From a virus: a DNA stretch of 64,000 bases. The stretch's first letter is position 1. The number at the start of each line of letters is the position of its first letter. Below are positions 1 to 64,000 of the stretch, piece by piece. The DNA lies in IMG/VR virus record IMGVR_UViG_3300044712_002165, positions 11,143 through 75,142 of that record, one strand, 5' to 3'. A program made the position numbers and the translations under genes. The notes under the pieces were generated by a model. It had not been told where the DNA came from and ran no database searches. It saw nothing but the letters and a program-made list of their open reading frames with translations.

Positions 1-312
1 GGTCGAACCGGCCTCTGGAAACGCTGCTCGGAGCTGGAAAGCATGGGCTTGGTGCGCGCTGTCGAAACCCGCGAGTGCAGCGTGACTGGACAGGCCGCAA
101 CCGTCTGGGACGTGACGGACGTGGCCAAAGCCCAGCCGTACAAAAAGCCCGAGGTGCAGAAGCGCAAGCTGTACGTTGTCCTCAACCAGCACGGGACTGG
201 TGCTGCCTCGTTCAATCGCCAGGACATCCTCGACTACAAGGAGGCGACGACGGAGGACGAAGTTCTGACCATGGACACCATTGACGTGCCGCCTGACTTT
301 TGCTCGAAATAG
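1..312 (+). CDS. 5'-truncated small phage protein, possible winged-helix DNA-binding protein
   Basis: Frame is open from base 1 (GRTGLWKRCSELESMGLVRAVETRECSVTGQAATVW). The 'R.SEL...GLV' pattern resembles wHTH proteins. Confidence 0.45.
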   Translation, partial: GRTGLWKRCSELESMGLVRAVETRECSVTGQAATVWDVTDVAKAQPYKKPEVQKRKLYVVLNQHGTGAASFNRQDILDYKEATTEDEVLTMDTIDVPPDFCSK

Positions 313-386
313 CTTGTGCCGCGCAGGAGCCCGCAAGGGCAAGGGTTGATTACCCTTTTCATCACTTGCGCGGCATTTTCGTTTTC

Positions 387-461
387 GGCCTCGTAGCTCA
401 ACATCAGAGCAGCGCGCTTTTAACGCGTTGGTTGGGGGTGAGAATCCCTCCGAGGTCACCA
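387..461 (+). tRNA. tRNA-Lys(UUU)
   Basis: Acceptor GGCCTCG/CGAGGTC, D arm GCTC/GAGC, anticodon arm GCGCG-CTTTTAA-CGCGT, T arm GGGGG-TGAGAAT-CCCTC, encoded ACCA end. Confidence 0.92.
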
Positions 462-465
462 GTTT

Positions 466-538
466 AGCCCCGTAGCTCAATCAGTGGAGCGTCGGACTTT
501 GATTCCGAATGTTGCTGGTGCAAGTCCAGCCGGGGCCG
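466..538 (+). tRNA. tRNA-Gln(UUG)
   Basis: Acceptor AGCCCCG/CGGGGCC (1-72 mismatch, G discriminator), anticodon arm TCGGA-CTTTGAT-TCCGA, T arm GCTGG-TGCAAGT-CCAGC. No encoded CCA. Confidence 0.9.
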
Positions 539-570
539 CTTTACTTGACAGTTTGTTTACAAACAGGACT

Positions 571-918
571 ATGCCAGTCATGCAAAACGACCCGATGCGC
601 TGTGGACGTTTGTTGTCCTACGAGATCAAACGCCTTCGCCGGTCGCTGCACAAGCACTCCGGTGTTGATGATCTGACATCGTCCTACGCGCTTCTTTGCG
701 GCATGCAGTGTGGTTACATGTTGGTGGCCGGTCGGAAGCATGCTGGTGCGTCCTCCTTGATGAAGGTCGTCTATGCGCGTATCGCTGCCCTGGATCAAGG
801 CGCAGCGGCCCGCGCTGAGGCGCACAGTGAAAACAATTTCGCAGTCGTTCGGAAAATGCTGAAGACGACCGGAACCATTCCTACAAAGACCAGGACACCA
901 AGACGATCTTTGAGGTGA
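571..918 (+). CDS. hypothetical protein
   Basis: Start moved to ATG 571 because the ORF-track start overlaps tRNA-Gln. TTGACA lies upstream at ~546. Confidence 0.6.
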   Translation: MPVMQNDPMRCGRLLSYEIKRLRRSLHKHSGVDDLTSSYALLCGMQCGYMLVAGRKHAGASSLMKVVYARIAALDQGAAARAEAHSENNFAVVRKMLKTTGTIPTKTRTPRRSLR

Positions 919-921
919 ACT

Positions 922-1494
922 ATGACTGTAGCCGCATTACTCAAGCAGCCCGTGCTGATCCTGAACAGGAACTGGCAGGCTATCGAGGAAACCACCGTCG
1001 AGACGGCGCTGGGTGACGTGTTCCGTGGCCAGAAGCGTGCCATCGACACCGACACCATGCAGGCCATGACCTGGGACGAGTGGGCGCGGCTACCGGTTCG
1101 TGCCAACGACGAGTCCATCAGCACGACCAAGGGTCGCGTGCGCGTGCCCCGTGTGATCGTCGCAGCCTGGGCCGGCATGCCCCGCAAGCGGCCGAAGAAG
1201 AACGGCCGAGGCGTAGCTGCCAGGGACAAGTTCATCTGCGCCTACACCGGCAAGTTCGCACCCGACGGAAACGTAGACCACGTGATCCCGTTGGGTCAGG
1301 GCGGCTCCGGCGACTGGGAAAACCTGGTCTGGTCGGACCGGGAGATCAACCACCGAAAGGGCAACCGTACACCGGAACAGGCAGGCTTACGCCTACTGCG
1401 CAAACCGTTTACGCCAACGGAACTGCCTGCTGTCGCTTTGATCGACCCGAAGCACCCGACCTGGGAACACTTCTGCGTCGTGAAAAAGCGTTGA
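922..1494 (+). CDS. HNH endonuclease (McrA/HNH_5-like)
   Basis: VLILNRNW..VPRVI..RDKFICAYTG..NVDHVIP..GG..WENLV..N..KGNRTPEQAGL. Confidence 0.9.
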   Translation: MTVAALLKQPVLILNRNWQAIEETTVETALGDVFRGQKRAIDTDTMQAMTWDEWARLPVRANDESISTTKGRVRVPRVIVAAWAGMPRKRPKKNGRGVAARDKFICAYTGKFAPDGNVDHVIPLGQGGSGDWENLVWSDREINHRKGNRTPEQAGLRLLRKPFTPTELPAVALIDPKHPTWEHFCVVKKR

Positions 1495-1547
1495 CATTCT
1501 GATCGTCAGGGCCAACTTTGACGGCAGCCGATAGGGCTGTAGACATC

Positions 1548-1748
1548 ATGAGTGCCGCAAATCACAATCCAGCGAGGTGCACGTGCCAACTGTGCGTGCA
1601 GAACTGGCAGCTCGTTGACGGCGCTTTCGAGCCCAGTCCACGAGAGCAGGCCGAAACCGTAAACCGTCAGCGCGAGGCGGATAAGACGCGTCGGCAGGAT
1701 TCGATGCCGGCGTACCTGCGACCAGTGACGCAAGGCGTCATGGTCTAA
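1548..1748 (+). CDS. small hypothetical protein (CxCxxC)
   Basis: Short ORF downstream of TTGACG (~1518) and followed by a terminator. Confidence 0.45.
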   Translation: MSAANHNPARCTCQLCVQNWQLVDGAFEPSPREQAETVNRQREADKTRRQDSMPAYLRPVTQGVMV

Positions 1749-1772
1749 GCCTCGGGCGACAACTTCAGAAGG

Positions 1773-1806
1773 GACGGGCACCCTAGCCGGGTGCCTGTCG
1801 TCTTTT
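1773..1806 (+). terminator. intrinsic terminator between convergent genes
   Basis: GACGGGCACCC-TAGCC-GGGTGCCTGTC hairpin followed by GTCTTTT. Confidence 0.7.
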
Positions 1807-2623
1807 ACCGCGCCACTCCTGGCGGTTTGCAGAAGTTGCCAAACCCTTGCGGCAAAGCGTTTACAGCGAGGTCTTTGCCGAGGTTGACGCCGATCCGCTT
1901 CAGGCTTTCAGCGTCGGTGTAGTAGAGGCTGAACGTCGCCAGTTCCAGCCCGCGCTCGAACGTGGTCTCGTTGCACCGGTCTTCCTGGGTGCTGCCCCAT
2001 CCTGTGCCGAGGGTGAAGTCCGGCGTATCGTTTACGCAAAGCGAAGCGCTGTAATCCGTAGCAGGCGCGCAGCAGTTGACCATCGCGGGTGTTCCATGTG
2101 GAACAACTCCAGACGTGGACGTGGTCGGTTCGTAGCACCACATCGGCACCGGTCCTGGGTACACCGGGTAGGGTACCGGAACGTAAACTTTCTCCGGCAT
2201 CAGGGCCTGCGGCCTGATCTGTACCGGCCGCGGTCGTTCAGCCAAGACCTTGCAGGCGATGACGCCGCAGTTGGCGGTTCCGCTGGGTGTGGACGCGGTG
2301 TAACTGCCGGTCTTGTTCTCGAACACGAACTGCTGCGTCTGATCGAGGGACGTGCGCCAGCCCCTGATCTCGACGGAGCTGTAGCCGTTGACGACGTATC
2401 CCCTGGACTCGCCGGTTGCCGGTTCCCCCTCGATGACGCTCAGGCCGTCGATGCTGACGATGGCCAGGACCCTGGCGGGGGAGTTGTTTTTGAAAACGAC
2501 CGAGAAGGGTTGCCCTTTTCGGCCTTCGACGTACGTGATCCCGTTGTGGCCGTACTCGCGGATGCGTGGGGATCGACCGTCGCGATGGATTGCGACGGCC
2601 AGCTCAAACTGACCATGCTGCAT
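1805..2623 (-). CDS. conserved hypothetical protein
   Basis: 272 aa with a beta-rich N-terminal region (YVEGRKGQPFSVVFKNNS..VSIDGLSV..GYVV..IRGWR). Function unknown. Confidence 0.75.
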   Translation of the reverse strand: MQHGQFELAVAIHRDGRSPRIREYGHNGITYVEGRKGQPFSVVFKNNSPARVLAIVSIDGLSVIEGEPATGESRGYVVNGYSSVEIRGWRTSLDQTQQFVFENKTGSYTASTPSGTANCGVIACKVLAERPRPVQIRPQALMPEKVYVPVPYPVYPGPVPMWCYEPTTSTSGVVPHGTPAMVNCCAPATDYSASLCVNDTPDFTLGTGWGSTQEDRCNETTFERGLELATFSLYYTDAESLKRIGVNLGKDLAVNALPQGFGNFCKPPGVAR

Positions 2624-2693
2624 GTTCTGCCTTTCTGCGCCTTTTGGCGACTTTGATGGACCGACTGAATTGACGATCCGCTCTAGTTACGTC

Positions 2694-3173
2694 GTGACAG
2701 CAAGCCTGATCGCCAACCTGCTCCTGGAATCGGGGCCTGAACGCTTCGAGACCGTCGTGCGCTCGCGCAACATCGAGTTTGTCGGCGGTCCCAAGGACAT
2801 TGATCATTTCGACGGGGAAGCGACCATCGTTTGGACGGGTCAGCTCCAGGGCGGGCGTCAGGCGATCAGCGGCATCATCGTTGGCATCGAGAGCATCAAG
2901 GTTTGGGGCGACCTGGTAACGCTTGGCCCAGAGGTGTACCCGCCCGAGCACCTGATGGCTGGTGAGCCGTTTGAAAACGTGGAGCAGATCGAGATCGAGT
3001 ATCCGGAGGGACCTGCGGAGGTTCCGGACGATGCGGACGCTTCGGAGATTGCGGACGCTCTTTCAGGTCCGAAATGGCGCGTGGAGCTGAGCGGCGAAAC
3101 AACGTTCCCACGGCGTCCGGATACCTTGATCATCAACTTCGACAAACGCCTTCTGGAAGTGATGTTTGAATAG
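2694..3173 (+). CDS. hypothetical protein, probable head-internal protein
   Basis: GTG start 4 nt after TAGTTA. N-terminus MTASLIANLLLES. Confidence 0.6.
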   Translation: MTASLIANLLLESGPERFETVVRSRNIEFVGGPKDIDHFDGEATIVWTGQLQGGRQAISGIIVGIESIKVWGDLVTLGPEVYPPEHLMAGEPFENVEQIEIEYPEGPAEVPDDADASEIADALSGPKWRVELSGETTFPRRPDTLIINFDKRLLEVMFE

Positions 3174-3211
3174 GCTCGACAGGTTCGTCAGAGTTGTATA
3201 CAGTTTGGCGC

Positions 3212-3451
3212 ATGTGGACGCCGTCTGAGTTCGACAAGCGCTGGGCTGAGCAGATGGTGAGCGTGCTGCGCGATGGCGCGGTCTGGGCTCTGCCCGGCAA
3301 CTCGACGGTGTACAAGATCAGCAAGGAGCGCAAAACGCTGGCCTTGGTGGAAGGTCCCAAGGACTACCTGTTCGACAGGACAGTAGCCACATTCGCCGCG
3401 GTCGGTTACACAGTCACGGATGAGCGCCAACTGGCAACGCATGGGACGTGA
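3212..3451 (+). CDS. hypothetical protein
   Basis: ORF MWTPSEFDKRW..., downstream of a GTATAC-containing -10-like site. Confidence 0.6.
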   Translation: MWTPSEFDKRWAEQMVSVLRDGAVWALPGNSTVYKISKERKTLALVEGPKDYLFDRTVATFAAVGYTVTDERQLATHGT

Positions 3452-3674
3452 ATTTTCGCGCACTTGGCGGCGCGGAAAGGTTTACCGTGACTCCGAACTT
3501 CGTCAGCTGGCGCGCAAGCGCGGACTTGTTCTAAGGCAGGCGGGCAACGGTAGGGTCGATGTTGTCCAGGGGAAGGAAGTTGTTGCCCGATTCCGGGCTG
3601 TCGGGGATGCCGCCCCCGTAGACGAAACCAAAGCGCCCGAGCGGCTTGAGGCGTACGCAGCCCTGAAACTATGA
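3441..3674 (+). CDS. hypothetical protein
   Basis: Overlaps both neighbours in a translationally coupled arrangement. Confidence 0.5.
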   Translation: MGREFSRTWRRGKVYRDSELRQLARKRGLVLRQAGNGRVDVVQGKEVVARFRAVGDAAPVDETKAPERLEAYAALKL

Positions 3675-4111
3675 AAATCCTGCTACTGATGATCGCCTTG
3701 TCGGCTGTCCGCCTGTCCGCTCAGACCTATGAGCAGAAGGTGGTGGCCGCGGTGATCCTGGGCGAGGCTGCGTGCCAGGGCTCCAAGGGAATGGTGGCCG
3801 TGGGTGAGGTCATCGGTGAGCGTGCGCGTCTGAGCGGTACCTCGCCCCTTACTGTCGTGACCAAGCCCAAAGCCTTTTCCTGCCTGACCGGTCGTAAACT
3901 GGACGCGTTCGTGCGCAGGAAGAGTCGCGAGGAAGGCTACGGCGAAGCGCTACGCATCGCTCGCACGGTCACCGACACGCCGCAACGTCTTCCGGGGATC
4001 ACGCGGCGTGCAACGCACTTCACGCGGTCCGATGAGCGCCCGTATTGGGCACGCGGGCACCGCCCGGTGGCAGTGATCGGAGAGCACGCTTTTTACCGAA
4101 TCGGCTACTGA
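3671..4111 (+). CDS. cell wall hydrolase (SleB/Hydrolase_2-like) with signal peptide
   Basis: VILGEA..G..GMVAVGEVI..R..AFSC..ATHF..PYWA..VIGEHAFY; hydrophobic N-terminus. Confidence 0.88.
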   Translation: MKILLLMIALSAVRLSAQTYEQKVVAAVILGEAACQGSKGMVAVGEVIGERARLSGTSPLTVVTKPKAFSCLTGRKLDAFVRRKSREEGYGEALRIARTVTDTPQRLPGITRRATHFTRSDERPYWARGHRPVAVIGEHAFYRIGY

Positions 4112-4140
4112 AGCGCCTGCAAATCTCGTTCTACAGGTGT

Positions 4141-5163
4141 ATGAGCAATTCAGCGCCTGTGGCTACGACGAACGTTGTGGGCTACTTCAATTCCAAGAAG
4201 TTCCCGCTGTACCTCTTCATCAGTCGGCTGGGAATCACGATTGAGGTCCGCTCTGGCGAGTACGTCAAAGATGCTCGCGGGCGGAAGTTCAACGATCCTT
4301 TGTTCGAGGGCTACCCTCAGCTCTCCAAGGAAACGAGCCCGACGCCGGTTCCTGTTTACGCGGTGCCCGAACCCAAACCGATCCAGGCACCGTCGGACGG
4401 ACACTCCGTCCATTCTGTCAACGAGTTCAAGTACAACGAGCACGGATTCCGGCAGCCGGTGATGCCAACACCCAAGCCGCATCCGACGCCGACAGCGATC
4501 AACGTTCCGCAGGTCCGTGGCATGTCCATGGACGAAGCGCGCCGCCTACGCCTCGTGCGCCCTGTGCGCGAAGTGCCAGAAGACTACGGCGTCGCGGATA
4601 CGGACGCGGCTATGCCGCCGCGAGGCCCGGACATTCCGATGATCCGCGAAGCTCGCGACATGCCGGTCAAGCAGAGCGCCACAACTCCAGTTCCTGCCGC
4701 TCCGCCGGTTGCTGCGCCGGCTGAAGTGCCGGAGCCGGCCGTGCCAGTGCCGGCCGTCAACGCCGAGGAGTCGCCGGAGCGCGCTGCGTTGCAGGCCAGC
4801 CTGCTCGAACAGCACGAGAATGCTGAAGCCCTGGTGGAAGACCCCAACGTGTTTCTGAACCGTGTCGTCCAGCCGGTCGCTCCCGCGGTCGCTCGTCAGA
4901 CCAGCGCCCAGGTGAATGCCGAGGTGCCTGAGGATGCTGCGCTGCCTCTGCCGACGCTCGATGAAGTGGAGGAGCAGGCACCTGAACCGGTTGCTGCGCC
5001 GGCACCGCCCAAGCCCAAGGCTCAGCCTCTGCCACCCCGGCGGAAGTTCATCTGCGCAGCTGACGGTCGCAGCTTCGACTTCCGGTCGCAGCTTGAGCAG
5101 CACGTGGACCGAAAATTCCCGCACCTCAAGGAGCAGCTGATGGCTCCGTACCCGAAGACGTAG
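4141..5163 (+). CDS. Pro/Ala-rich hypothetical protein with a C-terminal C2H2-like motif
   Basis: ATG 8 nt after GTTCT. C-terminal FICAADGRSFDFRSQLEQHV. Confidence 0.7.
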   Translation: MSNSAPVATTNVVGYFNSKKFPLYLFISRLGITIEVRSGEYVKDARGRKFNDPLFEGYPQLSKETSPTPVPVYAVPEPKPIQAPSDGHSVHSVNEFKYNEHGFRQPVMPTPKPHPTPTAINVPQVRGMSMDEARRLRLVRPVREVPEDYGVADTDAAMPPRGPDIPMIREARDMPVKQSATTPVPAAPPVAAPAEVPEPAVPVPAVNAEESPERAALQASLLEQHENAEALVEDPNVFLNRVVQPVAPAVARQTSAQVNAEVPEDAALPLPTLDEVEEQAPEPVAAPAPPKPKAQPLPPRRKFICAADGRSFDFRSQLEQHVDRKFPHLKEQLMAPYPKT

Positions 5164-5177
5164 CCCCTAGTTAGGGC

Positions 5178-5951
5178 ATGGGTGTAAGCGGTCCATCGAG
5201 CAACGCCAGCCAGCCGGTCAGAACCAGCGCTGATTCACCGGACACGCTGCCCCTGCGCGGCTACACGGTTGACCAGCTGAAAAACTACATCATGCGCCAG
5301 CTCGGGGCTCCGACCTGGCACGTGGAGTTGACCAACCAGCAGGTCCTGGATTGCATCCAGGACGCTCTCGGACTCTTCTCGCAGTGGGTGCCGCGGACCA
5401 AAGTCGGGACACTTCAAATGGTCCGCGGGCAGTATCGCTACCTCGAAGGTGAAGATGTCGGCCTCGGCATCGCAAAGATCGACTTCGTTGAACCCAATCC
5501 GGTGCCGACGGAAATCTTCTACGGCAACCTGATCAATCCTGCTCCCCTTTTCCGCCTGGGCCTCGACGAGTACGACACGTTCCTTCGTTGGAGGAAAACG
5601 TGGCAGCGGGTGACCAGCGTCCGCCCCGACTGGTACTACGATGAGTCGGAAGCCGTGCTGTACATCCACAATCCAATCGAGCGTTACCAGGCGGGAATTT
5701 TCATCTACGCGCTCTGGGAGCAGACGCAGAACCTGTCGGTGACGGGAGCCGACTGGGTGAAAAAGTACGCGCTGGCCACGTCGCGCCGTCTGCTCGGCGA
5801 GACCTGGATGAAGTTCAGCGGAGCCATTCCAGGACCAGGTCAAAACATCCAGTTGGACCAGCAGCGCCGCGAATTGGCGCAGCGCGAAATCGACAAGCTT
5901 GAGGAGCAGCTGAAGGGCATGCAGCTGCACACGCCGGCCGTGATCGACTGA
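5178..5951 (+). CDS. neck protein (T4 gp13-like)
   Basis: LKNYIMRQLGAP..VELT..Q..DCI.DAL; WVKKYALA..LG....KF...PG. Confidence 0.85.
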   Translation: MGVSGPSSNASQPVRTSADSPDTLPLRGYTVDQLKNYIMRQLGAPTWHVELTNQQVLDCIQDALGLFSQWVPRTKVGTLQMVRGQYRYLEGEDVGLGIAKIDFVEPNPVPTEIFYGNLINPAPLFRLGLDEYDTFLRWRKTWQRVTSVRPDWYYDESEAVLYIHNPIERYQAGIFIYALWEQTQNLSVTGADWVKKYALATSRRLLGETWMKFSGAIPGPGQNIQLDQQRRELAQREIDKLEEQLKGMQLHTPAVID

Positions 5952-5954
5952 AGG

Positions 5955-6560
5955 TTACTCGCCGTAGCTGCCCGTGGGTCGAGCTTGCAGCCACAGCTCG
6001 ACCAGTTCGTAGTTCTCGCGCTGCTGTGTATTCAAGCGCTTCTTCGGTGGAAGCCCGTGCCTGCGGGCCATGGCAATGGCGTCCATGAGGTCTTTTTCAC
6101 GCGTGCTGTTCAGCTTCATCAGGATCACGTCGTTTGCGGTGGCAACCGGGAATCCAGACGGGCTGGACGCGTCCAGCTGTACTGTTGACGGAACGACAAC
6201 GCCGTTCGGCAACGCTTCACCTGCGACCAGGAAATCGACGTAACCGCCGCCGGGAGAAATCCAGCTCTCGACGCCAGGAGCCGAGGGATCGCGCCGCCAG
6301 CCTTCGAGCGGCCTGGGGAGCTGCTGAAGCACGTGGATGTCGATGTCCACCGTTGGACGAAAAGCGCTTGCGTCGCCGCCGAAGTGGTAGAAGGCAGCCG
6401 CGCTCCCGACGATCACAGGGCGAAGACCGAAGCTGCGCAGGTACGTGATCAATTCCTCGACTTCCTCGGCCGTCGGCGGAACGTGGCTGTCGCTGCCGAT
6501 CACCTCTTCGGCGAGAGATCGGACACGGCACTGGGCAAGATATGACGCGATTTGTCCCAT
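5955..6560 (-). CDS. nucleotidyltransferase (pol-beta superfamily)
   Basis: VIVGSAA..H...RPTVDIDI..VDFL..ILMKL...REKDLMD. Confidence 0.75.
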   Translation of the reverse strand: MGQIASYLAQCRVRSLAEEVIGSDSHVPPTAEEVEELITYLRSFGLRPVIVGSAAAFYHFGGDASAFRPTVDIDIHVLQQLPRPLEGWRRDPSAPGVESWISPGGGYVDFLVAGEALPNGVVVPSTVQLDASSPSGFPVATANDVILMKLNSTREKDLMDAIAMARRHGLPPKKRLNTQQRENYELVELWLQARPTGSYGE

Positions 6561-6614
6561 ACTGCTACCTATCGTAGAGACCCGCATGTTTTATGTAAAC
6601 AATTTTCCAAGCAC

Positions 6615-6650
6615 ATTTGAGGTTGACGGCGCGCTCAAATTGTATACACT
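6615..6650 (+). promoter_or_regulatory. sigma70-like early promoter with an overlapping inverted repeat
   Basis: TTGACG-N16-TACACT, ATG 6 nt later. TTTGAG..CTCAAA inverted repeat. 25 nt are identical to 63864-63888. Confidence 0.7.
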
Positions 6651-6656
6651 GTCGCC

Positions 6657-8036
6657 ATGATTTACGAGATTCCCGAAGCCAACCTCGCCACCCTCGTCAA
6701 GCGCGTGCAGCGCCTCAACGCTCGGGCAGCCAAGATCGGCAGCGCCCCGGTGGTGCTCCGTCAGACCGGTAACTTCAGGGACGTTCCCCACGCCACGAAG
6801 CCCAACGTCATCGTGCGCTTCGTGGAGATGGAGGCCAACGTCGAGGCTCCGGCGTACAACGGCTGGCACTTCATGGCGGTCATTTGTCGTACGACCGAGG
6901 GCAACATCATCCGCTCGGTTCCCGGGTACGAAGTGCCGGTGGAACATCGCGACGGCGAGCATCGCTGCGATCACTGCCACACCATCCGCAATCGTCGTGA
7001 CACGTACGTGGTTCGCCACGACGACGGCCGGACCCTGCGCGTGGGCAGCACCTGCATCCAGGATTTCCTCCAGCACGCGAACCCGAACCAGATGACCCAG
7101 TCGGCCCGCACCTGCTTCGAGGCGGCGCAGATGCTCGAATCCGCTCAGGACGAGTCCTGGCTCGGCGGCAGTGGAATGAACGCGGTTTGCCGGGTCGATC
7201 TCGAAGTTTTCCTGGGGTACGTTGCGGAATTGGTGCTGAAGACCGGTCGCTACATCACCAGCAAGTCGGCGTACGAGACTGGCGGGACCTCCACGGCGCA
7301 GACTGCGCTTCAGTATTTCCAAGGCTCAGCGCAGGAGTTCGTGGTCAGCGAGCAGGCCAAGCGCCTCGCGACGGAAGCTCGCGAGTGGGTGCTCGGCACG
7401 TACGGTCCGCGTTTTGACGATGACCTCGACATTTCTGAGGTCGTGGAAGCGATGACTTCGGTGCGCAAGGACTGCTCCGACTTCGAGCACAATCTGCTCA
7501 CCGCGGCACGCCTGGAGAGCATCGAGCCTCGCTTCGCCGGCATTGCTGCATACATCATCGAGGCGCACCGCCGTAGCAAGGCCGCGCCCAAGTTGCAGCT
7601 CGGCGCGAACGGCGCAGCTCGCATTTTCGGTCTGTTCAGCACGGCCAAGGCGGCAAAGCTCAAGCACCCGGCGATCCGGCTCAGCAACGGCTCCGAGGTG
7701 TTGACGCTCAGCATGGCATCCGACAAGAGCAGCAACCCTGGCCACCTGTACGTCAAGGGCAACGCCTACTACGGCAAGATCACGCCCGCCGGCCGGTTCC
7801 TCGGTACGCGTGAGTGCCCGCCGACGGTCGAGCAGAATCTGGTTGAGTTTGCCGCGAATCCGGAAGAGGTGGCCGCTCGCTTCGGCAAGCTGACTGGCCA
7901 GTGCTGCTTCTGCGGGCGTCCGCTCACCGACGAGCGGTCCACCGATGTCGGCTACGGCCATGTCTGCGCCAAGAAGTTTGGGTTGCGCTGGGGCAAAGTT
8001 GTAAACGAAACTGCCGTCGAGGCGATTGCTGCCTGA
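6657..8036 (+). CDS. early protein with a C-terminal DUF6011-like Zn-binding domain
   Basis: CCFCGRPLTDERSTDVGYGHVCAKK. N-terminal CDHC..R.R..VGSTC. Confidence 0.75.
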   Translation: MIYEIPEANLATLVKRVQRLNARAAKIGSAPVVLRQTGNFRDVPHATKPNVIVRFVEMEANVEAPAYNGWHFMAVICRTTEGNIIRSVPGYEVPVEHRDGEHRCDHCHTIRNRRDTYVVRHDDGRTLRVGSTCIQDFLQHANPNQMTQSARTCFEAAQMLESAQDESWLGGSGMNAVCRVDLEVFLGYVAELVLKTGRYITSKSAYETGGTSTAQTALQYFQGSAQEFVVSEQAKRLATEAREWVLGTYGPRFDDDLDISEVVEAMTSVRKDCSDFEHNLLTAARLESIEPRFAGIAAYIIEAHRRSKAAPKLQLGANGAARIFGLFSTAKAAKLKHPAIRLSNGSEVLTLSMASDKSSNPGHLYVKGNAYYGKITPAGRFLGTRECPPTVEQNLVEFAANPEEVAARFGKLTGQCCFCGRPLTDERSTDVGYGHVCAKKFGLRWGKVVNETAVEAIAA

Positions 8037-8044
8037 TCACGCTT

Positions 8045-8377
8045 ATGACTATCGGAGATGTTCTGAACGCACTGCCACGCCGCGACCGCCGCGCCATCGA
8101 GCGGGTGCTTTCCAAGCCGGGTGATGTGCTGAAGGCGGCACGCGAATTGAAGCTGATCCTGGCGCAGCACGCGCAGCTTCTGGAGCGCCTGGGTCTTCTT
8201 CCCGATTACGCGGCCTACGCCCTCCCCTTCTACGCCTGGAACGTCGGCGGCGACATCAATGACTTCATCGCCAGCCTCCAGAAGAAAGTCCAGGATCAGC
8301 AGGCCGAGCTGGCGCGTCTCGAACGGCAGATCGACGGTCTGCGCACGCTGGTCGAGACAGACCCTAAGCAGAATTAG
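8045..8377 (+). CDS. hypothetical protein with coiled-coil C-terminus
   Basis: ATG directly after the upstream stop. Confidence 0.6.
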   Translation: MTIGDVLNALPRRDRRAIERVLSKPGDVLKAARELKLILAQHAQLLERLGLLPDYAAYALPFYAWNVGGDINDFIASLQKKVQDQQAELARLERQIDGLRTLVETDPKQN

Positions 8378-8604
8378 CCCACGTCCAAGGCTTCCAGCGT
8401 CGGAGGCTCGGAAGCTGTCAAATCGATCCCCAGGAAGCGTGGTCGGTCGCACTTGGCCCGCGGAAGCTCATGCCTGATCTCCACAGGCACTCCGTCCCAG
8501 GTTGGTGCGACAGACTTTCTAGCCGCCAGCACGAGCAGCGCCATCGGAGTCACCAGGATTCGCTCCGGCGTTCGGCGGTGCTTCTCCTTGAACTGATCCA
8601 GCAT
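8374..8604 (-). CDS. hypothetical protein
   Basis: Short ORF overlapping the end of 8519-8794. Confidence 0.4.
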   Translation of the reverse strand: MLDQFKEKHRRTPERILVTPMALLVLAARKSVAPTWDGVPVEIRHELPRAKCDRPRFLGIDLTASEPPTLEALDVG

Positions 8605-8794
8605 TTTCGTCAGCAATTTGGCGGCGAAGGCGCTCGATCTCGCTGTTGGACTGTTCGGCATACGCGATGGCCTGGGCAAGGGCTGCTCGATACTGCTGGA
8701 CCAGATCGGCGAGTGCCAGCACAACGTTGGCTCGTTCGCCCAAGGCGTTGTGCGCCATCTTCAGTCTCTGTAGCGCAGGATTCGGTGCGTCCAT
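8519..8794 (-). CDS. small coiled-coil hypothetical protein
   Basis: ATG 8 nt after GTTCT on the minus strand (MDAPNPALQRL...). Confidence 0.55.
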   Translation of the reverse strand: MDAPNPALQRLKMAHNALGERANVVLALADLVQQYRAALAQAIAYAEQSNSEIERLRRQIADENAGSVQGEAPPNAGANPGDSDGAARAGG

Positions 8795-8807
8795 GTTCTT
8801 AGAGAAC

Positions 8808-10325
8808 ATGAGCGTTCCAACCTTCTCGCTGGCGTACACATCCGTGCGGGCAGCCACGATTCCCCACGTCATCCGCATGTGGGAAGACGCCGCGGTCATG
8901 GGGGACTTCGAGTGGGTACTGTGTGTTGACGACGGCGACAGCGTCTGTCTTGCTGCGGCCGAGGCAGCCAAAGCTACCAGTCGCGTTCCGTTTACAATCG
9001 TCATCAACAAGGGTTCCAAGGACTGCGTTTCAGGCTGGAATACTGCTGCGGCTGCAACCGCCGGGAAAGTTATCATCGCAGTGGCTGACGACTTTGTTCC
9101 GCTGCCGCAGTGGGACATTCAGCTGCTTGGTCTGGAACCTGCCGGTTGGGTTGACGGCGAGCACGCGGTGCATGTCGAGGATGGTTACGTGCATTCACTC
9201 ATGGTGCTGCCGATCATCACCAGGGCGCGCTACGCTCGGTTCGGCTACCTCTTCTACCCGAAGTACAAGAGCATGTTTTGCGATACGGAGCTGACCGAGG
9301 TGGCGTATCGCGACGGCGTTGTCATCGACGCGCACCACCTGCTCTTCGAGCACATGCACCCGGACTGCGGCAAGCGCAACCGCGACCAAAACGACCTTTT
9401 GCACGCGTCTTCAGAGCGCTGGAATGTCGGCGAGATGCTGTTCAATTTCCGGAAGGCGGCTGGATTTCCAGTCGATGATGGTCCAAAGGCGGTCAGCACG
9501 GTTGAAAAATCGTCTACAGAATTTGCGGTCTACATGCAGGTGACGCAGGACGATATTTGTTTACAAGAAGTGTGCCTGCGCATGATGGAGGAAGGCTGCC
9601 GTGTGTTTTTCTTCGCAGTGCCGGACACCTACTGGTCTGGCGAAAAAGTGCCCGAGGACAAGTTGAAAAGCCTGGACCCTGTTTTCGCCTTCCTGACGGC
9701 CAAAGGCGCAGACGTACGGGTGAAACAGTTCCAGGTGGCGCGCTACCGAATGAGCGAGAAGGATGATCGGATCACGGTTGAAACTCGTTTACGAAATGAC
9801 AGCCTAGCCTGGATCAGAAAAAGCGGTTTTGACCGCATTCTGATCGTTGACGGCGACGAATTGTGGATGCCAGGCACACTGGAAATGCTCAAGCCCTACA
9901 TTGAGCGCGGCGACCTTGCCATCAGCGTGCGCATGATCCCAGTAATCGGCGTACCGGGCTATCCAGTCGAAGGTGCAACCGATGTGGCGGTTGTTTACAT
10001 TGGACCCAAATGCAATTTTCGAGTGTGCCGCACTCCGACCGTATCGCAGACGATCATCGAGCAGCCTCGGATCATTCACTTCACGAGCACCCGGCGCACC
10101 TTGGAGGACAACAAGGCCAAGCACCTTCGCAGCGGGCATTACGGCGATCCTGATTACGATTTTGACGGCTGGATGCAGAGCGTTTTGCCAAACGTGAAGC
10201 CGGGCATGCGCGACGTGCACATGTACAAGCCGTACTCGATTTGGAAGTCGGTTCGCGCTTGGCGACCAGAGGAATTGGCGATTATTCCGTCTACAATTCA
10301 CCCGTATCTTGGGCTCGAAAAATAA
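8808..10325 (+). CDS. two-domain glycosyltransferase (GT-A/GT2-like)
   Basis: CVDDGD..GWN.AA..ATGKVII.VADDF..FCDTE..FEHMHP, then a second domain with ILIVDGDE. Confidence 0.8.
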   Translation: MSVPTFSLAYTSVRAATIPHVIRMWEDAAVMGDFEWVLCVDDGDSVCLAAAEAAKATSRVPFTIVINKGSKDCVSGWNTAAAATAGKVIIAVADDFVPLPQWDIQLLGLEPAGWVDGEHAVHVEDGYVHSLMVLPIITRARYARFGYLFYPKYKSMFCDTELTEVAYRDGVVIDAHHLLFEHMHPDCGKRNRDQNDLLHASSERWNVGEMLFNFRKAAGFPVDDGPKAVSTVEKSSTEFAVYMQVTQDDICLQEVCLRMMEEGCRVFFFAVPDTYWSGEKVPEDKLKSLDPVFAFLTAKGADVRVKQFQVARYRMSEKDDRITVETRLRNDSLAWIRKSGFDRILIVDGDELWMPGTLEMLKPYIERGDLAISVRMIPVIGVPGYPVEGATDVAVVYIGPKCNFRVCRTPTVSQTIIEQPRIIHFTSTRRTLEDNKAKHLRSGHYGDPDYDFDGWMQSVLPNVKPGMRDVHMYKPYSIWKSVRAWRPEELAIIPSTIHPYLGLEK

Positions 10326-10340
10326 CACGTTCTATGAGGC

Positions 10341-11543
10341 ATGCTGCCAAAGCTCTTCAGCACTGCCTGGAAGATCGTCACTGTTACCGAGCCCGTCATG
10401 TTTCACCGGACCTACGATGAGGTCTGGTTGCTGAATCCAGGACGGCGCTACATCCTCAACGCAGATCAGGTCGAAAAGGTTTCGCAGTGGGTCGATACCT
10501 GCTCTGATTTTGCCGGCGCGTCGCTTCACAATCCGCTACGCGCCGGGCAGAACCTCGCCAACGCCAGTCTGCTCATCGAGCGCGTGCGTGATCGCGGCAT
10601 CGGTGATCTGCTTTTCCTCACCGCACCTATTGCGTTCATGCAGCACGCGTGCGGGCGTCTGCTTACCGTTGATCTCTACGCGCTGAGCGACCGAGGTCAG
10701 GTGCTGACCCACAACCAGGACCTGCGTAACGGTTGCGTGCTCGCAGGACCCATCGAGTACGACCACCTGCGGAATTACGCCTACCACTGGTTCGTGGAAA
10801 GCGTGACCGAGTGGGACGAGGAACCGGACCAGCATAACGTATACGACGCGCTCTACGCGCAGCTGGGATTCTCTCCGGATCAGATTGACTCAGAATGGAA
10901 GCGCCCACGCGCCACGTGCGTGCCGCAGGACTACAAGCACCTGGACCAATTTTTCTACAGCGTCTGGAACGCCAAGCACATCGATCTCCGCCGCACTGGC
11001 TACTACGTCGTGGCACCGTTTGCGTCAGCGTCCATTCGCGCCTTCGACTACCAGCGCTGGCTGACGATCATCAAGGAATTGTCGCAGCGCCGTCCTGTCG
11101 TGGTGATCGGAACGACGCGCATGAAGCTACCGGACACCAGCATCTCCGTTGGTGAATTTCACCAGCAGCTCGGCGGTATGGGCAACTCGGTGATCAACGC
11201 GATTGACGGTACGCCGCTGCGCATCCTGATGGCGCTCATCAGTCGGGCAAAGGGCTTCGTCGGCCTTGATTCTGGCCCGCTTTACATCGCGCAAGGCTTG
11301 CGCACGCCGGCCGTCAGCATCTGGGGCAGCCATCACCCTGGGGTGCGCATCGGCTACGACAAGACCTACATGGACCTGGCGGTCTGGAAGGGCGAAGCGT
11401 GCCCGCACGCGCCCTGTTTCGCGTACCTGAATTTTCCCGCCAGCAAGTGTCCTGAAGGAAAGTTTCAGGCCGAGTGTTCTGTATACAAAAGCGTCACTCC
11501 GTCTGACGTTCTCTCGAAGGTGGACATCATCGAACAAGCCTGA
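10341..11543 (+). CDS. glycosyltransferase family 9 (heptosyltransferase-like)
   Basis: RGIGDLLF..FVGLDSGPLYIAQGLRTPAVSIWG..C..C. Confidence 0.85.
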   Translation: MLPKLFSTAWKIVTVTEPVMFHRTYDEVWLLNPGRRYILNADQVEKVSQWVDTCSDFAGASLHNPLRAGQNLANASLLIERVRDRGIGDLLFLTAPIAFMQHACGRLLTVDLYALSDRGQVLTHNQDLRNGCVLAGPIEYDHLRNYAYHWFVESVTEWDEEPDQHNVYDALYAQLGFSPDQIDSEWKRPRATCVPQDYKHLDQFFYSVWNAKHIDLRRTGYYVVAPFASASIRAFDYQRWLTIIKELSQRRPVVVIGTTRMKLPDTSISVGEFHQQLGGMGNSVINAIDGTPLRILMALISRAKGFVGLDSGPLYIAQGLRTPAVSIWGSHHPGVRIGYDKTYMDLAVWKGEACPHAPCFAYLNFPASKCPEGKFQAECSVYKSVTPSDVLSKVDIIEQA

Positions 11544-11546
11544 CCT

Positions 11547-12008
11547 ATGAGCAAAGCTCCTCAAAACCTGCCGAAACTTGGAACGCTCCAGTTCAACGAC
11601 TACACGTTGGACCTGGATTACTGGATGGGCATGGAATTCGGCGATTTTTCGCAAGCCGCCCATGAACTGCCGATCATTTCCGAGTGGCTGAACGACCTGC
11701 TGCAATACTACGTCGCCACCGAGATCGTCGAGTATCGCAAGGTCAAGCAGCTCGAAGCTGAAACCTACTTCCGATTGCGCAGCGGCGATTTTACGCGGCT
11801 GTACGGCGACAAGATGACGGAGAAGGCCCTGGAGTATGCCGTCGAACTCGACAAGGACCTGATTGCCGCCGTGGAATCGTACGCCACCGCGAAGGCGTGG
11901 ACGGTTCGTCTACGAAATACCATTTCCGTTCTCAACGCCAAGCTCGACATGTTGCGCACGAGCGAAGCGACGCGACGCCACATCGACAATGCACGTTCTC
12001 CCTCCTGA
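11547..12008 (+). CDS. recombination mediator (UvsY-like)
   Basis: Helical 153 aa (KMTEKALEYAVELDKD), directly upstream of SSB and RecA. Confidence 0.5.
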   Translation: MSKAPQNLPKLGTLQFNDYTLDLDYWMGMEFGDFSQAAHELPIISEWLNDLLQYYVATEIVEYRKVKQLEAETYFRLRSGDFTRLYGDKMTEKALEYAVELDKDLIAAVESYATAKAWTVRLRNTISVLNAKLDMLRTSEATRRHIDNARSPS

Positions 12009-12048
12009 CGACCGAAACTGAAGCTGACACTCAAACCGTATACAGTTT

Positions 12049-13440
12049 ATGCGACAAGTGAACAACAACCTCGATCCATCGCTGATGGACCTGGATTCCG
12101 AGAACAAGTACATCGCCACGACCAGCCGTGCGCCGAAGCGCGTGAAGCTTCAGCGCGGTGAAGCGTGGCTCGTTCGTTTTCTCCCTGCGGCACTGGGTCC
12201 GAAGCGTCTCTGGTACGTGCGCTCCGGCCGGCACTGGCACAACCAGGCTCCCATCACCTGCCCCGTTCACACCGCTCCGGATTTCGGCGGCGATCCCGAC
12301 GCGTACTGCCCCGTGTGCGAGACCGCGGCGCAGTTGAACGACGACGAGAACAAGGAAATCTCGACGTTGGGGTACAAGGCCACGGGCCAGGCCAACTGGC
12401 TCACGTACTGCATCGTGCTCCAGAAATCGACTGGCTCGACTACGATCAACGTGACCGAAGCCGAATCGCTGGTCGTGCACGAGTTCAATCACTACAAGGC
12501 CACGTTCGAGGAGCTGTCGCAGTTTTTCCGCAACAGCGTTCGGCCGAACAACCCGAAGGGTGTGCTCGATTACGTCAACGGCTGCGACTTCTGGGTGAGC
12601 AAGACCGGTAAGGGTCTGCGCCTGGACAAGCAGGACCCGCAGCCGATTTTCGACGATCTCCAGGACCCGGCCACTGATCCGCGCATCAAGAAGCTCGAAG
12701 AGCAGATGCGCACGCCGAAGATCGTGATCCCGTCCGAGGCGGAAATGAAGCGCTTCGCCGAGAAGCTGTACGACGACGCTTATCAGACCGGTCGCGGTCG
12801 CGGCGTTCGCGGCGGTGGCGGCGATGATCGGTCGCGGCGTGCCACGGATTACGAGGAGGCCGAAGGTGACCACGAGGAGCGCCGTCCTGTTCGCGGTGGC
12901 CGTCGGCCTGCCCCCACCGAAGACTCGGGCGATGACCAGATTCCTGGTGCTGAAGTGCCCCCGCGCCGGCCCGCGCCTGCTGCGTCTCGGACTGCTCCTG
13001 CTCGGACTGCTCCAGCTCCTGCTCCGGAGCCCGAACCGGAGCCCGAACCGGAGGCCGAAGGCCAGGAAGCTCCTGCCGAGGTTGATGCTGAAGGTGGTGT
13101 CCAGGATGCTCCTCCGCCCCCGCCTCCGCGCCCTGCGCCCCGCACAGCGGCTCCTGCGCAGCGCCCTGCCCCCGCAGTGGCGTCCCGGCCGACGCCCCCG
13201 GCTCGGCCCGCCCCCGCGCCTGCCCGCGCTGTCCCGCCGCCTCCGTCCAAGGGGCGTACGGAGCGCATCGACGAAGGCGAGGAGTTGCCGGAAGAGCAAA
13301 GGGACCCTGCCCCTCCCGCCGAAGACCCGTTGCCCGAGGCTGAGACCCAGGCTCCGCCCCCGGTTGCGCGCCCCGCAGCAGCGGCAGCTCCCAGCGGGCT
13401 GCGTAACCGCATCCAGACCGTCACCCAGCGCAAGCCGTGA
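12049..13440 (+). CDS. ssDNA-binding protein (T4 gp32-like) with a long Pro/Ala/acidic tail
   Basis: VRFLP..H....CP....G....CPVCE..D...GCDF. Confidence 0.8.
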   Translation: MRQVNNNLDPSLMDLDSENKYIATTSRAPKRVKLQRGEAWLVRFLPAALGPKRLWYVRSGRHWHNQAPITCPVHTAPDFGGDPDAYCPVCETAAQLNDDENKEISTLGYKATGQANWLTYCIVLQKSTGSTTINVTEAESLVVHEFNHYKATFEELSQFFRNSVRPNNPKGVLDYVNGCDFWVSKTGKGLRLDKQDPQPIFDDLQDPATDPRIKKLEEQMRTPKIVIPSEAEMKRFAEKLYDDAYQTGRGRGVRGGGGDDRSRRATDYEEAEGDHEERRPVRGGRRPAPTEDSGDDQIPGAEVPPRRPAPAASRTAPARTAPAPAPEPEPEPEPEAEGQEAPAEVDAEGGVQDAPPPPPPRPAPRTAAPAQRPAPAVASRPTPPARPAPAPARAVPPPPSKGRTERIDEGEELPEEQRDPAPPAEDPLPEAETQAPPPVARPAAAAAPSGLRNRIQTVTQRKP

Positions 13441-14783
13441 AAAAGAAGCTCAAGTCGTTTGCTGAGCACCTCAAGGCGAAGCTCGTGGCAGGCCAGCCGA
13501 AGTCGGATGGACCCACCTATGAGGTGGCGGACACGTCAGAAGAAATTCTGTCGGAGATCAAGTACGTGGTCACCACCGGCCTGCCCCCGTTCGACGAATT
13601 GACCGGGGGCTGGCCCTTTGGCCGCGTATGCGAACTGTACGGTCTGGAGGAGTGCGGCAAGACCGCGATGTGCCTGCGGTCGGCCATTCGGGCGCAGATG
13701 CTCCAGATTTGCGAGATCACACGCGAAAATGGTCAGCGTGTATACAAACCTGTCGATCCTGCAACCTGCGAGATCAACGTTGTTTACATCGACAACGAGC
13801 AGTCGATTGACAACGACGCCAAGCTGATTGTAGACGGACAGCGTGCAAACTTCATCGTCTGTCGTACCGATACCGTGGACCTGATGTTCAAAGTTGTTGA
13901 CCAGGTTACGGCTACGGCGAAGGAACGCATGGAGGAGCTGGCGGAAGCCGGCATCGACAAAAAAGTGTTTACAGTGATCATCGTTGACACCATCACCTCG
14001 ACCAGCTCCCGCCAGGAGCTGGAGCAGGAATGGGGCAAGGAGGACTACGCTCGGCAGCCACAGCAGTTGAGTGCCGGCTTCCGTCAGATGGTGCGCGACA
14101 TCAACCGCTACAACGTGTGCATGATCTGCACCAACCAGACGCGGGACAACTTCAAGGCACAGGCGCAGCGCGGACCGCGCTCTTCGACGCCCGTCGAGAC
14201 CGAGTACACGACCTTTGGTGGCAAGGCCCTTCGGTTTTACAGCTCGCACCGCGTGTTCATGTGGAAGAGCGAGATGAAGTACCGGCTGGTGCCTGGTGCC
14301 AAGTTCACGGCGGGTTACCTGGTCGGTTTCCGCACAATCAAAAACCGCATGATGAAACCCAAGCGTGAAGGGCGCTTGGTCATCATTTTCGATGAGGAAC
14401 GTGGCGGGTTGCACCCGGAATTCAGCATTCTCGAAACACTGATCTTTTTGGGTTTCGCTGAAATTGTAAACAAAGAGAAGCAGACCAACTTCGTCTTCAA
14501 GTTCAAGTCGAACAAGATCGAGACGACGACGTTTGGTCGTAAGGCTGCATCTCTGGAAGAGCAGGACGAGGAGCCCCGTGGCAAAGCCGTGCGTGGTCCG
14601 AAGGACCCGTCGATCATGACGAGAGCCGAGTGGCCTCGATTCTACGCCGAACACCGCGAGGATTTCGACAAGCTGTGGGCTGCCGCAATGACGTACGCCC
14701 ACGCGACCGAAGGGTACGACGGAGAGCCTGCCGTCGTGCTCGATGACGCTGAGTTGGAAGACGAAACGACGAAAGAGGACTGA
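13437..14783 (+). CDS. uvsX: RecA/UvsX recombinase
   Basis: GGWPFGRVCELYGLEECGKT, YIDNE, IIVDT, CTNQTR, TFGGKALRFYSS, KNR. Confidence 0.92.
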   Translation: MKKKLKSFAEHLKAKLVAGQPKSDGPTYEVADTSEEILSEIKYVVTTGLPPFDELTGGWPFGRVCELYGLEECGKTAMCLRSAIRAQMLQICEITRENGQRVYKPVDPATCEINVVYIDNEQSIDNDAKLIVDGQRANFIVCRTDTVDLMFKVVDQVTATAKERMEELAEAGIDKKVFTVIIVDTITSTSSRQELEQEWGKEDYARQPQQLSAGFRQMVRDINRYNVCMICTNQTRDNFKAQAQRGPRSSTPVETEYTTFGGKALRFYSSHRVFMWKSEMKYRLVPGAKFTAGYLVGFRTIKNRMMKPKREGRLVIIFDEERGGLHPEFSILETLIFLGFAEIVNKEKQTNFVFKFKSNKIETTTFGRKAASLEEQDEEPRGKAVRGPKDPSIMTRAEWPRFYAEHREDFDKLWAAAMTYAHATEGYDGEPAVVLDDAELEDETTKED

Positions 14784-14786
14784 CCT

Positions 14787-15623
14787 ATGGCCGCAGTACA
14801 GTACGAAGACGACGCAGAACTGTCCAAGCTGGTTACCCAGCTGATGAAACAGCACCACCAACCCCTGATCACCAACAAGGTCAGGATCAAGGCGGTGCTC
14901 AAGGTGAAGATGAACGACCAGGACGAGCTGGTCCCTTCGCAATCGGATCGCGTGAAGCTGTCGCGTGTCAACGCGCTCTACGCTTCGCACGTGAATGCCG
15001 ATTTCGTGATTACCGTGGATGCGAAGTGGTGGAAGGAAGGTGATGCCCGAACGCGTCAGCCTGTCCTCAATTTCGCGCTCTGCGGCATCGAGGTCGTCGG
15101 CGAGGAAGGCAAGAAGAAGAAGCTGAAAACGCGCCGGCCCGACATCATCGACTACAGCATGAACGTGCGCCTGTACGGCGTGTACGAGCAGCCCCTCCAG
15201 AACGTGCTGGAGTTCGCCAACGGCGTGTCCGGCGTCGCGGCCGATCACATCGAGGCCATCGTCAAGCGCCTGAAGGGTGACGCGACACCCGCCAAGCGCA
15301 GCGCGCCTGCACGCGCACAGAGCGCGCCGCCTCCTCCGCCTGTCGCCGAAGCGGACGAGGAAACGCTGCCAGAAGAGGCCCAGCCGCAGGCTGCGGCAAA
15401 GGGAGGCGACGAGGATTACGGCTTCACGCCTGATCCTGTCGAAAGACCGGCCGCTGGCCAGGAAGATACCGGAGAGGAAGCGCCGCCGGAGCCGGCCGCT
15501 GAGGGCGAAGAAGCGCCGCCGGAGCCGGCTGAAGAGCCGGAACCGCCGCGCACACCACCACCCAGCCGGCGTCCACCCATCGCGATGCCGTCGCGGCCTA
15601 AGCCGCCGACACTTCAGCGCTGA
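14787..15623 (+). CDS. phage metallopeptidase-like protein (HExxH lost) with an acidic/Pro tail
   Basis: DFVITVDAKWW..R..VLNFALCGI..RRPDI. Confidence 0.55.
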   Translation: MAAVQYEDDAELSKLVTQLMKQHHQPLITNKVRIKAVLKVKMNDQDELVPSQSDRVKLSRVNALYASHVNADFVITVDAKWWKEGDARTRQPVLNFALCGIEVVGEEGKKKKLKTRRPDIIDYSMNVRLYGVYEQPLQNVLEFANGVSGVAADHIEAIVKRLKGDATPAKRSAPARAQSAPPPPPVAEADEETLPEEAQPQAAAKGGDEDYGFTPDPVERPAAGQEDTGEEAPPEPAAEGEEAPPEPAEEPEPPRTPPPSRRPPIAMPSRPKPPTLQR

Positions 15624-15673
15624 TTCTGTTTGCGAAAGCTCACCAGTAACGTATACACAACTACCCCAACGCA

Positions 15674-16441
15674 ATGAGTCTTACATCCCGAGATTTTGGA
15701 AAGGTGCAGAAGGCTGCGGAGAAGGACAACTTTCTGTCCAACCGCCTCAGTGAACGGATGATCAAGGTCTACAAACCCACAGGCGAGGTCGTGGAGTTTT
15801 CCGAGACCGTGGTCGCCATCGCGAATTACCTGGTCAGCCAGGGATTCGATCCCAAGACCGCTCCGGCTGGCGTCATCCAGTCGAGTGGCTTCAGTTTGGT
15901 CAACAACCAGGTCACCAACGGCAAGCGATTCTACCCGGAGGAAGACGAGATTCGTCCGGCCAAGAGTGCTGGCAGCCCCGACTCCAACGGTGCGAGCGCT
16001 GCGGATTCCGAGCCCAAGGGACGTGGACGACGCAAGGGAGCCGGTCGGCGCGGGCGTAAACCGGCGGCTGAGTCCAACGGGGAACCCGAACCGTCCGAGC
16101 CGCGGCGCGGCCGAGGCCGTCCACGCCGCGTTGAAGTCGCTGCCCCTGCACTCACTGCCCCGCGGCGCGGACGGCGCGCAGCCACTGCGGAAGCGAAACC
16201 GGCACGTCGCGGTCGCGGACGCAGTTCTTCTGTGGTGGAGTACAGCGTGCCCATGTGGATGGGTGTCGTCTCGAACTGCGTCGTGATCCGTGAGCTGTTG
16301 CAGCGCCACGACAAGACGCCACGACAGGCCGAGCGCCTCGCTCACCTGGATGCACTGCTGACTTCCATCACGAATGAAAAGGAAAGCGGCAGCCTCCAGT
16401 TCCCCGTCCAAAGCCCCGAAGAAGCGGGCACGCCGGGCTAA
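15674..16441 (+). CDS. basic DNA-binding protein (RGR/AT-hook-like repeats)
   Basis: PRRGRGRPRR, RRGRR, RRGRGR. Confidence 0.55.
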   Translation: MSLTSRDFGKVQKAAEKDNFLSNRLSERMIKVYKPTGEVVEFSETVVAIANYLVSQGFDPKTAPAGVIQSSGFSLVNNQVTNGKRFYPEEDEIRPAKSAGSPDSNGASAADSEPKGRGRRKGAGRRGRKPAAESNGEPEPSEPRRGRGRPRRVEVAAPALTAPRRGRRAATAEAKPARRGRGRSSSVVEYSVPMWMGVVSNCVVIRELLQRHDKTPRQAERLAHLDALLTSITNEKESGSLQFPVQSPEEAGTPG

Positions 16442-17432
16442 GGGCGAGTCTCCAGGCAACGAACACATCTTTCCCGCATCGCTTCTCACGCCTCTGGCGA
16501 TCAAATGGAAAGAGCTGAATGCTGCCGGTCGGCACAAAGAGGCGATGGAGGTGCTCGAACGTATCGTCGAGGGATCGACGCCCATGTTCGAGCGCCTCGC
16601 TCAGTACGAAGACTTCCACTACACGGTTGATCTTCCTATTCTGGTCTCCGCAGCTCAGGAGAAAATGGTCAAATGGCTCTTGCGTTGGCAACCGCGCAAG
16701 GGCCGTTTGTTTTCCTGGCTGTCTACGTGCGCCAAGAACGCGTTCCGCAGCGAGCTGGTCAAGGTCAACCAGTACCGTAAACGCTTCCACGTCACGGGCG
16801 ACAACCTGGAGAAGTTCCACGGGATTGAGGATCACGAGGTCGATAAGCGCGATCTGGCGGCAGATGTGCGCGGCAGCATCCACGAGATGGTCTGCCGATG
16901 GGGTGATCCTCAAGAGATCGGGGCGATTCGGTACCTCATCGAGTGCATCATCGACGACGAGCACGACAAGCAGGCCAGTATACGCGGAGCTGCGTACGCT
17001 TACGGCATCAGTCCTGAATTTGCTCGCTTCTTCTACGACTGGGCAGTCTCTGAGCTGCGACACCGCCTGTACGAAAAGGTCTACATTCCGTTCACCGAGG
17101 AGGACCTTTTCCGAGCTGTACACAGTCACGACCCCATTTTGGCGCTGGCGGACATGATTCCGTGGCCAATGATGAAGAAAGCGATTGTCGTCTTGCAGGG
17201 GAAGCGTATAAAGATTCCACTCGTCTCATCGCTCACAAAAGCCCGTGCCGACTACGCTCTTCACCGTGAAATCAGCAACAGCGACCTCGACCCAGACACG
17301 GTTGCTGAAATAGCTCGAAAGCACAAGAAGACGGCGCGTTCAGCTTCCGAGATTTTCGAGGAGATGTCCGAAACACTGCACCCGAAGCGGTATGGAGAAC
17401 ATGACATCTACGGTTCCGACGATACCATCTAG
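16374..17432 (+). CDS. sigma-factor-like protein
   Basis: Region-2-like LLRWQPRKGRLFSWLSTCAKNAFRSEL and a C-terminal HTH-like VAEIARKHKKT. Confidence 0.55.
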   Translation: MKRKAAASSSPSKAPKKRARRAKGESPGNEHIFPASLLTPLAIKWKELNAAGRHKEAMEVLERIVEGSTPMFERLAQYEDFHYTVDLPILVSAAQEKMVKWLLRWQPRKGRLFSWLSTCAKNAFRSELVKVNQYRKRFHVTGDNLEKFHGIEDHEVDKRDLAADVRGSIHEMVCRWGDPQEIGAIRYLIECIIDDEHDKQASIRGAAYAYGISPEFARFFYDWAVSELRHRLYEKVYIPFTEEDLFRAVHSHDPILALADMIPWPMMKKAIVVLQGKRIKIPLVSSLTKARADYALHREISNSDLDPDTVAEIARKHKKTARSASEIFEEMSETLHPKRYGEHDIYGSDDTI

Positions 17433-18876
17433 CGACATCGGTTTTGCTCGTGCTGTCATTCGCGAGTTTCTGCTCAGTCTTCCGGACGTATACAGCCACC
17501 CGTCGGTTCGGCCACCGGTCCTGGAGGAGATGCAGGCCGACATCGACAGGTTGATCCTCAGCCTGTCGCACCAGTACAGCGATCAGACGTGCATGGCGCT
17601 GCACGTCGATGAACTGGTCTCCGAGGGTAACCTGAAGCTGGCCCAGCTCATCCACAAGGGAGAGCTGAATCGCCAGGTGAATCGGACCAACTTCTTCCGA
17701 TTCTTCAAAACCGCGGTCGCCAACCATTTTCGCAGTCTGGTTCAGCGCCATCGGTTCACCTACAAGCGTACCGGGCAGAAGCCGCCTCCCCGTCAGCGTC
17801 AGAATGAGCTGGTGCGCGCCGATCACGCTGAGGTTGACATGGGCTACCGAAAGCAGGTCGAGGTGTCACTGGACGACGAGGAGTCCGGCATCCAGGCCGC
17901 GGATCAGCACGAAGCTCAAAGCGAAGAAGCGGAAATGCGTGAGGATTTTGAGTCCGTCCTCACGCCCGTCGAGCGTTTGGTATTCCGTCAACTGGTTGAG
18001 CCTGACGAAATAGCTCGCTGCTTGGCAGTCCTCGACGCACAGATCAAACGTAAACCCGGTTCCATTCGGATCGACATCAAGCACGAGCACATGGCTGAAG
18101 CGCTCGGCGTAACCGAGCAGTTTTTCGACGAAACTGTTCTACGGATCAGAGAGAAGATTTCCAAGCGCATGGCCATGACACAAAAAGATCACGCGGATGC
18201 GGCACGTCGGAACATGCTGATACAACAGCTGTCCTGCGTTTTCGGAGTGCAGGTCCCGCCCAACCTCGACGAGATCGTCGTCAAGCGCTTGTTTACGATT
18301 GCCGCACGCGATCAGTACGCGAAGGTGAACACCCAGGTGCGCGATCTGCTCACCGAGTTGGGTGCCAGCGTACCGCAGCCGCACGGAGACGGACTGGCCT
18401 GCTACGGCATCCTCTACAAGCGCAACGACCGTCGGTGCATGGTCTGTGATTTGCGACAGGCGTGCGCCGTGGAAGCTGCCAATGTCGGTCTGGGGAGCAA
18501 GATCACCATCAGTCCAAAGCTGCTGGGCAGTCGAAACACGCGGTATCCCACCGTGCTGCCTTCCGAGGGCGGCAAGGCCCAGTCGCTTGATGCGGAATCG
18601 TTCGACGTGGTTGCCTACCTCGACGAGATGTTCACCCGCTACAACAAGGATGGGTTCATCTACTACCTGGAGAAGGCGACCAACAGTCGGCGACCGCTCT
18701 TCTGCCTGGAGCGAACCAACCCGGTTCGTCTACGATTTTGCAACCCGTCGGTCAGTCTGACGCAGAAGCTGATCGGTAAACCCAAGGCGTGGTACCCTCC
18801 GGATGATCTCGATTCGCGCACGCTATTTCGCCTGATCGAGGAACACGCCGAAGAAATGTTCGCCCGCAATGCCTGA
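17392..18876 (+). CDS. second sigma-factor-like protein with a C-terminal extension
   Basis: FFRFFKTAVANHFRSL..VSLDDE..LTPVERLVF..MAEALGVT, plus a later CxxC..C. Confidence 0.55.
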   Translation: MENMTSTVPTIPSSDIGFARAVIREFLLSLPDVYSHPSVRPPVLEEMQADIDRLILSLSHQYSDQTCMALHVDELVSEGNLKLAQLIHKGELNRQVNRTNFFRFFKTAVANHFRSLVQRHRFTYKRTGQKPPPRQRQNELVRADHAEVDMGYRKQVEVSLDDEESGIQAADQHEAQSEEAEMREDFESVLTPVERLVFRQLVEPDEIARCLAVLDAQIKRKPGSIRIDIKHEHMAEALGVTEQFFDETVLRIREKISKRMAMTQKDHADAARRNMLIQQLSCVFGVQVPPNLDEIVVKRLFTIAARDQYAKVNTQVRDLLTELGASVPQPHGDGLACYGILYKRNDRRCMVCDLRQACAVEAANVGLGSKITISPKLLGSRNTRYPTVLPSEGGKAQSLDAESFDVVAYLDEMFTRYNKDGFIYYLEKATNSRRPLFCLERTNPVRLRFCNPSVSLTQKLIGKPKAWYPPDDLDSRTLFRLIEEHAEEMFARNA

Positions 18877-19231
18877 CGACAACCAAAAGCCGGCACAGCC
18901 AAAAGTGCCGCAGCCAGCGATGACGCGGTTCGAGGCTCAGCGAAAGCTCGGGCTGTTTGGTCCGCACGATTACGTGACGCTCTTTTTGATCGTCAGCAGT
19001 CTCGTGACGCTCTTTTTCTGGTGGCTGTTCGGAGAGCCCTCGGCCGTCAGGGTCCTTGCGGTGCTTGCCGGCATCGTGATCCTGATGCTGTTTTGGATCG
19101 TTGTGCTCTGCTACCGCATCTTGGTCTTCCTCCTGGACATCCAGGCGGACATCAATCTGATGCCAGAGACGGCAGCACGCATCGTCCGTGGCTACCAAAT
19201 GGCCGCAGCCTCAGCGCCTCGCCAAGGCTGA
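18869..19231 (+). CDS. membrane protein with two transmembrane helices (possible holin)
   Basis: Two hydrophobic stretches. Confidence 0.6.
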   Translation: MPDDNQKPAQPKVPQPAMTRFEAQRKLGLFGPHDYVTLFLIVSSLVTLFFWWLFGEPSAVRVLAVLAGIVILMLFWIVVLCYRILVFLLDIQADINLMPETAARIVRGYQMAAASAPRQG

Positions 19232-19530
19232 TGTCGAACGCGTACACCAGGGCTGATCTGATCGCTGCGGTCAGCGAGACCACCAAGCTTCCTCCGGAGC
19301 AAGTCCGTGAAGTCGTTGAGGAGGCTCTTGTGCAGGTCAGTCTCCAGTTGATTGCCGGTCGGCGCGTCGAATTCCGAGGCTTCGGTGTCTTCGAGCCTGT
19401 GACGCGGAAAGCGAAAGTAGGGCGTAATCCGAGACGACCGCAGGCTGGTGACTACATTATTCCTGCCAAGAGGACCGTCAAATTCCGTCCGGGCAAGGAC
19501 CTTGGCCTGGAAATGAATCCGTCAGAGTGA
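19231..19530 (+). CDS. HU/IHF family DNA-binding protein
   Basis: TRADLIAAVS..GRRVEFRGFGVF..RKAKVGRNPR..IPAKRTVKFRPGKDL. Confidence 0.95.
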   Translation: MSNAYTRADLIAAVSETTKLPPEQVREVVEEALVQVSLQLIAGRRVEFRGFGVFEPVTRKAKVGRNPRRPQAGDYIIPAKRTVKFRPGKDLGLEMNPSE

Positions 19531-20583
19531 TTTTGTATACGGTTCAACGTGGATCACGTTGTCCGGGCGCTTGCCGTGCGCGAAAAGGTACAGGACGTAG
19601 CCGCCCCAGCCTGATCCGAGGTACTTCTTCGCGATGGCGTGCGGCATGTCTGGAATAGTATCCATGCCTTCCGCCAGCTGGCAGCGGTAAGACATGTCAA
19701 TGGCATCTACGATGTGACCGATGCTGTTGTTGCGCACGCCTGTAAACGCTACTTCAGCGGCCTTCTCGATCAGCTTGAAGTTTCTGGGCTTGTTTACGAG
19801 TTGAGGCGTGGAGTGCGGCCTTCCTGTCCAGGCGATGCCCATGAGTCCGTTCAGAAAACGTCCGCTTGTCTTCATCTCCAGGATCGGCTTTGACCCAGAA
19901 TTCCAGACGCACAGGCCAGTCTCGTTGATGACGGCCGGGTCCTGCCAGCCGACACCCGCGTCGAGTTCGGACTGGAGCGCGTTTTGACCCAGGAGCAGGC
20001 GGTATGCGGCCGATCCGCCGAGCCCACCTCCCACTTCGTATGGCCAGTCGCTCAGGCTCACGAGAGGGCTGACAGCGCAGTTGACCACGTGCGCACCGTG
20101 AACAGCGAACTTCGGGACATCCAGCCAGCCGCCGGCAAAATCAACGCGCAACGGCACGCGTTCAGGAGCACGCATGTACCTGGCGATTTCGGTGCTGCTG
20201 ATCTGAGCGAATCCGAGCGTCTTGGGCAGTTTGACGTACTGCGCCCCGATCTCGTCGCACAAGGCGCGCTTTTCTTTCTCGTAAAGATCGTCTTCGGTCA
20301 CGGCGAGAATGTCCGGGCGAAGAGCGAGGAACTGTGATTTGAAGTTGAGACCTTCCTCTTCGTCCCTTCCGACGACAACTTTGTCTACGACGCCGAGCGC
20401 TTGCAGGATGTGAACCCTGTGATCGACGTTTAGAGCTGGTCTACGGTGTTTGTGCGCAGCCAGGACGGTATCGGTTGGAACGCAGACGATCAGGAAATTG
20501 CCAAGGGCTTTGGCTGCGGTCAGGAACTCAACGTGACCGCCGTGTAGAATGTCGTAGCAGCCGGACACGAAGACTGTTTTCAT
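19522..20583 (-). CDS. fused cytidylyltransferase-like domain and GHMP sugar kinase (HddA-like)
   Basis: VFVSGCYDILHGGH (HxGH); PLRVDFAGGWLD, GGGLGGSAA, GWQD, K.LGSGWGGY. Confidence 0.85.
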   Translation of the reverse strand: MKTVFVSGCYDILHGGHVEFLTAAKALGNFLIVCVPTDTVLAAHKHRRPALNVDHRVHILQALGVVDKVVVGRDEEEGLNFKSQFLALRPDILAVTEDDLYEKEKRALCDEIGAQYVKLPKTLGFAQISSTEIARYMRAPERVPLRVDFAGGWLDVPKFAVHGAHVVNCAVSPLVSLSDWPYEVGGGLGGSAAYRLLLGQNALQSELDAGVGWQDPAVINETGLCVWNSGSKPILEMKTSGRFLNGLMGIAWTGRPHSTPQLVNKPRNFKLIEKAAEVAFTGVRNNSIGHIVDAIDMSYRCQLAEGMDTIPDMPHAIAKKYLGSGWGGYVLYLFAHGKRPDNVIHVEPYTKSL

Positions 20584-20598
20584 GTTCTGTAGAACCGT

Positions 20599-21498
20599 AT
20601 GAAGATCGCTATCGCCGTGCTGACCTACCGTCGGTCCGAGACCGTCCAGACCATGCTGCGCGGCCTTGGAGAGCACTGTTCTCAGTACCCAATCGCTGTT
20701 TTTGAGGACTGCGGACAGCGCGATGATACCTCACGTGTGCTCGAAAAAGGGCGTGAAAGCCATTTTCGGCCGGAGTACCTGGCCTACGAGTACAAGGCGG
20801 CAGAGGGCGCTAACTTTCCGTTTACAAAAGTGTTCATGGGCGAGCGCAACCTCGGCGTCGCTGGCAACTCCAACCGTGCAATCCACTGGTTCATGACGGA
20901 GACCGATGCCGATTACCTGTGCCTCTGCAACGACGATCTCCACGTCCTGGGCGATTTCGCCAAATTCTACGCCGAGGCGTCGAAGGCTCTCGGCGTCGAG
21001 CACTTCTGCTTCTGCGATTTCACCCACCATCCGTCGTACAAGTGGACGACGTACAACGTGCGCGGGTATCCGGTGAAGTTCATGCCCAGGTTCACCGGCA
21101 TCATGCTCATGTTTACAAGACCGCTGCTGGAACGCGTCGGCTATTTCGACGCTCAGTTCACGCAGTTTGGTGAGGAGCACTGCGACATGACCATTCGGTG
21201 CCGGTTTGCCGGCGGGATCAAACTCGAAGGCCGCGACATGAACTGTCTCGACATCGAGCACCAGCTTTTGAAGCACCAGGAGTGCGGGACAAGCGTGACC
21301 GGTCACGACCGTCAACGTGCCGACCAGGAGGCCAGTGCGATCATGCGCCAGTGTTCCCAGGACTACGGTTGGCGGCACTACCACCGCCCGTACCGGCTGA
21401 TTCTGCCCAAGATGGCGGGCGGCTACAGCGGTGGCGGCATCTCGGTGGCCAACCTCCTGGACTGCGGCTACAAACTGGTCGCCGACCTCGCCGGGTAA
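20599..21498 (+). CDS. glycosyltransferase family 2
   Basis: IAVLTYRR..VFEDCG..NLGVAGNSN..LCNDD..VGYFD..FGEEH. Confidence 0.85.
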   Translation: MKIAIAVLTYRRSETVQTMLRGLGEHCSQYPIAVFEDCGQRDDTSRVLEKGRESHFRPEYLAYEYKAAEGANFPFTKVFMGERNLGVAGNSNRAIHWFMTETDADYLCLCNDDLHVLGDFAKFYAEASKALGVEHFCFCDFTHHPSYKWTTYNVRGYPVKFMPRFTGIMLMFTRPLLERVGYFDAQFTQFGEEHCDMTIRCRFAGGIKLEGRDMNCLDIEHQLLKHQECGTSVTGHDRQRADQEASAIMRQCSQDYGWRHYHRPYRLILPKMAGGYSGGGISVANLLDCGYKLVADLAG

Positions 21499-21508
21499 GT
21501 AGGTTGCC

Positions 21509-22024
21509 ATGCGTACAACCACGGTCAGGCGCGTCTTGGGGGAATCCGGGAAAGAGCCAGCACAGCGCGTTCAGCGAACGTCGCTGCTTCGTGTGCTGGG
21601 GGAGGACGCGCATGGCGAAGTCGCGGATTTCGATCCCAGACACGATGACTCAGAGCCACCGGCTCCGCCTGTACCGAATAAGCCTGGCGATGGGGACTTC
21701 AGTTCCTACGCGGATGTCGAGCAGGCCGAAGCTGACGCTGAACTTGGCCAGGAGGGCGTTTCCTCGGCGCTCAGCACGGCAGTGTCGATGTGGAAAAGCG
21801 GCAGCAAGTACGACGTGGCCGACTACCTGCTCAAGAGCGATTTTCTGTACACGGATTTCGTCCGCATGATCCGCATGCTTCCTGCCGATGAGGCTATCGA
21901 GCTGGGAAGCTTGCTCGACGAGCTGGCTCCGCCGGCTCCTACCGGCGCTACGCCGGAAGATTTGGTTTCTGCGGTGACAGGCACGTCGCCCAGCACCGGC
22001 AAACCTGAAGCTCCTGCGCCATGA
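21509..22024 (+). CDS. hypothetical protein, probable prohead/internal protein
   Basis: Repeated RVLGE motif, acidic, upstream of the head genes. Confidence 0.6.
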   Translation: MRTTTVRRVLGESGKEPAQRVQRTSLLRVLGEDAHGEVADFDPRHDDSEPPAPPVPNKPGDGDFSSYADVEQAEADAELGQEGVSSALSTAVSMWKSGSKYDVADYLLKSDFLYTDFVRMIRMLPADEAIELGSLLDELAPPAPTGATPEDLVSAVTGTSPSTGKPEAPAP

Positions 22025-22740
22025 ATCCTCTCGTCTCTCGTGTCCTTGGTTCGTCCGACGCGCCGGCACCGGTCAGCGAAAGCCGGTCAGCGCCAGTTCG
22101 TGAAGATGTCCCGGTGCCGTGCGCAGTCCTCCCAAGGACGACCTTTCGGGATCGGCTCAAGAAACGGCGCACGGAGGTGGCCAGGGTGGTTGGAGAGTCG
22201 AAAGCCCCTGAAGACGCGCTTATCCCGGACAACGCAGAGGACTATGAAGGGGGCGGACAGCCCTACGAGAAGCAGCAGAAACCGGTGAAGGACGTGGTCA
22301 TGGAACCACGCGATCCGTACGCCGACAAGGAAAAACTAATGACGCCGAGCGCGGCCTTGGTTGCGCCCGACGTGACGCCAGAGGCCGAGCAGCCGATTGA
22401 CCCTGCCAAGGTCCCCAATACCGGCGGTGGCGTGCGCTTTCGTGCTTCCGACGCTGAGCGCGAGCCGGCTGCGCCGAATCAGCCCCTGGCCAAGCGCGCC
22501 ATGGACACGCTCTTGGGCCGTCCTTCTGGGCCGTCGCAGCAGGCTGAGCCGGATGCCGTGGTCACGGCCGAGTCCGCGTACGGCCTGCTGGGGATCAAGA
22601 GCCCGGATCAGCTGCACCTGGAGGAGCGGTCAGGAGCGGTCAGCGGCGAAGCTGCGCTACGACAGGGTACGCCCATGCCCGAGCACAAAAACGGGGACGG
22701 TCAGGCCGTCCTATCCGCGTTCCGACGCTTTGTGGGATGA
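22021..22740 (+). CDS. hypothetical protein, probable prohead/internal protein
   Basis: RVLGS and RVVGES motifs, low complexity. Confidence 0.6.
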   Translation: MNPLVSRVLGSSDAPAPVSESRSAPVREDVPVPCAVLPRTTFRDRLKKRRTEVARVVGESKAPEDALIPDNAEDYEGGGQPYEKQQKPVKDVVMEPRDPYADKEKLMTPSAALVAPDVTPEAEQPIDPAKVPNTGGGVRFRASDAEREPAAPNQPLAKRAMDTLLGRPSGPSQQAEPDAVVTAESAYGLLGIKSPDQLHLEERSGAVSGEAALRQGTPMPEHKNGDGQAVLSAFRRFVG

Positions 22741-23018
22741 GGAACCAGGCCGCATCGGTCTCAACGGGCGCGTCCATGACCGTGCTGGTGACGCGAGAAC
22801 CGTTTTCAGACTACTTCGTCATCCAGCTGGAAAGTGGGCAGTCTGAAGAGCTGGAACCAGAGGAAGCCAGGACCTGGTTTGCAGAGCACGGGGCCAATAT
22901 GGACGCCGTGGAGAAGTGTCTGGACCATGTCTGGAACTTCCGGCAGGCGTCAATAACGATTACAGATTTTCGGTTGCCGAAGTACAAGCTTCACGCGCAC
23001 GCACCCCAGCTGGACTGA
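22737..23018 (+). CDS. hypothetical protein
   Basis: Overlaps the upstream stop (ATGA). Confidence 0.55.
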   Translation: MRNQAASVSTGASMTVLVTREPFSDYFVIQLESGQSEELEPEEARTWFAEHGANMDAVEKCLDHVWNFRQASITITDFRLPKYKLHAHAPQLD

Positions 23019-23135
23019 GCTTTCTGCGCGCAAACTTGATTTGAAAATCAAGTCTCTTAGGTGCGTTTTCGTATTCACTTCACTCGCCAGGTAGTCATTT
23101 AGCGTGCTTAGGCAGCGGGAGTTTCCCCGTTCCAC

Positions 23136-24803
23136 ATGCGACAATACCTTGCTGAAGGCGTAACGGGAGCAACTCCCTTTGTTGTTGATCGCAGCAAGCC
23201 CTTCGTCACGGAGAGCCGCCCCTCTGGCTCCGCATTCACCAAGATACCGGGTCGCTTCAGCGTCTGCGACTGCATCAACGGGAACAACCGCCGCTACAGT
23301 AAGCGCGTCTGGGAGAAGAACTTGAGCGACGGGTCTCCCCTGATGGATTCCATCGCCAAGAGCGCAGCCTTCGGTCTTCTTGAGCATCCCAAAGACGGTA
23401 CGATCAGTCTTCTTTCCCCGATTTCCCACCAGGTCACCTCGGCAAAGCTCATCGAGAGCAAGGGTGACGATGGCAAGCCTGTCTACGAGGTGGTCGGTGA
23501 GATTTCCATCTACGACACCGAGGAAGGCCGCAAGCTGAAGGCCCTCATCGAAGGGGGCTACAACCCTTTGGTTTCCAGCCGAGGATACGGGTCCTTGGTG
23601 AAAGCGCCGGATGGCGTAGACGAGGTGCAGGAGGACTACGTCTGCGAAAGCTGGGACGTGGTCATCAAGCCGTCCTTCTCGACGGCTGAACTCAAACCAA
23701 TGCGGGAGCCCGTGGCATCGACCACCGATTCCCGATTGGCTGCACCTCCGGCCCACGAATCGAACCCTCAGAAGGAGCAGAAGGCACTTGCTGAGGGTCA
23801 GTCAGGTTTGAAGGAGTCGCCTTCAAAGCCGGGCGCAGCCGTCGCTGCCGCCACAACCCAAAAGAGCACCATGGAACTATCCGAAATCAAGAGCCGGCTC
23901 ACGACGCTGCGCGGTATCGATGCCACCAAGCTCGATCCCACACGCGTCTCTGAGAGCTTGCAGGAAGTTGAAACCCTGCACCAGGAGGTTGCTACGTTCG
24001 GTGCTGCTGATCCCAAGCGGGCGTATGAAGCGCACCGCCTGCACCAGCAGCTCGACGCGGTCGCCAATCGCATCAACGAAGCCGTCGCCGCCCCGCGCAA
24101 GCAGGCCGCAAAGCTTCACGAGCACAACACCAAGCTCATGAAGGTCATCAACGCCGTGGCTGCCACCGCGTTGACCTACAGGAAGAAGCTCGGTGAGTCC
24201 CTCGGCAAGGAGGGCAAGACCTCGAAGATCGTCGAGGAACTCACCCGGCGCGGCCAGGGCTGGCACCAGCTCGCCACGGAGCGCAAGGAAGCCCTCGGGA
24301 CCACGACCAAGAAGTTCGAGACCGCCTGCGAGGCCCTCGACATCATGGCGAAGCGCTACCACGAGGACACCACCGCCCTCAGCCGCCGCCTCCTCCAGCT
24401 GGAGTTCAAGCAGCAGCTCGAAGCCAAGCCCGCGCTGGCCGAGAAGCTCTCCAAGGCGACCCGCATGCGCCACGTCGCCGCCGTCCGCGAGGAACTCGAA
24501 GGCAAGAAGCCGGCCAAGGTTTCCGAGGAAGCCGGAGTCGGCAAGCCGTCCGACGGTGCAGCTCCTGGTAAGGAGGGCATCAAGGACGAGAAGCAGAAGG
24601 GTGCCCCCAGCCCCGACGAAGGCAAGGTCGCCGACGCTCCTGGCAAGGTCACCAACGAGTCGAAGACGCCTGCTGCTGACGGCAAGAAGCCCGTCCAGGA
24701 GGACAAGCAGAAGCTTTCGTTCACGACGCCGGGCGATCCCCGCGGCTTGAACGAATCCGTGGAAATGGTGCGCCGGTTGAGCGGTGCCACCGCCAACAAG
24801 TAG
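23136..24803 (+). CDS. prohead protease (T4 gp21-like) fused to a coiled-coil scaffold region
   Basis: NGNNRRY..GLLEHP..ISH..T.EG..LK.L...G....VSSRGYGSL..WDVV..PS, followed by a long helical region. Confidence 0.9.
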   Translation: MRQYLAEGVTGATPFVVDRSKPFVTESRPSGSAFTKIPGRFSVCDCINGNNRRYSKRVWEKNLSDGSPLMDSIAKSAAFGLLEHPKDGTISLLSPISHQVTSAKLIESKGDDGKPVYEVVGEISIYDTEEGRKLKALIEGGYNPLVSSRGYGSLVKAPDGVDEVQEDYVCESWDVVIKPSFSTAELKPMREPVASTTDSRLAAPPAHESNPQKEQKALAEGQSGLKESPSKPGAAVAAATTQKSTMELSEIKSRLTTLRGIDATKLDPTRVSESLQEVETLHQEVATFGAADPKRAYEAHRLHQQLDAVANRINEAVAAPRKQAAKLHEHNTKLMKVINAVAATALTYRKKLGESLGKEGKTSKIVEELTRRGQGWHQLATERKEALGTTTKKFETACEALDIMAKRYHEDTTALSRRLLQLEFKQQLEAKPALAEKLSKATRMRHVAAVREELEGKKPAKVSEEAGVGKPSDGAAPGKEGIKDEKQKGAPSPDEGKVADAPGKVTNESKTPAADGKKPVQEDKQKLSFTTPGDPRGLNESVEMVRRLSGATANK

Positions 24804-24839
24804 CCAACACTCAACGCCCACATCTGAACCCACAAAGCT

Positions 24840-26303
24840 ATGGTTATTCTGCACGAAACAGGACGGCCGATGCTGGCGAGTGAAGGCGGTCACATCAACC
24901 GCTTCACCGACATCCTCGAATGGGGTTACCGCCTGGCTGAGACGCCGGTCGGCACCCCCGAAAAGAACCCCCGCGGTCTCTGGGAAGCCAGGGGCTGGAA
25001 GGAGTTCGTCCAACACATGCCCGAGCACAAGCGCCCCATCGCGGCGATCATGCTCGAAAACTGCCGTTCCCGCTGGGGCCGGCTGGACGAAGTTACCCGG
25101 ACCACAAGTCTCGGTACCTTTGATAAGTGGATCTTCCCGGTGATTGCGAACATGTCCGAGAACGACGTGATCGACCAGCTCGTCGCCATCCAGCCGATGG
25201 CCGGTCCGGTCAGTCAGATCGTTTACATGGACATCGTCACCGGACGCCGGAAGGGCCGCACGCCCGCTGGCGCGCCGATGTGGCGTGCGCTCCAGGGCGC
25301 GGTTGACCGCGACGACGACGCCGACGAGCTGATCCAGGACGAGACCGGCACCTCGAACGGTTCCGGCGTGATCGTGCTGGAATGGACTCCGATTCGCGCC
25401 GGCACGCTGTCCGGCACCGTCGGCTCCATCTCGGTGGCCGACGACGGCAACGGCAACATCATCAACGTGGCGTCCAACGCTACCGTCGGTACCGTCGTGT
25501 ACCAGGGCACGGGCGCGGGCACGATCACCATCGCGTCGCAGGCGAACGCGAGCTACACGCTCACCTACGCCTACAACTCGGAAGGCAACCTGGCGATCCA
25601 GGACTACGAGATGAAGCTCTCATCGACGCCGGTTACGGCGAAGGTGATGAAGCTGAAGACCCTCTGGTCCGAGGAAGCCGACCAGAACCTCCAGGCGATG
25701 TACAACATCAAGGCCGAGAGCGTCCTGCTCAACGCCCTGACCAACGCGCTCCAGTACCAGAAGCACCGCCAGGTGATCTTCGATCTGCGCGCCAAGGCTG
25801 ACGCCGGCTTCGTCGTCTGGGACGCCATCGCTCCGGCGAACGTCAACTACCAGACGCACAAGTTCTCGATCATCGACGCGTTCGAGACCGCCTCGAACTT
25901 CATCTTCGGTGCCACGAACATGGTCGCCGGCAACTGGGTGCTCCTGGGTCTCCAGGCTGCCACCGTGGTGGCCACGCTGCCTCAGTTCGTGCCGAAGAAC
26001 TCCCGGGTCCAGATGCAGGGCATCACCTACATCGGTGATCTTGGAAATAAGAAAATCTTCTCGGACCCGCACTATCCGAACAACGAGTTCCTCGTCGGCC
26101 ACAAGGGCGACCAGTTCCTCACGACCGGGTACGTTCTGGCGGAATATCAAAAATTGTATACAACGCCCGACGTTGTTCTCCCGGACTTCATCCACCAGCG
26201 CGGCTTCGCCACGAGCTTCGCTCGGAAGATGATCAACTCGAAGATGTTCTGCCGCGGATTGGTTCAGAACTCTCCGACGGCGTTCGGCCAGACCATCGGC
26301 TAA
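24840..26303 (+). CDS. major capsid protein (T4 gp23-like)
   Basis: AIMLEN..LVAIQPMAGPVSQIVY..VTAKVMKLKTLWSEEADQNL.A. Confidence 0.95.
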   Translation: MVILHETGRPMLASEGGHINRFTDILEWGYRLAETPVGTPEKNPRGLWEARGWKEFVQHMPEHKRPIAAIMLENCRSRWGRLDEVTRTTSLGTFDKWIFPVIANMSENDVIDQLVAIQPMAGPVSQIVYMDIVTGRRKGRTPAGAPMWRALQGAVDRDDDADELIQDETGTSNGSGVIVLEWTPIRAGTLSGTVGSISVADDGNGNIINVASNATVGTVVYQGTGAGTITIASQANASYTLTYAYNSEGNLAIQDYEMKLSSTPVTAKVMKLKTLWSEEADQNLQAMYNIKAESVLLNALTNALQYQKHRQVIFDLRAKADAGFVVWDAIAPANVNYQTHKFSIIDAFETASNFIFGATNMVAGNWVLLGLQAATVVATLPQFVPKNSRVQMQGITYIGDLGNKKIFSDPHYPNNEFLVGHKGDQFLTTGYVLAEYQKLYTTPDVVLPDFIHQRGFATSFARKMINSKMFCRGLVQNSPTAFGQTIG

Positions 26304-26321
26304 GCGCTGACTGACTTCACG

Positions 26322-26354
26322 AAAAACCCGCAGCCTCACGGCTGCGGGTTTTTT
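26322..26354. terminator. bidirectional intrinsic terminator
   Basis: AAAAA-CCCGCAGCC-TCAC-GGCTGCGGG-TTTTTT, closing both the capsid operon (+) and the array transcript (-). Confidence 0.9.
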
Positions 26355-26362
26355 GTTTACGT

Positions 26363-27088
26363 TCCGGCCCTTCCTATCCTGTTCGGTCGTCTACCTTCCA
26401 ATCCATGACTTTCCTTTCCTGCCTTTCCGTTCCTTTCCGCAACTTTCCTCTGCGCACCGCTCCACTTCGTTCCATTCCGGCCCTTCCCCTCCTGTCCATT
26501 CAGCTCCCTAGCACTTCTAACCGTTCCTCTCCTGCCCTTCCGTAGCCTTCCCTGCCGGTCCGATCCTTTCCTTTCCCATCAGCTCCTTTCCGAGCCGTTC
26601 CTGCCTTTCCATTAGCGTCCACACCATTCCTGCCGGTCCGGTCCCATCCCTTCCTATCCATTCCGCTTCTCGCCATTCCAATCCTCTCCTGCCGCTCCAC
26701 TCCTCTGACCTCCGGTCCGTTTCTATCCCCGCCGCTCCTTTCCTGCCGGTTCATTCCCCTCCATGCCACTTTGCGACGCTCCACTCCTATCGTCTCCTGC
26801 CGGTCCGTTCCCCTCCATGCCGTTCCTCACCGTTTCACTCCTTGCCTCTCCTGCCGGTCCGATCCTTGCCATTCCAGTCCGCTCCTTTTCGTGCCTTGCC
26901 ATTCCTGCCACTCCGATCCGATTCCTTCCACTGCGTTCCGATTCACTCCCTGCCGTTCCTCTCCTGCCCTTCCTCAACGGTCCCATCCACTCCACTTCTC
27001 TCCACACCATTCCTCACGGCTCCATTCCTGCCTTTCCATTAGCGTCCGATCCTATGCAATCCACAACTGTCCAATCCTGCCGTTCCTT
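26363..27088 (-). ncRNA. pentamer-periodic guide-like RNA array with 13 units of AGGA-(NN-GGA)n-NN-GGC; VIPR-like
   Basis: The + strand parses in unbroken 5-nt register as GCC NN (TCC NN)n TCCT. Unit starts are 26367, 26421, 26480, 26534, 26603, 26632, 26691, 26745, 26799, 26853, 26907, 26966 and 27030. All unit lengths are 5n+4. Confidence 0.8.
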
Positions 27089-27090
27089 GT

Positions 27091-27570
27091 TTACGTTTTG
27101 GTACACCGTTTTCTCACTCTATCCACGGTGTCCCAAATTTCATGAAGGTGCGTGAAGAACGCGTATTTTGCCTTCAGCCTGTCAAGCTCGCGGTAGAGCT
27201 GCTCAAGCAGCACTGTACTGTGCTGCGCGCTACTCATGACCTCGCCCACGGGTCTGTACCCTCCGCCTTGTTCGCGGTCCGTGGTGAGGCTGATCCAGGC
27301 AGGAGCCGGGCTGCCGTTTGACAACGTTATTTCGATCTTACCGACGAGGTCTCTCGCCTCGACGATCCAGTATTTTTGAGCAGCTTCTTGAACATCCCAG
27401 GTAAAGTGCCTGTGGCATTCACTCTGTGGATGCGTGCGGGCAAACTCAACGATGTCGGCTAGGTGAAGTTTGCCGTCTTTGGAAGCAGCGCGGATTTTTT
27501 CGATTTCCCGCGCTGCCTTTTTGAGCCGACGTGGTTCAAAAGCGTTGTCCATTGGGAAGCAGAACTTCAA
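27091..27570 (-). CDS. accessory protein of the RAMP/array cassette
   Basis: GKL...IVEFAR..P.S..H.HFTWD...AA..Y....AR.L. It overlaps the RAMP gene end and its stop abuts the array. Confidence 0.75.
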   Translation of the reverse strand: MKFCFPMDNAFEPRRLKKAAREIEKIRAASKDGKLHLADIVEFARTHPQSECHRHFTWDVQEAAQKYWIVEARDLVGKIEITLSNGSPAPAWISLTTDREQGGGYRPVGEVMSSAQHSTVLLEQLYRELDRLKAKYAFFTHLHEIWDTVDRVRKRCTKT

Positions 27571-28264
27571 AGGAGCCCCATCCGCAGCCGTTGGATTGGC
27601 GTGAGTTCATGCGCCCTTCACCGAGGCCGTTTTGAAGACCCATGCGCCACAGCAAATTCGTCACGTCGTTGTGCGTAAACTGGTCCTGGTCCCATCCGAG
27701 AGTGACGACGGCTTCCCATCCGGGTTTCCACAGAGGGCGCGACTTGATGTCGAAAACTCCCGTAGCCAACCGGCCAGGGCCAAGGTGCTGTTCGGGCTCA
27801 CCTTTGGTAATCCGAACGAGCGGGGTATTGTCGAACATGTCGTAGCCATCGGCAATGCACCAGATCGACATTTTGGCCAGCGTCATTTTGTAATCAACCA
27901 GACGGCAAACAGAGATGATGCCGCAACGGATTGCAGTGGCGTTAAAGCCGTTCCAACCTTCGTTGGACACGTAGAGGGCGTCCTTCCAGAGCTGGTCAAA
28001 GTCCTTGGGAGCGCGTGAACCTTTCTTGGTCTTGGAAGTCGTTCCTTCGCGCTGTCTGCCCATGATTGCCTCCTGGGACTTGGTGCTGAACCGCTGAATG
28101 ACCAAAGGCGTGGTGCCTCGAATCGTGAACTGTGCGCGCACCATGTTCGGCGCATTGACCTGCACCTCTTTGGTGACGACTCGACTGGTTTCGTCCGGTG
28201 CGGGCGATCCGTTCGTCGCGGCTGATGTTCCGTTGTTGCGTGTCGGTTTGAGCGTTGCTTTCAT
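27536..28264 (-). CDS. Cas7/RAMP-like RNA-binding protein (Vipr-like)
   Basis: beta1 QFTIRGTTPLVIQ, GFNATAIRCGI (cf. RAMP iPgsslKG), and a C-terminal Gly-rich loop GLGEGRMNSRQSNGCGWGSFEV. Confidence 0.78.
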   Translation of the reverse strand: MKATLKPTRNNGTSAATNGSPAPDETSRVVTKEVQVNAPNMVRAQFTIRGTTPLVIQRFSTKSQEAIMGRQREGTTSKTKKGSRAPKDFDQLWKDALYVSNEGWNGFNATAIRCGIISVCRLVDYKMTLAKMSIWCIADGYDMFDNTPLVRITKGEPEQHLGPGRLATGVFDIKSRPLWKPGWEAVVTLGWDQDQFTHNDVTNLLWRMGLQNGLGEGRMNSRQSNGCGWGSFEVLLPNGQRF

Positions 28265-28290
28265 TGTGTTGTACTCTGGGGTACGGCGCA

Positions 28291-28363
28291 TACATTTTGT
28301 AAACGTTTACATTTTGTCAAACAGTTTTCTGCAATTGACGCATGCGCTGCTGAACCGTAACCT
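28291..28363. promoter_or_regulatory. divergent promoter region
   Basis: Minus strand: TTGACA (28315-28320) followed by the palindrome TGTAAACGTTTACA. Plus strand: TTGACG-N17-TAACCT. Confidence 0.55.
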
Positions 28364-28372
28364 TCCGACAGG

Positions 28373-29017
28373 GTGGAAACCAAAGCTCAGCAGATCGCGG
28401 AGATGCTTTTGGAGCACAGGCGCTACGAAGCGTTACGTCCGGCTACGCCGCTTACCGCAGCGCAGCTCCTGGAGATGCCGCAGCACTACCCGGGCAACGT
28501 CATCTATCAGTCCAAGCTCAAATTCGTGCCGATCTCGCGCCGGAATTTCGGCAGCCACATCGTGATCGGCCAGGACGGTTTCTACACCTACGTCGTCGAT
28601 CTTTCCCAGACGACGGGTTTCGTTTTCGTCAGCGCGGACATCGAGTCGGAGGCGCTCGAATTCGTCCCTGTCATGCAACTTCAGCTGCGCAAGTCGTCGC
28701 TTGACGGACTGCGCCAAGCCTTTCGCCTGCGTATACAGGAAGAGCATGCGCGCAAGGGCATCGCGACGACGTGGTACGTGTTGTTTGCTCAGACGTTCGG
28801 CGGTATCGTTTCCGACTTTGAGCACCTGGAAGGTGGCAAGAATTTGTGGCGTGCTTTTGTAGACAAAGCTGCGTACCGCGGACTGACGATTCACGCTGTT
28901 GACACTTTGACAGGTGAATCAGTTCCAGTAGGCCCGGAAACGTCGGATGATGCGATCTGGTCAACGGATCAGAGTAAGAGGAGTACCGTTTTGGTACTTC
29001 GCAGGTCAGCGCGTTAG
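28373..29017 (+). CDS. GNAT-like acetyltransferase
   Basis: IQEEHARKGIATTWY (R/QxxGxA acetyl-CoA motif), IVSD..H.EGGKNLW. Confidence 0.6.
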   Translation: METKAQQIAEMLLEHRRYEALRPATPLTAAQLLEMPQHYPGNVIYQSKLKFVPISRRNFGSHIVIGQDGFYTYVVDLSQTTGFVFVSADIESEALEFVPVMQLQLRKSSLDGLRQAFRLRIQEEHARKGIATTWYVLFAQTFGGIVSDFEHLEGGKNLWRAFVDKAAYRGLTIHAVDTLTGESVPVGPETSDDAIWSTDQSKRSTVLVLRRSAR

Positions 29018-29024
29018 GTAGTGC

Positions 29025-30383
29025 ATGCGCACTACGATTGACTCTCCCGCCATTGAGTCCGCTGAGTTGCCGTCTGGCCGTCGAGTATACGTAGCCGACG
29101 TTCCTGTACAGGAAAACCCTACAGACATCGAAGTCTGGGAACCCCAGCACGAGGTCTGGCTGGCTCCGAAGGGTGCCAGTACCGTACCGGGCAAAGGCAC
29201 TCAGTTCAACCCTCTGCGCGTCGGTACACCCCAAGAGTACGACGCTGTTTTCACGCGTCCGCTTGAAGCGATTCGCACGTCACCCAAGGTGTTTCGACTG
29301 TACCCTGGCGACTACTACACCCGCGGCGTCTGGGCGTTCGAGGCGCAGAACTACCACGCCATCGGTTCAGGCGAATCCTTGATCGGTTCAGGCAGCAGGC
29401 GAACAACGGTTCACCTGGACGCTGACAGCGCTCCCTTTACCACCAACGGTCAGCCTCGGCCGGACATCGGCGTCCTGTGGGTGGGAACGTACATGGGTCG
29501 GGCCGAGTACATGCGGGTTGAAGGTCTGTGCCTGCACGGTCACCAGGACAAGTTCCCGGCGGAGAAGCTGGTCACCTCAGGCGTGCGCGTCACGGGCAGC
29601 CATTTCGTCATCCGAGACGTGGGCGTACAAGGTCTGCGCGGCAGCGTGCCGGCGCAGTACGAAGCCTTCCCGATCTCGTCGATCAATTTCGAGGGCCTAC
29701 CGCTGACCAATCCTGCGGACGGCGGCGGTCTGATCGAGGACTGCTGGACGCGCAGCATGGCGGACAACTCGTACGTCAGCGCCATCAGCCTCGGGTTCCG
29801 TCCATGCGGTCGTCCAATCGTTCCCAGCGTCATCCAGCGCTGTCACGTGGACAGCGGACGCGGCAACTACTTCGGCTTCTCGGCGTGCCATTCGACCACG
29901 ATCCGCGACTCTTCCTGCCGCGGCGTGAAGCAGGCCGTGTACAACGACACAGACAGCGTCCAGGACCTGCTGGTCTACGACAATCAGTTCGAGACCGAGT
30001 ACGCCGGCATGTCGTTGATCGCTGTCGAAGCTTCGGCCGGCAAGAGCGTCGTGAAGGTTCAGCGCAACAGGTTCACGTTCGTGCCGACTGGCGCGTATGA
30101 TCTTCCAGCCATCGCCTTGGTTGATCAGGCAGGTGCGCGCATCAGCAACATCCTGGTCAGTGAAAACGTGTTCGTGGCACCGCCGTCGAATCGGTTTGCT
30201 TTGGCCAGCATCAAGGCAGCACAGCTGTTCAACGTGAAGATCGTAAACAATGTGATCTCTTCTGGAACCGTTTACAGGAACCTCGTTGATCCGACGCCGA
30301 AGACCAACGTTACTCTGGCGTCCAACCACGAGTACAACGGCGGCCTGGTAGGGATTTACCAGCCCTTGGCAATCGGTAGTTAG
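29025..30383 (+). CDS. right-handed beta-helix protein (tailspike/depolymerase-like)
   Basis: LYPGDY..LIGSG, repeated I.dc/N.F beta-helix rungs. Confidence 0.7.
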   Translation: MRTTIDSPAIESAELPSGRRVYVADVPVQENPTDIEVWEPQHEVWLAPKGASTVPGKGTQFNPLRVGTPQEYDAVFTRPLEAIRTSPKVFRLYPGDYYTRGVWAFEAQNYHAIGSGESLIGSGSRRTTVHLDADSAPFTTNGQPRPDIGVLWVGTYMGRAEYMRVEGLCLHGHQDKFPAEKLVTSGVRVTGSHFVIRDVGVQGLRGSVPAQYEAFPISSINFEGLPLTNPADGGGLIEDCWTRSMADNSYVSAISLGFRPCGRPIVPSVIQRCHVDSGRGNYFGFSACHSTTIRDSSCRGVKQAVYNDTDSVQDLLVYDNQFETEYAGMSLIAVEASAGKSVVKVQRNRFTFVPTGAYDLPAIALVDQAGARISNILVSENVFVAPPSNRFALASIKAAQLFNVKIVNNVISSGTVYRNLVDPTPKTNVTLASNHEYNGGLVGIYQPLAIGS

Positions 30384-30386
30384 GTC

Positions 30387-30686
30387 GTGGGCGAGATGAC
30401 TCCATGGGCTCTTGCCGGCCCCCGACAGCCTCAGCGTGTTCGACGCCGCGTGCAGTACAAGCGCGATCCCTACTGGTTCGCGTGGGCGTCGGTCACGCAA
30501 GGCACGAACCAGCTGCCAGTAATGATTCCGTCTACGGGACCTGGCGCAGCTGGATCGACGTTTCCAAACAACCAGCCGCAGGTTGAGCAGGTTGAAATCA
30601 CCGTTGAAGGCTTGCCTCCGACGACGTATGGCTCGAATATGGGTCGGCCGGCTGGACCAGGCGCGAATCTGCCGGGTGGTATATGA
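30387..30686 (+). CDS. hypothetical late protein
   Basis: GTG 4 nt after TAGTTA. Confidence 0.55.
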   Translation: MGEMTPWALAGPRQPQRVRRRVQYKRDPYWFAWASVTQGTNQLPVMIPSTGPGAAGSTFPNNQPQVEQVEITVEGLPPTTYGSNMGRPAGPGANLPGGI

Positions 30687-31102
30687 TGCCTCCATCTGAA
30701 CTGCTCGTTGCCTGTCTTCTTGAGAGCGAAGGACAGCTTGTCAGCGTCGTCTTGAGCCCGGAAAGCCAGCGGCGTCTCCTCGACCGATTCCCACCTGTCC
30801 ATTCGGACGTGAAGGCGCACCACATGACGGTCGCCTACAAACCGGCGCAGCTTGATCGGTACGTGAACATGGTCGGCAAGCAGGTCGAGCTGAGCGTCAT
30901 CGGCTACAGCGCGGATGAACGCGGTCAGGCTGTCCTGGTCATGGGGCCGAGCGAGAACATGCACCCGCACGTGACGATCTCGGTCGCTCCAGGCACGGAA
31001 GCCGTGTACAGCAACGAGCTGCTCAAGCAAGGCTGGGAGCCTGTACGGCCGAAATTGGCGCTCGACGGAGTGCTGACCATCGAAAACCTGGATCGTACGT
31101 AG
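30683..31102 (+). CDS. 2H phosphoesterase
   Basis: Two HxT motifs: HHMTVAY and HPHVTIS. Confidence 0.8.
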   Translation: MMPPSELLVACLLESEGQLVSVVLSPESQRRLLDRFPPVHSDVKAHHMTVAYKPAQLDRYVNMVGKQVELSVIGYSADERGQAVLVMGPSENMHPHVTISVAPGTEAVYSNELLKQGWEPVRPKLALDGVLTIENLDRT

Positions 31103-31120
31103 TTACGGAAAGGAACTGCC

Positions 31121-31363
31121 ATGCCCGACGCCATCAAACTCGACTTCGATCCCAACGCCCGTTACGACACAGGCCCCAACGCGGCCGGCTGTGGACGCGC
31201 CTCCGGCCAGGCAACGCTCAACGGCGGTGCCAGCAAGGGCCTCGACACCGACGGTGTCCTGTACTCGTCCCATCTTCGCACCGGACTGAACGCTGCCGGA
31301 GTGGCCCGCAACAATCCCGGACCCAACGTTGCCGGCGCTCCGCGCTCGTACAACCAGACCTGA
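31121..31363 (+). CDS. small Gly/Asn-rich late protein
   Basis: TAGTTA at 31100, AAGGA Shine-Dalgarno, terminator downstream. Confidence 0.6.
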   Translation: MPDAIKLDFDPNARYDTGPNAAGCGRASGQATLNGGASKGLDTDGVLYSSHLRTGLNAAGVARNNPGPNVAGAPRSYNQT

Positions 31364-31403
31364 TCTCCTCTCGCTCAGTGCTGCTCCCAGTCGGGTCGTC
31401 ATG

Positions 31404-31438
31404 ACGCGGTCTACTTCACGGTAGACCGCGTTTTGTTT
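31404..31438 (+). terminator. intrinsic terminator
   Basis: ACGCGGTCTAC-TTCACG-GTAGACCGCGT followed by TTTGTTT. Confidence 0.8.
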
Positions 31439-33389
31439 ACAGCCAGGCGATAGTGGACTTGCAGTCCTCTCCTTCTCCGCTCTTCTCGACCTGTAGAAAA
31501 TACTCGGCGTAGTTGTTTACGGCCGGGTTGTGATCGACGATGAAGATCAGGATTTTTCGCTCCTGGGCCACGTTGCGAAGGTACGAGTAGAGGCTCTGGC
31601 AGACAACCGCGTCCTGATGAGGCACGATCTCGTCGTAGTAGCGAAACCCGACCCGGTTGGCCACCTGACCGACTTCTCCGAGCGTCTCGGCAATGATGAA
31701 GTTGGTCAGCCCGCCCTCACCCTTTGAGTTGAGGCGCGCATCCGCGCTGCCGAGCGCGTTGTCCACGACCACGTTGAGCTTTGGGCGAGCCTCACCTTCC
31801 ACCAGAATGCGCTGCGTGCTGAACTGCACGCGCAAAGTGCCGCCGGTCATCAGCGCGGAAATGCGCCGAGCCTCCTGGTTCAGTGGCCCGAGTGAATCTT
31901 CGAGGACTTTGTTGGGAATGCCCGTAGGGCTGAACGCAGTGCACCAGTAGCCAACCAAGTCCTGGGCCTGCTTTGCTTCTATGACCGCGTGCGCCGCCTC
32001 GGCCAGCTTCGTCTCTGCTTCCTCCTGGGCGCGCCTCCGCTCTTCCAAGACAGCTTCCGCCTTGCGAAGCGCTTCGTCGTTTGCACCTGGGCCTGCCTGG
32101 GCTATTTCCAGCTGAGTGCGGTGAATCGCGTCGGCCGCGGCGCGGATAGTGCGCTCAAGTCCTCTGTACTCTTCGTTCAGTTTGTTTACGGCATGAGCGC
32201 TTCCATTGTCGCGCAGCGCTTTGACTTTTTTCTGCTCGTCCTCGCGAAGCGCGACGAGGTTGTCCTCATGCTCCCTGTACGCCTGCTGGGCGCTGGTATG
32301 CTTGCGAAACGCCGTGTCACGCGCTGCCTTGGCTTTGGCCAGGTCTTCCGGGTTGGCTGCGTCGTCCATCGGGCGTTGGCACGTCGGGCATTGTGCCGGC
32401 CGGTTGGCCATCGTCCTGTATGCCTGATCCGCCAGGGCGTAGGCGCTGCTCGCCTTTTCCTTCGCGTCAACGAGAGCCTGCCTGGCGCTCTCAGCTTCGC
32501 GTATGGTGTCGCGAACGCTGTTCAGCTCGATTTCGAGAGCATGCTGGCGTTCGGCCGCGCTCTCTTCGAGCTTCTTCATTTCGCGCTCGATGGCCGTCTT
32601 GCGTGCAGTCGCCGTGTCGATGGCCGTCTGGTGCGCCTTGAGCGTTTCCTGCTTTTGGCTGATGCGCGCCTTGTGCTCTCGAATCTGTTTTTCGTAAACA
32701 GCTTTCGCAGCGGAGACGGCTTCATTCGCCGAGTACACACTTTCCTGCGCCTGGACTACAGCGTTCTGCGCGCTGTCGTGCTTGCCCTGCTCAGTCGCGA
32801 CATCTCGCCGGCACTGCTGGTAGGTTTTCTTGGCGTTTTCGTGATACATGTTCCAGGGCGGCTGCTTCAGAGCGGACATCACAAGGTTCACTGAATCATT
32901 CTGGGCCAAGGCGTGAAAATTCATGTGCTGGCCGTCTACAAAAACGGTCCATGCCGCCAAATCGGCCGTCATGCCTAGTAGGGCGTCCAGGTCATCACGC
33001 GTTTGCGTGATCTTGCCGCGCTCAACCTGTTTGCCGTCGTAGCTGAAGCGAAGGCCCTCGCCGGTCGTGCTGATTTCCTTGCACCGATACCCAGCTTCGA
33101 TGATCAACGGCTTACCGTGATAGGTCGCGCTGACCTTGACGTAAGTGTTGCCCTTCTGATCGCGACTGGCGTCCTTGAGGTTGCCGAAACGGGTGCGCAC
33201 TCCGAACATGCAGCGTCCCAGGGCTTCGCCAAAAGCGGTCTTGCCGGAACCGACGCTCATGAGCTTGCCGTTTGAGGCTCGGTTGACGCCGCTGACGACA
33301 ACCAACCCGTACTCCGGAAACTGAACGTGGGCGCTCTCGAATTTTGCCCAGTTCCGCATCACAATTCCGTTCAGCTGTAGTTCGCTCAT
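31437..33389 (-). CDS. SbcC/Rad50-like ATPase (T4 gp46-like)
   Basis: Walker A GSGKT, coiled coil with CPTC zinc hook, signature SKGE, Walker B YYDE, H-loop VDH. Confidence 0.9.
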   Translation of the reverse strand: MSELQLNGIVMRNWAKFESAHVQFPEYGLVVVSGVNRASNGKLMSVGSGKTAFGEALGRCMFGVRTRFGNLKDASRDQKGNTYVKVSATYHGKPLIIEAGYRCKEISTTGEGLRFSYDGKQVERGKITQTRDDLDALLGMTADLAAWTVFVDGQHMNFHALAQNDSVNLVMSALKQPPWNMYHENAKKTYQQCRRDVATEQGKHDSAQNAVVQAQESVYSANEAVSAAKAVYEKQIREHKARISQKQETLKAHQTAIDTATARKTAIEREMKKLEESAAERQHALEIELNSVRDTIREAESARQALVDAKEKASSAYALADQAYRTMANRPAQCPTCQRPMDDAANPEDLAKAKAARDTAFRKHTSAQQAYREHEDNLVALREDEQKKVKALRDNGSAHAVNKLNEEYRGLERTIRAAADAIHRTQLEIAQAGPGANDEALRKAEAVLEERRRAQEEAETKLAEAAHAVIEAKQAQDLVGYWCTAFSPTGIPNKVLEDSLGPLNQEARRISALMTGGTLRVQFSTQRILVEGEARPKLNVVVDNALGSADARLNSKGEGGLTNFIIAETLGEVGQVANRVGFRYYDEIVPHQDAVVCQSLYSYLRNVAQERKILIFIVDHNPAVNNYAEYFLQVEKSGEGEDCKSTIAWL

Positions 33390-33415
33390 ACCCAAACAGA
33401 ACGCGTAGTTACTGC

Positions 33416-34039
33416 GTGTGGACGGCAGAACGCATCGCGCACGCTCTTCTTGAATCAAACCCCGTGAAGGGGCGCGCTGTCGCGTTCGGTCCTGGCCTAC
33501 CAGAACACGGTTTTCTGGCGACCACGCACACGATCTCCGATTTTCTCGTCGAGCGCGGCGTTGCCAGGGATCGAGCCGACGTGCTCAAGCGCTTCACGAT
33601 TTTCTTCGTGAACAACAACGTCGAGCTGGCGCTGGCTGGAAATCCGAAAAACAGGTTCAGCCAGGATCAGCTGAAGACACTGGAATTTGCGCTTGGCTTT
33701 GAAGGCGTGGAAAATGTTTACGGACCAAACAACACGATCATCCCTGTGGCTTCGCTGTTCGTAGACAAAAAGACGGCGAAGCCTACGAAGGTGAAGGGTC
33801 CGTACACTGGAATTCAATTTGATCTGACGGCGCTTCCTCCCAAGATTGTTTCGGTCGCTGGGCCGGCATATCGTGCAAACCTGCGACCCGGTGACCAGAT
33901 CACGCACGTTGCTGGAGAAAACGTCGCTGAAGAAGGCGCTCTGGTTGATGCGCTGAACAAGCTCAAGTCCAGCAGACCCGCCGAACTTGTCGTGCGCAGG
34001 CGCGGAACACCTTATCGTACCCGGTTGATCCCGGCCTGA
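33416..34039 (+). CDS. PDZ-domain protein
   Basis: YTGIQF..IVSV.GPAYRANLRPGDQITHVAG..ELVVRR. Confidence 0.75.
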   Translation: MWTAERIAHALLESNPVKGRAVAFGPGLPEHGFLATTHTISDFLVERGVARDRADVLKRFTIFFVNNNVELALAGNPKNRFSQDQLKTLEFALGFEGVENVYGPNNTIIPVASLFVDKKTAKPTKVKGPYTGIQFDLTALPPKIVSVAGPAYRANLRPGDQITHVAGENVAEEGALVDALNKLKSSRPAELVVRRRGTPYRTRLIPA

Positions 34040-34042
34040 CGT

Positions 34043-35452
34043 ATGCCCAGGCTTACTTTCGACAGACTGTTTCAGGTGAGCGACCCGAAGCGCGTCACGC
34101 GCTCGTTCGACGTGAAGGGTCCGCCGCTGGACATCGACGCTTACCGGGACTCAGTCTACTACGCGTTCAACTTCAAGTCGCACATCACCAACACGACGGG
34201 TTTGCGCCATCGTGGCTACGTGAAGTTCTTTCGGCCGCGTAGCAACGTTCCGACCCCTCTTCAGCACCTTCCGTGCATCGTTGACTGCACGTGCCCCGAT
34301 TACCGCTACCGGTGGGCCTGGGCCAACAAGCAGCGCGGTTCCGGCGTTGTTGGCCCGCGCAGCATGAATCAGTCGCTGAATCGTGCTCCGCGCATCACCA
34401 ATCCACAGGCGCGTCCTGGACTTTGTAAACACATTCTCGCTGTCCGGGACTACATCTACGGCCTACTCAGCAGGTTTGAGGGTGACGAGCCCGATACTTC
34501 TTACAAGCTCGACAAACTGCTGAAGTACGCCAGCAAGCGCTGGGCTGATTTTCCTGGCCAGATGGCCGCAGCACGCGAGCGTGAAGCTTTGTTCCGCAGG
34601 AATGCGCAGCGACGCAACGTGGCCGGTCCTCCGCCAGTTCCTGCTCCCGAGCCCGCCGCACCCGCAGAGGTGCCGGGTGAGGCTCCTGAATTGCCGCCTG
34701 AAGTAGAGCTGCCTGTTCCGCCCGTACCGCAGCAGCCACAGGCACAGCCTCCGTTGGCCGTTCCTCCGGAGGAGCGTCGTAGACAACGTGAGTGGCCTGG
34801 TCAACCGCCAGTTCCCTCGCTTCCTGCTGGTCCACAAAAAGCGAAAAGCAGAGTGGCCACAGGCGGATACGACACTGAGGCGGAGAGACGGTTTAACCGG
34901 TACGGCGAAAGTGCGAACGTAGTTATCGCGAACAGTGGACCTGACATGAACGACCTCCAAAACGCCATCAAGCTGGTTGAGGAGCTGGCGGATGAAACCG
35001 AGCAGATGATCACGCTCGACGCACCTGATGCCGTCGGAGACGATGCGATCTCTGGTGCGGTTGCGTCTCCAGACCTTCCGCCAAGCGAACCCCCGATCAG
35101 TGACACCGCGCTCGGTGCTGACACCGAAGGTGAAACGGCTCTGAGCCTGTTGAGCCAGATGCGCGACAGTCTCCAGCAGTTGGCGCAAGCTCTCGCGCCG
35201 GCTCCTGAGCTGGAACCTGGCGCAGAAGGTGGCGCAGGTCCTGGCGCAGGTGGCGCACTGCCCGCGGAAATTTCCGGAGGCGAGGACGACCTCGGAGTTC
35301 CGGACCTCGCCGACGATGCTTTTGGTGCCGAGGAGGGCGCTGGTGGTGAAGGCGAGAGCGAAGCCGAGGGCGGTGAAGAGGGCGGTGAGGAAGCCGAGGA
35401 CGACGACGAAGAGGACGAAGGTTCCAATCGGCGTCCTGTGGGCGAGGAGTAA
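34043..35452 (+). CDS. SWIM Zn-finger protein with Pro-rich and acidic C-terminus
   Basis: VDCTCPDYRYRW..PGLCKHILAV. Confidence 0.75.
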   Translation: MPRLTFDRLFQVSDPKRVTRSFDVKGPPLDIDAYRDSVYYAFNFKSHITNTTGLRHRGYVKFFRPRSNVPTPLQHLPCIVDCTCPDYRYRWAWANKQRGSGVVGPRSMNQSLNRAPRITNPQARPGLCKHILAVRDYIYGLLSRFEGDEPDTSYKLDKLLKYASKRWADFPGQMAAAREREALFRRNAQRRNVAGPPPVPAPEPAAPAEVPGEAPELPPEVELPVPPVPQQPQAQPPLAVPPEERRRQREWPGQPPVPSLPAGPQKAKSRVATGGYDTEAERRFNRYGESANVVIANSGPDMNDLQNAIKLVEELADETEQMITLDAPDAVGDDAISGAVASPDLPPSEPPISDTALGADTEGETALSLLSQMRDSLQQLAQALAPAPELEPGAEGGAGPGAGGALPAEISGGEDDLGVPDLADDAFGAEEGAGGEGESEAEGGEEGGEEAEDDDEEDEGSNRRPVGEE

Positions 35453-35481
35453 ACGGCAACGCGTAGCCAACGACTAGACCC

Positions 35482-35931
35482 ATGAACGCAGGCGAATATC
35501 CACAGCCTCTGGTCCGCAAGACCGTTGTTCAGTGCCCGGTCGTGTCTGGTTACGTGGCGGCTCGGCTTTACTCCCAGAGCTTCGTTGCTCCAACGATTTC
35601 GGGCGCAAATACGACGGCACTGGCGGTGTTCGAGAACGTTGGCAACACGCAATTCAGCGTGCTGCTGCGTGAGACGGACGACCGGTCCTCGTCGGGTGTT
35701 CGGTACAACCTGACATCGGCAGTGTCCCTGGCCCCTGGCGGTCAGGACACGAAGACGTTTGTCGGGCGGCGACCGTACCTCGAAGTCTACTGCACTGGAA
35801 CGACGACAGGTCAGCTGCGGCTTCAGATCGACTCGCAGCGCACCTGGAATCAGCTCGGGTTCGACCGAACCGATCCGTACTACCCGGCACGGCTGTATCA
35901 GGGCAAGACAAGCCCAGGTGCCATCACCTGA
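35482..35931 (+). CDS. virion structural protein (beta-sandwich)
   Basis: FENVGNT..SLAPGG, similar to 62722-63213. Confidence 0.55.
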   Translation: MNAGEYPQPLVRKTVVQCPVVSGYVAARLYSQSFVAPTISGANTTALAVFENVGNTQFSVLLRETDDRSSSGVRYNLTSAVSLAPGGQDTKTFVGRRPYLEVYCTGTTTGQLRLQIDSQRTWNQLGFDRTDPYYPARLYQGKTSPGAIT

Positions 35932-35935
35932 GCCC

Positions 35936-37240
35936 TTACGCAGGTCCTCTGTTTGCGTCCGACAGGATCGTGAAGGTCCTGTCGGACGTTTGCTTTCCGG
36001 CACCGCTGCGCGTCTGGCTGCTCGTCACGGCAGGAATGTTTACGTCCTGTCCAGGTGCTTCCAGGACAGGGATGAGCTTGTTCTCGTCTCCAACCGTCGT
36101 TTGGACGACAGGAAGTCGCCCGGTTTCTCCGCGCTGAAGAGCCAAAGCCGTCGTAGCACGTCCGTTTACAATGCTGACGGATGTTCTGCTCACCAGATAA
36201 AATCCAGAAGCCGCTTCGCTGCGACTCGATGGTGTGATGTCGATGTTGAGCAGGCAGCCAGCCCGAATGTTTGTCATCCGGGGCAGCGTAAAATCAGCCC
36301 TGAAAGCGCTGATGCGCGCTAAATCGTAAACAGATTGCGCGATAGCGACGCACTCCTTGTCGCCGTTTGCTCCAGAGTGATACGGCACATTGTACTGGCT
36401 CTGCGCGACGTTGAGGTTGTGCGCGACGGTGGCGTACCTTAGTGCTTTCGACGGATCGCTGCTGATCTCGTTGGAATTTCCAGTGTACGGATCGTACCGG
36501 ACAATGCGCGTTCCGCCAATGCCGCCTTCGTAGAGCTTCTGCGTGTGGTCTACGAGCGCCAGATTCAGCCCTCCGGCGTTGTAGTAGTTGGCGTAAAGCG
36601 GGCGTGTGCTGTAGTCGGGCGTGTGGAAGTGCAGCGCATCGTCCTGGTAGAAAAACAGGTAGTTGCCGAAGCCCTTTTTGTTTACGGACCTTCGCAACAG
36701 GCGCTGCATGACGAATTCCGTGTCGCCCTCGAACGCCTGATAGTAGACGCCTTCGGTGTCTGTCTCCTCGATAACCGTGTTCTCGATGCCGTTTTCGCTG
36801 GCGATCTGAGCAACGATGCTGCTGATCTTTCCCTTTCGGCAGACGACCTTGGATTGCCTGTTCCAGGCGTAGAGCGGGTCGTTGGAAACGATGTGCAGAA
36901 TGTGGCCCGCGGCTTCTCCAACGCCAACGGGTAGCGCAGAAAACGACGTGAGAAGGTGCTGAGACCACGGCATCCAGTTCGTCGTTTTTTCAGCATTGAT
37001 GCCGTACCGAAAGCGCACGATAGGCGTCGGCTGTGCCAGCGTCAGCCTCAGGATGCTGTCCACGATGTCGAGCCGCTGCGTGATGAACTGATGCTCGAAA
37101 AGCGCAGGCTCGAAAACGGATTCGGTCAGCGTGCTCGATTTGTGCGCAGCCACGGAGGCGTCGAGGACGATAGGCTTGTCGTCCGTGCTGAATTGGAATT
37201 GGACGACAACAACGCCGTCGTAAAAGCTGGCTGCATCCAT
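35936..37240 (-). CDS. baseplate hub protein (GpD/gp27-like)
   Basis: KISSIVAQIASENG..QAFEGDTEF..LHFH..IRAG..GFYLV. Confidence 0.7.
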   Translation of the reverse strand: MDAASFYDGVVVVQFQFSTDDKPIVLDASVAAHKSSTLTESVFEPALFEHQFITQRLDIVDSILRLTLAQPTPIVRFRYGINAEKTTNWMPWSQHLLTSFSALPVGVGEAAGHILHIVSNDPLYAWNRQSKVVCRKGKISSIVAQIASENGIENTVIEETDTEGVYYQAFEGDTEFVMQRLLRRSVNKKGFGNYLFFYQDDALHFHTPDYSTRPLYANYYNAGGLNLALVDHTQKLYEGGIGGTRIVRYDPYTGNSNEISSDPSKALRYATVAHNLNVAQSQYNVPYHSGANGDKECVAIAQSVYDLARISAFRADFTLPRMTNIRAGCLLNIDITPSSRSEAASGFYLVSRTSVSIVNGRATTALALQRGETGRLPVVQTTVGDENKLIPVLEAPGQDVNIPAVTSSQTRSGAGKQTSDRTFTILSDANRGPA

Positions 37241-37243
37241 AGG

Positions 37244-37540
37244 TCAGGTTTCGTCTACGGCGCTGAACGCCCGTTCCACTGCTTCCAGAGCTTCAGCAGC
37301 GAGCACCAGCTCGTGCAGCTCAACCGACGCTTCTTCGGGGTACCCGAGTGCTTCGTGAAACTGCTCAACCGTCAAGCGCGAGTGAAAAACAACGGCGCAT
37401 TCCTCAGGTGTCAGTGTAAACGAAAACTGAGGTTTGCTCGACTCCACTGTTGCATAGGACTCCTGCGTCGAACCCACGGAAGATTCTGAGATTTCCGCGA
37501 TGAGATCGTCGATGAGCGCCTGAACTGCTGCGGGTTTCAT
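37244..37540 (-). CDS. hypothetical acidic protein
   Basis: ORF directly upstream of the hub gene. Confidence 0.6.
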   Translation of the reverse strand: MKPAAVQALIDDLIAEISESSVGSTQESYATVESSKPQFSFTLTPEECAVVFHSRLTVEQFHEALGYPEEASVELHELVLAAEALEAVERAFSAVDET

Positions 37541-37556
37541 CTGGAATAGTTACGGC

Positions 37557-38111
37557 GTGAAGTTTTCCGAACGACGCGAGTACCTGTACGATCAGGAGCT
37601 GTTTGGGCGTCCTGACGTACGGACGGCTTTGACCATCGCAGCCGAGTATACCCGCATGCACACGCCAAAGAACCCGATGCCTACCGTTCTGGAGGTGGAT
37701 CGGCGTTCGGAAAAGATCGACCCTCTCTGGCACGTGTCGTTGGATGAGCGAACGGTGTTTTCGCGTCAGTTTGAGATTCCGTCGCTGGTGAAGTCGCGCC
37801 AGCTCAACGTCAACTACACGCGGGTCGGTCTGGTGCCGCAGCAGATGTGCCGTTTCTGGTTTTCAAACCTCGATCTCCAGGACAAGGACTGGTTCCCCAT
37901 GCGCGGAGACATGGTGATTTTCAACGGCTACCGCAATCTGATCGTAAACGTTGTGCTCGAACCTGACCAATTTTGGCAGCAGACCAACGTGTGGCTCAGC
38001 CTGGCATGCGACACCATCATTCCGGCGGAGGGCGATGCGCGGCCCGTGGTCAACGCCAGCACGACAGTTCCACGTGAGCGCTACCAGACCCGACCGATGC
38101 CTGAGGTATGA
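37557..38111 (+). CDS. head completion/neck protein (gp14-like)
   Basis: DPLW..E..F..P.RGD.V.F; lies upstream of the gp15-like and sheath genes. Confidence 0.55.
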   Translation: MKFSERREYLYDQELFGRPDVRTALTIAAEYTRMHTPKNPMPTVLEVDRRSEKIDPLWHVSLDERTVFSRQFEIPSLVKSRQLNVNYTRVGLVPQQMCRFWFSNLDLQDKDWFPMRGDMVIFNGYRNLIVNVVLEPDQFWQQTNVWLSLACDTIIPAEGDARPVVNASTTVPRERYQTRPMPEV

Positions 38112-38446
38112 ACCTGGTGGCTGAATTCGAGGCCGCGGTTTCGAGCGATCTACACGGCATCCTTGAGGCCGGTCGAGCGCGGTTGCCAGCGGCGCTTGAG
38201 GTGCACCTTCGCGCTGTTCGTAAACGGGCGGACGCCAACCATGAGGCCGAAATCGTAGCTTATCGTCCGAAGTTGAAGCAGTTGGCGGAGAAACTATCTG
38301 TTGGATTCGCTGGCGGTGCCATCGTATTTAGGGCACAGGGGTCCGCAGAGCAGGTGCTCAAAGAACTGCGATACGGTTCACCTTGGTTTGAAGGCAGCGA
38401 CAACATCACCGAAATCATTCTAGCCGGGCTCGACTCCGGTAGGTAG
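38108..38446 (+). CDS. hypothetical virion protein
   Basis: Coupled ORF in the morphogenesis operon. Confidence 0.55.
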   Translation: MNLVAEFEAAVSSDLHGILEAGRARLPAALEVHLRAVRKRADANHEAEIVAYRPKLKQLAEKLSVGFAGGAIVFRAQGSAEQVLKELRYGSPWFEGSDNITEIILAGLDSGR

Positions 38447-38450
38447 CAAC

Positions 38451-38711
38451 ATGAAAGACCTAAAGCTCGTCATCAACGAAACCGTCGAGCGTGGCGGTAA
38501 GAACTTCGTGCGCGAGGCCGTAAACCGAATCCTCAGTGAGGACATCTCCACCGGCCAGACCGTCGCCGTTGTTGATGATCCGATCTCCGGGTACAGCGGG
38601 GCAAAGGGCAAAGTTCGGGCCATCTCGGACAGCAATCCCGGCTTCGCCGAAGTGGAGCTGGAGAACGGCACGAAGGTTCAGATGCAGACCTCGCTCCTGG
38701 TTCCCGTCTGA
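38451..38711 (+). CDS. small KOW/SH3-like protein
   Basis: GQTVAVVD..YSGAKGKV..AEVELENG. Confidence 0.55.
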   Translation: MKDLKLVINETVERGGKNFVREAVNRILSEDISTGQTVAVVDDPISGYSGAKGKVRAISDSNPGFAEVELENGTKVQMQTSLLVPV

Positions 38712-38747
38712 TCACCCCATCTTCAGCTTGTCGGCCATAGTTAGGTC

Positions 38748-40865
38748 ATGGCTGACGGCACGCTCACTGCAAGGGCCGGTTCGCTGGGAGGCGCGTCGAT
38801 GCGCTACCACGAACTGGCCCTTCAGCGTTGGTTGAACTCGTGGGCAATCGTTCGGGAGGGGTACCCCGTTCCGGTTGTTTACACGAGTCCGATGGATGCG
38901 TTCGCGCACTTCCGCGAGCTGTGGGCGCAGGCCAACAATCCGTTCGAGTACCTTCTCAGCCTCAAGGACAGCACCGGCCGTCCGCTCTACGAGCCTCACC
39001 CTTCACCGATGCGCTATCCGGTGATCTCGGTGCACCGCCGCGGCTGGAATTACCGGACCTCTCAGAACTTCTCGATTCACCGTTGGCGGCACCTCAACTG
39101 GCCTACCGTAAGCGATGACGGCCCGCCTATTCCTGGCAAGGAGCAGCTCGGTACAGGGCTGACGCGGCGCGATCTTGGTGAGGTGATGACGGCCCGCCGT
39201 CCGATGGCTTGGGACTACCGGTTTCAGATCGACCACTTCTGCAACAGGCCGGACACGCAGGCGTTTTTCATCGAGCAGTTCATGCAGCAGATGTGGCGCA
39301 CGGGCGGTGTGCCGCAGACCTGGATCACCGTTCCGTACCCTGGATACGGCGACATGCTGGTGCGGCTTTACCTCGAAGGGAACATCGAAAACATGACCCC
39401 CGAGGAGGTACCGGAGGGTCGCTACGTGGAATTTCGCACGACGCTTTCGGTCGTCCTTGAAGGTTTTGACGTAGACCTGCGCTACAAGATTTTTCCGGCA
39501 CTGTGGAATGTTGTCATTGGGTCAGGATCGGTTGATCCGGAAACACTGCAAATCGCGTTTACAGAAGACTTGCGCGAGAATGCCGCCAATCCGACACTGG
39601 ACAGCCGAACGCCTCCACCAAGTGCCGAGTCTGAGGCCACCTGGCGGCGCGAGCGCGAAGTTGAGCCGGTTACTCTCGACGTTTCGGACTCGTGGTCAAC
39701 TGCCGGCGTGCTTCTGCCAGTGAGCTTCAACGCTTCTGCCAGCTGGGACGTTGATCTCAACACCCCTGTCGATTTTGACGCCGTTGCCGCGTGGGACGTG
39801 GCGCTGAATACGGAAATCGTTTCCGAGGATGCTGAAGCGGTTTGGGATGTCGAAAGTGACATCGGACCTTGGACGCCGACGCTGTTTGATGTCGATACGC
39901 GCAACGCCAACGGAATGGGCAGCTGGGGTCCTGGAATGGATAGCGGCAACGGCCAGCTTTGGGTTTCGCACAACTCGTCGCAGTCCACTGGTTACTATGG
40001 CGGTAAACAGGTCGGCTATGCTGTACTGCCGAACAACGATCTTCAGGAAGTCGATGGTTCATCGACAACACCTTTGGACGACTATCTGACGTGCCTTTGG
40101 TTCGATCCTACGCAAGAAATGTATACGCGTAGGCGCAACTTTCTCACCATCTTCAATCCCGACGGAACTCAGTCGTTTCCTGAAATCGCACTTGGCATCA
40201 ACCCGTCCCCAGGTTGCTGGGGCCTGACGTGCAATTCGACGCACATTTTTGGTGCCCGCGGTCAAGGCGGCACTGGTGCCGTTTACAAAGTTGACGCCAA
40301 TACACGCACCATCATCGCTGAGACATCCAGCGTTGCTGGACTCGCCCTCATCGCAGGTGGCATCACCTACGTGGCGGATACGGACCGGGTCTACGCGTGC
40401 GGATCGCAGGCGGGAGGTAAAATCGCCTGCATCAACCCGGCTACGTGCGCCATCACAGGGTACATCGACGACAGCGCCATTTCTGGTCAGCAGTACCTGC
40501 GCCTTGCCTATTGCGCAGCCACGCAGCGCCTGTTCGCCACCACGTCGAATCAGTCCAAAATCTACGTGTTCGCGTTGACTGGTGGTTCTGGCGGCGTTGG
40601 CGTGTGGGAAGCCACCATCGATACCGGTACGTCTCTGATGTACCCGATCATCTACGACGCCGAGTTCGAGAGGATCATCACTGCCGAGTACAACGGTGTC
40701 GGCAACGGTCGGCTCCTGGTGATCGATCCGCAAACGCTCACATTCGAGCGCGACATAACGCATCCTGAAATCCAGGCGTCGTGGGATTTGCACATTCTGC
40801 CGAACGGGGTCTGCTACCTCTTCCAGAACTACCCTGGGAAAATCGTTCGTTTTGCCCGTACTTAG
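38748..40865 (+). CDS. tail terminator (gp15-like) N-terminal domain fused to a beta-propeller
   Basis: PVPVVY..RYPVISV.R..P..WDYRFQID; C-terminal YVTN-like blades (GITY..DTDRVY..IACINP). Confidence 0.6.
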   Translation: MADGTLTARAGSLGGASMRYHELALQRWLNSWAIVREGYPVPVVYTSPMDAFAHFRELWAQANNPFEYLLSLKDSTGRPLYEPHPSPMRYPVISVHRRGWNYRTSQNFSIHRWRHLNWPTVSDDGPPIPGKEQLGTGLTRRDLGEVMTARRPMAWDYRFQIDHFCNRPDTQAFFIEQFMQQMWRTGGVPQTWITVPYPGYGDMLVRLYLEGNIENMTPEEVPEGRYVEFRTTLSVVLEGFDVDLRYKIFPALWNVVIGSGSVDPETLQIAFTEDLRENAANPTLDSRTPPPSAESEATWRREREVEPVTLDVSDSWSTAGVLLPVSFNASASWDVDLNTPVDFDAVAAWDVALNTEIVSEDAEAVWDVESDIGPWTPTLFDVDTRNANGMGSWGPGMDSGNGQLWVSHNSSQSTGYYGGKQVGYAVLPNNDLQEVDGSSTTPLDDYLTCLWFDPTQEMYTRRRNFLTIFNPDGTQSFPEIALGINPSPGCWGLTCNSTHIFGARGQGGTGAVYKVDANTRTIIAETSSVAGLALIAGGITYVADTDRVYACGSQAGGKIACINPATCAITGYIDDSAISGQQYLRLAYCAATQRLFATTSNQSKIYVFALTGGSGGVGVWEATIDTGTSLMYPIIYDAEFERIITAEYNGVGNGRLLVIDPQTLTFERDITHPEIQASWDLHILPNGVCYLFQNYPGKIVRFART

Positions 40866-40868
40866 GCT

Positions 40869-41405
40869 ATGGGAGTCGAACTCGTTCAGTGGCGGTATTC
40901 GACGACAGCTGGAAGCGCCGGAAATTCCGAGGCGCAGGCTGATCCGAATGCTGCTCTCGGCAAATACATGTCCACGACGGCGTGGAGCGGAAGTTCCGTA
41001 AACAATCTGTTCGACAACCAGATGACCGGCGATCAGCTCGCCGGTACGCAGGACTACCGCTGCGTCTTCGCTGCCAACTTCAACGGAACGCTGTCGCTGT
41101 ACAACGCCATCGCGTATCTGCCGGGGCCGTACCCAAGCCAATCCACCATCGCCGTAGGAGCCGACCCTGCCGGCGTCGTGGCTGTGAATTCTGGCACGGC
41201 CCAGGCTGTGCAGATCGGCACCGAAGTGTCGGCTCCTGCCGGCGTTACCTTTTCGTCTCCGACCACGCCTGCCAGTGCGATTGTGGTCGGAAACCTCACG
41301 CCAAACACATGTCGGGCCATCTGGTTGCGTCGAACGCCAACCGGTGCGGTGGCCGCGTCTGGAGAGACCGTAACGGTTCGGCTCTACGGCACGTTGGCTC
41401 CGTAG
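40869..41405 (+). CDS. virion structural protein
   Basis: NNLFD..G..DYRCVF..N..AIWLRRT. Confidence 0.6.
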   Translation: MGVELVQWRYSTTAGSAGNSEAQADPNAALGKYMSTTAWSGSSVNNLFDNQMTGDQLAGTQDYRCVFAANFNGTLSLYNAIAYLPGPYPSQSTIAVGADPAGVVAVNSGTAQAVQIGTEVSAPAGVTFSSPTTPASAIVVGNLTPNTCRAIWLRRTPTGAVAASGETVTVRLYGTLAP

Positions 41406-41457
41406 TTAGGGCAACCGATGAGACTGGTGCGACTGAAACCGTAAGCGAGAACGACCT

Positions 41458-43665
41458 ATGGCAGACCCAACCTTTCCTGGCGTTTATACCCAGATCATCG
41501 ATCAGAGCTTCCTGCCTGCGCAGCAGAGCCGGTTTCGGCCAGCACTGGTCGGCGTGACCTCCAAAGGGCCGATGAACGAGCCGACCGTGGTTCGTTCGCT
41601 GAAGGATTTTCTGAATACCTTCGGCACGCCTGTCGCCGCGGCCGACATCAACGGTGACACCGTCAACTACTACCTGGCCGACGCCGTTTCCCTGATTGCC
41701 GACTACACCAGCACGATGACCGTCGTGCGCGTCGGCAATCAGTACACGGAACTCGACAGCCCCGTTTCGGCTGCTGGAACGTCGGGTGGAACGTCGCTGA
41801 CCGTCAGCACCACGACGGCCACGATCCTGACCGACCTGCGCAACGCTGATCCTTCCGGTCAGCTCTACCTCAAGGTTGGCCAAGACGCCAAGGTCAGTTC
41901 TCCAGGTCTGCTCGTCACCAACATCAGCGGTACGACGGTTACCGTGGATACGGCGCTCTCCGACACGTACAGCGGCGCGACTGTCTACTACAGCAAGACG
42001 GCGAGTGCTGCAACGGAGGCGGAGGGCGTGCTGAAGTCCTACGTCTACACGAACAAGCTCACGAGCTTCGGGGCTGTTTACGGCGACAAGAACGGGTACA
42101 CGTTCCGCGTCAGCAGCAACGGCAGCAACGTCAGCACTTCGGCTGTTTACAAGCTGGCAGCCGACAGCGCCCTGGTGGCTGAGACGCCTGAGCTGAAGGT
42201 CAAGATGGTGGTCAACGGCACGGCTTACCTGGAGACCACCAGCGACAGCCAGACCGGCTACCAGGCTCTGCCGCTTCAAGCCACCTACGACGCGTCAAAC
42301 CCGGCTTACCTCTACCAGGGTACGGCGACGCAGAACGCGTACTTCATGGCGGCAGCGACGCCTGGTGAGTGGTCCAACGGCAATTCCGCGAACATGGGTC
42401 TGTACGTTCGCGTTCGCCCAGGCAGCAAAGCCGGCACCAAGAAGCTCGAAATCTTCGAGAATGGTGCGCTGGTCGAGACCTTCGACAACATCGAGAAGGG
42501 CACGAACCCGGCCACCAGCCGGCCTTACTACGCCGAGGCACTCGACGCTTCGCAGTACGTGCACATCAACGACTCCGTGGTGGGCATCGAGCATGCGGCA
42601 AACACGCGCTCGCCTTGGGATTCGGCCAGCTACGGCGCTGCGGTGAACGCAGGCGTGCTCGCGACCACCGGCACCACGTTCCAGACGGGCGGCAATTTCA
42701 CGGGCGGCGCGAACGGCAACAACGCCACCGAGCAGGACTTCATGGGATCGTACGATCCCGTAAACGACCGCTACACCGGAATTCGATCCCTGGAGGACAC
42801 CAACAACGTTGATGTCAACCTCATCGTGGCTCCGATGGACTTCGACAAGCTGAGCGGCACTGCCACGACTCGCGGTATCGCGATCATGCAGCAGCTGGCC
42901 AGCACCGGTCGCGTGGCCAACGCGCTGGCGATTGCCGACGTGCCTCCTGGTCTCAACTCGGCGGCGGCGGTGGATTGGCACAACGGTGCCGGTCGGTACA
43001 CAGGTCGCGCTCGCATCGATGACCCGAACCTGGCGATCTACTGGAACTGGTGGACGATGACGGACAAGTTCAACGGGCTTCCGAAGGAAGTGCCGCCGTC
43101 CCTGGCCGCTCTTCGCTGCTTCGGGTTTACGTTCCAGCGCGATCAGCCCTGGTACGCCGCTGCCGGCGAAACCCGCGGCTGGGTCGCCGAGGCCAGCGCT
43201 GTGGAGTACGAGCGACTGAGTGCTGATGCGCGCAACGCGATGTACGGCAACGGCAACTCGGTCAATCCGATCATCAAGATCAACGGGCGCTACTACGTCT
43301 ACGGCGAGCGCACCATGCAGCGCGTCGAGTCGAAGCTCACCGCGGCGCACTCGGTGATTCTGGTCAACACGGTGGTCAAGGGTTTGGCCGCAATTGGTCG
43401 CCAGTTCGTCTTCGACCCGAACGACCTGGAGCTGTTGGTGCACATCCGTTTGGCCTTCTCGGAGTACCTCGACAAAATCCGCAATCAGCGCGGCATCGAG
43501 GAGTACGAGCTGGTCGTGGACGAGCGCAACAACACGGCAGACACGCGCAACCGGCGCGAAGTCATCGTGGACCTGTCGGTCATCCCGACCGATGTGGCCG
43601 AGCGGATTTTCATCAATGCCACCGTGCGCGAGTCGGGTGCTCAGCTGAACTCAGTGAGCGCGTAA
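41458..43665 (+). CDS. tail sheath protein (gp18-like)
   Basis: PGVY..ID.S..KGP..PWYAAAGETRG..VNPI..GERT..FVFDPND..VDERNNT. Confidence 0.95.
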   Translation: MADPTFPGVYTQIIDQSFLPAQQSRFRPALVGVTSKGPMNEPTVVRSLKDFLNTFGTPVAAADINGDTVNYYLADAVSLIADYTSTMTVVRVGNQYTELDSPVSAAGTSGGTSLTVSTTTATILTDLRNADPSGQLYLKVGQDAKVSSPGLLVTNISGTTVTVDTALSDTYSGATVYYSKTASAATEAEGVLKSYVYTNKLTSFGAVYGDKNGYTFRVSSNGSNVSTSAVYKLAADSALVAETPELKVKMVVNGTAYLETTSDSQTGYQALPLQATYDASNPAYLYQGTATQNAYFMAAATPGEWSNGNSANMGLYVRVRPGSKAGTKKLEIFENGALVETFDNIEKGTNPATSRPYYAEALDASQYVHINDSVVGIEHAANTRSPWDSASYGAAVNAGVLATTGTTFQTGGNFTGGANGNNATEQDFMGSYDPVNDRYTGIRSLEDTNNVDVNLIVAPMDFDKLSGTATTRGIAIMQQLASTGRVANALAIADVPPGLNSAAAVDWHNGAGRYTGRARIDDPNLAIYWNWWTMTDKFNGLPKEVPPSLAALRCFGFTFQRDQPWYAAAGETRGWVAEASAVEYERLSADARNAMYGNGNSVNPIIKINGRYYVYGERTMQRVESKLTAAHSVILVNTVVKGLAAIGRQFVFDPNDLELLVHIRLAFSEYLDKIRNQRGIEEYELVVDERNNTADTRNRREVIVDLSVIPTDVAERIFINATVRESGAQLNSVSA

Positions 43666-43697
43666 CCACGAACTGATCGTTTACAGGAGAAAAGTCT

Positions 43698-44300
43698 ATG
43701 CGGATGAACTTCAAAAACACGTTCGGGTCGCAGGATTCGCGCCTCGACCTTCAGCGTGTTGACCTTTGGAAAGTCACGTTGCAGCTGCCGCAGGCGCTCG
43801 GACTGAGCTGGGCGGAAAACGTCGAGTTCGCACTCCAGAACTTTCCGTTCCCGGATCGTGCTCGCGAAATGACGGCGGTGAAGTACATGCAGCAGACCAA
43901 CCACCTGTTGGGTGCTGACGTAGCCACCACGCCTGTTGAAATCCAGGTGCGGTATGCGTTCGCTCAGCGGACCGCAGAGGCCCTGGAGAAGTGGTTCCAG
44001 TTGTGCGCCAACCAGAGGACTGGTGGTGTCGGCTTGACCTCCCAGGTGAAGGCCAAGGGCTACATGCGCTGGCTCGTCCCGAACATGCAGAAGCAGATTC
44101 AGGACATCCGCGGCGTGGCCGTGCCGGGCGAGAACACCCTGAACGAGGGCCTGACGTACGAGCTGGAAGGCTGCGTCATCCGCGGGCTGAAGTTCACGGA
44201 TGCGGACATGACCCAGAGCGGTCCAGTCAACATGGTCTTCTCGCTCCAGATCGACCGGTACTACCCGGTGAATCTGGACCAGATGGTCATCAACACATGA
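43698..44300 (+). CDS. tail tube protein (gp19-like)
   Basis: 200 aa directly after the sheath; YELEGC..L...D.D..FSLQIDR. Confidence 0.85.
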   Translation: MRMNFKNTFGSQDSRLDLQRVDLWKVTLQLPQALGLSWAENVEFALQNFPFPDRAREMTAVKYMQQTNHLLGADVATTPVEIQVRYAFAQRTAEALEKWFQLCANQRTGGVGLTSQVKAKGYMRWLVPNMQKQIQDIRGVAVPGENTLNEGLTYELEGCVIRGLKFTDADMTQSGPVNMVFSLQIDRYYPVNLDQMVINT

Positions 44301-44608
44301 GCGACGAGCTGCTCGCGGACGTTGAGGCTTTGGATCAGGAGCAGGTGGACGTTGTCCTTCCGGCTCCTGAACCGTTGAGCACGTCTACCGCGGGCCTGGC
44401 TTGCCCTCATTGCGACAGCCTGGAAACAGCGGTTCAGGAGGTTGAGGACGCGGAGGTTGGTCTCTCAGGTGGTGGCGAGAAGTTGAAGGTTGTGATCTGC
44501 CAGCAATGCCAGGCAGAGTTCTGTCCGCCACCGCCGCTTGAGTCGGCAGCCGTCATCGAGGCAGTCTTGGCGCGCCGCGCTGTGGTTGCCAGGAAGCTTT
44601 TGTCGTGA
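44297..44608 (+). CDS. Zn-ribbon hypothetical protein
   Basis: CPHC..CQQC; ATGA overlap with the tube gene. Confidence 0.6.
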   Translation: MSDELLADVEALDQEQVDVVLPAPEPLSTSTAGLACPHCDSLETAVQEVEDAEVGLSGGGEKLKVVICQQCQAEFCPPPPLESAAVIEAVLARRAVVARKLLS

Positions 44609-45132
44609 AGGGATTCGTCACCATCATCGGCGTCACGTTGGCAGACGGCACGCCTGTTTCGACGCAGAAGGCCATCGAGTATGGCTGGATCACTGCGCCT
44701 GTCGGTCGCCAACCCGGCGGCTGGGGGCTTGAGCGTCACGAGGTGCCCATCGGCACGAACCTCATCGTGGACCAGGGGCGGCAGTGCAACGCGTACGCCA
44801 TGGGTTACCGGTCGCCGATCACCGATTACGTCATTGCGCGTTTCGGAGTGGGCACGGGGCTCACCGCAGCGAAGGCAACAGATGTGGCGCTCGAAGCACC
44901 TATCACGCTAAGCACCGGTCTGACGAAGCCTGTCGATCTGGTCGATTTCCCCGGGCCGTTCATGGTGCGCATCATCGGCACGCTGAGCACGAGCGAAGCC
45001 AACGGCTACGTCATCTCGGAGATGGGTGCGTTTACGGCAGCCGGCACGCTCATTGCCCGCAAGGTTCGCTCAACGACGATCAACAAAACCTCTGATTTTG
45101 CGCCAACAATCGCTTGGCGTATACGCTTCTGA
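44605..45132 (+). CDS. tail/baseplate fibre-collar-like protein
   Basis: GVGTG.TA..ATDVALEAP..EANG..ISEMG.F...GTLIARK. Confidence 0.65.
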   Translation: MKGFVTIIGVTLADGTPVSTQKAIEYGWITAPVGRQPGGWGLERHEVPIGTNLIVDQGRQCNAYAMGYRSPITDYVIARFGVGTGLTAAKATDVALEAPITLSTGLTKPVDLVDFPGPFMVRIIGTLSTSEANGYVISEMGAFTAAGTLIARKVRSTTINKTSDFAPTIAWRIRF

Positions 45133-45135
45133 GCC

Positions 45136-45489
45136 ATGATCACGCACGTCACCGACAGCCAGGTAGTTGGGGAGACCGAAGCCACGCTGTGGAGCACGAT
45201 CCAGCAGGGACCGGTCTCCATGATGGTCATCATCAAAAACTCCGGCGTCAACACCATGAACTATCGCTTCCAGGAGTACAACGGGAGCGCGTGGGTTGAC
45301 CTCGGAGCCTCGGGCTCGGACTACTACAACACGCTTTCACCGAACGAGGTCCGCGGGTTCAAGGTTTCCTCGACCTATCCGCAGGTCCAGATGGTCGGAA
45401 ACGCTTCCGGCGGCGCGTTCCTGGAGTTCTCGGTTGACCGCTACGTCAATCGGGCTTCCGGCGGCTCAATCCCTCTCCTGAGCCTGTAG
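45136..45489 (+). CDS. small virion structural protein
   Basis: IIKNSGVN..FQEYNG; beta-rich. Confidence 0.55.
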   Translation: MITHVTDSQVVGETEATLWSTIQQGPVSMMVIIKNSGVNTMNYRFQEYNGSAWVDLGASGSDYYNTLSPNEVRGFKVSSTYPQVQMVGNASGGAFLEFSVDRYVNRASGGSIPLLSL

Positions 45490-45490
45490 T

Positions 45491-45880
45491 ATGGCTCGCC
45501 CACTCAAGCCCGGCACGCTTCGGACCAAGACCTGGCCCGGCGTCAAACCCGACGACAAGCACGCGCCTGAGACGACGCGCTACCAGAACCGGACTGATTT
45601 CGTGCCGCCGCCGGAGGCTCAGGCCGTCATCGACAAGATGTGGCCGCACATCGAGAGGGCCTTCAAGCAGTACGGGGCCTCCGAAGGCATGCTGGCTGTT
45701 TACGTCGCGACGCGTGACGCGACCAAAGCGGCCGGGTGGGGAGACGACAAGGCGCACCTGATGCGCGACTACATCCTGGGCATGGTCAACAAGGCCAAAT
45801 TCAAGCCGAACTTCGGGTCTGACCCTGAGTTTCAGGTTGAGTCTGCCGAGCGGATCGTAAACAGGCTGCTCGAAGCCTGA
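45491..45880 (+). CDS. hypothetical protein
   Basis: ORF ending in IVNRLLEA. Confidence 0.6.
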   Translation: MARPLKPGTLRTKTWPGVKPDDKHAPETTRYQNRTDFVPPPEAQAVIDKMWPHIERAFKQYGASEGMLAVYVATRDATKAAGWGDDKAHLMRDYILGMVNKAKFKPNFGSDPEFQVESAERIVNRLLEA

Positions 45881-45882
45881 TT

Positions 45883-46728
45883 CTACTCGGCGTAGTCGTC
45901 GGTGTTTCTGGCGTGTCCGTAGACGTGCCAGATTTCGTCGTAGAGGCTGGCAATCCCAGGAATCCCGAGGTCTGCCACGTCCCGTGGTTTGGCCAGCACT
46001 ATGGGAGCCGGCTCAGGAACATCCGGAACATCCGTGTGCAGAAGCGTTCGGTCCAGTGACGACCAGAACGCTTCCTTCAGCTCCTCCGGAACCTGCGCGT
46101 CGATGGCTTCTACGACCTTGTCGAACGGCATGTCGTTTGGAATCTGCTCGAAGAGCTTCTGGCACTTCTTTGGTCCCCAACGGGGAATGCCTGCGATGTT
46201 GTCTACAGGATCACCGATGATCGCCAGAGCTATGGCGATTTGGTTGGGGTGCTTGACGCCCCACTTTCGGTTGATGAGGTGCGGAGAAAGCGTCGCTTTT
46301 TCGTTGAGGCAGTAATAGCGCACAGGACCGCCCTGGAGCTGCATCAGGTCCTTGTCGCCTGACACGACGTACACCGCATCAGCCGGGCTTTTGTAAACGG
46401 CAGTTGCGACAACGTCGTCACCCTCGAAGTCCTGGTGTTCGGCGTTGGGCGCGCCGAACACGAAGTGCAGCACGTCGCGCACCGCCTGCTTGGTCTCGTG
46501 GTACTCTGGCGGCTTCTCGGCTCTGTTCTTCTCGGCTTTCCGGGCTCCGTCCCAGGCGAACAGCAGGCGGTCGATCTTCTCGCCGATCTTGTCGTTTCGT
46601 GGATTCAGGATGACGCACAGCGTCTGCAAGACCAGGCGCACGGCCTCTGCCGGGTCAGGGTTGATGCGCTGTGCAGCATACCAGGAACGGGCGTAGAGCG
46701 AGTTGGCGTCCACGATCATGTCCGTCAT
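45883..46728 (-). CDS. 5'-3' exonuclease (T4 RNase H/PolI N-terminal-like)
   Basis: IVDANS..AWDG..K.NR..EGDDVVAT..SGDKDLMQL..IGDPVDNIAGIPRWGPK. Confidence 0.92.
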   Translation of the reverse strand: MTDMIVDANSLYARSWYAAQRINPDPAEAVRLVLQTLCVILNPRNDKIGEKIDRLLFAWDGARKAEKNRAEKPPEYHETKQAVRDVLHFVFGAPNAEHQDFEGDDVVATAVYKSPADAVYVVSGDKDLMQLQGGPVRYYCLNEKATLSPHLINRKWGVKHPNQIAIALAIIGDPVDNIAGIPRWGPKKCQKLFEQIPNDMPFDKVVEAIDAQVPEELKEAFWSSLDRTLLHTDVPDVPEPAPIVLAKPRDVADLGIPGIASLYDEIWHVYGHARNTDDYAE

Positions 46729-46907
46729 GCGGTGCCTCCCTTCATCGCGGCATTCTCGCGTTCCACGCACTCGTTGCGCCACTCGACGAGCTGGTCCATC
46801 AAGTCGTCAGGAATTTGGGTCGCGTCGAGGACAATCCCCTTACCGTCCCACGCCAGGCTGAACAGGAGTTTCCAGCGTGCCTCCCGGCGCAGGCGCGCTT
46901 CCTCCAC
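46725..46907 (-). CDS. small ORF downstream of the baseplate chaperone, possibly a frameshift extension
   Basis: +1 frame VEEARLRREARWKLLFSL..IPDDLMDQL; its stop overlaps the exonuclease start. Confidence 0.5.
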   Translation of the reverse strand: MEEARLRREARWKLLFSLAWDGKGIVLDATQIPDDLMDQLVEWRNECVERENAAMKGGTA

Positions 46908-47670
46908 GAAAAAACTCGGTCTCGAAGCCCAACCGGTAGGTGAATCGGGTGCCGCACTCGTCGCAGATGTGCTGAATGTCCGTGTTGAGGTGCGGAGAAA
47001 GCCGATCCTGCTCGGTCTCCAGGAACTTGAGGTCGGCCGGGGTGAGCGCGTTGTACCAGCGCAGCATTTCGTCCAAGGTGTCCGCGGTGCTGCCGTTGAT
47101 CGACACGATGCCGAGGAGCGTCCGCATGAGCCTGTCGGAAACAACCTGGCGATCTTGCGACGAGCGTTCGGTCACGATCTTCTCGTCGCGCACCGTCAGC
47201 GGGCGGATGCGCACCGTATCCTTCGCGTCTGCCAGCAGGATGTCGTCCCAGCCTGGGTAGTCGGCTGCCTTTTCGCCGATCTTCTCCAGCTCGTCAGGAA
47301 CCACGATGGCTTCCTGGTTGGCGTGGTGGCAGGACGGGCACTCGGCGTTGTATACGACGCGCCCTTCGCCAGCGGCCATGGCGCGTGCCGTCAACAAAAT
47401 CGTCATCAGCTCGGAGGTGAGCAGATCGTCGATTTTGCCGCCGTTCAGGTTGCATAGGCGTTCGACCAGGCTGAACACCACCTCGGTGCGCTTCGACCGA
47501 CGCACCTGTTCGAGCATGAACTCGTCGATGGACGAATCCCACGGGTAGACCGTGATTCGGCCTTCCGGCCATGCAGTCGGATTGGTGTACCCACGCGACA
47601 GAAGGATGATTTCGCGACTGAAAGCCTGTCGCCGAGGCTTCAGGCTCTGCATGTTCGTCTTGAGCGGCAT
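46840..47670 (-). CDS. baseplate hub assembly chaperone (T4 gp26/gp51-like)
   Basis: ILLTARAMA..CPSC..IRPLTVRDE..CDECG..EFF. Confidence 0.75.
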   Translation of the reverse strand: MPLKTNMQSLKPRRQAFSREIILLSRGYTNPTAWPEGRITVYPWDSSIDEFMLEQVRRSKRTEVVFSLVERLCNLNGGKIDDLLTSELMTILLTARAMAAGEGRVVYNAECPSCHHANQEAIVVPDELEKIGEKAADYPGWDDILLADAKDTVRIRPLTVRDEKIVTERSSQDRQVVSDRLMRTLLGIVSINGSTADTLDEMLRWYNALTPADLKFLETEQDRLSPHLNTDIQHICDECGTRFTYRLGFETEFFRGGSAPAPGGTLETPVQPGVGR

Positions 47671-47686
47671 ACGGTAGAGAACGGGT

Positions 47687-48637
47687 TTACGAAGTGAAAA
47701 CGGTTCGAGAAATGAGGAGACTCGGTTCAGGTTGAACTATGCCGATGGGCGGAATCACCGGAGGGAACGTGTTGCTCCCGTTGTTCCCGTTGCCGTGCGT
47801 GTGCGTGCTGAGGTAAAGCAGCAAGCTTTCAAGGAACAGAGTCAGCTGCGTGCCCAGGACGTTGGGTTCAACCGCCTGGGCGCTTCCAAGGCGCACGATA
47901 GGGGCAGTCAGAGAAGCCTCGGCAAGGGCGTCCAGGGTGATATTTGAAGCTGCTCCGACACTGAAGTCGTAGGTGGTCTGGAAATCGACGCTTCCGCCGC
48001 ACTGAACCGAAAAATCACCCGTCATCGTGGTCCAGTCGAAGTTGTTCGAGAAGCCCGTGACGGCCTCGCCAACGTTGATGGCGAGGTCCTCGTTTGCGAA
48101 GACAGAAATGCCGTTGTCGAGGTCGTCGAGCCGGACCAGGTTACCCAGCGATGTGCTGAGGTCAATTCGGCCGTCGGCTTCGCCGTCGATAATCTGTAAA
48201 CGGTATCCCTGGGACGTGATCGCGTTGATGCCTGTCTCTGCCAGCTCCAGCGCGTGGTTGAAGCGAGTCCAGAAGCTGGATTGAGGTTTGCCGACTTCGC
48301 CGGTTGCCGTCATCGCGTAAGGATGCAGCTTCAGCTTGTCGCGATCCGAGAAGGTTTGCATGCCCCATTCCCAGATGGGCTTTTCAGGTTCACCGTCGAG
48401 AAAGCGCACCCACACATGGTCTCCAGGTGCGGGCAGGTGCGAGAACCCTCCGCTCTGCGCGCTGCCACCTGCGGGCATACCTGCGGGCATCGCCCAAGGC
48501 AAATCGTTTACGCCGATGTACCCCGCGGCTGAGCTGCTGACGCCGTGAATATGTGCGACGCGCACCTTTGCGCGGCCCAGTTTTTCTGGATCACGCACGT
48601 TCTCGACGACCCCGCCGTATGTGCCAAAAAATCGCAT
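47687..48637 (-). CDS. baseplate spike (gp5/VgrG/GpV-like OB fold)
   Basis: GVVENVRDPEKLGRAKVRV..LPWA..P..GDHVWVRFLDGEPEKPIW; C-terminal HTH metal-binding apex. Confidence 0.88.
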   Translation of the reverse strand: MRFFGTYGGVVENVRDPEKLGRAKVRVAHIHGVSSSAAGYIGVNDLPWAMPAGMPAGGSAQSGGFSHLPAPGDHVWVRFLDGEPEKPIWEWGMQTFSDRDKLKLHPYAMTATGEVGKPQSSFWTRFNHALELAETGINAITSQGYRLQIIDGEADGRIDLSTSLGNLVRLDDLDNGISVFANEDLAINVGEAVTGFSNNFDWTTMTGDFSVQCGGSVDFQTTYDFSVGAASNITLDALAEASLTAPIVRLGSAQAVEPNVLGTQLTLFLESLLLYLSTHTHGNGNNGSNTFPPVIPPIGIVQPEPSLLISRTVFTS

Positions 48638-48655
48638 TCTACAGGTAGTTACGGT

Positions 48656-49495
48656 GTGCGCATCACGCCCGCCAAGCAGAAGAACGTGTGGGGAAGCCAG
48701 GCTACGGGCCTCACTTTGGAGCCGCAGCGCTCTGATCTTTGGATGGTAGACATGGATGCCGCAGTGAACGCGCTGAACGCCTCCTGGTCTGCCATCTACC
48801 CAAGTAACGCCAATCTGCTTGAGCCTCTTTTGCCACAGTTCGTCACTTCGGTGACGTTTCCGAACTTCGCCGTGAAGCCGGAGGTTTATCGCCGGTCGTC
48901 GATTCCGTACAACATGCCTGGATTCGATGAACCGATTGAACCGGTGAAGATCACATTCCTGTTGAACCAGGACAACAGGGGCGTGTCTCCTGTATACGAA
49001 TTCGTCACGCGCTGGCAGGCGCTGACCAGGCTTGGCCGTGGGAGTCGAATACTCGAAGGACCGCTCGACAACGACGTGTACCCTGACGCCGAAACTGAAG
49101 CGTTGCCGATTTTTCGGTTCAGCTTTGAAATCGTGCACCTGCGTGGTGCACAGCTACAAACGCAGAATGTGGGTGCTGAGCTTGCGCGCCTCAACGAATC
49201 GGTCAAGCAGGCGGTCATAACCAGACGGCGCATTCAGGATGCGCTCAAGCTGGGCAACGTGCGCTCCGATTTCTTTACGGCTTCTTCTGCTATTTCGTCG
49301 TCCAGCACGCGTCTCGTTGAGTCCACGGGATTCCTGGAGCGCGCTTGCACCTTTGTGGTTCAGAACGCCTGGATTGGAAGCTTCAAGTTGTCCGACCTGG
49401 CCTACAAGCAGACTGAACTGGTAACCCTGGAAGCTACGTTCTACCCAGAAACGGTGCACGTAACGCGTGGGGGCGACACCGACCCAATTCCCTGA
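48656..49495 (+). CDS. tube-like baseplate protein (gp48/gp54-like)
   Basis: LEPQRSDLW resembles the tube's LDLQRVDLW; NAWIGSFKLSDLAY..LEATFY. Confidence 0.65.
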   Translation: MRITPAKQKNVWGSQATGLTLEPQRSDLWMVDMDAAVNALNASWSAIYPSNANLLEPLLPQFVTSVTFPNFAVKPEVYRRSSIPYNMPGFDEPIEPVKITFLLNQDNRGVSPVYEFVTRWQALTRLGRGSRILEGPLDNDVYPDAETEALPIFRFSFEIVHLRGAQLQTQNVGAELARLNESVKQAVITRRRIQDALKLGNVRSDFFTASSAISSSSTRLVESTGFLERACTFVVQNAWIGSFKLSDLAYKQTELVTLEATFYPETVHVTRGGDTDPIP

Positions 49496-50625
49496 TGATC
49501 CCGACATCTCCAGGCACCAGAAACGTCCTGAAAGCGCTGCGCATTCCATGTGCCAGGACGTGCACGCTTGTATACGGATTCTCACGCGAGGCACAGACCA
49601 ACATCGGCTACACGTTGGAGATGCCAGACGGAGAGCCGGCGGTCGCGTGCGGAACAGGGACTGTCATTGCGATCCGTGAGCGTTTCGCCGACTGGGCCTA
49701 CTCATCAGCACTGAGCAACGTGCTGATCAAGGAGGTGCTGATTGAGCACGGTGACGGTGTCCGAACTTTGATCTCCGGCTTGGCTTCGGTGTCGGTTGTT
49801 GACGGAGACTCGGTTGAGCGAGGCGCTGAAATTGGGTACGGAGCCACTTCGCAGGTTCATTTCCGAATTCTGCTGTTCGAGCAGGCCATCGATCCGGCAG
49901 TCCTCGGCGCGCCGTTTGCGATGTACGACGGGCGCTACGTTCCAGGACAGGATCGGAAGATTCGGTTTGCTCCGGACAAGGTACAGCGCGATCCGAGCGA
50001 AGGCTACCTTGTCCGCCTGTACAACGGCATTCGGTATTTCAAGGCCCTGATTTCGTCGAATTTCCTGGTCAGCGTCGATTGCAACGGATCAGGCACCAAG
50101 GTTGGTCCTGGCCAGGTTACGGTCAACAGCTCGGACTACTGGAACGTCTACAGTCCGGCCCAGTTTTACGCCGTCGGCACCTACGCTTGCGGGTACGGAA
50201 CGCTTTTCTCGTCCGACCCTGTGCTTTGGCTGTACGGCTACGACGGGGAGCGCACCAGCGCCTGGATCGAGAAGATCGTGGAGCCGCTGGCCCCTTTCTA
50301 TGGCAGCACGTCGGCTTGGGATACGATGCTCGGCACTTGGCTTGGCGGATACTCCGGCATCAACCCGGTTGAAACGTTTTTCAACGTGCGTGGGCTGCCG
50401 ATGGGTACGCTGGACGTGTACCTCTATGGATTTGTCGCCTCAACGACGTTTATGGTTTCCGTAAACAGCGGATCAATCGCGACACAGGTTTTGAATCCAA
50501 ACGGAACGGCTGGATACGCGGAAGGGCGCAACTACGTGAAGTTCACGGTCAGCATGCCGTTCAGAGGCATCCTGAACGTGAAAGCGTTCGGCTACTTCTC
50601 GGGCATGCAGATCATCAAGGTTTGA
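49495..50625 (+). CDS. virion protein with a degenerate M23-peptidase-like N-terminal domain
   Basis: GTGTV..VLIEHGDGVRT...L....V..GD.V.RG..IG..VHF.I..IDP. Confidence 0.6.
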   Translation: MIPTSPGTRNVLKALRIPCARTCTLVYGFSREAQTNIGYTLEMPDGEPAVACGTGTVIAIRERFADWAYSSALSNVLIKEVLIEHGDGVRTLISGLASVSVVDGDSVERGAEIGYGATSQVHFRILLFEQAIDPAVLGAPFAMYDGRYVPGQDRKIRFAPDKVQRDPSEGYLVRLYNGIRYFKALISSNFLVSVDCNGSGTKVGPGQVTVNSSDYWNVYSPAQFYAVGTYACGYGTLFSSDPVLWLYGYDGERTSAWIEKIVEPLAPFYGSTSAWDTMLGTWLGGYSGINPVETFFNVRGLPMGTLDVYLYGFVASTTFMVSVNSGSIATQVLNPNGTAGYAEGRNYVKFTVSMPFRGILNVKAFGYFSGMQIIKV

Positions 50626-50637
50626 GTTCTTGATGAT

Positions 50638-51201
50638 ATGCGGTCGGTGCCGTGGCATACCCATCCGTTCGTTTCTGGAGTTCTCGTGGTTTCAGACGCC
50701 ACGCGCCTACCGCTTGCACGAGAGGCTGCTGACTCGTTTACAAAGCAAGATTGGCCCGTCAAGGAGCTGGTCATCGTCAACACGACAGGTGTGCCTGTAG
50801 GGCAAGGCCGTGAGCTTTTGTTTACGGTAGCTCCAACGTCGGACAGGAATGAACTGGTGCGCATCGGGTACTGTGCGTCCGGTGGGGAATGGTGCGCGGT
50901 GCTGGATGACAATGCCTGGTACGCGCCGGAGTACATCAAAACGCAGATGGCGCAGGCCGTTGACGGCGTTCGGGTGATGCTGACCTCAGGAGTGTTCTAC
51001 TTCGACACTCGCCATCACACTACGGTCAGGCGTTGGGACATGGCCTCCTACGTGTTCAAGCGTACTGCCGAAACGCAGTTGCCTTCTGAGGTTACAGCTG
51101 AAGCCTTGCGTGCGGCTTTCAAGTCTGTTTACATTGTTGACCCGCACGCTGAAGCACCACTGGTCACACGGTTTCTCTATGCTCACACGCCTTCCGATTG
51201 A
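50638..51201 (+). CDS. glycosyltransferase family 2-like protein
   Basis: SF..QDWP.KELVIVN..GEWCAVLDD..Y.PEYI. Confidence 0.65.
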   Translation: MRSVPWHTHPFVSGVLVVSDATRLPLAREAADSFTKQDWPVKELVIVNTTGVPVGQGRELLFTVAPTSDRNELVRIGYCASGGEWCAVLDDNAWYAPEYIKTQMAQAVDGVRVMLTSGVFYFDTRHHTTVRRWDMASYVFKRTAETQLPSEVTAEALRAAFKSVYIVDPHAEAPLVTRFLYAHTPSD

Positions 51202-53203
51202 GCGCTACGAGCAGCTGGCTCGAACGACGAGGCCCAATTTGCCGGTGCTGAAGTCCGTCGGACTGAGCGTTGGCATTCGAGGACCCACAGAGCCTTGCAC
51301 CGGGTACGGCCAGCACGTTCAGTACACCGCGGATGCGCTTACCAGTGCAGGATACACGGTCCACGTTGAAAACACGCGCTCGCAGGCTGGTTCCGAGTTG
51401 AAGCTGGGGGCGCACCATCTTCTCATCGAGACCCCTGACTTCACGCAGCCATCAGACTGGTGGTTTACGATGCACGAGACGACGCGTCTTCCATGGGACG
51501 CGTTTCAGCGGCTGAACGCTGCGAAGCACGTCATCGTTCCGAGTACCTGGAATGCCTCCTGTTTCAACGCGCAGGGCCTCTCGGGTGAAATTCACGTCTG
51601 TCCGCTCGGAGTCAACCTTGCGCTGTACCGGCCGAAACCGCGACCGCCAGGTAATCCGTTTACATTTGGCGTGTTCGGTACTCCATCGCTCAGCAACGCC
51701 GTCCGAAAGAATTTCGGATTGGCCGTTCAGGCGTTTCGGATGGCGTTTGGCGGGCGCGCAGGTGTCCGCTTGCAGATCAAGCAGCTGCCGACCTGCTCGA
51801 CTCTCGGATTGGCTGGAGCCGGAGTCGAAGTGATCAGCGCCATCTACACCGAGCAGCAAATAGCAACGTGGTTGCAGACCATTGACGTGCTGGTCATGCC
51901 ATCCAGGTGCGAGGCGTTTGGCTTCACTTCCCTTCAGGCCATGGCCTGCGGTATCCCGGTCATTGCCGCGCCTTACGGAGGGCCGGCAGACTACCTGGGC
52001 GAGCACAATGGCTACTTGGTCGATTTTGACATCGTTCCTGTTCGTGGCGCGTACGCTGAAACAGGCATGTGGGCAGAGCTGAAGGTCGAGAGCATGGCGC
52101 AGGCTATGCTCCATTCCTACGGAGATCACAAGCGCTCGGCAAAGGGCAGCGCGGCGCTGAGCACGGCACGCAAGTACGGTTGGGACGCATACGCGACGCG
52201 GCTGTCCGACATCCTCAACTCAACTGGCTTTTTCAGCCGCAAGCAAACTGTTTACAAACCGAGCGTCGTCATCAAGCCTGGACGCGTTGGCGTGGATGAC
52301 GTGGTGCGCTTCTACGCGGACCACCCTGGATCGAGCAAACCAAAGCTCGGTAGAACGTTTGATCCTGAAACGCACACGTTGACGAACACCCCAACAGGCA
52401 TGGGGGACTCGATCATGATGACGGATTTGCCGCGGGCAGCAGCACTGTCTCGTCGGCAAGGCAGCAGCTACCTGTCGTCGCCGCATTTTCGGGACCTGAT
52501 CCAGTTCAACCCGTATTACCGAGATCGCCACTGCCCCGTGTGGGTGAGCCTGTCGCAGGTTCAGATGGAGTACGACCTTGGGCCTGGGCACAACTTCCAG
52601 AAGGTGCGCCGACTGTTCAATCTGCCGGTCGATCCACGTCCTTCGGGTTGCGTCATCGTGCCTGGCGGAACGGTGAAGCGCAACAGGGTGAGCCTGCATT
52701 TTGAACCTGGCGTGCACGCGATCTCGCAGAGAGCACACATTCACCCCAGAGCCCGAGAGGTCTACCCCGAAAATCTGGACATCGTGCGTGCGTTCATCAA
52801 GCGTCATCCTGAGCTTGAATTTTTCGAGGTAGGCGGCTGTGTGCTCCAAAACGACGTGCCGAACTTGAGTCACCTGCCGCTGCCGTCCGTGATCCACGAA
52901 ATGGCATCATGCTCGCTTCACATCGGCATCATCTCTGGACCGTATCATCTGGCCAACGCGCTCGGTGTTCGGACCATCGTCGTGATCAATTTTCCGGAGC
53001 CGAGCATGTTCATGCTGCCGTGCATGAAAAATGTAGACGCTGTTGAATCGGAGTGGCTGTATCCGCAGAGCCACGTCCTTCACCAAGACACGGATAGCCC
53101 ACATTGGCCACGCTTCACGCTGAAAACACTGGAAATGGCGTACCAAGGTGAAACGTACCCGTACGAAGACCCTACGCCCTTTTTGAACCTTGTAAACGGA
53201 TGA
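51179..53203 (+). CDS. GT4 glycosyltransferase fused to a GT9-like domain
   Basis: DVLVMPSRCEAFGFTSLQAMACGIPVI; GMGD..HIGIISGPYHLANALG. Confidence 0.85.
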   Translation: MLTRLPIERYEQLARTTRPNLPVLKSVGLSVGIRGPTEPCTGYGQHVQYTADALTSAGYTVHVENTRSQAGSELKLGAHHLLIETPDFTQPSDWWFTMHETTRLPWDAFQRLNAAKHVIVPSTWNASCFNAQGLSGEIHVCPLGVNLALYRPKPRPPGNPFTFGVFGTPSLSNAVRKNFGLAVQAFRMAFGGRAGVRLQIKQLPTCSTLGLAGAGVEVISAIYTEQQIATWLQTIDVLVMPSRCEAFGFTSLQAMACGIPVIAAPYGGPADYLGEHNGYLVDFDIVPVRGAYAETGMWAELKVESMAQAMLHSYGDHKRSAKGSAALSTARKYGWDAYATRLSDILNSTGFFSRKQTVYKPSVVIKPGRVGVDDVVRFYADHPGSSKPKLGRTFDPETHTLTNTPTGMGDSIMMTDLPRAAALSRRQGSSYLSSPHFRDLIQFNPYYRDRHCPVWVSLSQVQMEYDLGPGHNFQKVRRLFNLPVDPRPSGCVIVPGGTVKRNRVSLHFEPGVHAISQRAHIHPRAREVYPENLDIVRAFIKRHPELEFFEVGGCVLQNDVPNLSHLPLPSVIHEMASCSLHIGIISGPYHLANALGVRTIVVINFPEPSMFMLPCMKNVDAVESEWLYPQSHVLHQDTDSPHWPRFTLKTLEMAYQGETYPYEDPTPFLNLVNG

Positions 53204-54009
53204 AATTTGCCGGCCGTGTACTAATCTTTCCAGTGCTGCACTGTAACCAGAGCTGCACTTACTGCACTAACGAGTACGGAACACACTCGAACACGCTTCC
53301 CGTAAAAGGCTACAGCATAGCTGCGGTTGAAAAATGGGTCGAGTTCGTCTCTAAGCTAGAGACAAGTGCAGTTGAGTTTCTCGGCGGTGAACCGGCGTTG
53401 TATCCTGATTTTGATAAAATTGTAAACGCTTTGTCGCCGCACATTCCGGCGACTGTCGGCAGCAACTGTTCGGATCGAAGTTTGAAAACGTTGCTCAAAA
53501 TTGAGCCTCGCGGGAACGTGCAGATTCAGGCGTCGTACCACCAAGGGCAGACTAGCATTGAAAAATTCGCACGTAACGTGCGCAGCCTGCTAAGCGCTAA
53601 TTTGCGCGTTGGAGTGCACACGATGCCGCACTGGAAGGCGGATGAGTTTGAATACCTGCGTGCTACAACAGGCATCGAAGGAACTTCCCACGGCTTGATT
53701 TCAGACCATTCCGGCTGGGTGGCATTTGAGCACACGTGTTTGAAGCCACGATCAGAGCCAAAAACAGTGGCGTGCCCTGTGGCTGCCTGGCGCTGCATTG
53801 CGCCTGACGGGACTGTCTACACCTGTCATGCTTTGATGTACGCCAAAAGCAGTTCTGGTGTATTGGGCAACGTTTTCGACAAGTACCTGAACGATGTAGA
53901 CGAAACCACGTGCGCGTTCTACGGATGGTGCAACCCTTGCGACATCGGACGGTTTACGCACGCTGAAAACACACTTCGACATGAACGACTACGCGCAGCA
54001 CATGGCTGA
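53200..54009 (+). CDS. radical SAM protein with a SPASM/twitch domain
   Basis: CNQSCTYC, LGGEP, C..IAPDGTVYTC. Confidence 0.9.
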   Translation: MKFAGRVLIFPVLHCNQSCTYCTNEYGTHSNTLPVKGYSIAAVEKWVEFVSKLETSAVEFLGGEPALYPDFDKIVNALSPHIPATVGSNCSDRSLKTLLKIEPRGNVQIQASYHQGQTSIEKFARNVRSLLSANLRVGVHTMPHWKADEFEYLRATTGIEGTSHGLISDHSGWVAFEHTCLKPRSEPKTVACPVAAWRCIAPDGTVYTCHALMYAKSSSGVLGNVFDKYLNDVDETTCAFYGWCNPCDIGRFTHAENTLRHERLRAAHG

Positions 54010-54622
54010 CCACTCGCAGTGGGGCGAGCAGGGAATCATCCTCGGCTATTTTGGCGACCATGTTGGAACCTTCCTTGACCTCGGTGCGTACGACGGGGTT
54101 ACAGGTAGCAACAGCCGAGGTCTGACGGATCGCTATTGGTCTGGCGTGTGCATAGAAGCCAGCCCGTACAACTTCACCAAGCTCGTTGAAAATCACAGGC
54201 TCAACGAAAAGGTTGTCTGTGTGAACGCTGCCGTCATGCCGACTCCAGGTCTGGTTCGTATCCAGGATACGCTCGGCCAAATCGCGTCGTGCACGGACAA
54301 CCCTCTGATCAACGAATGGGTTCAGCGCCGGTACTGGGTCAGCGGCATTACGCCTGACGAAATCGTAAACAAACTCGGTGACCGCTGGGATTTCGTTTCC
54401 ATCGACATCGAGGGCGTCGATTTGGATGTCCTGAAGGTGTCTGAGCGGCTTCTCGCGCACACGCGCCTGATCTGCTTTGAGGATGCGCGCCCTTGTCGCG
54501 GACTCGAAGAAGACTACTACGCCTCGGTGTGCTCAACGCTGGCGTCGTTTGGGTTCACCAAGCTGGTCGGTAGGACGACGACGGCAGATCGAATTGCCAA
54601 CACGCTGCTAGCTAGACCGTGA
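53981..54622 (+). CDS. FkbM-family methyltransferase
   Basis: SQWGE..FLDLGAYDG..SNS..W.G.CIEA..SIDIEG.D. Confidence 0.88.
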   Translation: MNDYAQHMADHSQWGEQGIILGYFGDHVGTFLDLGAYDGVTGSNSRGLTDRYWSGVCIEASPYNFTKLVENHRLNEKVVCVNAAVMPTPGLVRIQDTLGQIASCTDNPLINEWVQRRYWVSGITPDEIVNKLGDRWDFVSIDIEGVDLDVLKVSERLLAHTRLICFEDARPCRGLEEDYYASVCSTLASFGFTKLVGRTTTADRIANTLLARP

Positions 54623-55542
54623 ACATTCACGTCATCGACAAGCGATTCCTACTTCAGCACTTCACGGTTCCTCCCGCGCTGTACCGTGACAGATGCCGCT
54701 TGATGGCGACGCAGCACGTCGGCCCGAACCGTTTCTACAACCCTTCCCTTCTGCGGATCGGCGATAAGACCTGGATGGCCTACCGGGCGGACATCGAAGG
54801 TCACTGGCACCTGTCTGTCGCTGCTGCCTGCACGCTGAACGCTGAGTGGAATCCGGAACCTGGCAGCAACCGTCGTGTTGAACTGCCGACGCAGTTTGAC
54901 GGCTACTGCGTCGAGGACCCTCGCTTGTTTTCTGTCCTGGACAGCGCGTACGTTTCGTATACAGACGGCCGGCGCGTGGCGCTTGCGCGCCTGGACGCGA
55001 ATTTTGGCATCGACGACCGCTGGTACTGCGAGACGGATTTCCGGCTGCAACCCGTCGAGAAGAATTGGGTTTTCTTCGGCCAGGATCACCACATTCGCGT
55101 GCTGTACTCCATTCGGCCGCACGTGGTGATGACGCTCGACTTCGAGAACGAGCGCCCTTTCTGCTCCAAGGCGTTTGTCAGTGAGGTTGAATTCGATTGG
55201 CCGTACGGCACGCCGCGTGGAGGGGCAACGCCCGTGCTGTGGAACGGAAGCTACTGGCACTTCTTCCACAGTCACGTCGGGCTTGAGAGAGGCTCCAGGC
55301 GCTACTACGCTGGCGTTTACACTTTTGAGGCGACACCACCGTTCAAGCCGACCGCGTACTGTCCGACCCCTATTCTCGTTGGCACCGACGAAGCTCTGCC
55401 ACCAATGGGAACGTTTCAGGTCGTGTTTCCTGGCGGAGTTCTTCGAGGTGAGCGTGGGTGGCACATCGCATACGGTCGAAACGACTACGACTGCTGCATC
55501 GCGCACGTTCTGGACACGGAAATTGAACTGCGTCCGATTTAG
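54619..55542 (+). CDS. GH130-like glycosidase/phosphorylase
   Basis: YNPSL..EDPRLF..EKNW..RGG..VVFPGG..YG..D. Confidence 0.75.
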   Translation: MNIHVIDKRFLLQHFTVPPALYRDRCRLMATQHVGPNRFYNPSLLRIGDKTWMAYRADIEGHWHLSVAAACTLNAEWNPEPGSNRRVELPTQFDGYCVEDPRLFSVLDSAYVSYTDGRRVALARLDANFGIDDRWYCETDFRLQPVEKNWVFFGQDHHIRVLYSIRPHVVMTLDFENERPFCSKAFVSEVEFDWPYGTPRGGATPVLWNGSYWHFFHSHVGLERGSRRYYAGVYTFEATPPFKPTAYCPTPILVGTDEALPPMGTFQVVFPGGVLRGERGWHIAYGRNDYDCCIAHVLDTEIELRPI

Positions 55543-55724
55543 GACGCGACGGGCATGATCGGAATCATGGGCTGCGGCGGAGGAGCGGTTTCGCGGGTAG
55601 CCTGCCGCGCTGCCCATTCGAGCCCGAGAGCGCTCTGAGCCGATTGGTCCTTGACCGGGACGGTGTCCGACTGCGGGGCTGTAAACTGATTGGCCGTGTC
55701 GATTTGCTTGTACAGGTCGCTCAT
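55539..55724 (-). CDS. small hypothetical late protein
   Basis: ATG 4 nt after TATTTA, a variant of the late motif. Confidence 0.45.
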   Translation of the reverse strand: MSDLYKQIDTANQFTAPQSDTVPVKDQSAQSALGLEWAARQATRETAPPPQPMIPIMPVAS

Positions 55725-55738
55725 ACCTTAAATATGCC

Positions 55739-56797
55739 GTGAAAATTGGTCTGGCACTCCGGGCTGAAATTGAGAGCACCTTCGAGATCGTGCGTCAACG
55801 CTGCACGACCACCGAAATCTGCTTCGTGTGCCCGGAGCCCGGCTGCGGTGACAAGAGCGGCAACAGGTCGGTCAACCTGCAAAACGGAAAAACGTCCTGC
55901 TGGCGCTGCAACAAGGGCGGAAACTTTCTCGGTTGGGCACGTCGCCTCGGCTACCGGTTCAACAACGCCACGGACGTTACGCAGGAGGCGGTAGACCAGC
56001 TGGAACAGCTCCAGCAGAAGTCGCTGTTGCCGACCGTACAGCCAATTCGTTTACCAAAAGGCTTCACTCCGATCAGCGAGGCCCCCGATACCATCAGATC
56101 GCGCTACATCGGTGAAATGGCTGTCCGCAAGAATCTGGACTTCGACGCGTTGGCTGAGGTGGGCGTCGGATTCACGCGTGAAGACCCGAAGTGGGAACCA
56201 TACGCGATCTTTCCGGTTACCGAGTACAACGTCATTGCCTACTACCAGGGGCGCACCTACTACGATAAGCCTGGCGAAAGCACGAAGCTGTTCCCAAGCC
56301 AGCACGAGGTGAAGTACGGAGCGCGCTATTGGGTTTACAACATCGACGAAGCGCGTGCGCAGAAGGCGCAGATCGTCATCGCGGTGGAATCCATCCTGAA
56401 CGTGCTCAGCCTGCGCCGCAAGCTGGCTCAGCTTCAGTGGGACAACGTCGTGCCTGTCTGCGTCTTCAAGCATCGGATTTCCATCGAGCAGGCGATCAAG
56501 CTCAGCCGTTTGACGCACGTCGAGGAGGTTTGCCTGATGTTCGACCACGACGCCACGGTCCGGGCTTGGGAATCCGGCCGGCAGGTCACCAACCTGTTCG
56601 CGTTGACGGTCGCTGAGATGCCCATGGGGAAAGACAACAAGAAGCTGGACCCGAACGACGATGTCGAGGCAGCGATCAAAGCTTTCAACAAGCGCCAGAC
56701 GTATACGCCCGTTGCCGCAGCTGAAAAAAGCCTCGAAGCGATGTTCACGCAATCAACGCTCGCCGGGCGAAGAATTGCGGTTCTTCCACGTGTATGA
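55739..56797 (+). CDS. DNA primase (Zn finger + TOPRIM)
   Basis: CPEPGC..CWRC..IFP..YYQGR..VES..FDHDA..DPND. Confidence 0.85.
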   Translation: MKIGLALRAEIESTFEIVRQRCTTTEICFVCPEPGCGDKSGNRSVNLQNGKTSCWRCNKGGNFLGWARRLGYRFNNATDVTQEAVDQLEQLQQKSLLPTVQPIRLPKGFTPISEAPDTIRSRYIGEMAVRKNLDFDALAEVGVGFTREDPKWEPYAIFPVTEYNVIAYYQGRTYYDKPGESTKLFPSQHEVKYGARYWVYNIDEARAQKAQIVIAVESILNVLSLRRKLAQLQWDNVVPVCVFKHRISIEQAIKLSRLTHVEEVCLMFDHDATVRAWESGRQVTNLFALTVAEMPMGKDNKKLDPNDDVEAAIKAFNKRQTYTPVAAAEKSLEAMFTQSTLAGRRIAVLPRV

Positions 56798-57426
56798 ATT
56801 GGAACAAAGTCCGCTTGTTCGGGTTTCGGGCCACCGTCGAGAAGGTCGAAGAGAAAATCGGTCGAATCTTCGTGCCCGAGAACAGACAGATGATCTACCA
56901 GATCGGGCGCGTGGTCTGCGTCGGCGATTGCACGCAGCCTGATGGAACGAAGGAGGACAGCTTGGTGCAGCTCGGCGACCTGGTCTTCTTCCAGACCAAC
57001 GCCATGATCGCGGCGAACCAGCAGTACGAGTACGAGGGCAACAGCTACCTCAACCTTCACCAGGGCGATCTGATCGGCACGCTTTCCAGCAACGATCTTC
57101 GCTTCGAGAACTTCACGCCCCTTGGTCGCTGGGTCTTCGCTGAGCCATTCACGCGCCAGAACTCCAGCGGCATCCTGCTGCCGGAGACCGCCAACGAGGT
57201 CCCCGTCTACTTCAAGGTGGCCAAGGTCGGCAGCCGCGCCAAGCTGGACGTGAAGGAAGGCCAGGAGGTCATCATCAACGTTGGGCGCGCCAACCGAATT
57301 GACATGCGGCGGACAGACATCGCCGCAGCCAATGCCGACGCCATCGCGCACTTCGTGTACCTGGACCGCGATTTCGTGCTCGGCGCGGTGGGCGAAGAGG
57401 ATGAAAAGGCCGTAGTTACGGCGTGA
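56794..57426 (+). CDS. co-chaperonin with two tandem GroES-like domains
   Basis: GRIFVPE..GRVVCVG..VQLGDLV; PLGRWV..SSGILLPE..VAKVG..VKEGQEV. Confidence 0.8.
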   Translation: MNWNKVRLFGFRATVEKVEEKIGRIFVPENRQMIYQIGRVVCVGDCTQPDGTKEDSLVQLGDLVFFQTNAMIAANQQYEYEGNSYLNLHQGDLIGTLSSNDLRFENFTPLGRWVFAEPFTRQNSSGILLPETANEVPVYFKVAKVGSRAKLDVKEGQEVIINVGRANRIDMRRTDIAAANADAIAHFVYLDRDFVLGAVGEEDEKAVVTA

Positions 57427-60400
57427 CCGAAGTTGGTGTCATCTGGGGTGCCATCGCCTACGCACCGGGCAGCCAAATTGAGGGCAGAATCGTCATTCGT
57501 GACGGTGCTGGCCGGGCTCCCCAGAGCATTCGCTGGCAGGCGGAGTACAATTCGGCGAACACGGTGCTCAGCGGGAGCACCGAGCAAATCGTCATCCCGC
57601 GGGCGGAATCCGGGCTTTACCGAGTCATCATCACCGTAGTCGATAGCGCCGGACAGACCGTGTCCGGCGCTAGCTCCATTGCGGTAGGAGATTTTTCGCA
57701 GCAGACACGGGCATCTGTTCAAGTTCGACCCGAAAACGGCACGTTCGTCCTCATGGGGCGACTGTTTACGTTTCACAAGGTCTTTGGTCCTTCGACTGCG
57801 GCGTCTGGTCCTTCGGTTGTGTTTACGGATTCTGAGGACATCTTCCTCATCCCTGGCACGACTCACGTCACGTTCGACTTTGATCCGGCGGCGAGTTCAG
57901 GTGCCGACGATGTTGTGGCCAGGACCCGCTACGGTAACTGGGCACTCCGTGGCGGCGCTGGTCTCAATGGAACACAGCGCCTGGGATATGCCTACCGGAT
58001 CGACAACACCTTCGTACCAGCTCCTGCGGACCTGCGCCTGAGGCTGACGATGGATGCTGTGCGCCTCGCAGCCGGCACCGTCCCTCAGGGCAGCTTTCGC
58101 GTGCGTATCAACTGCTGGAGGCTCACCAGCACGCTGTTCCAGTACGAGCGCTGCCCGTTCTCGATCCACCCAGGTGGCCAGGCGTTTCGCCAACGCCGGT
58201 TCGCTGTGCTTTTCACTGAGGCCGAGATCGAGACTGACTACCTCAGCCCGCAGAACAACCGTCTTCTGGCGACCTCCACCCGCACGGTCTTCTCGGCTCC
58301 AAACGTCACGACGATTCCGTCGATGGCGTTGGCAGCCACAGGCAGTCCATACCCGACCAATCAGGGCACAGGCTCAGCGTACACCGAAGCCAACAGATAC
58401 GCCGTATACGAAACGTCAGGGCAGACAGAAAACCTGGACATCAAAGCGGTCGCAGGTCTTGAGGGAGCCCGACCTTTTGCCCTATGGCTGAACCAGCAGG
58501 ACAACCCCAAGGTTGTTCAGCGCATCAAGCGTCTCGGCGGTGAACTGGTCGTCTACGTCAACAACGGTCCGATCATCGCCGGCAGTTTCGTCACCGTGCG
58601 CGTCGAGTCTGGGCAGGGCCTGATCTCGCGCACGTTTGCCGTTTCTGAGACGGTCTACTCTGGCGATCCAGAGCTGTTCGTTCGCGTTGGTTCAGTCGCT
58701 TTTGACGAGGAGGACTTTCAGTTTGGCATCACCGGTCTGGTTGCCAACTGTTTCGTCAGCGAAATTAGCGTTCCAAATTCGCCATCCAGCATTCAGTCGG
58801 AGTCTTACCCTGCCTGGGGTCCGGAGGTGATTCTGGCAGGGACGGCGACTCCAGCCATTCACTTCGACGGAGCCTGCTACGTCAACCCGACTCAGGTTGC
58901 CTTCACGGTTGCCGAAGAGGTTGCCGTCGTCACGGCGATCCAGGGATGCCACAACTCCGTCTGCGGCCCGGTCGGGCTCTACTGCTACACCGACGGCCTG
59001 TCGGAAACGCCCAGTGTCACGGTCAGTGCCTCGGACGCTTCTGCTGGAGAGCCCTACAACCAGGGTGCGTTCACGTTTACGAGAACAGGCTCGACCGCTG
59101 GCACCCTGACCGTGGATTTCACGGTCGCCGGCAGCGCGACTCCAGGGGCGGATTACAACAACATCGGTACCTCGGTCACGTTCAGCGCCGGTCAAGCAAC
59201 GGCGATCAAGTACGTCAACGTCATCAATGATGCGGACATCGAGAGCGACGAGACGGTCATCGTCACGTTGCAGCCTGGCACCGGCTACACGGTTGGGTCA
59301 CCGGATACGGCCACTGTGACGATCACCAGCGAGGACCTGCCTGTCGTGACGGTGGCGGCGACCGATGCTCTGGCTTCGGAGACTGGACCGGATACAGGAA
59401 CGTTTACGTTTTACCGGACAGGTCCTACGACGGGCAGCCTGTCCGTCCTTTTCGCCGTTGGTGGCACGGCATCCAGCGGCACGGACTACCTGCCCATTGT
59501 AAGCCCGGTCGTTTTCTCGCCTGGCCAGGCGTCAGTCACGAAAACCCTCACACCGATCAACGACGTAAACGTCGAGCCTGTGGAGACGGTCACCGTGACC
59601 GTTTTGCCGGGTACAGGCTATTCCGTCGGTGCTCCTTCGTCTGCTTCTGCGGACATCACGAGCGATGACGTGATTCCGACAATCACGGTCAGCGCCACCG
59701 ACAGTACGGCCACTGAAGCTGGGCCTACTACCGGAACGTTTACATTTTACAGAACCGGCACCACGGTTGGGTCCTTGACCGTTTACTTCACTGTCGGCGG
59801 GTCTGCCGCTTCAGGCACCGATTACGCAAGCATTGGAACTTCTGTCACCTTCGGGCCAGGCGACGCGACAGCGACGAAGACTGTCACGCCCGTCAATGAT
59901 TCCGACGTTGAGATCGACGAGACCGTCACCGTCACGCTTCAGGCTGATCCAGCCTACGCGGTTGGAGCACCCAATACGGCAACAGTCACGATCACAAGCG
60001 ACGACGTTGTTCCGTCCGCCATGCTCACCGTCACTCTGGAAGGCGGGCAGGATGTGGATGCCTGGGCCTGGGACACCAACGTGGTCGTTCGCCAAGAGTA
60101 TGAACTGGTGGCGTACTCGGCCTTGAACGACAGCCGTCCTGACCTCGTCTACCCGTACATCGACGGCAGTAACGGCGACAACGATCCATTTGTAAACGGC
60201 GATCCGGCGTACAAGGGCATGATGGAGGATGTCCTGGAGCGCGGTCGTGATGTTGAATTTCCGTTGATTGACCCGACATTGGACGGCGTCACATCGCCGA
60301 CTTGGGTCTACGGTTACCAAGGTGGACGCCTGGGCTTCCCGCATACGTTTTGGAATGCGTACACCGAGTATCCGGTGGTTTTTTGGAACGGCTGGTCGGC

Positions 60401-60884
60401 GATTGTTTACGGATTCAAGAAGTCCGACTACCCCAACGTCATTCCTGGTCGCTACGACTCTGACCCTACAACTTCGACAGGCAACGTTGCTATCCCGGGC
60501 ACCATCGGTCAGGACTACACAGCCAGTGTGCGCGTCCGTGGGGTCTTTCAGCGCTCGGTGTACACGGGGGGCTCCAACAACGGGGCTTACCTCCAGACAG
60601 GTGGCGCAGTTCAGGACACGTTCCAGGACAAGATCAAGCTGACCATCAGCGATCCGCCGGCCGTCTACTATCTCAATCGCAGCGCCACGGCGTCGCCTAC
60701 GAGCTACAACGTGCCTGTTGACTACACCGTTTCGATCCCGGTGAAGGGCGGCGCAACCGCGACAGTGGAGATCGACAACCAGGACGGATTCCAGTACCGA
60801 GCAGGATCGGATGGGCAGCCTGTTCCGCTCAGCGGATTCTCACCGTCCGAAAACGTCTGGGTGCGCCTCGACATTACACTGTGA
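57423..60884 (+). CDS. large virion protein with three Calx-beta repeats
   Basis: Three copies of VTV.A.D..A.E..FTF.RTG..LTV.F.V.G.A..G.DY..ND..E..ETV.VT. Confidence 0.85.
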   Translation: MTEVGVIWGAIAYAPGSQIEGRIVIRDGAGRAPQSIRWQAEYNSANTVLSGSTEQIVIPRAESGLYRVIITVVDSAGQTVSGASSIAVGDFSQQTRASVQVRPENGTFVLMGRLFTFHKVFGPSTAASGPSVVFTDSEDIFLIPGTTHVTFDFDPAASSGADDVVARTRYGNWALRGGAGLNGTQRLGYAYRIDNTFVPAPADLRLRLTMDAVRLAAGTVPQGSFRVRINCWRLTSTLFQYERCPFSIHPGGQAFRQRRFAVLFTEAEIETDYLSPQNNRLLATSTRTVFSAPNVTTIPSMALAATGSPYPTNQGTGSAYTEANRYAVYETSGQTENLDIKAVAGLEGARPFALWLNQQDNPKVVQRIKRLGGELVVYVNNGPIIAGSFVTVRVESGQGLISRTFAVSETVYSGDPELFVRVGSVAFDEEDFQFGITGLVANCFVSEISVPNSPSSIQSESYPAWGPEVILAGTATPAIHFDGACYVNPTQVAFTVAEEVAVVTAIQGCHNSVCGPVGLYCYTDGLSETPSVTVSASDASAGEPYNQGAFTFTRTGSTAGTLTVDFTVAGSATPGADYNNIGTSVTFSAGQATAIKYVNVINDADIESDETVIVTLQPGTGYTVGSPDTATVTITSEDLPVVTVAATDALASETGPDTGTFTFYRTGPTTGSLSVLFAVGGTASSGTDYLPIVSPVVFSPGQASVTKTLTPINDVNVEPVETVTVTVLPGTGYSVGAPSSASADITSDDVIPTITVSATDSTATEAGPTTGTFTFYRTGTTVGSLTVYFTVGGSAASGTDYASIGTSVTFGPGDATATKTVTPVNDSDVEIDETVTVTLQADPAYAVGAPNTATVTITSDDVVPSAMLTVTLEGGQDVDAWAWDTNVVVRQEYELVAYSALNDSRPDLVYPYIDGSNGDNDPFVNGDPAYKGMMEDVLERGRDVEFPLIDPTLDGVTSPTWVYGYQGGRLGFPHTFWNAYTEYPVVFWNGWSAIVYGFKKSDYPNVIPGRYDSDPTTSTGNVAIPGTIGQDYTASVRVRGVFQRSVYTGGSNNGAYLQTGGAVQDTFQDKIKLTISDPPAVYYLNRSATASPTSYNVPVDYTVSIPVKGGATATVEIDNQDGFQYRAGSDGQPVPLSGFSPSENVWVRLDITL

Positions 60885-62308
60885 GCACTGTCCTGATACC
60901 TCAGCCTCTGTACAACCCTGCGCCCTACGTTGCGTACGGGACCAATCCTGGGTACTGCTTCCACACGCCCATCCTGGTCAGCGAGTACAGCGGAACTGCC
61001 TACGACACTCTCGATATTCGACCGTACGGAGCCTCCGAATACTGCGGCAAGCTGGTCCTGTATACGAGCTGCGTTTACTCGAACTCCATCGCCGTCATCT
61101 ATCCGCCGAGCGCTTCACCGCATTCGGCTGTCGCTTACGGCGGAGCCTGCTACAGCTACAGCGGTACGATCAGTACGCCAGGGACATCTGCCGTGACCCT
61201 GGTCGGCAGCGTCACCCCTGTTTCAGACTGCTACGACCCGGTCTGCACCAAAGCTGACGTAACGGGCGACAGCTTTGTTTACAATTTTCCGTCGCAGAGC
61301 CTGCGTGTGGCAGTGGAATTTCCTCATCTTGACCGAGGTATCGCACGCTGGGGCGTCGTGCCGGCAGCACAGGACGCTCCTGCCAGTGCCCCGCTGCCGG
61401 GTCAGGCTCAGGTTTCCATCCGACGACCGCTTTCTCAGCTGGCAACGATCACCGGCACAGGTCAGATCGTGCTTACGATGCCCTCCACGAGCTACGTGAA
61501 GGACATCCTGGTCGAGCGCGGCGGGTCTTTTGTGGCAACGCTGGCCTTGGGCGTCAGCACGACCGCGGCCACTCTGAACGTCGAGAATGGCGACATTCTC
61601 TGGTTGCGCGTCGAGGCGAGCACCGGTCGCGTGCCCAGCTCGGCCGCAGGCAAGGTGTTCAAGGTGACCTGGGAGCCCGTCCTGACGCTGCCGAAGCTCT
61701 ACGACACCGGTACGCTCCAGGCGGCTGGTACGCTCCAGGCGCTTGGCTTCTGTGGCCTGACACCCTACCAGGATTACGTCTTCTACGGCACGCTTCCTGT
61801 CGATACTGTTTCAGAGCATCCGCTCAACCCAGCGTCCCTGGTGACGGTCCAGGGTGCGTCAGGGCCTGAGAGCCTGGTCATTCGTAACCGCGGCAGCGGC
61901 ATGCAGACGCCGGAGTCTGCGTGGCCCTGGTACGCTGGCGGTGCGCTGTCGTCCCCTGTTCTGTTCCGCTTCTACGCGGTCAATCCAAACCTCGATGCGC
62001 ACGGCGAAATGGACGTGTGGCTGGACAGTGACGGCACGTTCCCTTCTTCGCTCAAGATCGACGAGTTCCGAGCGCTTCTGTCCGACGGCAGCTCTTACCG
62101 GAAGACGGCAGAGGTGGGGGATACGCCGCGCAACAGCGTGCAGATCGCTTCCACGCTGACCGGCGTTTACATGCCAGGCGTCTACGCGGCGTCCGACGGT
62201 GAGCTGCGCAGCATCAAGAGCCTGTCGCCAACAGTGGCGTCGGACTCAAAGACGTTTGTTCGTCAGGGGACGGACCAAGGGCTTTCGTACACGATTCAAG
62301 CTTCTTGA
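60881..62308 (+). CDS. virion structural protein
   Basis: Coupled to the Calx-beta gene and shares its Cys motif (GACY..C..PVC). Confidence 0.65.
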   Translation: MSTVLIPQPLYNPAPYVAYGTNPGYCFHTPILVSEYSGTAYDTLDIRPYGASEYCGKLVLYTSCVYSNSIAVIYPPSASPHSAVAYGGACYSYSGTISTPGTSAVTLVGSVTPVSDCYDPVCTKADVTGDSFVYNFPSQSLRVAVEFPHLDRGIARWGVVPAAQDAPASAPLPGQAQVSIRRPLSQLATITGTGQIVLTMPSTSYVKDILVERGGSFVATLALGVSTTAATLNVENGDILWLRVEASTGRVPSSAAGKVFKVTWEPVLTLPKLYDTGTLQAAGTLQALGFCGLTPYQDYVFYGTLPVDTVSEHPLNPASLVTVQGASGPESLVIRNRGSGMQTPESAWPWYAGGALSSPVLFRFYAVNPNLDAHGEMDVWLDSDGTFPSSLKIDEFRALLSDGSSYRKTAEVGDTPRNSVQIASTLTGVYMPGVYAASDGELRSIKSLSPTVASDSKTFVRQGTDQGLSYTIQAS

Positions 62309-62654
62309 CCCATCCGTTGGGGATGTGCGCTTCGAGAAGGTGAGCGATCATGTAGAGCACCGACTTCGCTACGGTGCGCGGAGCGCCGTTGAGCGCACGG
62401 TACATGGGTTCCAGGGTGGTTCCGTTTACAGTCACCAGCACCTGGATGTGTGGGTCGCTCAGCCGGTGACGAACACCCTGCTTCATCACGACCACGAACG
62501 GCACGATGAACGCATTGATCAGGATGCGACCGTCGGAGCTTCGACAGGCTACAGGGCCTGAGTCGTCACAGTCCGAGCGCAGTCCGAGCGCAACGAATGC
62601 CCGCGACAGATCGCGCAGCATGATCCTGTAGGCCAGCTCGTCGTAGTCGTGCAC
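62214..62654 (-). CDS. hypothetical protein
   Basis: GTG 7 nt after GTTCT on the minus strand. Confidence 0.45.
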   Translation of the reverse strand: MHDYDELAYRIMLRDLSRAFVALGLRSDCDDSGPVACRSSDGRILINAFIVPFVVVMKQGVRHRLSDPHIQVLVTVNGTTLEPMYRALNGAPRTVAKSVLYMIAHLLEAHIPNGWVKKLESCTKALGPSPDEQTSLSPTPLLATGS

Positions 62655-62666
62655 GCATGCGAGAAC

Positions 62667-62694
62667 AAAAAAGCCGCTCCTTGCGGAGCGGCTT
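62667..62694 (-). terminator. intrinsic terminator
   Basis: AAGCCGCTCC-GCAA-GGAGCGGC-TTTTTT on the minus strand. Confidence 0.85.
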
Positions 62695-62721
62695 CTCGAA
62701 AGGTGAACGAAACGGCGCGGC

Positions 62722-63213
62722 TTACACGCCTTCGTTCGCCGGATTGATGTTGCCGTTGCCAGCCTGGATGTTGTTCGACGTGCTGGCCGGACCGGCGACG
62801 GTGCCCCACTTCTTCTTGAGTTCGGCCTTGTTGTAGGCTTCGTCGTAGCCGTAGCCGCGGCGACCGACGGCGACGATGTCGATCTGCGCGCCGCGCAGGT
62901 CCGCCTTGTTGCGGATGACGGTCGAGACGTTGACGGTGGTGGAGCCGGAGCCGAAGAGGCCGATGCGCTTGTTGAGCAGCACGTAGCTCTTCGTGGTGGT
63001 GCCGCCGGGGGCGACGGTGAAAGGCACACCCACGACTGCGTAGCCGGACGGCGAGGTCGTGCCGTCGTACTGCATCAGCTTGATGTATGCCTGCGAGGGA
63101 CCGGTGTTCTCGAACACCAGGTCGATGTTACCGAGGCGTTCCCCGGCGCTCTGGATGTATCCGGCGAAGACGTTGGCGTCTGTGCCGAATCCAATGGCGG
63201 ACAGTTGGTTCAT
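62722..63213 (-). CDS. probably abundant virion protein (capsid decoration-like)
   Basis: Strong C/G-ending codon bias, its own terminator, similar to 35482-35931. Confidence 0.6.
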   Translation of the reverse strand: MNQLSAIGFGTDANVFAGYIQSAGERLGNIDLVFENTGPSQAYIKLMQYDGTTSPSGYAVVGVPFTVAPGGTTTKSYVLLNKRIGLFGSGSTTVNVSTVIRNKADLRGAQIDIVAVGRRGYGYDEAYNKAELKKKWGTVAGPASTSNNIQAGNGNINPANEGV

Positions 63214-63316
63214 GGCGATTTAGGAGTTGGTTCCGAACTTCGCCCCTACCAACGCGGATTTCACCTTGCACATTCGCCGTAATTGCTGGTCAATTGTTTT
63301 AGACGCGGGAGGCCGT

Positions 63317-63352
63317 ATTTGAGGTTGACGATTGCACCGAATTTGTATACGG
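63317..63352 (+). promoter_or_regulatory. early promoter
   Basis: ATTTGAGGTTGACG..TTGTATAC, same family as 6615 and 63864. Confidence 0.6.
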
Positions 63353-63360
63353 TCTTGGTC

Positions 63361-63864
63361 ATGACGGCTACCGAACTTCGCAAGCAGGTCCAGGCTGAAC
63401 TCGAAACCGAGCAGGCGGCGATCAAGCGCCACGACATGATTGCCGAGGCGCTCAAAGACCAGGAGGGCAAGAAGATCACCCGGCGCTTCAACAACCGCCT
63501 CAGCGCCATCGGCATGGAGATTGCCGAGCGCTTCGGATCGATCTACGCGGTGCCGGCCAACCGGACCATGTGGAACGCTCAGTTCAGCCACCAGATTGGC
63601 CGCGACGTGGATGGCGGCAACGTGTACAGCCGGGAGCAGTTCGAGCACATGGACGCGTGCCAGGGATCGGCAGCCCGCGAGCGCGTCGCCGAGCGCACCG
63701 CATGGCTGGCCGGCAGCGAGCCGGAACAGGTGGCGCAGCGTGTGAGCGCTTTGGTCGAGGAGATTGGCAAATTCGCCGCGGCACCTTTTGGTCCGGGCCG
63801 GTACATCGCCCAGGGCGCGGTCAAGGCCATCCTGGAGGACAAACATCTTTGGCGCATCTCCTGA
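63361..63864 (+). CDS. hypothetical early protein
   Basis: ATG just after the promoter. Confidence 0.65.
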   Translation: MTATELRKQVQAELETEQAAIKRHDMIAEALKDQEGKKITRRFNNRLSAIGMEIAERFGSIYAVPANRTMWNAQFSHQIGRDVDGGNVYSREQFEHMDACQGSAARERVAERTAWLAGSEPEQVAQRVSALVEEIGKFAAAPFGPGRYIAQGAVKAILEDKHLWRIS

Positions 63865-63899
63865 TTTGAGGTTGACGGCGCGCTCAAACCGTATACACT
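63864..63899 (+). promoter_or_regulatory. early promoter
   Basis: ATTTGAGGTTGACGGCGCGCTCAAA identical to 6615-6639, then GTATACACT. Confidence 0.7.
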
Positions 63900-63905
63900 T
63901 TAGCC

Positions 63906-64000
63906 ATGATGAACGCACTTGAGATCGCCAAGCGAGACTTCGACCGCGCCGACCGCGCCGTCGGCGACGCTCTCATCAGTGCTCGTGTTGCCGGTCTCGT
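63906..64000 (+). CDS. 3'-truncated hypothetical early protein
   Basis: ATG 6 nt after TACACT; frame open to the window end. Confidence 0.5.
   Translation, partial: MMNALEIAKRDFDRADRAVGDALISARVAGL

What the first reader, a model, noticed from the sequence alone, without database searches (positions are those of the whole stretch)
26322..28320. Phage-encoded RNA-guided system: lone Cas7/RAMP-like gene, accessory gene and pentamer-periodic guide array (VIPR-like, GGA variant)
Seen: a compact minus-strand unit runs promoter, 242-aa ORF, 159-aa ORF, ~730-nt non-coding array, bidirectional terminator. It converges on the capsid gene. The 242-aa protein has IRGTTPLV at the N-terminus and the Gly-rich loop GLGEGR..GCGWGSFEV at the C-terminus. 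Known: these are hallmarks of RAMP/Cas7-family RNA-binding backbone proteins, which polymerise along guides with a fixed nucleotide step. No cas1/2/5/6/8/10, nuclease or classical CRISPR array is in the window. Inference: each protomer binds one constant triplet and displays one variable dinucleotide, giving programmable recognition without repeats and spacers. It would probably silence or block competitor phage or host genes. This matches my recollection of recently reported VIPR systems (GGY/NN), which should be verified. The GGA-dominated triplet here would be a variant.
Basis: partly seen in the sequence, partly recalled or inferred. Interest (0 to 1): 0.97.

Follow-up and report, generated by a model that had tools for sequence, protein, structure and literature searches.

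The report
Phage VIPR system with GGA-type guides
An uncultured soil phage carries a VIPR system (a CRISPR-like, RNA-guided DNA silencer first described in 2026) whose 13 guide RNAs use G-G-A instead of the published G-G-pyrimidine spacer letters, a natural variant of a letter that the model system cannot tolerate.

Summary
On the minus strand, window 28264-26322 holds a 242-aa gene, a 153-aa gene, a 712-nt array and a two-way terminator, next to the major capsid gene.

The 242-aa protein folds as a Cas7/Csm3-type RAMP. It is a distant relative of the tested Vipr protein of coliphage SUSP1.

In 76 of 80 related viral loci, a 5-nt-periodic G-rich array lies beside the gene on the same strand. 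The second gene is a conserved partner (vap).

The array has 13 units, each CA+(GGANN)n+GG and 5n+4 nt long. This fits the published 'staggered' VIPR array type.

So this is a member of a known, recently published class (bioRxiv 10.64898/2026.04.26.720920). The scan has already met the class in at least 308 genomes.

What differs is the third repeat letter. It is A in 77% of repeats here, against C or T in about 84% of repeats in relatives.
- Only four independent GGA lineages turned up.
- All four carry Asn at the G-loop position that aligns with SUSP1 C173, which lines the pyrimidine pocket.
- The link is not strict.

Targets are unknown. The one lead is guide 13, which matches a conserved motif of the phage's own capsid gene at 16 of 20 letters. 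No RNA data exist.

The parts
27536..28264 (-). vipr gene: a 242-aa single-RRM RAMP protein (an alternative start at 28291 gives 251 aa)
   Evidence: AlphaFold model has pLDDT 83. Foldseek and VIA-align top hits are all Csm3/Cmr4/Cas7. An HMM of the family hits SUSP1 Vipr at E 4e-4. hhalign gives 74% probability, E 2.7e-5. There are more than 415 unnamed homologues.
27091..27552 (-). vap-like accessory gene, 153 aa, overlapping the vipr stop by 17 nt
   Evidence: tblastn finds a homologue, nearly always on the vipr strand, in 95 of about 160 related loci. PHROG 15946, function unknown. Model pLDDT is 93.8, with only weak forkhead/MarR winged-helix hints at E>1. It is not homologous to SUSP1 vap1.
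26368..27079 (-). vrRNA array: 13 staggered units, each CA + (GGANN)n + GG
   Evidence: Phase tracking and unit list. Periodicity z = 11.2. The same GG-CA-GG boundary occurs in relatives with GGC, GGT or GGA repeats. As RNA it folds less stably than shuffles, z +1.98.
27080..27095 (-). array leader: a CGTAAACA motif that overlaps the vap stop codon, followed by a partial first unit
26368..26421 (-). unit 13, the one guide with a statistically supported match
   Evidence: Its dinucleotides read AA AA AT TT AG GA CC CA TA AG. They fit 9 of 10 codons of KKIFSDPHYP.
26049..26078 (+). site in the phage's own major capsid gene that resembles the guide-13 target (16/20 letters, in frame, wobble base skipped)
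26322..26354 (.). two-way intrinsic terminator shared by the capsid gene and the VIPR cassette
   Evidence: Sequence read; minus-strand hit. Homology with relatives runs through the capsid gene to about 26355.
28298..28320 (-). region upstream of vipr: a TTGACA hexamer and a 14-nt palindrome, TGTAAACGTTTACA
   Evidence: Sequence read; 17-nt direct repeat; no sigma-70 promoter called

Best explanation
This is a VIPR (Viral Interference Programmable Repeat) system of the staggered-array kind. It sits as an accessory cassette just after the capsid-gene terminator of an uncultured T4-like soil phage.

Inferred from the published model system
- The array is transcribed with, or just after, vipr and vap.
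- It yields about 13 guide RNAs of roughly 50-65 nt.
- Vipr protomers polymerise along each RNA, one per pentamer. Each buries G-G-A and exposes the two variable bases.
- The filament binds double-stranded DNA that reads NN-x-NN-x, skipping one base in three, and blocks transcription there.
- The likely targets are genes of rival phages or other mobile elements. The conserved small partner protein assists.

Shown here
- The protein fold, its distant homology to SUSP1 Vipr, and the array grammar.
- The gene-array linkage across the family.
- A 1-nt-skip signal for the family as a whole.

Specific to this locus
- The buried third letter is adenine, not a pyrimidine.
- I infer that a changed pocket reads it. 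The pocket includes Asn212, which aligns with SUSP1 C173.
For: Fold and homology
- The fold is RAMP.
- hhalign pairs R176 with SUSP1 R138, E216 with D177 and R218 with R179. All three are RNA-contact residues in the cryo-EM paper, and R176 and R218 are invariant and E216 nearly invariant (at least 90%) in the family.

Linkage
- 76 of 80 homologous viral loci have a same-strand 5-nt array next to the gene.
- The vap homologue is present in 95 loci.
- The GG-CA-GG unit boundary is shared across the family. It fits the 'staggered' arrays of fig. S18.

Family-wide test of the code (699 unique guides against about 3 Mb of masked local viral DNA)
- Guides of at least 10 NN with at least 80% match number 22 under a 1-nt skip.
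- The same count is 1, 4 and 3 under skips of 0, 2 and 3.
- Eight permutations of NN order give 2-7; reversed order gives 4.
- 12 of the 22 hits lie in vipr genes of other loci, in the wobble-skipping phase.

Accessory status
- The cassette is absent from five close relatives' records, and synteny breaks exactly at 26360-28450.
- No guide matches the phage's own genome above noise, apart from guide 13.

The GGA letter
- Third base A reaches at least 77% in WIN, L019, L261 and L202/L213. All of these have Asn212.
- 67 of 71 loci with under 20% A at the third base (nearly all GGY) have Val there.
Against: - There are no RNA data: the phage appears in four rhizosphere DNA runs only. Transcription, processing and RNP formation are therefore all inferred.
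- No credible target was found for 12 of the 13 guides. Searched were IMG/VR (four exact scans), 1.25 Mb of related loci and a 211-kb close relative.
- Homology to SUSP1 Vipr covers only 54 columns at 74% probability.
- SUSP1 W178 aligns with Gly217 here.
- The paper does not list staggered arrays among the architectures it confirmed by sequencing.
- Asn212 is not sufficient for GGA. L209 and L212 have Asn with 80% GGC, L007 is mixed, and L178 reads 58% A with Val.
- Several units have degenerate pentamers and could be decaying.
Confidence: 0.82

Rival explanations
1. The cassette is a VIPR relic or a decoy. Either the array no longer guides anything, or it acts as a sponge or orphan RNA set that engages another phage's Vipr rather than silencing targets itself.
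For: Twelve of 13 guides have no detectable target. Many pentamers lack GG: unit 6 has 6 of 10 and unit 1 has three degenerate pentamers. Units 1 and 9 share their 3' ends, and unit 10 looks like two units fused. Published work shows that satellites and phages carry solo vrRNAs that redirect other VIPRs.
Against: vipr and vap are intact, and the residues conserved across the family are all present. The 5n+4 unit grammar is kept in all 13 units. Internal degeneracy is reported as normal for vrRNAs. Failing to find targets in limited exact-match scans is weak evidence.
Confidence: 0.08
2. The system regulates the phage's own genes. Guide 13 binds the phage's own capsid gene about 300 bp away and tunes late gene expression.
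For: Guide 13 matches the phage's capsid gene at 16 of 20 letters, in frame, fitting 9 of 10 codons. No permutation out of 1500, and no random draw out of 1500, reached that score. If the last, non-random dinucleotide belongs to a handle, the match is 16 of 18. The guide fits this phage's capsid peptide (9 of 10 codons) better than that of close relative G005 (KKVFADPHYP, about 7 of 10); the 61 relatives' capsid sites were compared letter by letter only, and none beats 16/20.
Against: The published surveys found no self-targets at 80% or above. Two whole dinucleotides are unpaired, one of them internal. Silencing one's own capsid gene looks costly. Only one of 13 guides shows this. An earlier scan note says hosts tolerate 80% matches (unchecked).
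Confidence: 0.07
3. The tract is a plain G/A-rich simple repeat (for example G-quadruplex-forming DNA or a recombination hotspot) that sits next to an unrelated RNA-binding gene by chance.
For: GG every 5 nt could in principle form two-tier quadruplexes. There is no expression evidence.
Against: The gene and the array travel together on the same strand in 76 of 80 loci across many phyla. The variable positions are confined to two of five bases, with a strict 5n+4 unit grammar. Family guides show a skip-1-specific excess of matches.
Confidence: 0.02

Closest known systems
VIPR systems with 'staggered' vrRNA arrays (bioRxiv 10.64898/2026.04.26.720920, fig. S18; type not stated in the text held)
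   Same: A lone Vipr RAMP gene, a small vap gene and a long same-strand array. In that array, one vrRNA ends where the next begins with a 1-nt register shift. Here the boundary is GG|CA|GG and all units are 5n+4 nt long. The setting is viral.
   Different: The third repeat letter is A rather than a pyrimidine. The paper reports the alternative consensus forms NNNGG, YNNNG and NNNNG but does not name a GGA type. Its text lists the ribozyme-spaced and single-vrRNA architectures, not the staggered one, as confirmed by small-RNA sequencing.
Type II VIPR of Escherichia phage SUSP1 (Vipr, vap1 and four vrRNAs); cryo-EM in 10.64898/2026.04.26.720927
   Same: Distant sequence homology over the thumb and G-loop. 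The equivalents of R138, D177 and R179 are conserved. The repeat has a 5-nt period with two leading G. The family's guides follow the 1-nt skip rule.
   Different: - Overall similarity is low: only 54 columns align, at 28% identity.
- The G-loop carries an 8-residue insert.
- W178 aligns with Gly.
- There is no structured 3' tail or pseudoknot; the units abut directly.
- The vap is unrelated to vap1.
- SUSP1's pocket 'sterically excludes purines', and a GGY>GGA substitution was among the motif changes tested there; the text says perturbing the GGY motif abolished silencing. Here GGA is the native letter.
Cas7-family backbone subunits of class 1 CRISPR effectors (Csm3, Cmr4, type VII Cas7)
   Same: Same RRM/RAMP fold with a G-rich loop and a thumb (VIA-align: 9g9a_D Z 10.4, rmsd 3.4 over 143 residues; 6s6b_I Z 10.2). 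Both polymerise along a guide with a fixed step.
   Different: The two cassette genes are not cas genes and no CRISPR repeat-spacer array is present in the window. The step is 5 nt rather than 6. Three of every five guide bases are buried. The protein is a minimal, single-RRM form.

Membership tests
VIPR | Vipr protein is a minimal RAMP (RRM core, glycine-rich loop, thumb) | tested here: met
   Model pLDDT 83. Foldseek's best match is a Csm chain, 8wfx_I, E 7e-6, and the top rows are all Csm3/Cas7. In the VIA-align wide search the top 39 rows are all CRISPR RAMPs, best Z 10.4. The G-loop G..GEGR....G.GWG.F is invariant across 32 homologues.
VIPR | Sequence relationship to an experimentally characterised Vipr (SUSP1) | tested here: met
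   The family HMM finds the SUSP1 vipr ORF as the only hit in the 90.7-kb phage genome, at E 4e-4. hhalign gives E 2.7e-5, probability 74%, over 54 columns. This is weak but specific.
VIPR | RNA-contact residues that hold G1, G2 and Y3 are conserved | tested here: inconclusive
   R176 aligns with R138, E216 with D177 and R218 with R179; R176 and R218 are invariant and E216 nearly invariant in the family. W178 aligns with Gly217, so a different Trp (W229) may do its job. The equivalents of H17, E71 and M72 lie outside the aligned stretch.
VIPR | Tandem 5-nt repeats with conserved GG and hypervariable NN beside the vipr gene, on the same strand | tested here: met
   for the window; 76 of 80 relatives.
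VIPR (canonical GGY consensus) | The third repeat base is a pyrimidine | tested here: not met
   Here A 77%, C 11%, G 9%, T 4% (n=82). Pooled relatives give C 70%, T 14%, A 10% (n=4174). The paper allows 'a related consensus' such as NNNGG. This therefore marks a variant rather than excluding the locus from the class.
VIPR | Small accessory gene (vap) in the same operon | tested here: met
   A conserved 145-200-aa partner follows vipr in 95 loci. Which of vap1-6 it is could not be decided. It is not vap1.
VIPR | Minimal locus without cas genes or a CRISPR array; viral setting | tested here: met
   Tandem Repeats Finder finds no repeat-spacer array in the 64-kb window. The genome is a 75-kb viral contig with a gp23-like capsid gene. 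Cas genes were not searched for window-wide with profiles.
VIPR | Guides recognise DNA by the 1-nt skip rule (NN-x-NN) | tested here: inconclusive
   For the family as a whole the rule is supported: 22 long matches under skip 1, against 1-4 under other skips and 2-7 for permuted guides. For this window's own guides there is only guide 13, at 16 of 20 letters on the phage's own capsid gene.
VIPR | vrRNAs are expressed, processed and bound by Vipr | not testable with these tools
   No RNA run holds this DNA. The contigs laid on the region are DNA only.
CRISPR-Cas class 1 (type III/VII Cas7) | Repeat-spacer array and partner cas genes (Cas5, Cas6, Cas10 or Cas8, Cas1-2) | tested here: not met
   There is no CRISPR array. 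The two cassette genes match no Pfam or NCBIfam Cas family. Close relatives of the phage lack the whole cassette.

The most novel reading that the evidence does not exclude
The third scaffold letter works as an orthogonality code.

Vipr lineages that changed their pocket, through Asn at the position aligned with SUSP1 C173 plus changes in helix 1, read GGA instead of GGY. This would have two effects. Their RNPs could no longer be loaded with, or hijacked by, the GGY decoy vrRNAs that satellites and rival phages deploy. Their own guides could not be used by a rival's Vipr.

GGA arrays would then be the trace of an arms race over guide-scaffold specificity. They would also offer a ready-made second, non-cross-talking VIPR channel.
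Probability: 0.25. Interest if true: 0.8.

Novelty: new variant of a known kind. Interest (0 to 1): 0.5.

Why it matters
VIPR was described only in 2026 and is being developed as a programmable DNA-binding tool.

In the model SUSP1 system the third scaffold base sits in a pocket said to exclude purines, and the paper reports that perturbing the GGY motif (a GGY>GGA change was among those tested) abolished silencing. A natural system that uses GGA shows this letter can be re-specified.

The comparison across 84 loci points to a short list of residues to test. Asn212, which aligns with C173, comes first; position 119 in helix 1 comes second.

If the switch can be transplanted, it would give two VIPR channels that do not cross-talk. 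It would also help explain how phages escape decoy guide RNAs.

The locus adds a T4-like soil phage to the known carriers. It also provides one lead that such guides are written against conserved capsid-gene motifs.

Tried and rejected
Target searches
- Exact gapped-pattern scans of IMG/VR for guides 10, 5, 8 (core) and 13 gave 0 hits each.
- Mismatch-tolerant scans were also run on the phage's own 75 kb, on 1.25 Mb of VIPR loci, on 0.84 Mb around 70 capsid relatives, and on a 211-kb close relative. Nothing rose above the skip-0 and skip-2 controls, apart from guide 13.

- I consider this doubtful.
- Unit 10 contains an internal GGACCGGCAGGG pseudo-boundary with a 1-nt insertion, so the peptide spans what are probably two guides.
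- No exact target exists in IMG/VR.

Other searches that gave nothing
- Pfam and NCBIfam have no family for either protein.
- A PDB sequence search found nothing.
- Rfam found nothing in the cassette.
- vap fold searches gave only forkhead/MarR hits at E>1, and no Z above 5.5.
- No sigma-70 promoter was called.

Expression and host
- No RNA holder is listed among the sequencing runs.
- Contigs from four rhizosphere runs are identical to the window, so nothing could be learned about array turnover.
- Prokaryotic carriers of the family span many phyla.

Tools
Contigs of Logan-only homologues such as P0008, which has the QNG motif, could therefore not be inspected.
Full report
**What is there**

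The window is bases 11143-75142 of a single 75,142-bp viral contig. On the minus strand, four features follow one another.
- A 242-aa ORF at 28264..27536. An earlier ATG at 28291 would give 251 aa.
- A 153-aa ORF at 27552..27091. Its ATG overlaps the first gene's stop by 17 nt.
- A 712-nt G/A-rich tract at 27079..26368.
- A 9-bp GC hairpin at 26348-26327, flanked by an A run and a T run.

The hairpin faces the stop codon of a plus-strand gp23-like major capsid gene at 24840-26303.

**The periodicity is far beyond chance**
- Lag-5 autocorrelation is 0.509, against 0.328 ± 0.016 in 2000 shuffles, so z = 11.2.
- No other stretch of the genome clearly shows it; one window at 28179 only just passes.
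- A phase tracker shows that the GG register slips by one base at regular GG|CA|GG joints. This gives 13 units of the form CA+(GGANN)n+GG.
- The unit lengths are 49, 64, 59, 54, 54, 54, 54, 59, 29, 69, 54, 59 and 54 nt, all 5n+4.
- As RNA the tract folds less stably than its shuffles (z +1.98). That suits an RNA meant to be coated by protein.

**The first protein**
- It has no Pfam, NCBIfam or PDB sequence match. It does have more than 415 unnamed homologues.
- A model built on 32 homologues reaches pLDDT 83.
- Foldseek returns only Csm3/Cas7-type chains at the top; the best is 8wfx_I at E 7e-6.
- An independent all-against-all structural search gives 9g9a_D (a Csm complex chain) Z 10.4 and 6s6b_I (a Cmr complex chain) Z 10.2. 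Its first 39 rows are all CRISPR RAMP proteins.
- An HMM of the family finds one hit in the 90.7-kb genome of coliphage SUSP1, at E 4e-4. The hit is the ORF whose numbering reproduces the residues named in the cryo-EM paper.
- hhalign aligns window residues 173-235 with SUSP1 135-188 (E 2.7e-5, probability 74%).
- That alignment pairs R176 with R138, E216 with D177 and R218 with R179. All three are RNA contacts in SUSP1; R176 and R218 are invariant and E216 nearly invariant in this family.

**The published system**

VIPR is described in three 2026 preprints.
- It consists of a lone Vipr RAMP, a vap gene and vrRNAs built of GGY/NN pentamers.
- One protomer binds each repeat.
- It binds double-stranded DNA by a 1-nt skip rule and silences transcription of rival mobile elements.
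- The first paper lists 'staggered arrays with overlapping vrRNAs', whose neighbours share a 1-nt overlap (fig. S18 legend). The 5n+4 grammar found here fits that description.

**Linkage across the family**
- Of 80 viral loci encoding a homologue, 76 have a G-rich 5-nt-periodic array next to the gene on the same strand.
- The GG-CA-GG joint recurs whether the third base is C (L003, L032), T (L027) or A (L019).
- The second gene has a homologue, nearly always on the vipr strand, in 95 of about 160 loci. It models confidently (pLDDT 93.8) but matches no solved fold clearly. The only hints are weak forkhead/MarR winged-helix hits.
- It is not related to SUSP1 vap1.
- Prokaryotic carriers span Planctomycetota, Pseudomonadota, Acidobacteriota, Bacteroidota and other phyla.

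**Does this family use the published code?**

I parsed 788 guides (699 unique) from 285 arrays and searched them, with gapped 14-base seeds, against about 3 Mb of local viral DNA with the arrays masked.
- Unique seed pairs numbered 49, 85, 48 and 47 for skips of 0, 1, 2 and 3.
- Guides of at least 10 NN with at least 80% match numbered 1, 22, 4 and 3.
- Permuting the NN order within guides gave 2-7 such hits in eight runs. Reversing the order gave 4.
- Twelve of the 22 hits lie in vipr genes of other loci, in the phase that skips the wobble base. [quoted passage not shown]

The 1-nt skip rule therefore holds statistically for this family.

**What is unusual: the third letter**
- Here it is A in 77% of 82 phased repeats. 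Pooled relatives show C 70%, T 14% and A 10% (n=4174).
- The cryo-EM paper says the SUSP1 Y3 pocket 'sterically excludes purines'.
- The first paper tested GGY>GGA among its motif substitutions and states that perturbing the GGY motif abolished silencing.
- Among 84 non-redundant loci with at least 15 phased repeats, A dominates in WIN, L019, L261 and L202/L213. A scan of metagenome contigs for the QNG motif supplied the last three.
- All of these carry Asn212, where 67 of 71 loci with under 20% A at the third base (nearly all GGY) have Val. They also have Val or Thr at position 119, where 67 of 71 have Ala.
- By hhalign, Asn212 aligns with SUSP1 C173, one of the residues named as lining the Y3 pocket.
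- A quick maximum-likelihood tree places the GGA loci in at least three places. Well-supported branches force at least two origins. The window's branch is long and its placement is unsure.
- The link is not strict. L209 and L212 have Asn with 80% GGC, L007 is mixed, and L178 reads 58% A with Val.

Asn212 is therefore a candidate, probably permissive, determinant. It is not proven.

**Targets**
- No guide matches the phage's own genome above the skip-0 and skip-2 controls. This agrees with the absence of self-targets reported in the paper.
- Exact scans of IMG/VR for four guides found nothing.
- The exception is guide 13. Its dinucleotides fit the phage's own capsid gene at 26049-26078: in frame, wobble skipped, 16 of 20 letters, and 9 of 10 codons of KKIFSDPHYP.
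- That score was never reached in 1500 permutations or 1500 random draws of dinucleotides (maximum 8, at 0.2%). Every other guide sits at the null level.
- The motif KK[IV]F[AV]DPHYP is conserved in 61 capsid relatives. None matches better than 16 of 20.
- The two mismatched codons would both need to be AGx.
- My reading is that the intended target is a capsid allele not present in the data I could reach. A self-regulatory role is a minor rival. I rate this lead as moderate, not settled.

**Genomic setting**
- Five close relatives (capsid protein 88-90% identical, one record 93% complete) have no Vipr homologue.
- tblastx synteny with 11 relatives runs through the capsid gene to about 26355. 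It then finds nothing for 26360-28450.
- The cassette is therefore an accessory insertion that reuses the capsid terminator in the opposite direction.
- The same phage sequence, without differences, is present in four rhizosphere metagenomes. No RNA run holds it.

**Verdict**

The locus belongs to a class published in 2026, which this scan has already met in at least 308 genomes, including other non-GGY scaffolds. The class itself is therefore not new.

The GGA scaffold, its rarity, and the residue that covaries with it and maps to the published pyrimidine pocket make this a variant worth a bench test. Expression, processing, binding and the real targets remain inferred.

Noticed in passing
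window 27095-27088 (-), 26361-26354 (-), and genome-wide: The octamer YGTAAACA occurs 44 times in the 75-kb genome, against about 5 expected. ACGTAAACAA with up to one mismatch occurs 19 times, against 1.95 expected. Copies bracket the array exactly: one overlaps the vap stop codon and one lies just before the terminator. Three copies are followed directly by a hairpin. This may be a phage-specific promoter, processing or stop-context signal.
   Followed up: partly
window 28311-28298 (-): A perfect 14-nt palindrome, TGTAAACGTTTACA, made of two inverted GTAAAC half-sites, lies between a TTGACA hexamer and the vipr start. It could be an operator.
   Followed up: no
window 28179-28278: A marginal 5-nt periodicity (0.42) falls inside the poorly conserved, low-confidence N-terminal 30 residues of Vipr. 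Many relatives have a second array directly upstream of vipr, so this may be the remnant of one. The true start codon may then lie further downstream.
   Followed up: no
window 27046-27031 and 26620-26604; 26853-26746: Units 1 and 9 share their last 17 nt (GGACGCTAATGGAAAGG). Units 5 and 6 are paralogues that share 5 of 10 dinucleotides. The array has therefore grown partly by internal duplication followed by divergence.
   Followed up: partly
window 26603-26535 (unit 10): The 69-nt unit contains an internal GGACCGGCAGGG. This is a unit joint that has gained one base and so stays in register. The unit is probably two guides fused.
   Followed up: partly
L118 array; targets in L041, L139, L144, L177, L184, L186 and others: One guide of locus L118 matches a conserved site inside the vipr genes of six other loci, with matches at the same position in four more, at 16 of 20 letters, antisense, in the wobble-skipping phase. 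A guide of L072 hits the vipr 5' end in L010, L044 and L073. These look like VIPR-against-VIPR conflict.
   Followed up: partly
L093 array -> L348:14189 (= G005, a close relative of this phage): A guide from an unrelated 75-kb viral contig matches, at 17 of 20 letters and in frame, a 292-aa ORF 3.7 kb downstream of the capsid gene in a close relative of the window phage. This phage family may itself be a VIPR target.
   Followed up: no
L161:176-425: A further relative with the QNG motif (its vipr is cut off at the contig end) has an array whose pentamers read G-[G/C/A]-A-NN. The second G is relaxed but the third base is still A.
   Followed up: no
window 26360-30400 compared with relatives L299-L354: The stretch downstream of the capsid terminator is a variable accessory region across this phage family. 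Each relative carries different genes there.
   Followed up: partly

What the first reader, a model, noticed from the sequence alone, without database searches (positions are those of the whole stretch)
26363..27088. Array grammar: 13 units, all of length 5n+4, carrying 132 variable dinucleotides in perfect register
On the + strand each unit is GCC NN (TCC NN)n TCC[T/G]. Lengths are 54, 59, 54, 69, 29, 59, 54, 54, 54, 54, 59, 64 and 49 nt, holding 10, 11, 10, 13, 5, 11, 10, 10, 10, 10, 11, 12 and 9 dinucleotides. The triplet tolerates substitutions (TTC, GCC, ACC, TGC and others), but I found no indel breaking the phase within a unit. The NN positions are fully variable. This fits selection on register and information content rather than microsatellite slippage. 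The GGC-AGGA junction, which breaks the 5-nt phase by one base, is the likely processing or boundary signal (inference).
Basis: seen in the sequence. Interest (0 to 1): 0.85.

Follow-up and report, generated by a model that had tools for sequence, protein, structure and literature searches.

The report
Phage VIPR guide-RNA array, GGA type
The five-base-periodic array is real. It is the guide-RNA array of a VIPR system, a phage-borne relative of CRISPR first described in 2026 preprints, so it is a well-supported new example of a known kind rather than something new.

Summary
There are 13 abutting units of 5n+4 nt and 132 variable dinucleotides. Every one of the 12 phase breaks is -1, at TCC-T/G-GCC (RNA sense GGC-A/C-GGA).

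The array matches the 'staggered vrRNA array' of VIPR systems (bioRxiv 10.64898/2026.04.26.720920, fig. S18 legend). Four results support this:
- The next two genes on the G-rich strand are a Cas7/RAMP-fold protein (Z 10.8 to Csm3) and a conserved small partner gene. The RAMP protein's C-terminus aligns to phage SUSP1 Vipr (E 9e-6).
- A DNA-pattern scan found 37 further arrays in 29 viral contigs with the same grammar (309 of 339 shifts are -1). About 20 of those loci carry homologues of one or both genes beside the arrays, on the G-rich strand.
- The whole 2-kb cassette is absent from a close relative.
- Read with the published one-base-skip rule, guide 1 matches that relative's major capsid gene in frame at 18/20. 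It matches the phage's own gene at 16/20. The difference is a serine codon, AGC versus TCG.

Differences from the type system: the fixed triplet is mostly GGA, not GGY, and there is no structured 3' tail. Processing at the junctions is untested. Targets of the other 12 guides were not found.

This scan has already noted VIPR systems in at least 139 other genomes.

The parts
26363..27088 (-). vrRNA array. In RNA sense it is 13 abutting guides of the form A-GGA-(NN-GGA)n-NN-GGC, plus a mini-unit at the 5' end.
   Evidence: grammar and independent HMM parse. (period 5 and 54/59). (the G-rich strand folds worse than shuffles, z +1.95).
26367..26420 (-). Guide unit 1 (54 nt, 10 NN, several degenerate triplets). 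It decodes as K/N-K/N-I/M-F/L-S/R-D/E-P-H/Q-Y-S/R.
   Evidence: It matches the phage's own capsid gene at 16/20 nt and 9/10 amino acids. It matches the capsid gene of relative L149 at 18/20.
26421..26479 (-). Guide unit 2 (59 nt, 11 NN)
26480..26533 (-). Guide unit 3 (54 nt, 10 NN)
26534..26602 (-). Guide unit 4 (69 nt, 13 NN). Read on the C-rich strand it decodes as L-V-L-L-G-D/E-F/L-F/L-H/Q-A-F/L-D/E-V.
   Evidence: No convincing target was found.
26603..26631 (-). Guide unit 5 (29 nt, 5 NN). It is a chimera of parts of units 13 and 12.
   Evidence: 26598-26620 is identical to 27025-27047, and 26618-26631 to 27001-27014
26632..26690 (-). Guide unit 6 (59 nt, 11 NN)
26691..26744 (-). Guide unit 7 (54 nt, 10 NN)
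26745..26798 (-). Guide unit 8 (54 nt, 10 NN). It is a sister of unit 9, sharing 5 of 10 NN.
26799..26852 (-). Guide unit 9 (54 nt, 10 NN)
   Evidence: An exact scan of viral contigs found nothing.
26853..26906 (-). Guide unit 10 (54 nt, 10 NN)
26907..26965 (-). Guide unit 11 (59 nt, 11 NN)
26966..27029 (-). Guide unit 12 (64 nt, 12 NN)
   Evidence: Scans found nothing.
27030..27078 (-). Guide unit 13 (49 nt, 9 NN)
27091..27570 (-). vap-like accessory gene (159 aa, or 153 aa from the inner ATG). It ends 3 nt before the array.
   Evidence: Homologues lie beside arrays in about 18 loci that were fetched by DNA pattern alone. AF2 pLDDT is 89. Fold matches are only weak and winged-helix-like. No Pfam, NCBIfam or PADLOC hit. 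PHROGs gives phrog_15946, function unknown.
27536..28291 (-). vipr gene: a stand-alone RAMP/Cas7-fold protein (251-aa ORF; homologues are about 208-230 aa)
   Evidence: AF2 pLDDT 81. The top Foldseek hits are all Csm3/Cas7 (E 5e-6). VIA Z 10.8, rmsd 4.0, 151 aligned residues, to 9g9f_D. hhalign to SUSP1 Vipr gives probability 83%, E 9e-6. At least 275 homologues, none with a Pfam domain.
26327..26356 (.). Hairpin with A-run and T-run flanks. It can terminate the capsid gene on the + strand and the vipr-vap-array transcript on the - strand.
   Evidence: sequence. (minus-strand terminator-like site at 26341-26328).
26353..26363 (+). First copy of the 11-bp direct repeat TTGTTTACGTT that brackets the array. 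Its first 8 bp are also the left border of the cassette insertion.
27087..27097 (+). Second copy of the 11-bp direct repeat TTGTTTACGTT
26364..28332 (-). The whole VIPR cassette (array, vap, vipr and upstream region). It is absent from the close relative L149, where TTGTTTAC is followed directly by AATTGACGCA.
28291..28327 (.). 17-nt tandem repeat (2.1 copies) just upstream of vipr. It may be a promoter or operator (inference).
26049..26077 (+). Near-cognate site of guide 1 in the phage's own major capsid gene (KKIFSDPHYP). It is in frame, with the skipped bases at the wobble positions.

Best explanation
The array is a staggered vrRNA (guide RNA) array of a phage-encoded VIPR system.

1. It is transcribed from the minus strand as the 3' part of the vipr-vap operon and ends at the hairpin at 26356-26327.
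2. The RNA is a run of GGA-NN pentamers.
3. One Vipr (Cas7-like RAMP) protomer binds per pentamer and buries the GGA. This exposes the NN pairs, which read double-stranded target DNA while skipping every third base, usually the codon wobble position.
4. Binding silences the target gene of a competing phage.
5. At each GGC-A-GGA junction the next GG lies 4 nt away instead of 5. The protein filament cannot continue in register there, so each 5n+4 unit acts as a separate guide of 5 to 13 NN.

Shown here: the grammar and its conservation; the gene partnership and its orientation; the RAMP fold and homology to SUSP1 Vipr; the lack of RNA structure; the cassette's accessory nature; and one near-perfect natural target.

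Taken from the preprints, for the type II SUSP1 system only: filament formation, the one-base-skip rule and silencing.

Inferred: that this clade works the same way, that the array is transcribed, and that the junction delimits or is cut between guides.
For: - Grammar.
- Family: 37 arrays in 29 contigs; 309 of 339 shifts are -1; modal unit lengths are 49, 54, 59 and 64 nt, which is 9-12 NN.
- Gene partnership: about 20 of roughly 35 array-bearing loci fetched by DNA pattern alone carry vipr and/or vap homologues beside the arrays, always on the G-rich strand. None of about 24 array-less loci do.
- RAMP fold.
- Homology: the profile aligns to the experimentally studied SUSP1 Vipr across the G-loop. 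The SUSP1 locus itself shows GGT-NN guides.
- Cultured phages: Cy-LDV1 (Vipr 45% identical) and Gordonia phage ODay carry GGC-NN arrays with the same -1 junctions.
- Literature: staggered arrays with a 1-nt overlap, alternative repeat consensuses, and the one-base-skip rule.
- RNA structure: the G-rich strand is less structured than 19 of 20 shuffles.
- NN composition fits codon positions 1-2 (lnL -361) better than positions 2-3 or 3-1 (-396, -420).
- Target: guide 1 matches the phage's own capsid gene at 9/10 amino acids; 0 of 800 shuffles or random draws reach this. A metagenome scan with the first 9 NN gave 19 hits. One of them is the homologous in-frame site in a capsid gene 98.6% identical in protein. 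There the match is 18/20, and that phage lacks the cassette.
Against: - No RNA data cover the array, so the strand, transcription and processing are inferred.
- The fixed triplet is GGA in 74% of positions. The SUSP1 structure paper says the third-base pocket excludes purines. The strict GGY definition is therefore not met, and the G-loop differs.
- There is no structured 3' tail.
- Only 1 of 13 guides has a plausible target. Its own-genome site also reaches 16/20, which equals the preprint's 80% cut-off, so self-discrimination rests on two bases.
- The vap gene shows no similarity to SUSP1 vap1.
- The staggered architecture itself has not been confirmed experimentally according to the preprint text.
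Confidence: 0.88

Rival explanations
1. A decoy or sponge RNA rich in GGA motifs titrates an RNA-binding protein. The protein could be CsrA/RsmA, which recognises GGA, or a TRAP-like ring that binds triplets spaced by 2 nt. A 54-nt unit with 11 triplets would fit an 11-mer ring.
For: There are 145 GGA-like triplets at 5-nt spacing on an unstructured G-rich strand. Six of the 13 units are 54 nt long, which is 11 triplets.
Against: Across the family, unit lengths range from 39 to 124 nt with no fixed count. The conserved neighbours are a RAMP protein and its partner, not CsrA or TRAP. The NN carry codon-like composition, and one guide decodes to a gene. Rfam finds nothing.
Confidence: 0.03
2. 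It is a microsatellite-like pentanucleotide repeat, or a 54-nt tandem duplication, with no function. It would be kept by slippage and duplication only.
For: Tandem Repeats Finder reports a 54-nt period with 74-77% matches over 26737-26919. Units 8 and 9 are sisters, and unit 5 is a chimera. Duplication and recombination therefore do shape the array.
Against: Slippage would homogenise NN, yet NN entropy is 1.8-2.0 bits while the triplet stays fixed. All 12 shifts are -1 at one conserved motif. The same holds in 37 arrays of unrelated sequence. The arrays are strictly co-oriented with two conserved genes.
Confidence: 0.02
3. It is a DNA-level signal, such as a binding array for a phage DNA-binding protein, a packaging or replication element, or a curvature or G-quadruplex / i-motif element. 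It would act without being a guide RNA.
For: It lies just after the capsid gene, and GG tracts every 5 nt could form two-tetrad quadruplexes (inference only). No RNA evidence exists.
Against: The fixed orientation relative to vipr/vap in every locus argues for a strand-specific, transcribed product. Close relatives lack the whole cassette, so it is not a core packaging or replication element. Homologous systems are shown in the preprints to make RNA that binds Vipr.
Confidence: 0.04

Closest known systems
VIPR systems with staggered vrRNA arrays (bioRxiv 10.64898/2026.04.26.720920, fig. S18 legend and type-classification methods)
   Same: A lone RAMP gene and a small accessory gene on a phage. 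Pentamer repeats with fixed GG and variable NN. Adjacent guides offset by one base, so that the end of one guide is the start of the next (units of 5n+4). No CRISPR-type repeats. The cassette is accessory.
   Different: The third base of the triplet is mostly A (74%), not a pyrimidine. The preprint mentions 'NNNGG' and other alternative consensuses, but the logos could not be read here. Which of the seven VIPR types this is could not be decided.
Type II VIPR of Escherichia phage SUSP1 (same preprint; companion papers 10.64898/2026.04.26.720927 and 10.64898/2026.10.15.759431)
   Same: Vipr homology across the C-terminal strand, helix and G-loop (hhalign E 9e-6). The gene order vipr, vap, then downstream guides. 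The 5-nt code and 9-16 repeats per guide. Targets in competing mobile elements.
   Different: SUSP1 guides are GGU/GGC-NN, and each ends in a conserved hairpin/pseudoknot tail. Here the triplet is GGA, there is no tail, and guides abut. The G-loop reads GLGEGR plus an 8-residue insertion carrying GWG, against GVGDWRP in SUSP1. The vap genes are unrelated. The apparent target here is the major capsid gene of a near-identical phage, not a satellite.
Class 1 CRISPR Cas7 (Csm3/Cmr4) backbone filaments on crRNA
   Same: The same RAMP fold (Z about 10). One protomer binds per fixed step of guide RNA, with periodically unpaired bases.
   Different: The step is 6 nt with one flipped base, not 5 nt with three buried bases. 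CRISPR uses contiguous spacers between 25-40-nt repeats, and cas1/cas2 and other cas genes accompany it. None of these is seen here.
TRAP-trp leader RNA and CsrB/RsmZ sponge RNAs
   Same: Triplet motifs repeated on unstructured RNA. In TRAP sites the spacer is 2-3 nt.
   Different: No such protein is linked to the arrays. The unit size is not fixed. The NN carry sequence information. This is a resemblance in form only.

Membership tests
VIPR system | A stand-alone RAMP (Vipr) gene next to the repeats | tested here: met
   The ORF at 27536-28291(-) has a Cas7/Csm3 fold: Foldseek E 5e-6; VIA Z 10.8, rmsd 4.0, 151 residues aligned. Its profile aligns to SUSP1 Vipr at probability 83%, E 9e-6.
VIPR system | Glycine-rich loop and thumb of RAMPs | tested here: inconclusive
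   The C-terminal region has invariant glycines (G218, G222, G226, G235, G237, G239), W238 and R227. It aligns with the SUSP1 G-loop. The thumb was not examined separately.
VIPR system | A small accessory gene (vap) in the same operon | tested here: met
   The ORF at 27091-27570(-) overlaps the end of vipr. Homologues lie beside arrays in about 18 loci. It is not related to SUSP1 vap1. Its fold is only weakly winged-helix-like.
VIPR system | Tandem pentamers with fixed GG and hypervariable NN, at least 4 units and typically 9-16 per guide | tested here: met
   132 pentamers in guides of 5-13 NN. The two G positions have entropy 0.45 and 1.02 bits; NN has 1.96 and 1.83 bits.
VIPR system | Third base of the triplet is a pyrimidine (GGY) | tested here: not met
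   A in 108, C in 26, U in 11 and G in 0 of 145 triplets. Across the family the C-strand triplets are TCC 1625 and GCC 755. The preprint allows 'a related consensus' and NNNGG repeats. This is therefore a variant, not an exclusion.
VIPR system | Staggered architecture: neighbouring guides offset or overlapping by 1 nt | tested here: met
   12 of 12 shifts are -1 in the window, and 309 of 339 in the family. This matches the fig. S18 legend.
VIPR system | A structured 3' tail capping each vrRNA (type II) | tested here: not met
   Units abut with only GGC-A-GGA between them. The array RNA is less structured than shuffles. SUSP1 shows hairpin tails. A tail is not required in the staggered type.
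VIPR system | NN read targets by the one-base-skip rule, with skipped bases at codon wobble positions | tested here: inconclusive
   Guide 1 matches in frame at 18/20 in the capsid gene of relative L149 and at 16/20 in the phage's own gene. NN composition fits codon positions 1-2. The other 12 guides have no target.
VIPR system | vrRNA is expressed and bound by Vipr; target DNA is bound and silenced | not testable with these tools
   The only public run holding any of the stretch gave one 203-nt contig inside vipr.
CRISPR-Cas | Direct repeats of about 25-40 nt alternating with contiguous spacers, plus cas1/cas2 or effector modules | tested here: not met
   The period is 5 nt with 5n+4 units. 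The two neighbouring genes have no PADLOC, Pfam or NCBIfam Cas family hit.
CsrA/TRAP-type protein-sponge RNA | Linked to, or sized for, the cognate RNA-binding protein (a fixed 11-12 triplets for TRAP; GGA in hairpin loops for CsrA) | tested here: not met
   Unit length varies from 39 to 124 nt. There are no hairpins. The conserved partner is a RAMP protein.

The most novel reading that the evidence does not exclude
This clade of Vipr proteins has a re-shaped third-base pocket that prefers adenine (GGA > GGC >> GGU). It uses tail-less guides whose ends are set purely by a one-base break in the protein filament's register.

Because the code ignores wobble bases, such a phage could tell a near-identical rival from itself only at sites where codon families differ. 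Here that is serine AGC against TCG in the capsid gene. Guide choice would then be driven toward such sites.
Probability: 0.35. Interest if true: 0.5.

Novelty: new member of a known kind. Interest (0 to 1): 0.3.

Why it matters
It adds a well-documented natural example to a class of RNA-guided systems that is only months old.

- It quantifies the staggered grammar: 91% of 339 junctions are -1.
- The purine GGA triplet is common in one Vipr clade, although the SUSP1 protein is reported to exclude purines.
- It gives one natural guide-target pair, in which a large T4-like phage appears to aim at the capsid gene of a sibling phage that lacks the cassette.
- That pair raises a testable question about how a code blind to wobble bases separates self from close kin.

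None of this changes the published picture.

Tried and rejected
- TRAP-like ring or CsrA sponge. This was my first idea, from the 11 triplets per 54-nt unit. I dropped it once family unit lengths proved variable and the RAMP neighbour appeared.
- Rfam at a permissive threshold gave nothing relevant.
- A coding reading was rejected. Period 5 and 5n+4 units cannot keep a reading frame, and the ORFs in the array are short shadow ORFs.
- Self-targets. The best skip-1 scores in the phage's own 75-kb contig are no better than the skip-0 and skip-2 controls, apart from the guide-1 site.
- Exact NNx scans of viral contigs found nothing for guide 4 (full), guide 1 (full), guide 12 (first 10 NN) and guide 9 (first 9 NN).
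- 70 capsid relatives and two near-complete relatives (G001, G002) gave no guide match above controls, at nucleotide or amino-acid level.
- The guide-4 core in genome contigs gave one hit, in an Elusimicrobiales MAG. It lies antisense in a class-III aminotransferase gene and out of wobble register, so I judged it chance.
- Guide 13 matches 15/18 at 20578-20603, over a start codon in the phage's own genome. This is at chance level.
- RNA evidence: no RNA holder is listed. One wastewater run of uncertain kind holds a single 203-nt contig inside vipr.
- vap fold: no match at E <= 0.001. Only weak winged-helix-like rows and a helical hairpin, Z <= 6.9.
- PDB sequence search with Vipr gave no hit. 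NCBIfam and PADLOC gave none.
The metagenome record behind L149 is not held for whole-record searches. The rest of the rival genome could therefore not be scanned.
- The preprint's supplementary files and figures are not held, so the VIPR type could not be assigned.

Full report
THE OBSERVATION

I wrote a five-phase hidden Markov parse that was given only the column preferences. It recovered the same boundaries and found 12 phase shifts, every one of them -1, with none inside a unit.

Autocorrelation is 0.51 at lag 5, against 0.33 expected, and 0.57 at lag 54. Column entropies are 1.10, 1.02 and 0.45 bits for the triplet and 1.96 and 1.83 bits for NN. The junction pattern is absent from 100 shuffles of the window.

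SETTING

The window is part of a 75-kb viral contig that is about one third complete. It has about 60% G+C and carries a T4-type prohead protease and Gp23-type capsid gene.

The array lies between two features. On one side is the capsid gene, which ends at 26303 and is followed by a hairpin with A- and T-runs. On the other side are two overlapping minus-strand ORFs, 27536-28291 and 27091-27570. The second of these stops 3 nt before the array.

Read on the minus strand, the array is GGA-NN repeated. It continues the two genes and ends at a terminator-like site at 26341-26328.

A FAMILY OF ARRAYS

Scanning 2.9 million viral contigs for one junction-containing pattern gave 61 loci. The phase parse found 37 non-redundant arrays in 29 of them:
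- 309 of 339 shifts are -1.
- 232 of 302 internal units have a length of 4 mod 5.
- The modal lengths are 49, 54, 59, 64 and 44 nt.
- The junction consensus is YTCCTGCC, which is GGCAGGA in RNA sense.

Unit length is not fixed. That removed my first idea, a binding site for an 11-subunit ring like TRAP.

These loci were fetched by DNA pattern alone. About 20 of them nevertheless encode homologues of one or both minus-strand ORFs right beside the arrays, always on the G-rich strand. None of about 24 array-less loci does.

THE PROTEINS

The 251-aa ORF has no Pfam, PDB-sequence, NCBIfam or PADLOC match. It does have hundreds of unannotated homologues.

Its AlphaFold model (pLDDT 81) matches only CRISPR backbone RAMPs. 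Foldseek's top hits are all Csm3/Cas7 (E 5e-6). VIA-align gives Z 10.8, rmsd 4.0 over 151 residues, to a Csm3 chain.

The 159-aa partner folds confidently (pLDDT 89). It gives only weak winged-helix-like matches plus a helical hairpin.

WHAT IS KNOWN

The literature search then found the source: bioRxiv 10.64898/2026.04.26.720920 and its companion 10.64898/2026.04.26.720927.

These describe phage-borne VIPR systems, which comprise:
- a lone ancestral RAMP (Vipr);
- an accessory gene (vap);
- vrRNAs of 9-16 pentamers, in which a fixed GGY is buried by the protein filament and the NN read double-stranded DNA while skipping every third base, usually the codon wobble.

Among other architectures, the preprint names 'staggered arrays with overlapping vrRNAs', in which guides derive from positions overlapping by 1 nt. 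This is the 5n+4 grammar. It also lists alternative repeat consensuses (NNNGG and others). A later preprint reports further non-canonical pentamers.

I located the SUSP1 locus in GenBank record KT454805.2. It shows GGT-NN guides with hairpin tails. The profile of my protein family aligns to SUSP1 Vipr over the C-terminal 53 residues, including the G-loop (probability 83%, E 9e-6). The vap genes are unrelated.

Two cultured phages carry unannotated GGC-NN arrays with the same -1 junctions. They are Cyanophage Cy-LDV1, whose Vipr is 45% identical to this one, and Gordonia phage ODay.

TESTS OF THE CODE

The G-rich RNA folds worse than 19 of 20 shuffles (z +1.95). That is expected for a protein-bound linear guide.

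NN composition fits codon positions 1-2 of this phage's genes (lnL -361) much better than positions 2-3 or 3-1 (-396, -420). It beats a uniform model (-366) only slightly.

No guide has a good match in the phage's own contig, with one exception. Guide 1 decodes to KKIF(S/R)DPHY(S/R) and lies in frame on the phage's own capsid sequence KKIFSDPHYP. That is 16/20 bases and 9/10 residues, and none of 800 permutations or random draws reaches 9.

A metagenome scan with the first nine NN of guide 1 returned 19 hits, about the number expected by chance. One hit (L149) is the homologous site of a capsid gene 98.6% identical in protein. There the serine codon is AGC instead of TCG, which gives 18/20.

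That phage is 75% identical in DNA over 8.3 kb. It lacks the entire cassette: in it, TTGTTTAC is followed directly by AATTGACGCA, and in the window these two motifs flank 26364-28332. Among 70 capsid relatives, only one has a vipr-vap pair at this place.

The cassette is therefore accessory. Its one decodable guide points at a sibling phage that lacks it. This fits the inter-phage conflict role proposed in the preprints.

The phage's own site also reaches the preprint's 80% cut-off. Self-discrimination would rest on two bases, and this is unresolved.

LIMITS

- Twelve guides have no target. The one bacterial hit for guide 4 looks like chance.
- No RNA data cover the array.
- The triplet is GGA in 74% of positions. 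The SUSP1 structure paper says the third-base pocket excludes purines. Here the aligned G-loop differs and carries an 8-residue insertion. That this explains the purine preference is inference.
- According to the preprint text, the staggered architecture has not been confirmed by RNA sequencing. Cleavage or delimitation at GGC-A-GGA therefore remains a prediction.

VERDICT

The object is a member of a kind published in 2026. This scan has already noted that kind in at least 139 other genomes.

What is particular here is the GGA triplet, the tail-less abutting guides, and a capsid-gene target in a near-identical rival.

Noticed in passing
window 26353-26363 and 27087-27097: An 11-bp direct repeat (TTGTTTACGTT) brackets the array. 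Its first 8 bp are also the left border of the cassette insertion relative to L149. This suggests the array, or the whole cassette, moved by short-homology recombination.
   Followed up: partly
window 18238-28980 versus L149:1-8849: The relative L149 is only 75% identical in DNA over the capsid region, yet its capsid protein is 98.6% identical, so synonymous sites are near saturation. The 586 nt beyond the cassette (28395-28980) are 98% identical. The genome is therefore a mosaic around the insertion point.
   Followed up: partly
window 26598-26631: The short 29-nt unit is a chimera. 26598-26620 is identical to 27025-27047, and 26618-26631 to 27001-27014.
   Followed up: yes
window 28291-28327: A 17-nt tandem repeat (2.1 copies) lies directly upstream of vipr and of the divergent ORF at 28373. 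It may be a promoter or operator.
   Followed up: no
window 20578-20603: Guide 13 matches 15/18 under the skip rule across the start codon of the glycosyltransferase-like ORF 20599-21498 in the phage's own genome. Such scores occur by chance at this rate.
   Followed up: partly
L064:4694-4877 and 5501-5635 (Cyanophage Cy-LDV1, BK059895.1); L065:3631-3830 (Gordonia phage ODay, MW534375.1): Cultured or named phages carry unannotated GGC-NN staggered arrays next to 'hypothetical protein' genes that are homologous to this Vipr.
   Followed up: partly
L075:2560-3340: This is the only capsid relative with vipr and vap at the same site. It has a much more degenerate pentamer array (GGC/GCA-like triplets) that my parse did not call.
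   Followed up: partly
L019:1166-3477 and L060:2811-4093: Some viral contigs carry very long arrays of the same grammar: 44 and 22 parsed segments, 2.3 and 1.3 kb.
   Followed up: no

What the first reader, a model, noticed from the sequence alone, without database searches (positions are those of the whole stretch)
26367..27078. Variable dinucleotides decode as codon positions 1-2 (wobble skipped) into protein-like peptides
Reading + strand NNs as NNx codons gives: 26367 LY[WC]GSL[KN][IM][FL][FL]; 26421 [FL]V[FL]A[FL]SAATV[IM]; 26480 LP[WC][IM]ALTYVS; 26534 LVLLG[DE][FL][FL][HQ]A[FL][DE]V; 26632 GG[HQ]LY[IM]AS[IM][KN]S; 26691 ATSPGVYPA[FL]; 26745 G[IM]P[IM]TAATYS; 26799 GVP[IM]VSVT[FL]S; 26853 G[DE][FL][IM][SR]A[FL]V[FL][IM]; 26907 T[DE][DE]LTV[DE]TLVS; 26966 LSG[HQ]TTST[IM]SA[IM]; 27030 [FL][IM]R[DE]Y[KN]T[WC][KN]. 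Inference: the guides are antisense to coding strands and ignore every third base, so most synonymous escape mutations would not matter. By eye I found no full match to a protein in this window.
Basis: partly seen in the sequence, partly recalled or inferred. Interest (0 to 1): 0.9.

Follow-up and report, generated by a model that had tools for sequence, protein, structure and literature searches.

The report
Phage VIPR guide array, GGA type
The five-base repeat tract is the guide-RNA array of a VIPR system, a CRISPR-related phage weapon published in 2026 whose guides skip every third target base.

Summary
Observation confirmed. Bases 26363-27088 hold 13 units of length 5n+4, carrying 132 variable dinucleotides between TCC triplets (GGA on the - strand).

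The array lies directly downstream, on the - strand, of a Cas7/Csm3-fold gene (Z 11.5) and a conserved partner gene. About 66 of 80 relatives carry same-strand GG-pentamer arrays with the same 4-nt GGCA junction. This is a VIPR system (Vipr + vap + staggered vrRNA array; bioRxiv 10.64898/2026.04.26.720920). [quoted passage not shown]

Interpretation partly supported. NN composition fits codon positions 1-2.

Eight-NN seeds hit conserved peptide motifs in phase. A reversed-order control did about as well (16 versus 19 clusters), so there is no excess over shuffled guides.

One guide (26745) has a single exact 10/10 in-phase match, in nuoE of a Sphingomonadaceae bacterium. That is compatible with chance, and ten other guides tested did not match those genomes beyond the control.

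The locus uses GGA where most relatives use GGC, with covarying Vipr residues. This scan has reported VIPR arrays, including GGA types, on other DNA before.

The parts
27536..28291 (-). vipr: stand-alone RAMP (Cas7/Csm3-fold) protein, 251 aa (P0001)
   Evidence: AlphaFold model has pLDDT 80.6. Foldseek top hits are all Csm3/Cas7 of type III and VII complexes, E 5e-6, prob 1.0. VIA-align gives Z 11.5, rmsd 3.5 A over 152 residues to Csm3 9g9f_D, and Z 10.3 to 6ifn_E, the Cas7 chain used as query in the VIPR paper. There are at least 275 homologues at about 50% identity and 506 viral loci. A glycine-rich C-terminal loop has invariant G218, G222, G226, G235, G237 and G239. No Pfam or PADLOC family matched.
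27091..27570 (-). vap-like accessory gene, 159 aa (P0002); overlaps the vipr 3' end by 35 nt, and its stop codon lies in the 11-nt repeat that opens the array
   Evidence: tblastn finds homologues on the same strand immediately downstream of vipr in 47 of 80 related loci. It matches phrog_15946, function unknown. The model has pLDDT 89.8 and is mostly helical.
26363..27088 (-). staggered vrRNA array: 13 guide units of (GGA-NN)n ending in GGC-A, n = 9, 12, 11, 10, 10, 10, 10, 11, 5, 13, 10, 11, 10 in RNA order; 132 NN in all
   Evidence: Parse. The same grammar, (GGx-NN)n with a 4-nt GGCA junction, occurs on the vipr strand in 66 of 80 related loci. The - strand RNA is no more structured than shuffles (z +1.35), so there are no inter-guide hairpins or tails.
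26745..26798 (-). guide with one exact external match; vrRNA-sense decoding E-Y-V-A-A-V-[IM]-G-[IM]-P
   Evidence: The 10/10 NN exact pattern hit one metagenome contig (L230, positions 2777-2805). The site is in nuoE (PF01257, E 4e-52) of a nuoC-D-E-F operon at codon offset 0. Sphingomonadaceae nuoE homologues match 19/20 and 18/20 bases.
26799..26852 (-). sister guide sharing 5 of 10 NN with 26745; vrRNA-sense decoding [DE]-[KN]-V-T-[DE]-T-[IM]-G-T-P
Evidence: The shared motif is E-[NK]-V-A-x-x-[IM]-G-[TI]-P, and 28 of the 39 hits lie in ~860-aa portal genes (25 of them forming the largest cluster). The guide does not match nuoE (14/20).
26966..27029 (-). 12-NN guide; an 8-NN seed spells [DE]-I-V-[DE]-V-V-W-P on the vrRNA-sense strand
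   Evidence: 56 viral hits, 44 on that strand at offset 0. The best full-guide match is 10/12. Ten consecutive NN gave no exact match in the metagenome collection.
26907..26965 (-).
   Evidence: 22 viral hits in 14 clusters, 6 of them sense at offset 0. Likelihood is +2.9 bits against -1.9.
26603..26631 (-). short 5-NN unit, a chimera of two other units
   Evidence: 26598-26620 is identical to 27025-27047, and 26618-26631 is identical to 27001-27014.
26353..26363 (.). 11-nt direct repeat TTGTTTACGTT bounding the array (3' end of the transcript)
   Evidence: Identical copy at 27087-27097.
27087..27097 (.). second copy of the 11-nt direct repeat; contains the vap stop codon
26322..26354 (.). bidirectional intrinsic terminator shared by the gp23-like capsid gene (+) and the vipr-vap-array operon (-)
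   Evidence: A 9-bp G+C stem with A and T tracts on either side. The - strand terminator was called. It is the only strong hairpin in the fold.

Best explanation
This is a VIPR (Viral Interference Programmable Repeat) system of an uncultured T4-like phage found in rhizosphere metagenomes. CheckV rates the contig 33% complete, so the genome is probably jumbo-sized.

The - strand operon is vipr (RAMP protein), then vap, then a tail-less 'staggered' array of 13 vrRNAs, ending at a terminator shared with the capsid gene.

By analogy with the characterised SUSP1 and P. fulva systems, which is inference here, one Vipr protomer binds each pentamer. It sequesters the constant GG-A triplet and presents the two variable bases. 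These pair with target DNA two bases on, one base off, giving sequence-specific binding and transcriptional silencing of the target gene. Because the skipped base tends to fall on the codon wobble position, synonymous mutations do not free the target.

Shown here: the RAMP fold, the conserved two-gene-plus-array architecture across dozens of phages, the 5n+4 grammar, NN composition typical of codon positions 1-2, and the absence of self-targets on the contig.

Inferred: expression and processing of the array, the 1-nt skip in this clade, and the targets. Targets are most likely genes of rival phages or other mobile elements. One guide exactly matches a host-type nuoE gene.

The local peculiarity is GGA instead of GGY as the constant triplet. 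It is accompanied by substitutions at otherwise conserved Vipr positions.
For: Fold: Csm3/Cas7 matches, E 5e-6 and Z 11.5.

Family: at least 275 homologues and 506 viral loci.

Architecture: 66 of 80 loci carry GG-pentamer arrays on the vipr strand with GGCA junctions. vap homologues lie adjacent in 47 of 80.

Grammar: 13 units of 5n+4 with 132 NN.

Published description of the same parts, the skip rule, wobble placement and staggered arrays.

Composition: positions 1-2 are favoured in the window and over 318 clade guides (+186 bits for vrRNA-sense positions 1-2, next best +105, others -344 to -851).

In-phase hits: 34 of 47 seed-hit clusters lie at codon offset 0.

Gap test: 19 clusters at 1-nt gap against 4 at 2-nt gap.

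One exact 10/10 in-phase match.

No self-target above shuffled guides in the 75-kb contig.

Phage context: gp23-like capsid protein and prohead protease just upstream.
Against: No RNA evidence was available.

The constant triplet is GGA, which abolished silencing when introduced into SUSP1 vrRNA, and the SUSP1 pocket excludes purines. This clade must therefore read base 3 differently.

The reversed-order control guide gave as many hits and clusters as the real seed (58 hits in 16 clusters against 56 in 19) and also a phase-0 bias (9 of 16). The seed hits therefore show coding-like composition, not targeting.

A local test of 269 clade guides against 0.77 Mb of VIPR-bearing phage DNA showed no excess for skip 1.

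Four full or near-full guide scans gave only one exact hit.

Composition alone separates 'positions 1-2 sense' from 'positions 2-3 antisense' poorly per guide (161 against 144 guides).
Confidence: 0.82

Rival explanations
1. A VIPR-type ribonucleoprotein that does not follow the published rule. This clade, with tail-less staggered arrays and GGA/GGC/GGT triplets, might read targets with another spacing, read RNA rather than DNA, or use only part of each unit.
For: No skip-1 excess in the local clade-wide test. The real seed is no better than the reversed-order control. The rule was demonstrated experimentally only for type II systems with tailed vrRNAs. GGA is non-functional in SUSP1.
Against: NN composition fits a period-3, positions 1-2 reading best. 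The single exact match is in phase with a 1-nt skip. The paper reports >=80% NN matches under the same rule for type III and V guides against IMG/VR.
Confidence: 0.1
2. A protein-titrating non-coding RNA, for example a CsrA/RsmA sponge presenting about 85 GGA motifs, unrelated to guide function.
For: The - strand RNA is a dense run of GGA motifs.
Against: Relatives with the same gene pair and grammar use GGC or GGT, not GGA. The RNA has no hairpins to present GGA in loops (z +1.35). No Rfam family matched. The array is genetically tied to a RAMP gene. The punctuated 5n+4 units with hypervariable NN have no role in a sponge.
Confidence: 0.03
3. A low-complexity protein-coding or pseudo-coding region (Pro/Ser/Leu-rich on +, Gly/Glu/Arg-rich on -).
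For: The + strand has few stops (1, 3 and 3 per frame), and ORFs of 124-130 aa can be drawn in it.
Against: Every unit shifts the pentamer register by 5n+4, so no frame keeps a repeat. Stops occur in all six frames. The period is 5, not 3. The few stops follow from 76% pyrimidine composition.
Confidence: 0.01

Closest known systems
VIPR systems with staggered vrRNA arrays and alternative repeat consensus (bioRxiv 10.64898/2026.04.26.720920, text, methods and legend of fig. S18)
   Same: Phage-encoded. A lone small RAMP protein plus an accessory gene. Guides built of pentamers with constant GG and two hypervariable bases, 9-13 repeats per guide. No hairpin or tail between guides, and neighbouring guides offset by one base (units of 5n+4 with a 4-nt junction). 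NN composition typical of codon positions 1-2.
   Different: The constant triplet is GGA (79% of GG pentamers), not GGY. The paper names NNNGG, YNNNG and NNNNG as alternatives but, in the text held here, no GGA type. The figures were not available, so the VIPR type (I-VII) could not be assigned. The staggered type itself has no published RNA-seq confirmation.
Type II VIPR of Escherichia phage SUSP1 and the Pseudomonas fulva prophage (same preprint and 10.64898/2026.04.26.720927)
   Same: Vipr filament with one protomer per repeat. The 1-nt skip rule with the skip on the wobble base. Silencing of rival mobile elements. No self-targets.
   Different: SUSP1 vrRNAs are separate ~100-nt RNAs with an invariant 3' tail and pseudoknot, whereas here there is none. 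The SUSP1 base-3 pocket excludes purines and GGY>GGA abolishes function. P0001 has no detectable sequence match to any PDB chain.
Class 1 CRISPR backbone (Cas7/Csm3 filaments on crRNA)
   Same: Same protein fold (Z 10-11.5). Periodic disruption of guide-target pairing by a thumb.
   Different: Period 6 with 5 paired bases, against period 5 with 2 paired bases. There are no repeat-spacer array, no cas genes and no adaptation module here.

Membership tests
VIPR system | Vipr protein: small stand-alone RAMP with RRM core, glycine-rich loop and thumb | tested here: met
   Z 11.5 to Csm3 and Z 10.3 to 6ifn_E. Foldseek E 5e-6. The conserved glycine-rich C-terminal loop is present. Beta-hairpins at 157-201 fit a thumb.
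VIPR system | Sequence membership in the family collected by PSI-BLAST from UniProt X1U2U4 | not tested
   The seed sequence is not held by any tool used. VIPR structures are not in the PDB sequence copy (no hit at E<=10).
VIPR system | Minimal non-CRISPR locus: vipr plus a vap gene, no cas genes, no CRISPR array | tested here: met
   vipr and vap overlap. vap is conserved beside vipr in 47 of 80 loci. The neighbours are a capsid gene, a prohead protease and genes without Pfam hits. No PADLOC hit.
VIPR system | vrRNA of 9-16 tandem pentamers with conserved GGY alternating with hypervariable NN | tested here: inconclusive
   GG and the NN grammar are met, with 9-13 repeats per unit and one of 5. 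Base 3 is A in 79% of pentamers, so the strict GGY consensus is not met. The paper allows NNNGG-type consensus. Relatives of the same protein clade are GGC.
VIPR system | Staggered array: adjacent vrRNAs overlap by 1 nt, without tails | tested here: met
   All 13 units are 5n+4 with a GGC-A junction, and there is no structure between units. Only the DNA grammar was tested. Processing sites cannot be tested here.
VIPR system | Targets recognised with a 1-nt skip, with the skipped base mostly on the codon wobble position | tested here: inconclusive
   For: composition, 19 versus 4 clusters for gap 1 versus gap 2, and one exact in-phase match. Against: no excess over the reversed-order control and no skip-1 excess locally.
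VIPR system | vrRNAs expressed and bound by Vipr | not testable with these tools
   This needs small-RNA sequencing and a pull-down.
VIPR system | No self-targeting of the carrier genome | tested here: met
   Best matches in the 75-kb contig equal those of shuffled guides for all skips. The contig is only about a third of the genome.
CsrA/RsmA-titrating sRNA (CsrB/RsmZ type) | GGA motifs presented in hairpin loops; GGA conserved among relatives | tested here: not met
   Fold z +1.35, with no hairpins. No Rfam match. Relatives use GGC or GGT.
CRISPR array | Identical direct repeats of 23-50 nt separating unique spacers, with cas genes nearby | tested here: not met
   The only constant elements are 3-nt triplets and a 4-nt junction. 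No cas genes apart from the lone RAMP.

The most novel reading that the evidence does not exclude
Two things the evidence does not exclude go beyond the preprints.

(a) Guide 26745 may really be aimed at the host's respiratory complex I gene nuoE. It matches 10/10 NN, in phase, in a Sphingomonadaceae-type nuo operon of similar G+C. A lytic phage would then be using VIPR to silence a host housekeeping gene, not only rival mobile elements.

(b) The third base of the repeat may be a tunable specificity letter read by a pocket near the glycine-rich loop. GGC arrays go with V221, the two GGA arrays with N221 plus Y107, I125, V128 and C236, and the one GGT array with T221. That would allow orthogonal VIPR systems that do not cross-load each other's guides.
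Probability: 0.2. Interest if true: 0.6.

Novelty: new member of a known kind. Interest (0 to 1): 0.3.

Why it matters
For the finding as written, little. The gapped, wobble-skipping code and its escape-proofing rationale were published in 2026, and this locus is one more natural example.

It still adds a few things. It is a cleanly punctuated 13-guide staggered array in an uncultured T4-like rhizosphere phage.

It shows that most guides should be decoded on the vrRNA strand, with the NN read as sense codons, not on its complement.

It gives a natural GGA-type array whose Vipr carries matching substitutions. This is relevant to engineering orthogonal VIPR tools, because GGA is dead in SUSP1.

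It also offers a testable lead that a phage guide may point at a host gene.

Finally, it is a methodological warning. Short period-3 seeds hit conserved peptide motifs in phase whether or not the guide order is real, so only near-full-length matches judged against shuffled guides count as targets.

Tried and rejected
Databases with no result:
- Rfam, E<=1, region 25500-28500: only two sub-threshold chance hits.
- blastn of the locus against 50,697 phage records: no match.
- PDB sequence search with P0001: nothing at E<=10.
- Pfam and PADLOC for P0001 and P0002: nothing.

vap structure: Foldseek found nothing at E<=0.001, only faint winged-helix rows (forkhead, MarR, IscR) at E>1. The wide VIA search had a best Z of 4.8. 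No fold is assigned.

Target searches that found nothing:
- Guide 26534, NN 2-10, viral contigs: 0.
- All 13 NN of 26534 with <=3 mismatches: 0 in 5 genomes and 0 in 401 Sphingomonadaceae genomes.
- Guide 26966, NN 2-11, metagenome contigs: 0.
- Guide 26745, exact, 596 Gb of genome contigs: 0.
- Guides 26367, 26421, 26480, 26799, 26632, 26853, 26907 and 26966 with <=3 mismatches in the five genomes closest to the nuoE hit: 0.
- Guide 26691: 3 hits at 3 mismatches, against 3 for the backward control.

The portal gene as target of the sister guides was considered. Its 8/10 matches are forced by the degenerate pattern used and are not evidence.

For guide 26966, the 10/12 match in L128 and L164 (sense, G-S-G-Q-T-T-S-T-I-S-G-I) and the 9/12 antisense matches are within what seed extension gives by chance over 56 hits.

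Cross-targeting among 80 VIPR-bearing loci: no skip-1 excess.

Whether the two GGA-type Viprs (window and L023) arose independently: they are not sisters in the ML tree (0 of 200 bootstraps), but the AU test does not reject a single clade (p 0.33). Convergence is not claimed.

Expression: no RNA holder is listed among the public runs. The runs laid were DNA contigs only.

Promoter scan: no sigma-70-like site in 26200-28500.

Full report
**What is there**

Downstream of a gp23-type major capsid gene (24840-26303, Pfam Gp23 E 3e-29) and a prohead protease gene, and after a G+C-rich terminator hairpin (26322-54), the + strand turns into a 726-nt tract. The tract is 76% pyrimidine and is built of five-base steps, two variable bases followed by TCC.

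The tract parses without remainder into 13 units GCC-(NN-TCC)n-T. Their lengths are 54, 59, 54, 69, 29, 59, 54, 54, 54, 54, 59, 64 and 49 nt. Every unit is 5n+4, so the register slips by one base at each junction, and 132 dinucleotides are carried in all.

Of 145 constant triplets, 85 are TCC, 24 GCC and 11 TTC, and the rest are degenerate. TCC follows TCC at exactly 5 nt 37 times, against at most 11 times in 1000 shuffles.

An 11-nt direct repeat, TTGTTTACGTT, bounds the tract on both sides.

It merged two units at 26534 and omitted the 5-NN unit at 26603.

**Which strand, and what goes with it**

On the - strand two overlapping ORFs run into the tract. The first is 28291-27536 (251 aa, P0001). 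The second is 27570-27091 (159 aa, P0002), whose stop codon sits in the 11-nt repeat. On that strand the tract reads (GGA-NN)n GGC-A.

P0001 has no Pfam, PADLOC or PDB sequence match. A model built on 30 homologues (pLDDT 80.6) matches only CRISPR backbone subunits:
- Foldseek: E 5e-6, probability 1.0, to Csm3/Cas7 of type III and VII complexes.
- VIA-align: Z 11.5, rmsd 3.5 A over 152 residues, to Csm3.
- VIA-align: Z 10.3 to 6ifn_E.

The family is large. There are at least 275 proteins near 50% identity and 506 confirmed places in viral contigs.

In about 65 of the 80 loci fetched, a first scan found a GG-pentamer array lying next to the gene and almost always on its strand. A stricter parser calls arrays in 66 of the 80. 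They have the same grammar, (GGx-NN)n units separated by a 4-nt GGCA junction. P0002 homologues follow the RAMP gene on the same strand in 47 of 80 loci.

The - strand RNA of the window is, if anything, less structured than shuffled sequence (z +1.35). Its only strong hairpin is the terminator.

**What is known**

A first-stage note on the same stretch used the word VIPR, and that led me to two 2026 preprints. They describe Viral Interference Programmable Repeat systems. The parts are a small RAMP protein (Vipr), an accessory gene (vap), and vrRNAs of 9-16 pentamers in which a constant GGY alternates with hypervariable NN.

One Vipr protomer binds each repeat. The NN pair with target DNA while one target base per repeat is skipped. 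In natural targets the skipped base 'overwhelmingly' falls on the codon wobble position. Targets lie on either strand and are mostly rival phages, satellites and prophages.

The paper also reports alternative consensus repeats (NNNGG, YNNNG, NNNNG). It reports 'staggered arrays with overlapping vrRNAs', in which neighbouring vrRNAs are offset by one nucleotide. That matches the 5n+4 units seen here.

**Testing the code on this array**

Three kinds of test were possible.

*(i) Composition.* I used the codon statistics of this phage's own genes. They do not fit positions 2-3 or 3-1 (-9 to -54 bits).

Over 318 guides of the clade, each scored with its own locus's codon statistics, the best model by 81 bits is 'NN in vrRNA orientation = sense codon positions 1-2' (+186). 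Per guide the separation from 'positions 2-3 antisense' is poor, 161 against 144 guides.

*(ii) Seeds in 2.9 million viral contigs.* Only exact patterns could be searched, eight scans in all.
They spell E-[NK]-V-A-x-x-[IM]-G-[TI]-P, and 28 lie in ~860-aa portal genes.
- Eight NN of guide 26966 gave 56 hits, 44 again on the opposite strand at offset 0. They spell [DE]-I-V-[DE]-V-V-W-P in several protein families of large phages.
- Nine NN of guide 26421 gave 5 hits, 3 on the opposite strand at offset 0.

Collapsed to independent clusters (flanks under 60% identical), 34 of 47 clusters are in phase 0.

The 26966 seed with a 2-nt gap gave 31 hits but only 4 clusters, against 19 for the 1-nt gap. 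The same eight NN in reversed order with a 1-nt gap gave 58 hits in 16 clusters, 9 of them in phase 0.

Any period-3 pattern with coding-like dinucleotides therefore finds conserved peptide motifs in phase. The seeds show that the NN are coding-like. They do not show targets.

*(iii) Full-length matches.*
- No self-target exists in the 75-kb contig.
- Guide 26534 (NN 2-10) and both sister guides have no exact match in the viral contigs.
- Guide 26966 (NN 2-11) has none in the metagenome collection.
- Guide 26745 has exactly one, described next.

**The single exact match**

The match is on a 4.5-kb, 64% G+C metagenome contig (L230). All ten NN match at codon offset 0 of nuoE (PF01257, E 4e-52), inside a nuoC-D-E-F operon. 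The peptide is E-Y-V-A-A-V-I-G-M-P, read on the vrRNA-sense strand.

The closest genomes are Sphingomonadaceae (Polymorphobacter and relatives). Their nuoE matches 19/20 and 18/20 bases at the same site. No exact match exists in 596 Gb of reference genomes.

A 20-base pattern is expected to hit a collection of this size roughly once by chance, so the match alone is not significant. The sister guide does not fit nuoE (14/20). Ten other guides have no match within 3 mismatches beyond the tool's backward-pattern control in the five closest genomes. The 13-NN guide has none in 401 genomes of the family.

I keep this as a lead at about one in five. The phage occurs in rhizosphere metagenomes, where such bacteria are common, but that is weak support.

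**The GGA peculiarity**

Among 67 arrays, base 3 of the repeat is mostly C. It is T in a few (L036 91%, L080 48%). It is A only in the window (79%) and in L023 (83%). The junction stays GGCA in all.

In SUSP1, base 3 sits in a pocket formed by helix 1 and the glycine-rich loop. That pocket excludes purines, and changing GGY to GGA abolishes silencing.

The two GGA-type Viprs share residues that are rare elsewhere in the family:
- Y107: H in 71 of 78 others.
- I125.
- V128: A in 73 of 78 others.
- N221: V in 75 of 78 others. This position lies just before the glycine-rich loop.
- C236: within that loop.

L007 has 30% GGA and also has N221. The GGT array L036 has T221.

The two GGA proteins are not sisters in the ML tree, but a single origin is not rejected (AU p 0.33). 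I therefore report co-variation, not convergence.

**Verdict**

It is the guide array of a VIPR system and a new member of a kind published in 2026.

The wobble-skipping reading is the published rule. Here it is supported by homology and composition, but not by an excess over a shuffled guide.

The strand assignment, and hence most of the listed peptides, is wrong. The claim that guides are antisense to coding strands is not supported.

Earlier agents of this scan have already filed VIPR arrays, GGA types included, on other genomes. I did not test those notes, and they are not counted as support.

Noticed in passing
window 27536-28291 (P0001 residues 107, 125, 128, 221, 236); L023, L007, L036: The third base of the repeat co-varies with Vipr residues. 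The two GGA arrays (window and L023) share Y107, I125, V128, N221 and C236, where GGC-type relatives have H, M/A/L, A, V and M/L. L007 (30% GGA) has N221, and the GGT array L036 has T221. This may be a base-3 specificity pocket beside the glycine-rich loop.
   Followed up: partly
L125:412-3309(-), L152:6410-9607(+), L169:2195-5128(-), L122:735-2885(-), L130:5959-6612(-): The octapeptide [DE]-I-V-[DE]-V-V-W-P recurs in different proteins of large uncultured phages. It lies near the N-terminus of ~1000-aa proteins with no Pfam or PHROG family, where it is followed by an acidic tract. It lies near the C-terminus of an AAA_25 protein and of a 5'-nucleotidase. It may be a shared tag or small domain. 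Function unknown.
   Followed up: partly
window 28291-28327: A 17-nt direct repeat (consensus TACATTTTGTCAAACAGTT, 2.1 copies) lies in the short divergent intergenic region just upstream of vipr. It is a candidate operator or promoter element. No sigma-70-like promoter was called there.
   Followed up: no
window 26353-26363 and 27087-27097: Identical 11-nt direct repeats (TTGTTTACGTT) bracket the whole array, and the upstream copy carries the vap stop codon. Arrays of the relatives inspected lack this motif. It could be a leader/trailer signal or a trace of how the array was inserted.
   Followed up: partly
window 26598-26631: The 5-NN unit is an exact chimera of two other units (26598-26620 = 27025-47; 26618-31 = 27001-14), as another first-stage note said. 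This points to in-register recombination between units.
   Followed up: yes
window 25900-28400 in runs X2, X3, X4: Contigs from three further rhizosphere metagenome runs cover the array with no difference at all. The same phage with the same guide set is therefore present in several samples. The studies may belong to one campaign.
   Followed up: partly
L004, L006, L014, L015, L016, L040, L060, L062, L064 and others: Many relatives carry two arrays, one upstream of vipr and one downstream of vap. The window has only the downstream one.
   Followed up: no
clade-wide, arrays of L002-L081: The last NN before a GGCA junction is far from uniform: AA 87, AC 69, GC 54, AT 44, against TG 1 and GG 4. 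In the window the corresponding + strand NN is GG, CT or TT in 11 of 13 units. The junction-proximal dinucleotide may be constrained by processing rather than by targets.
   Followed up: no
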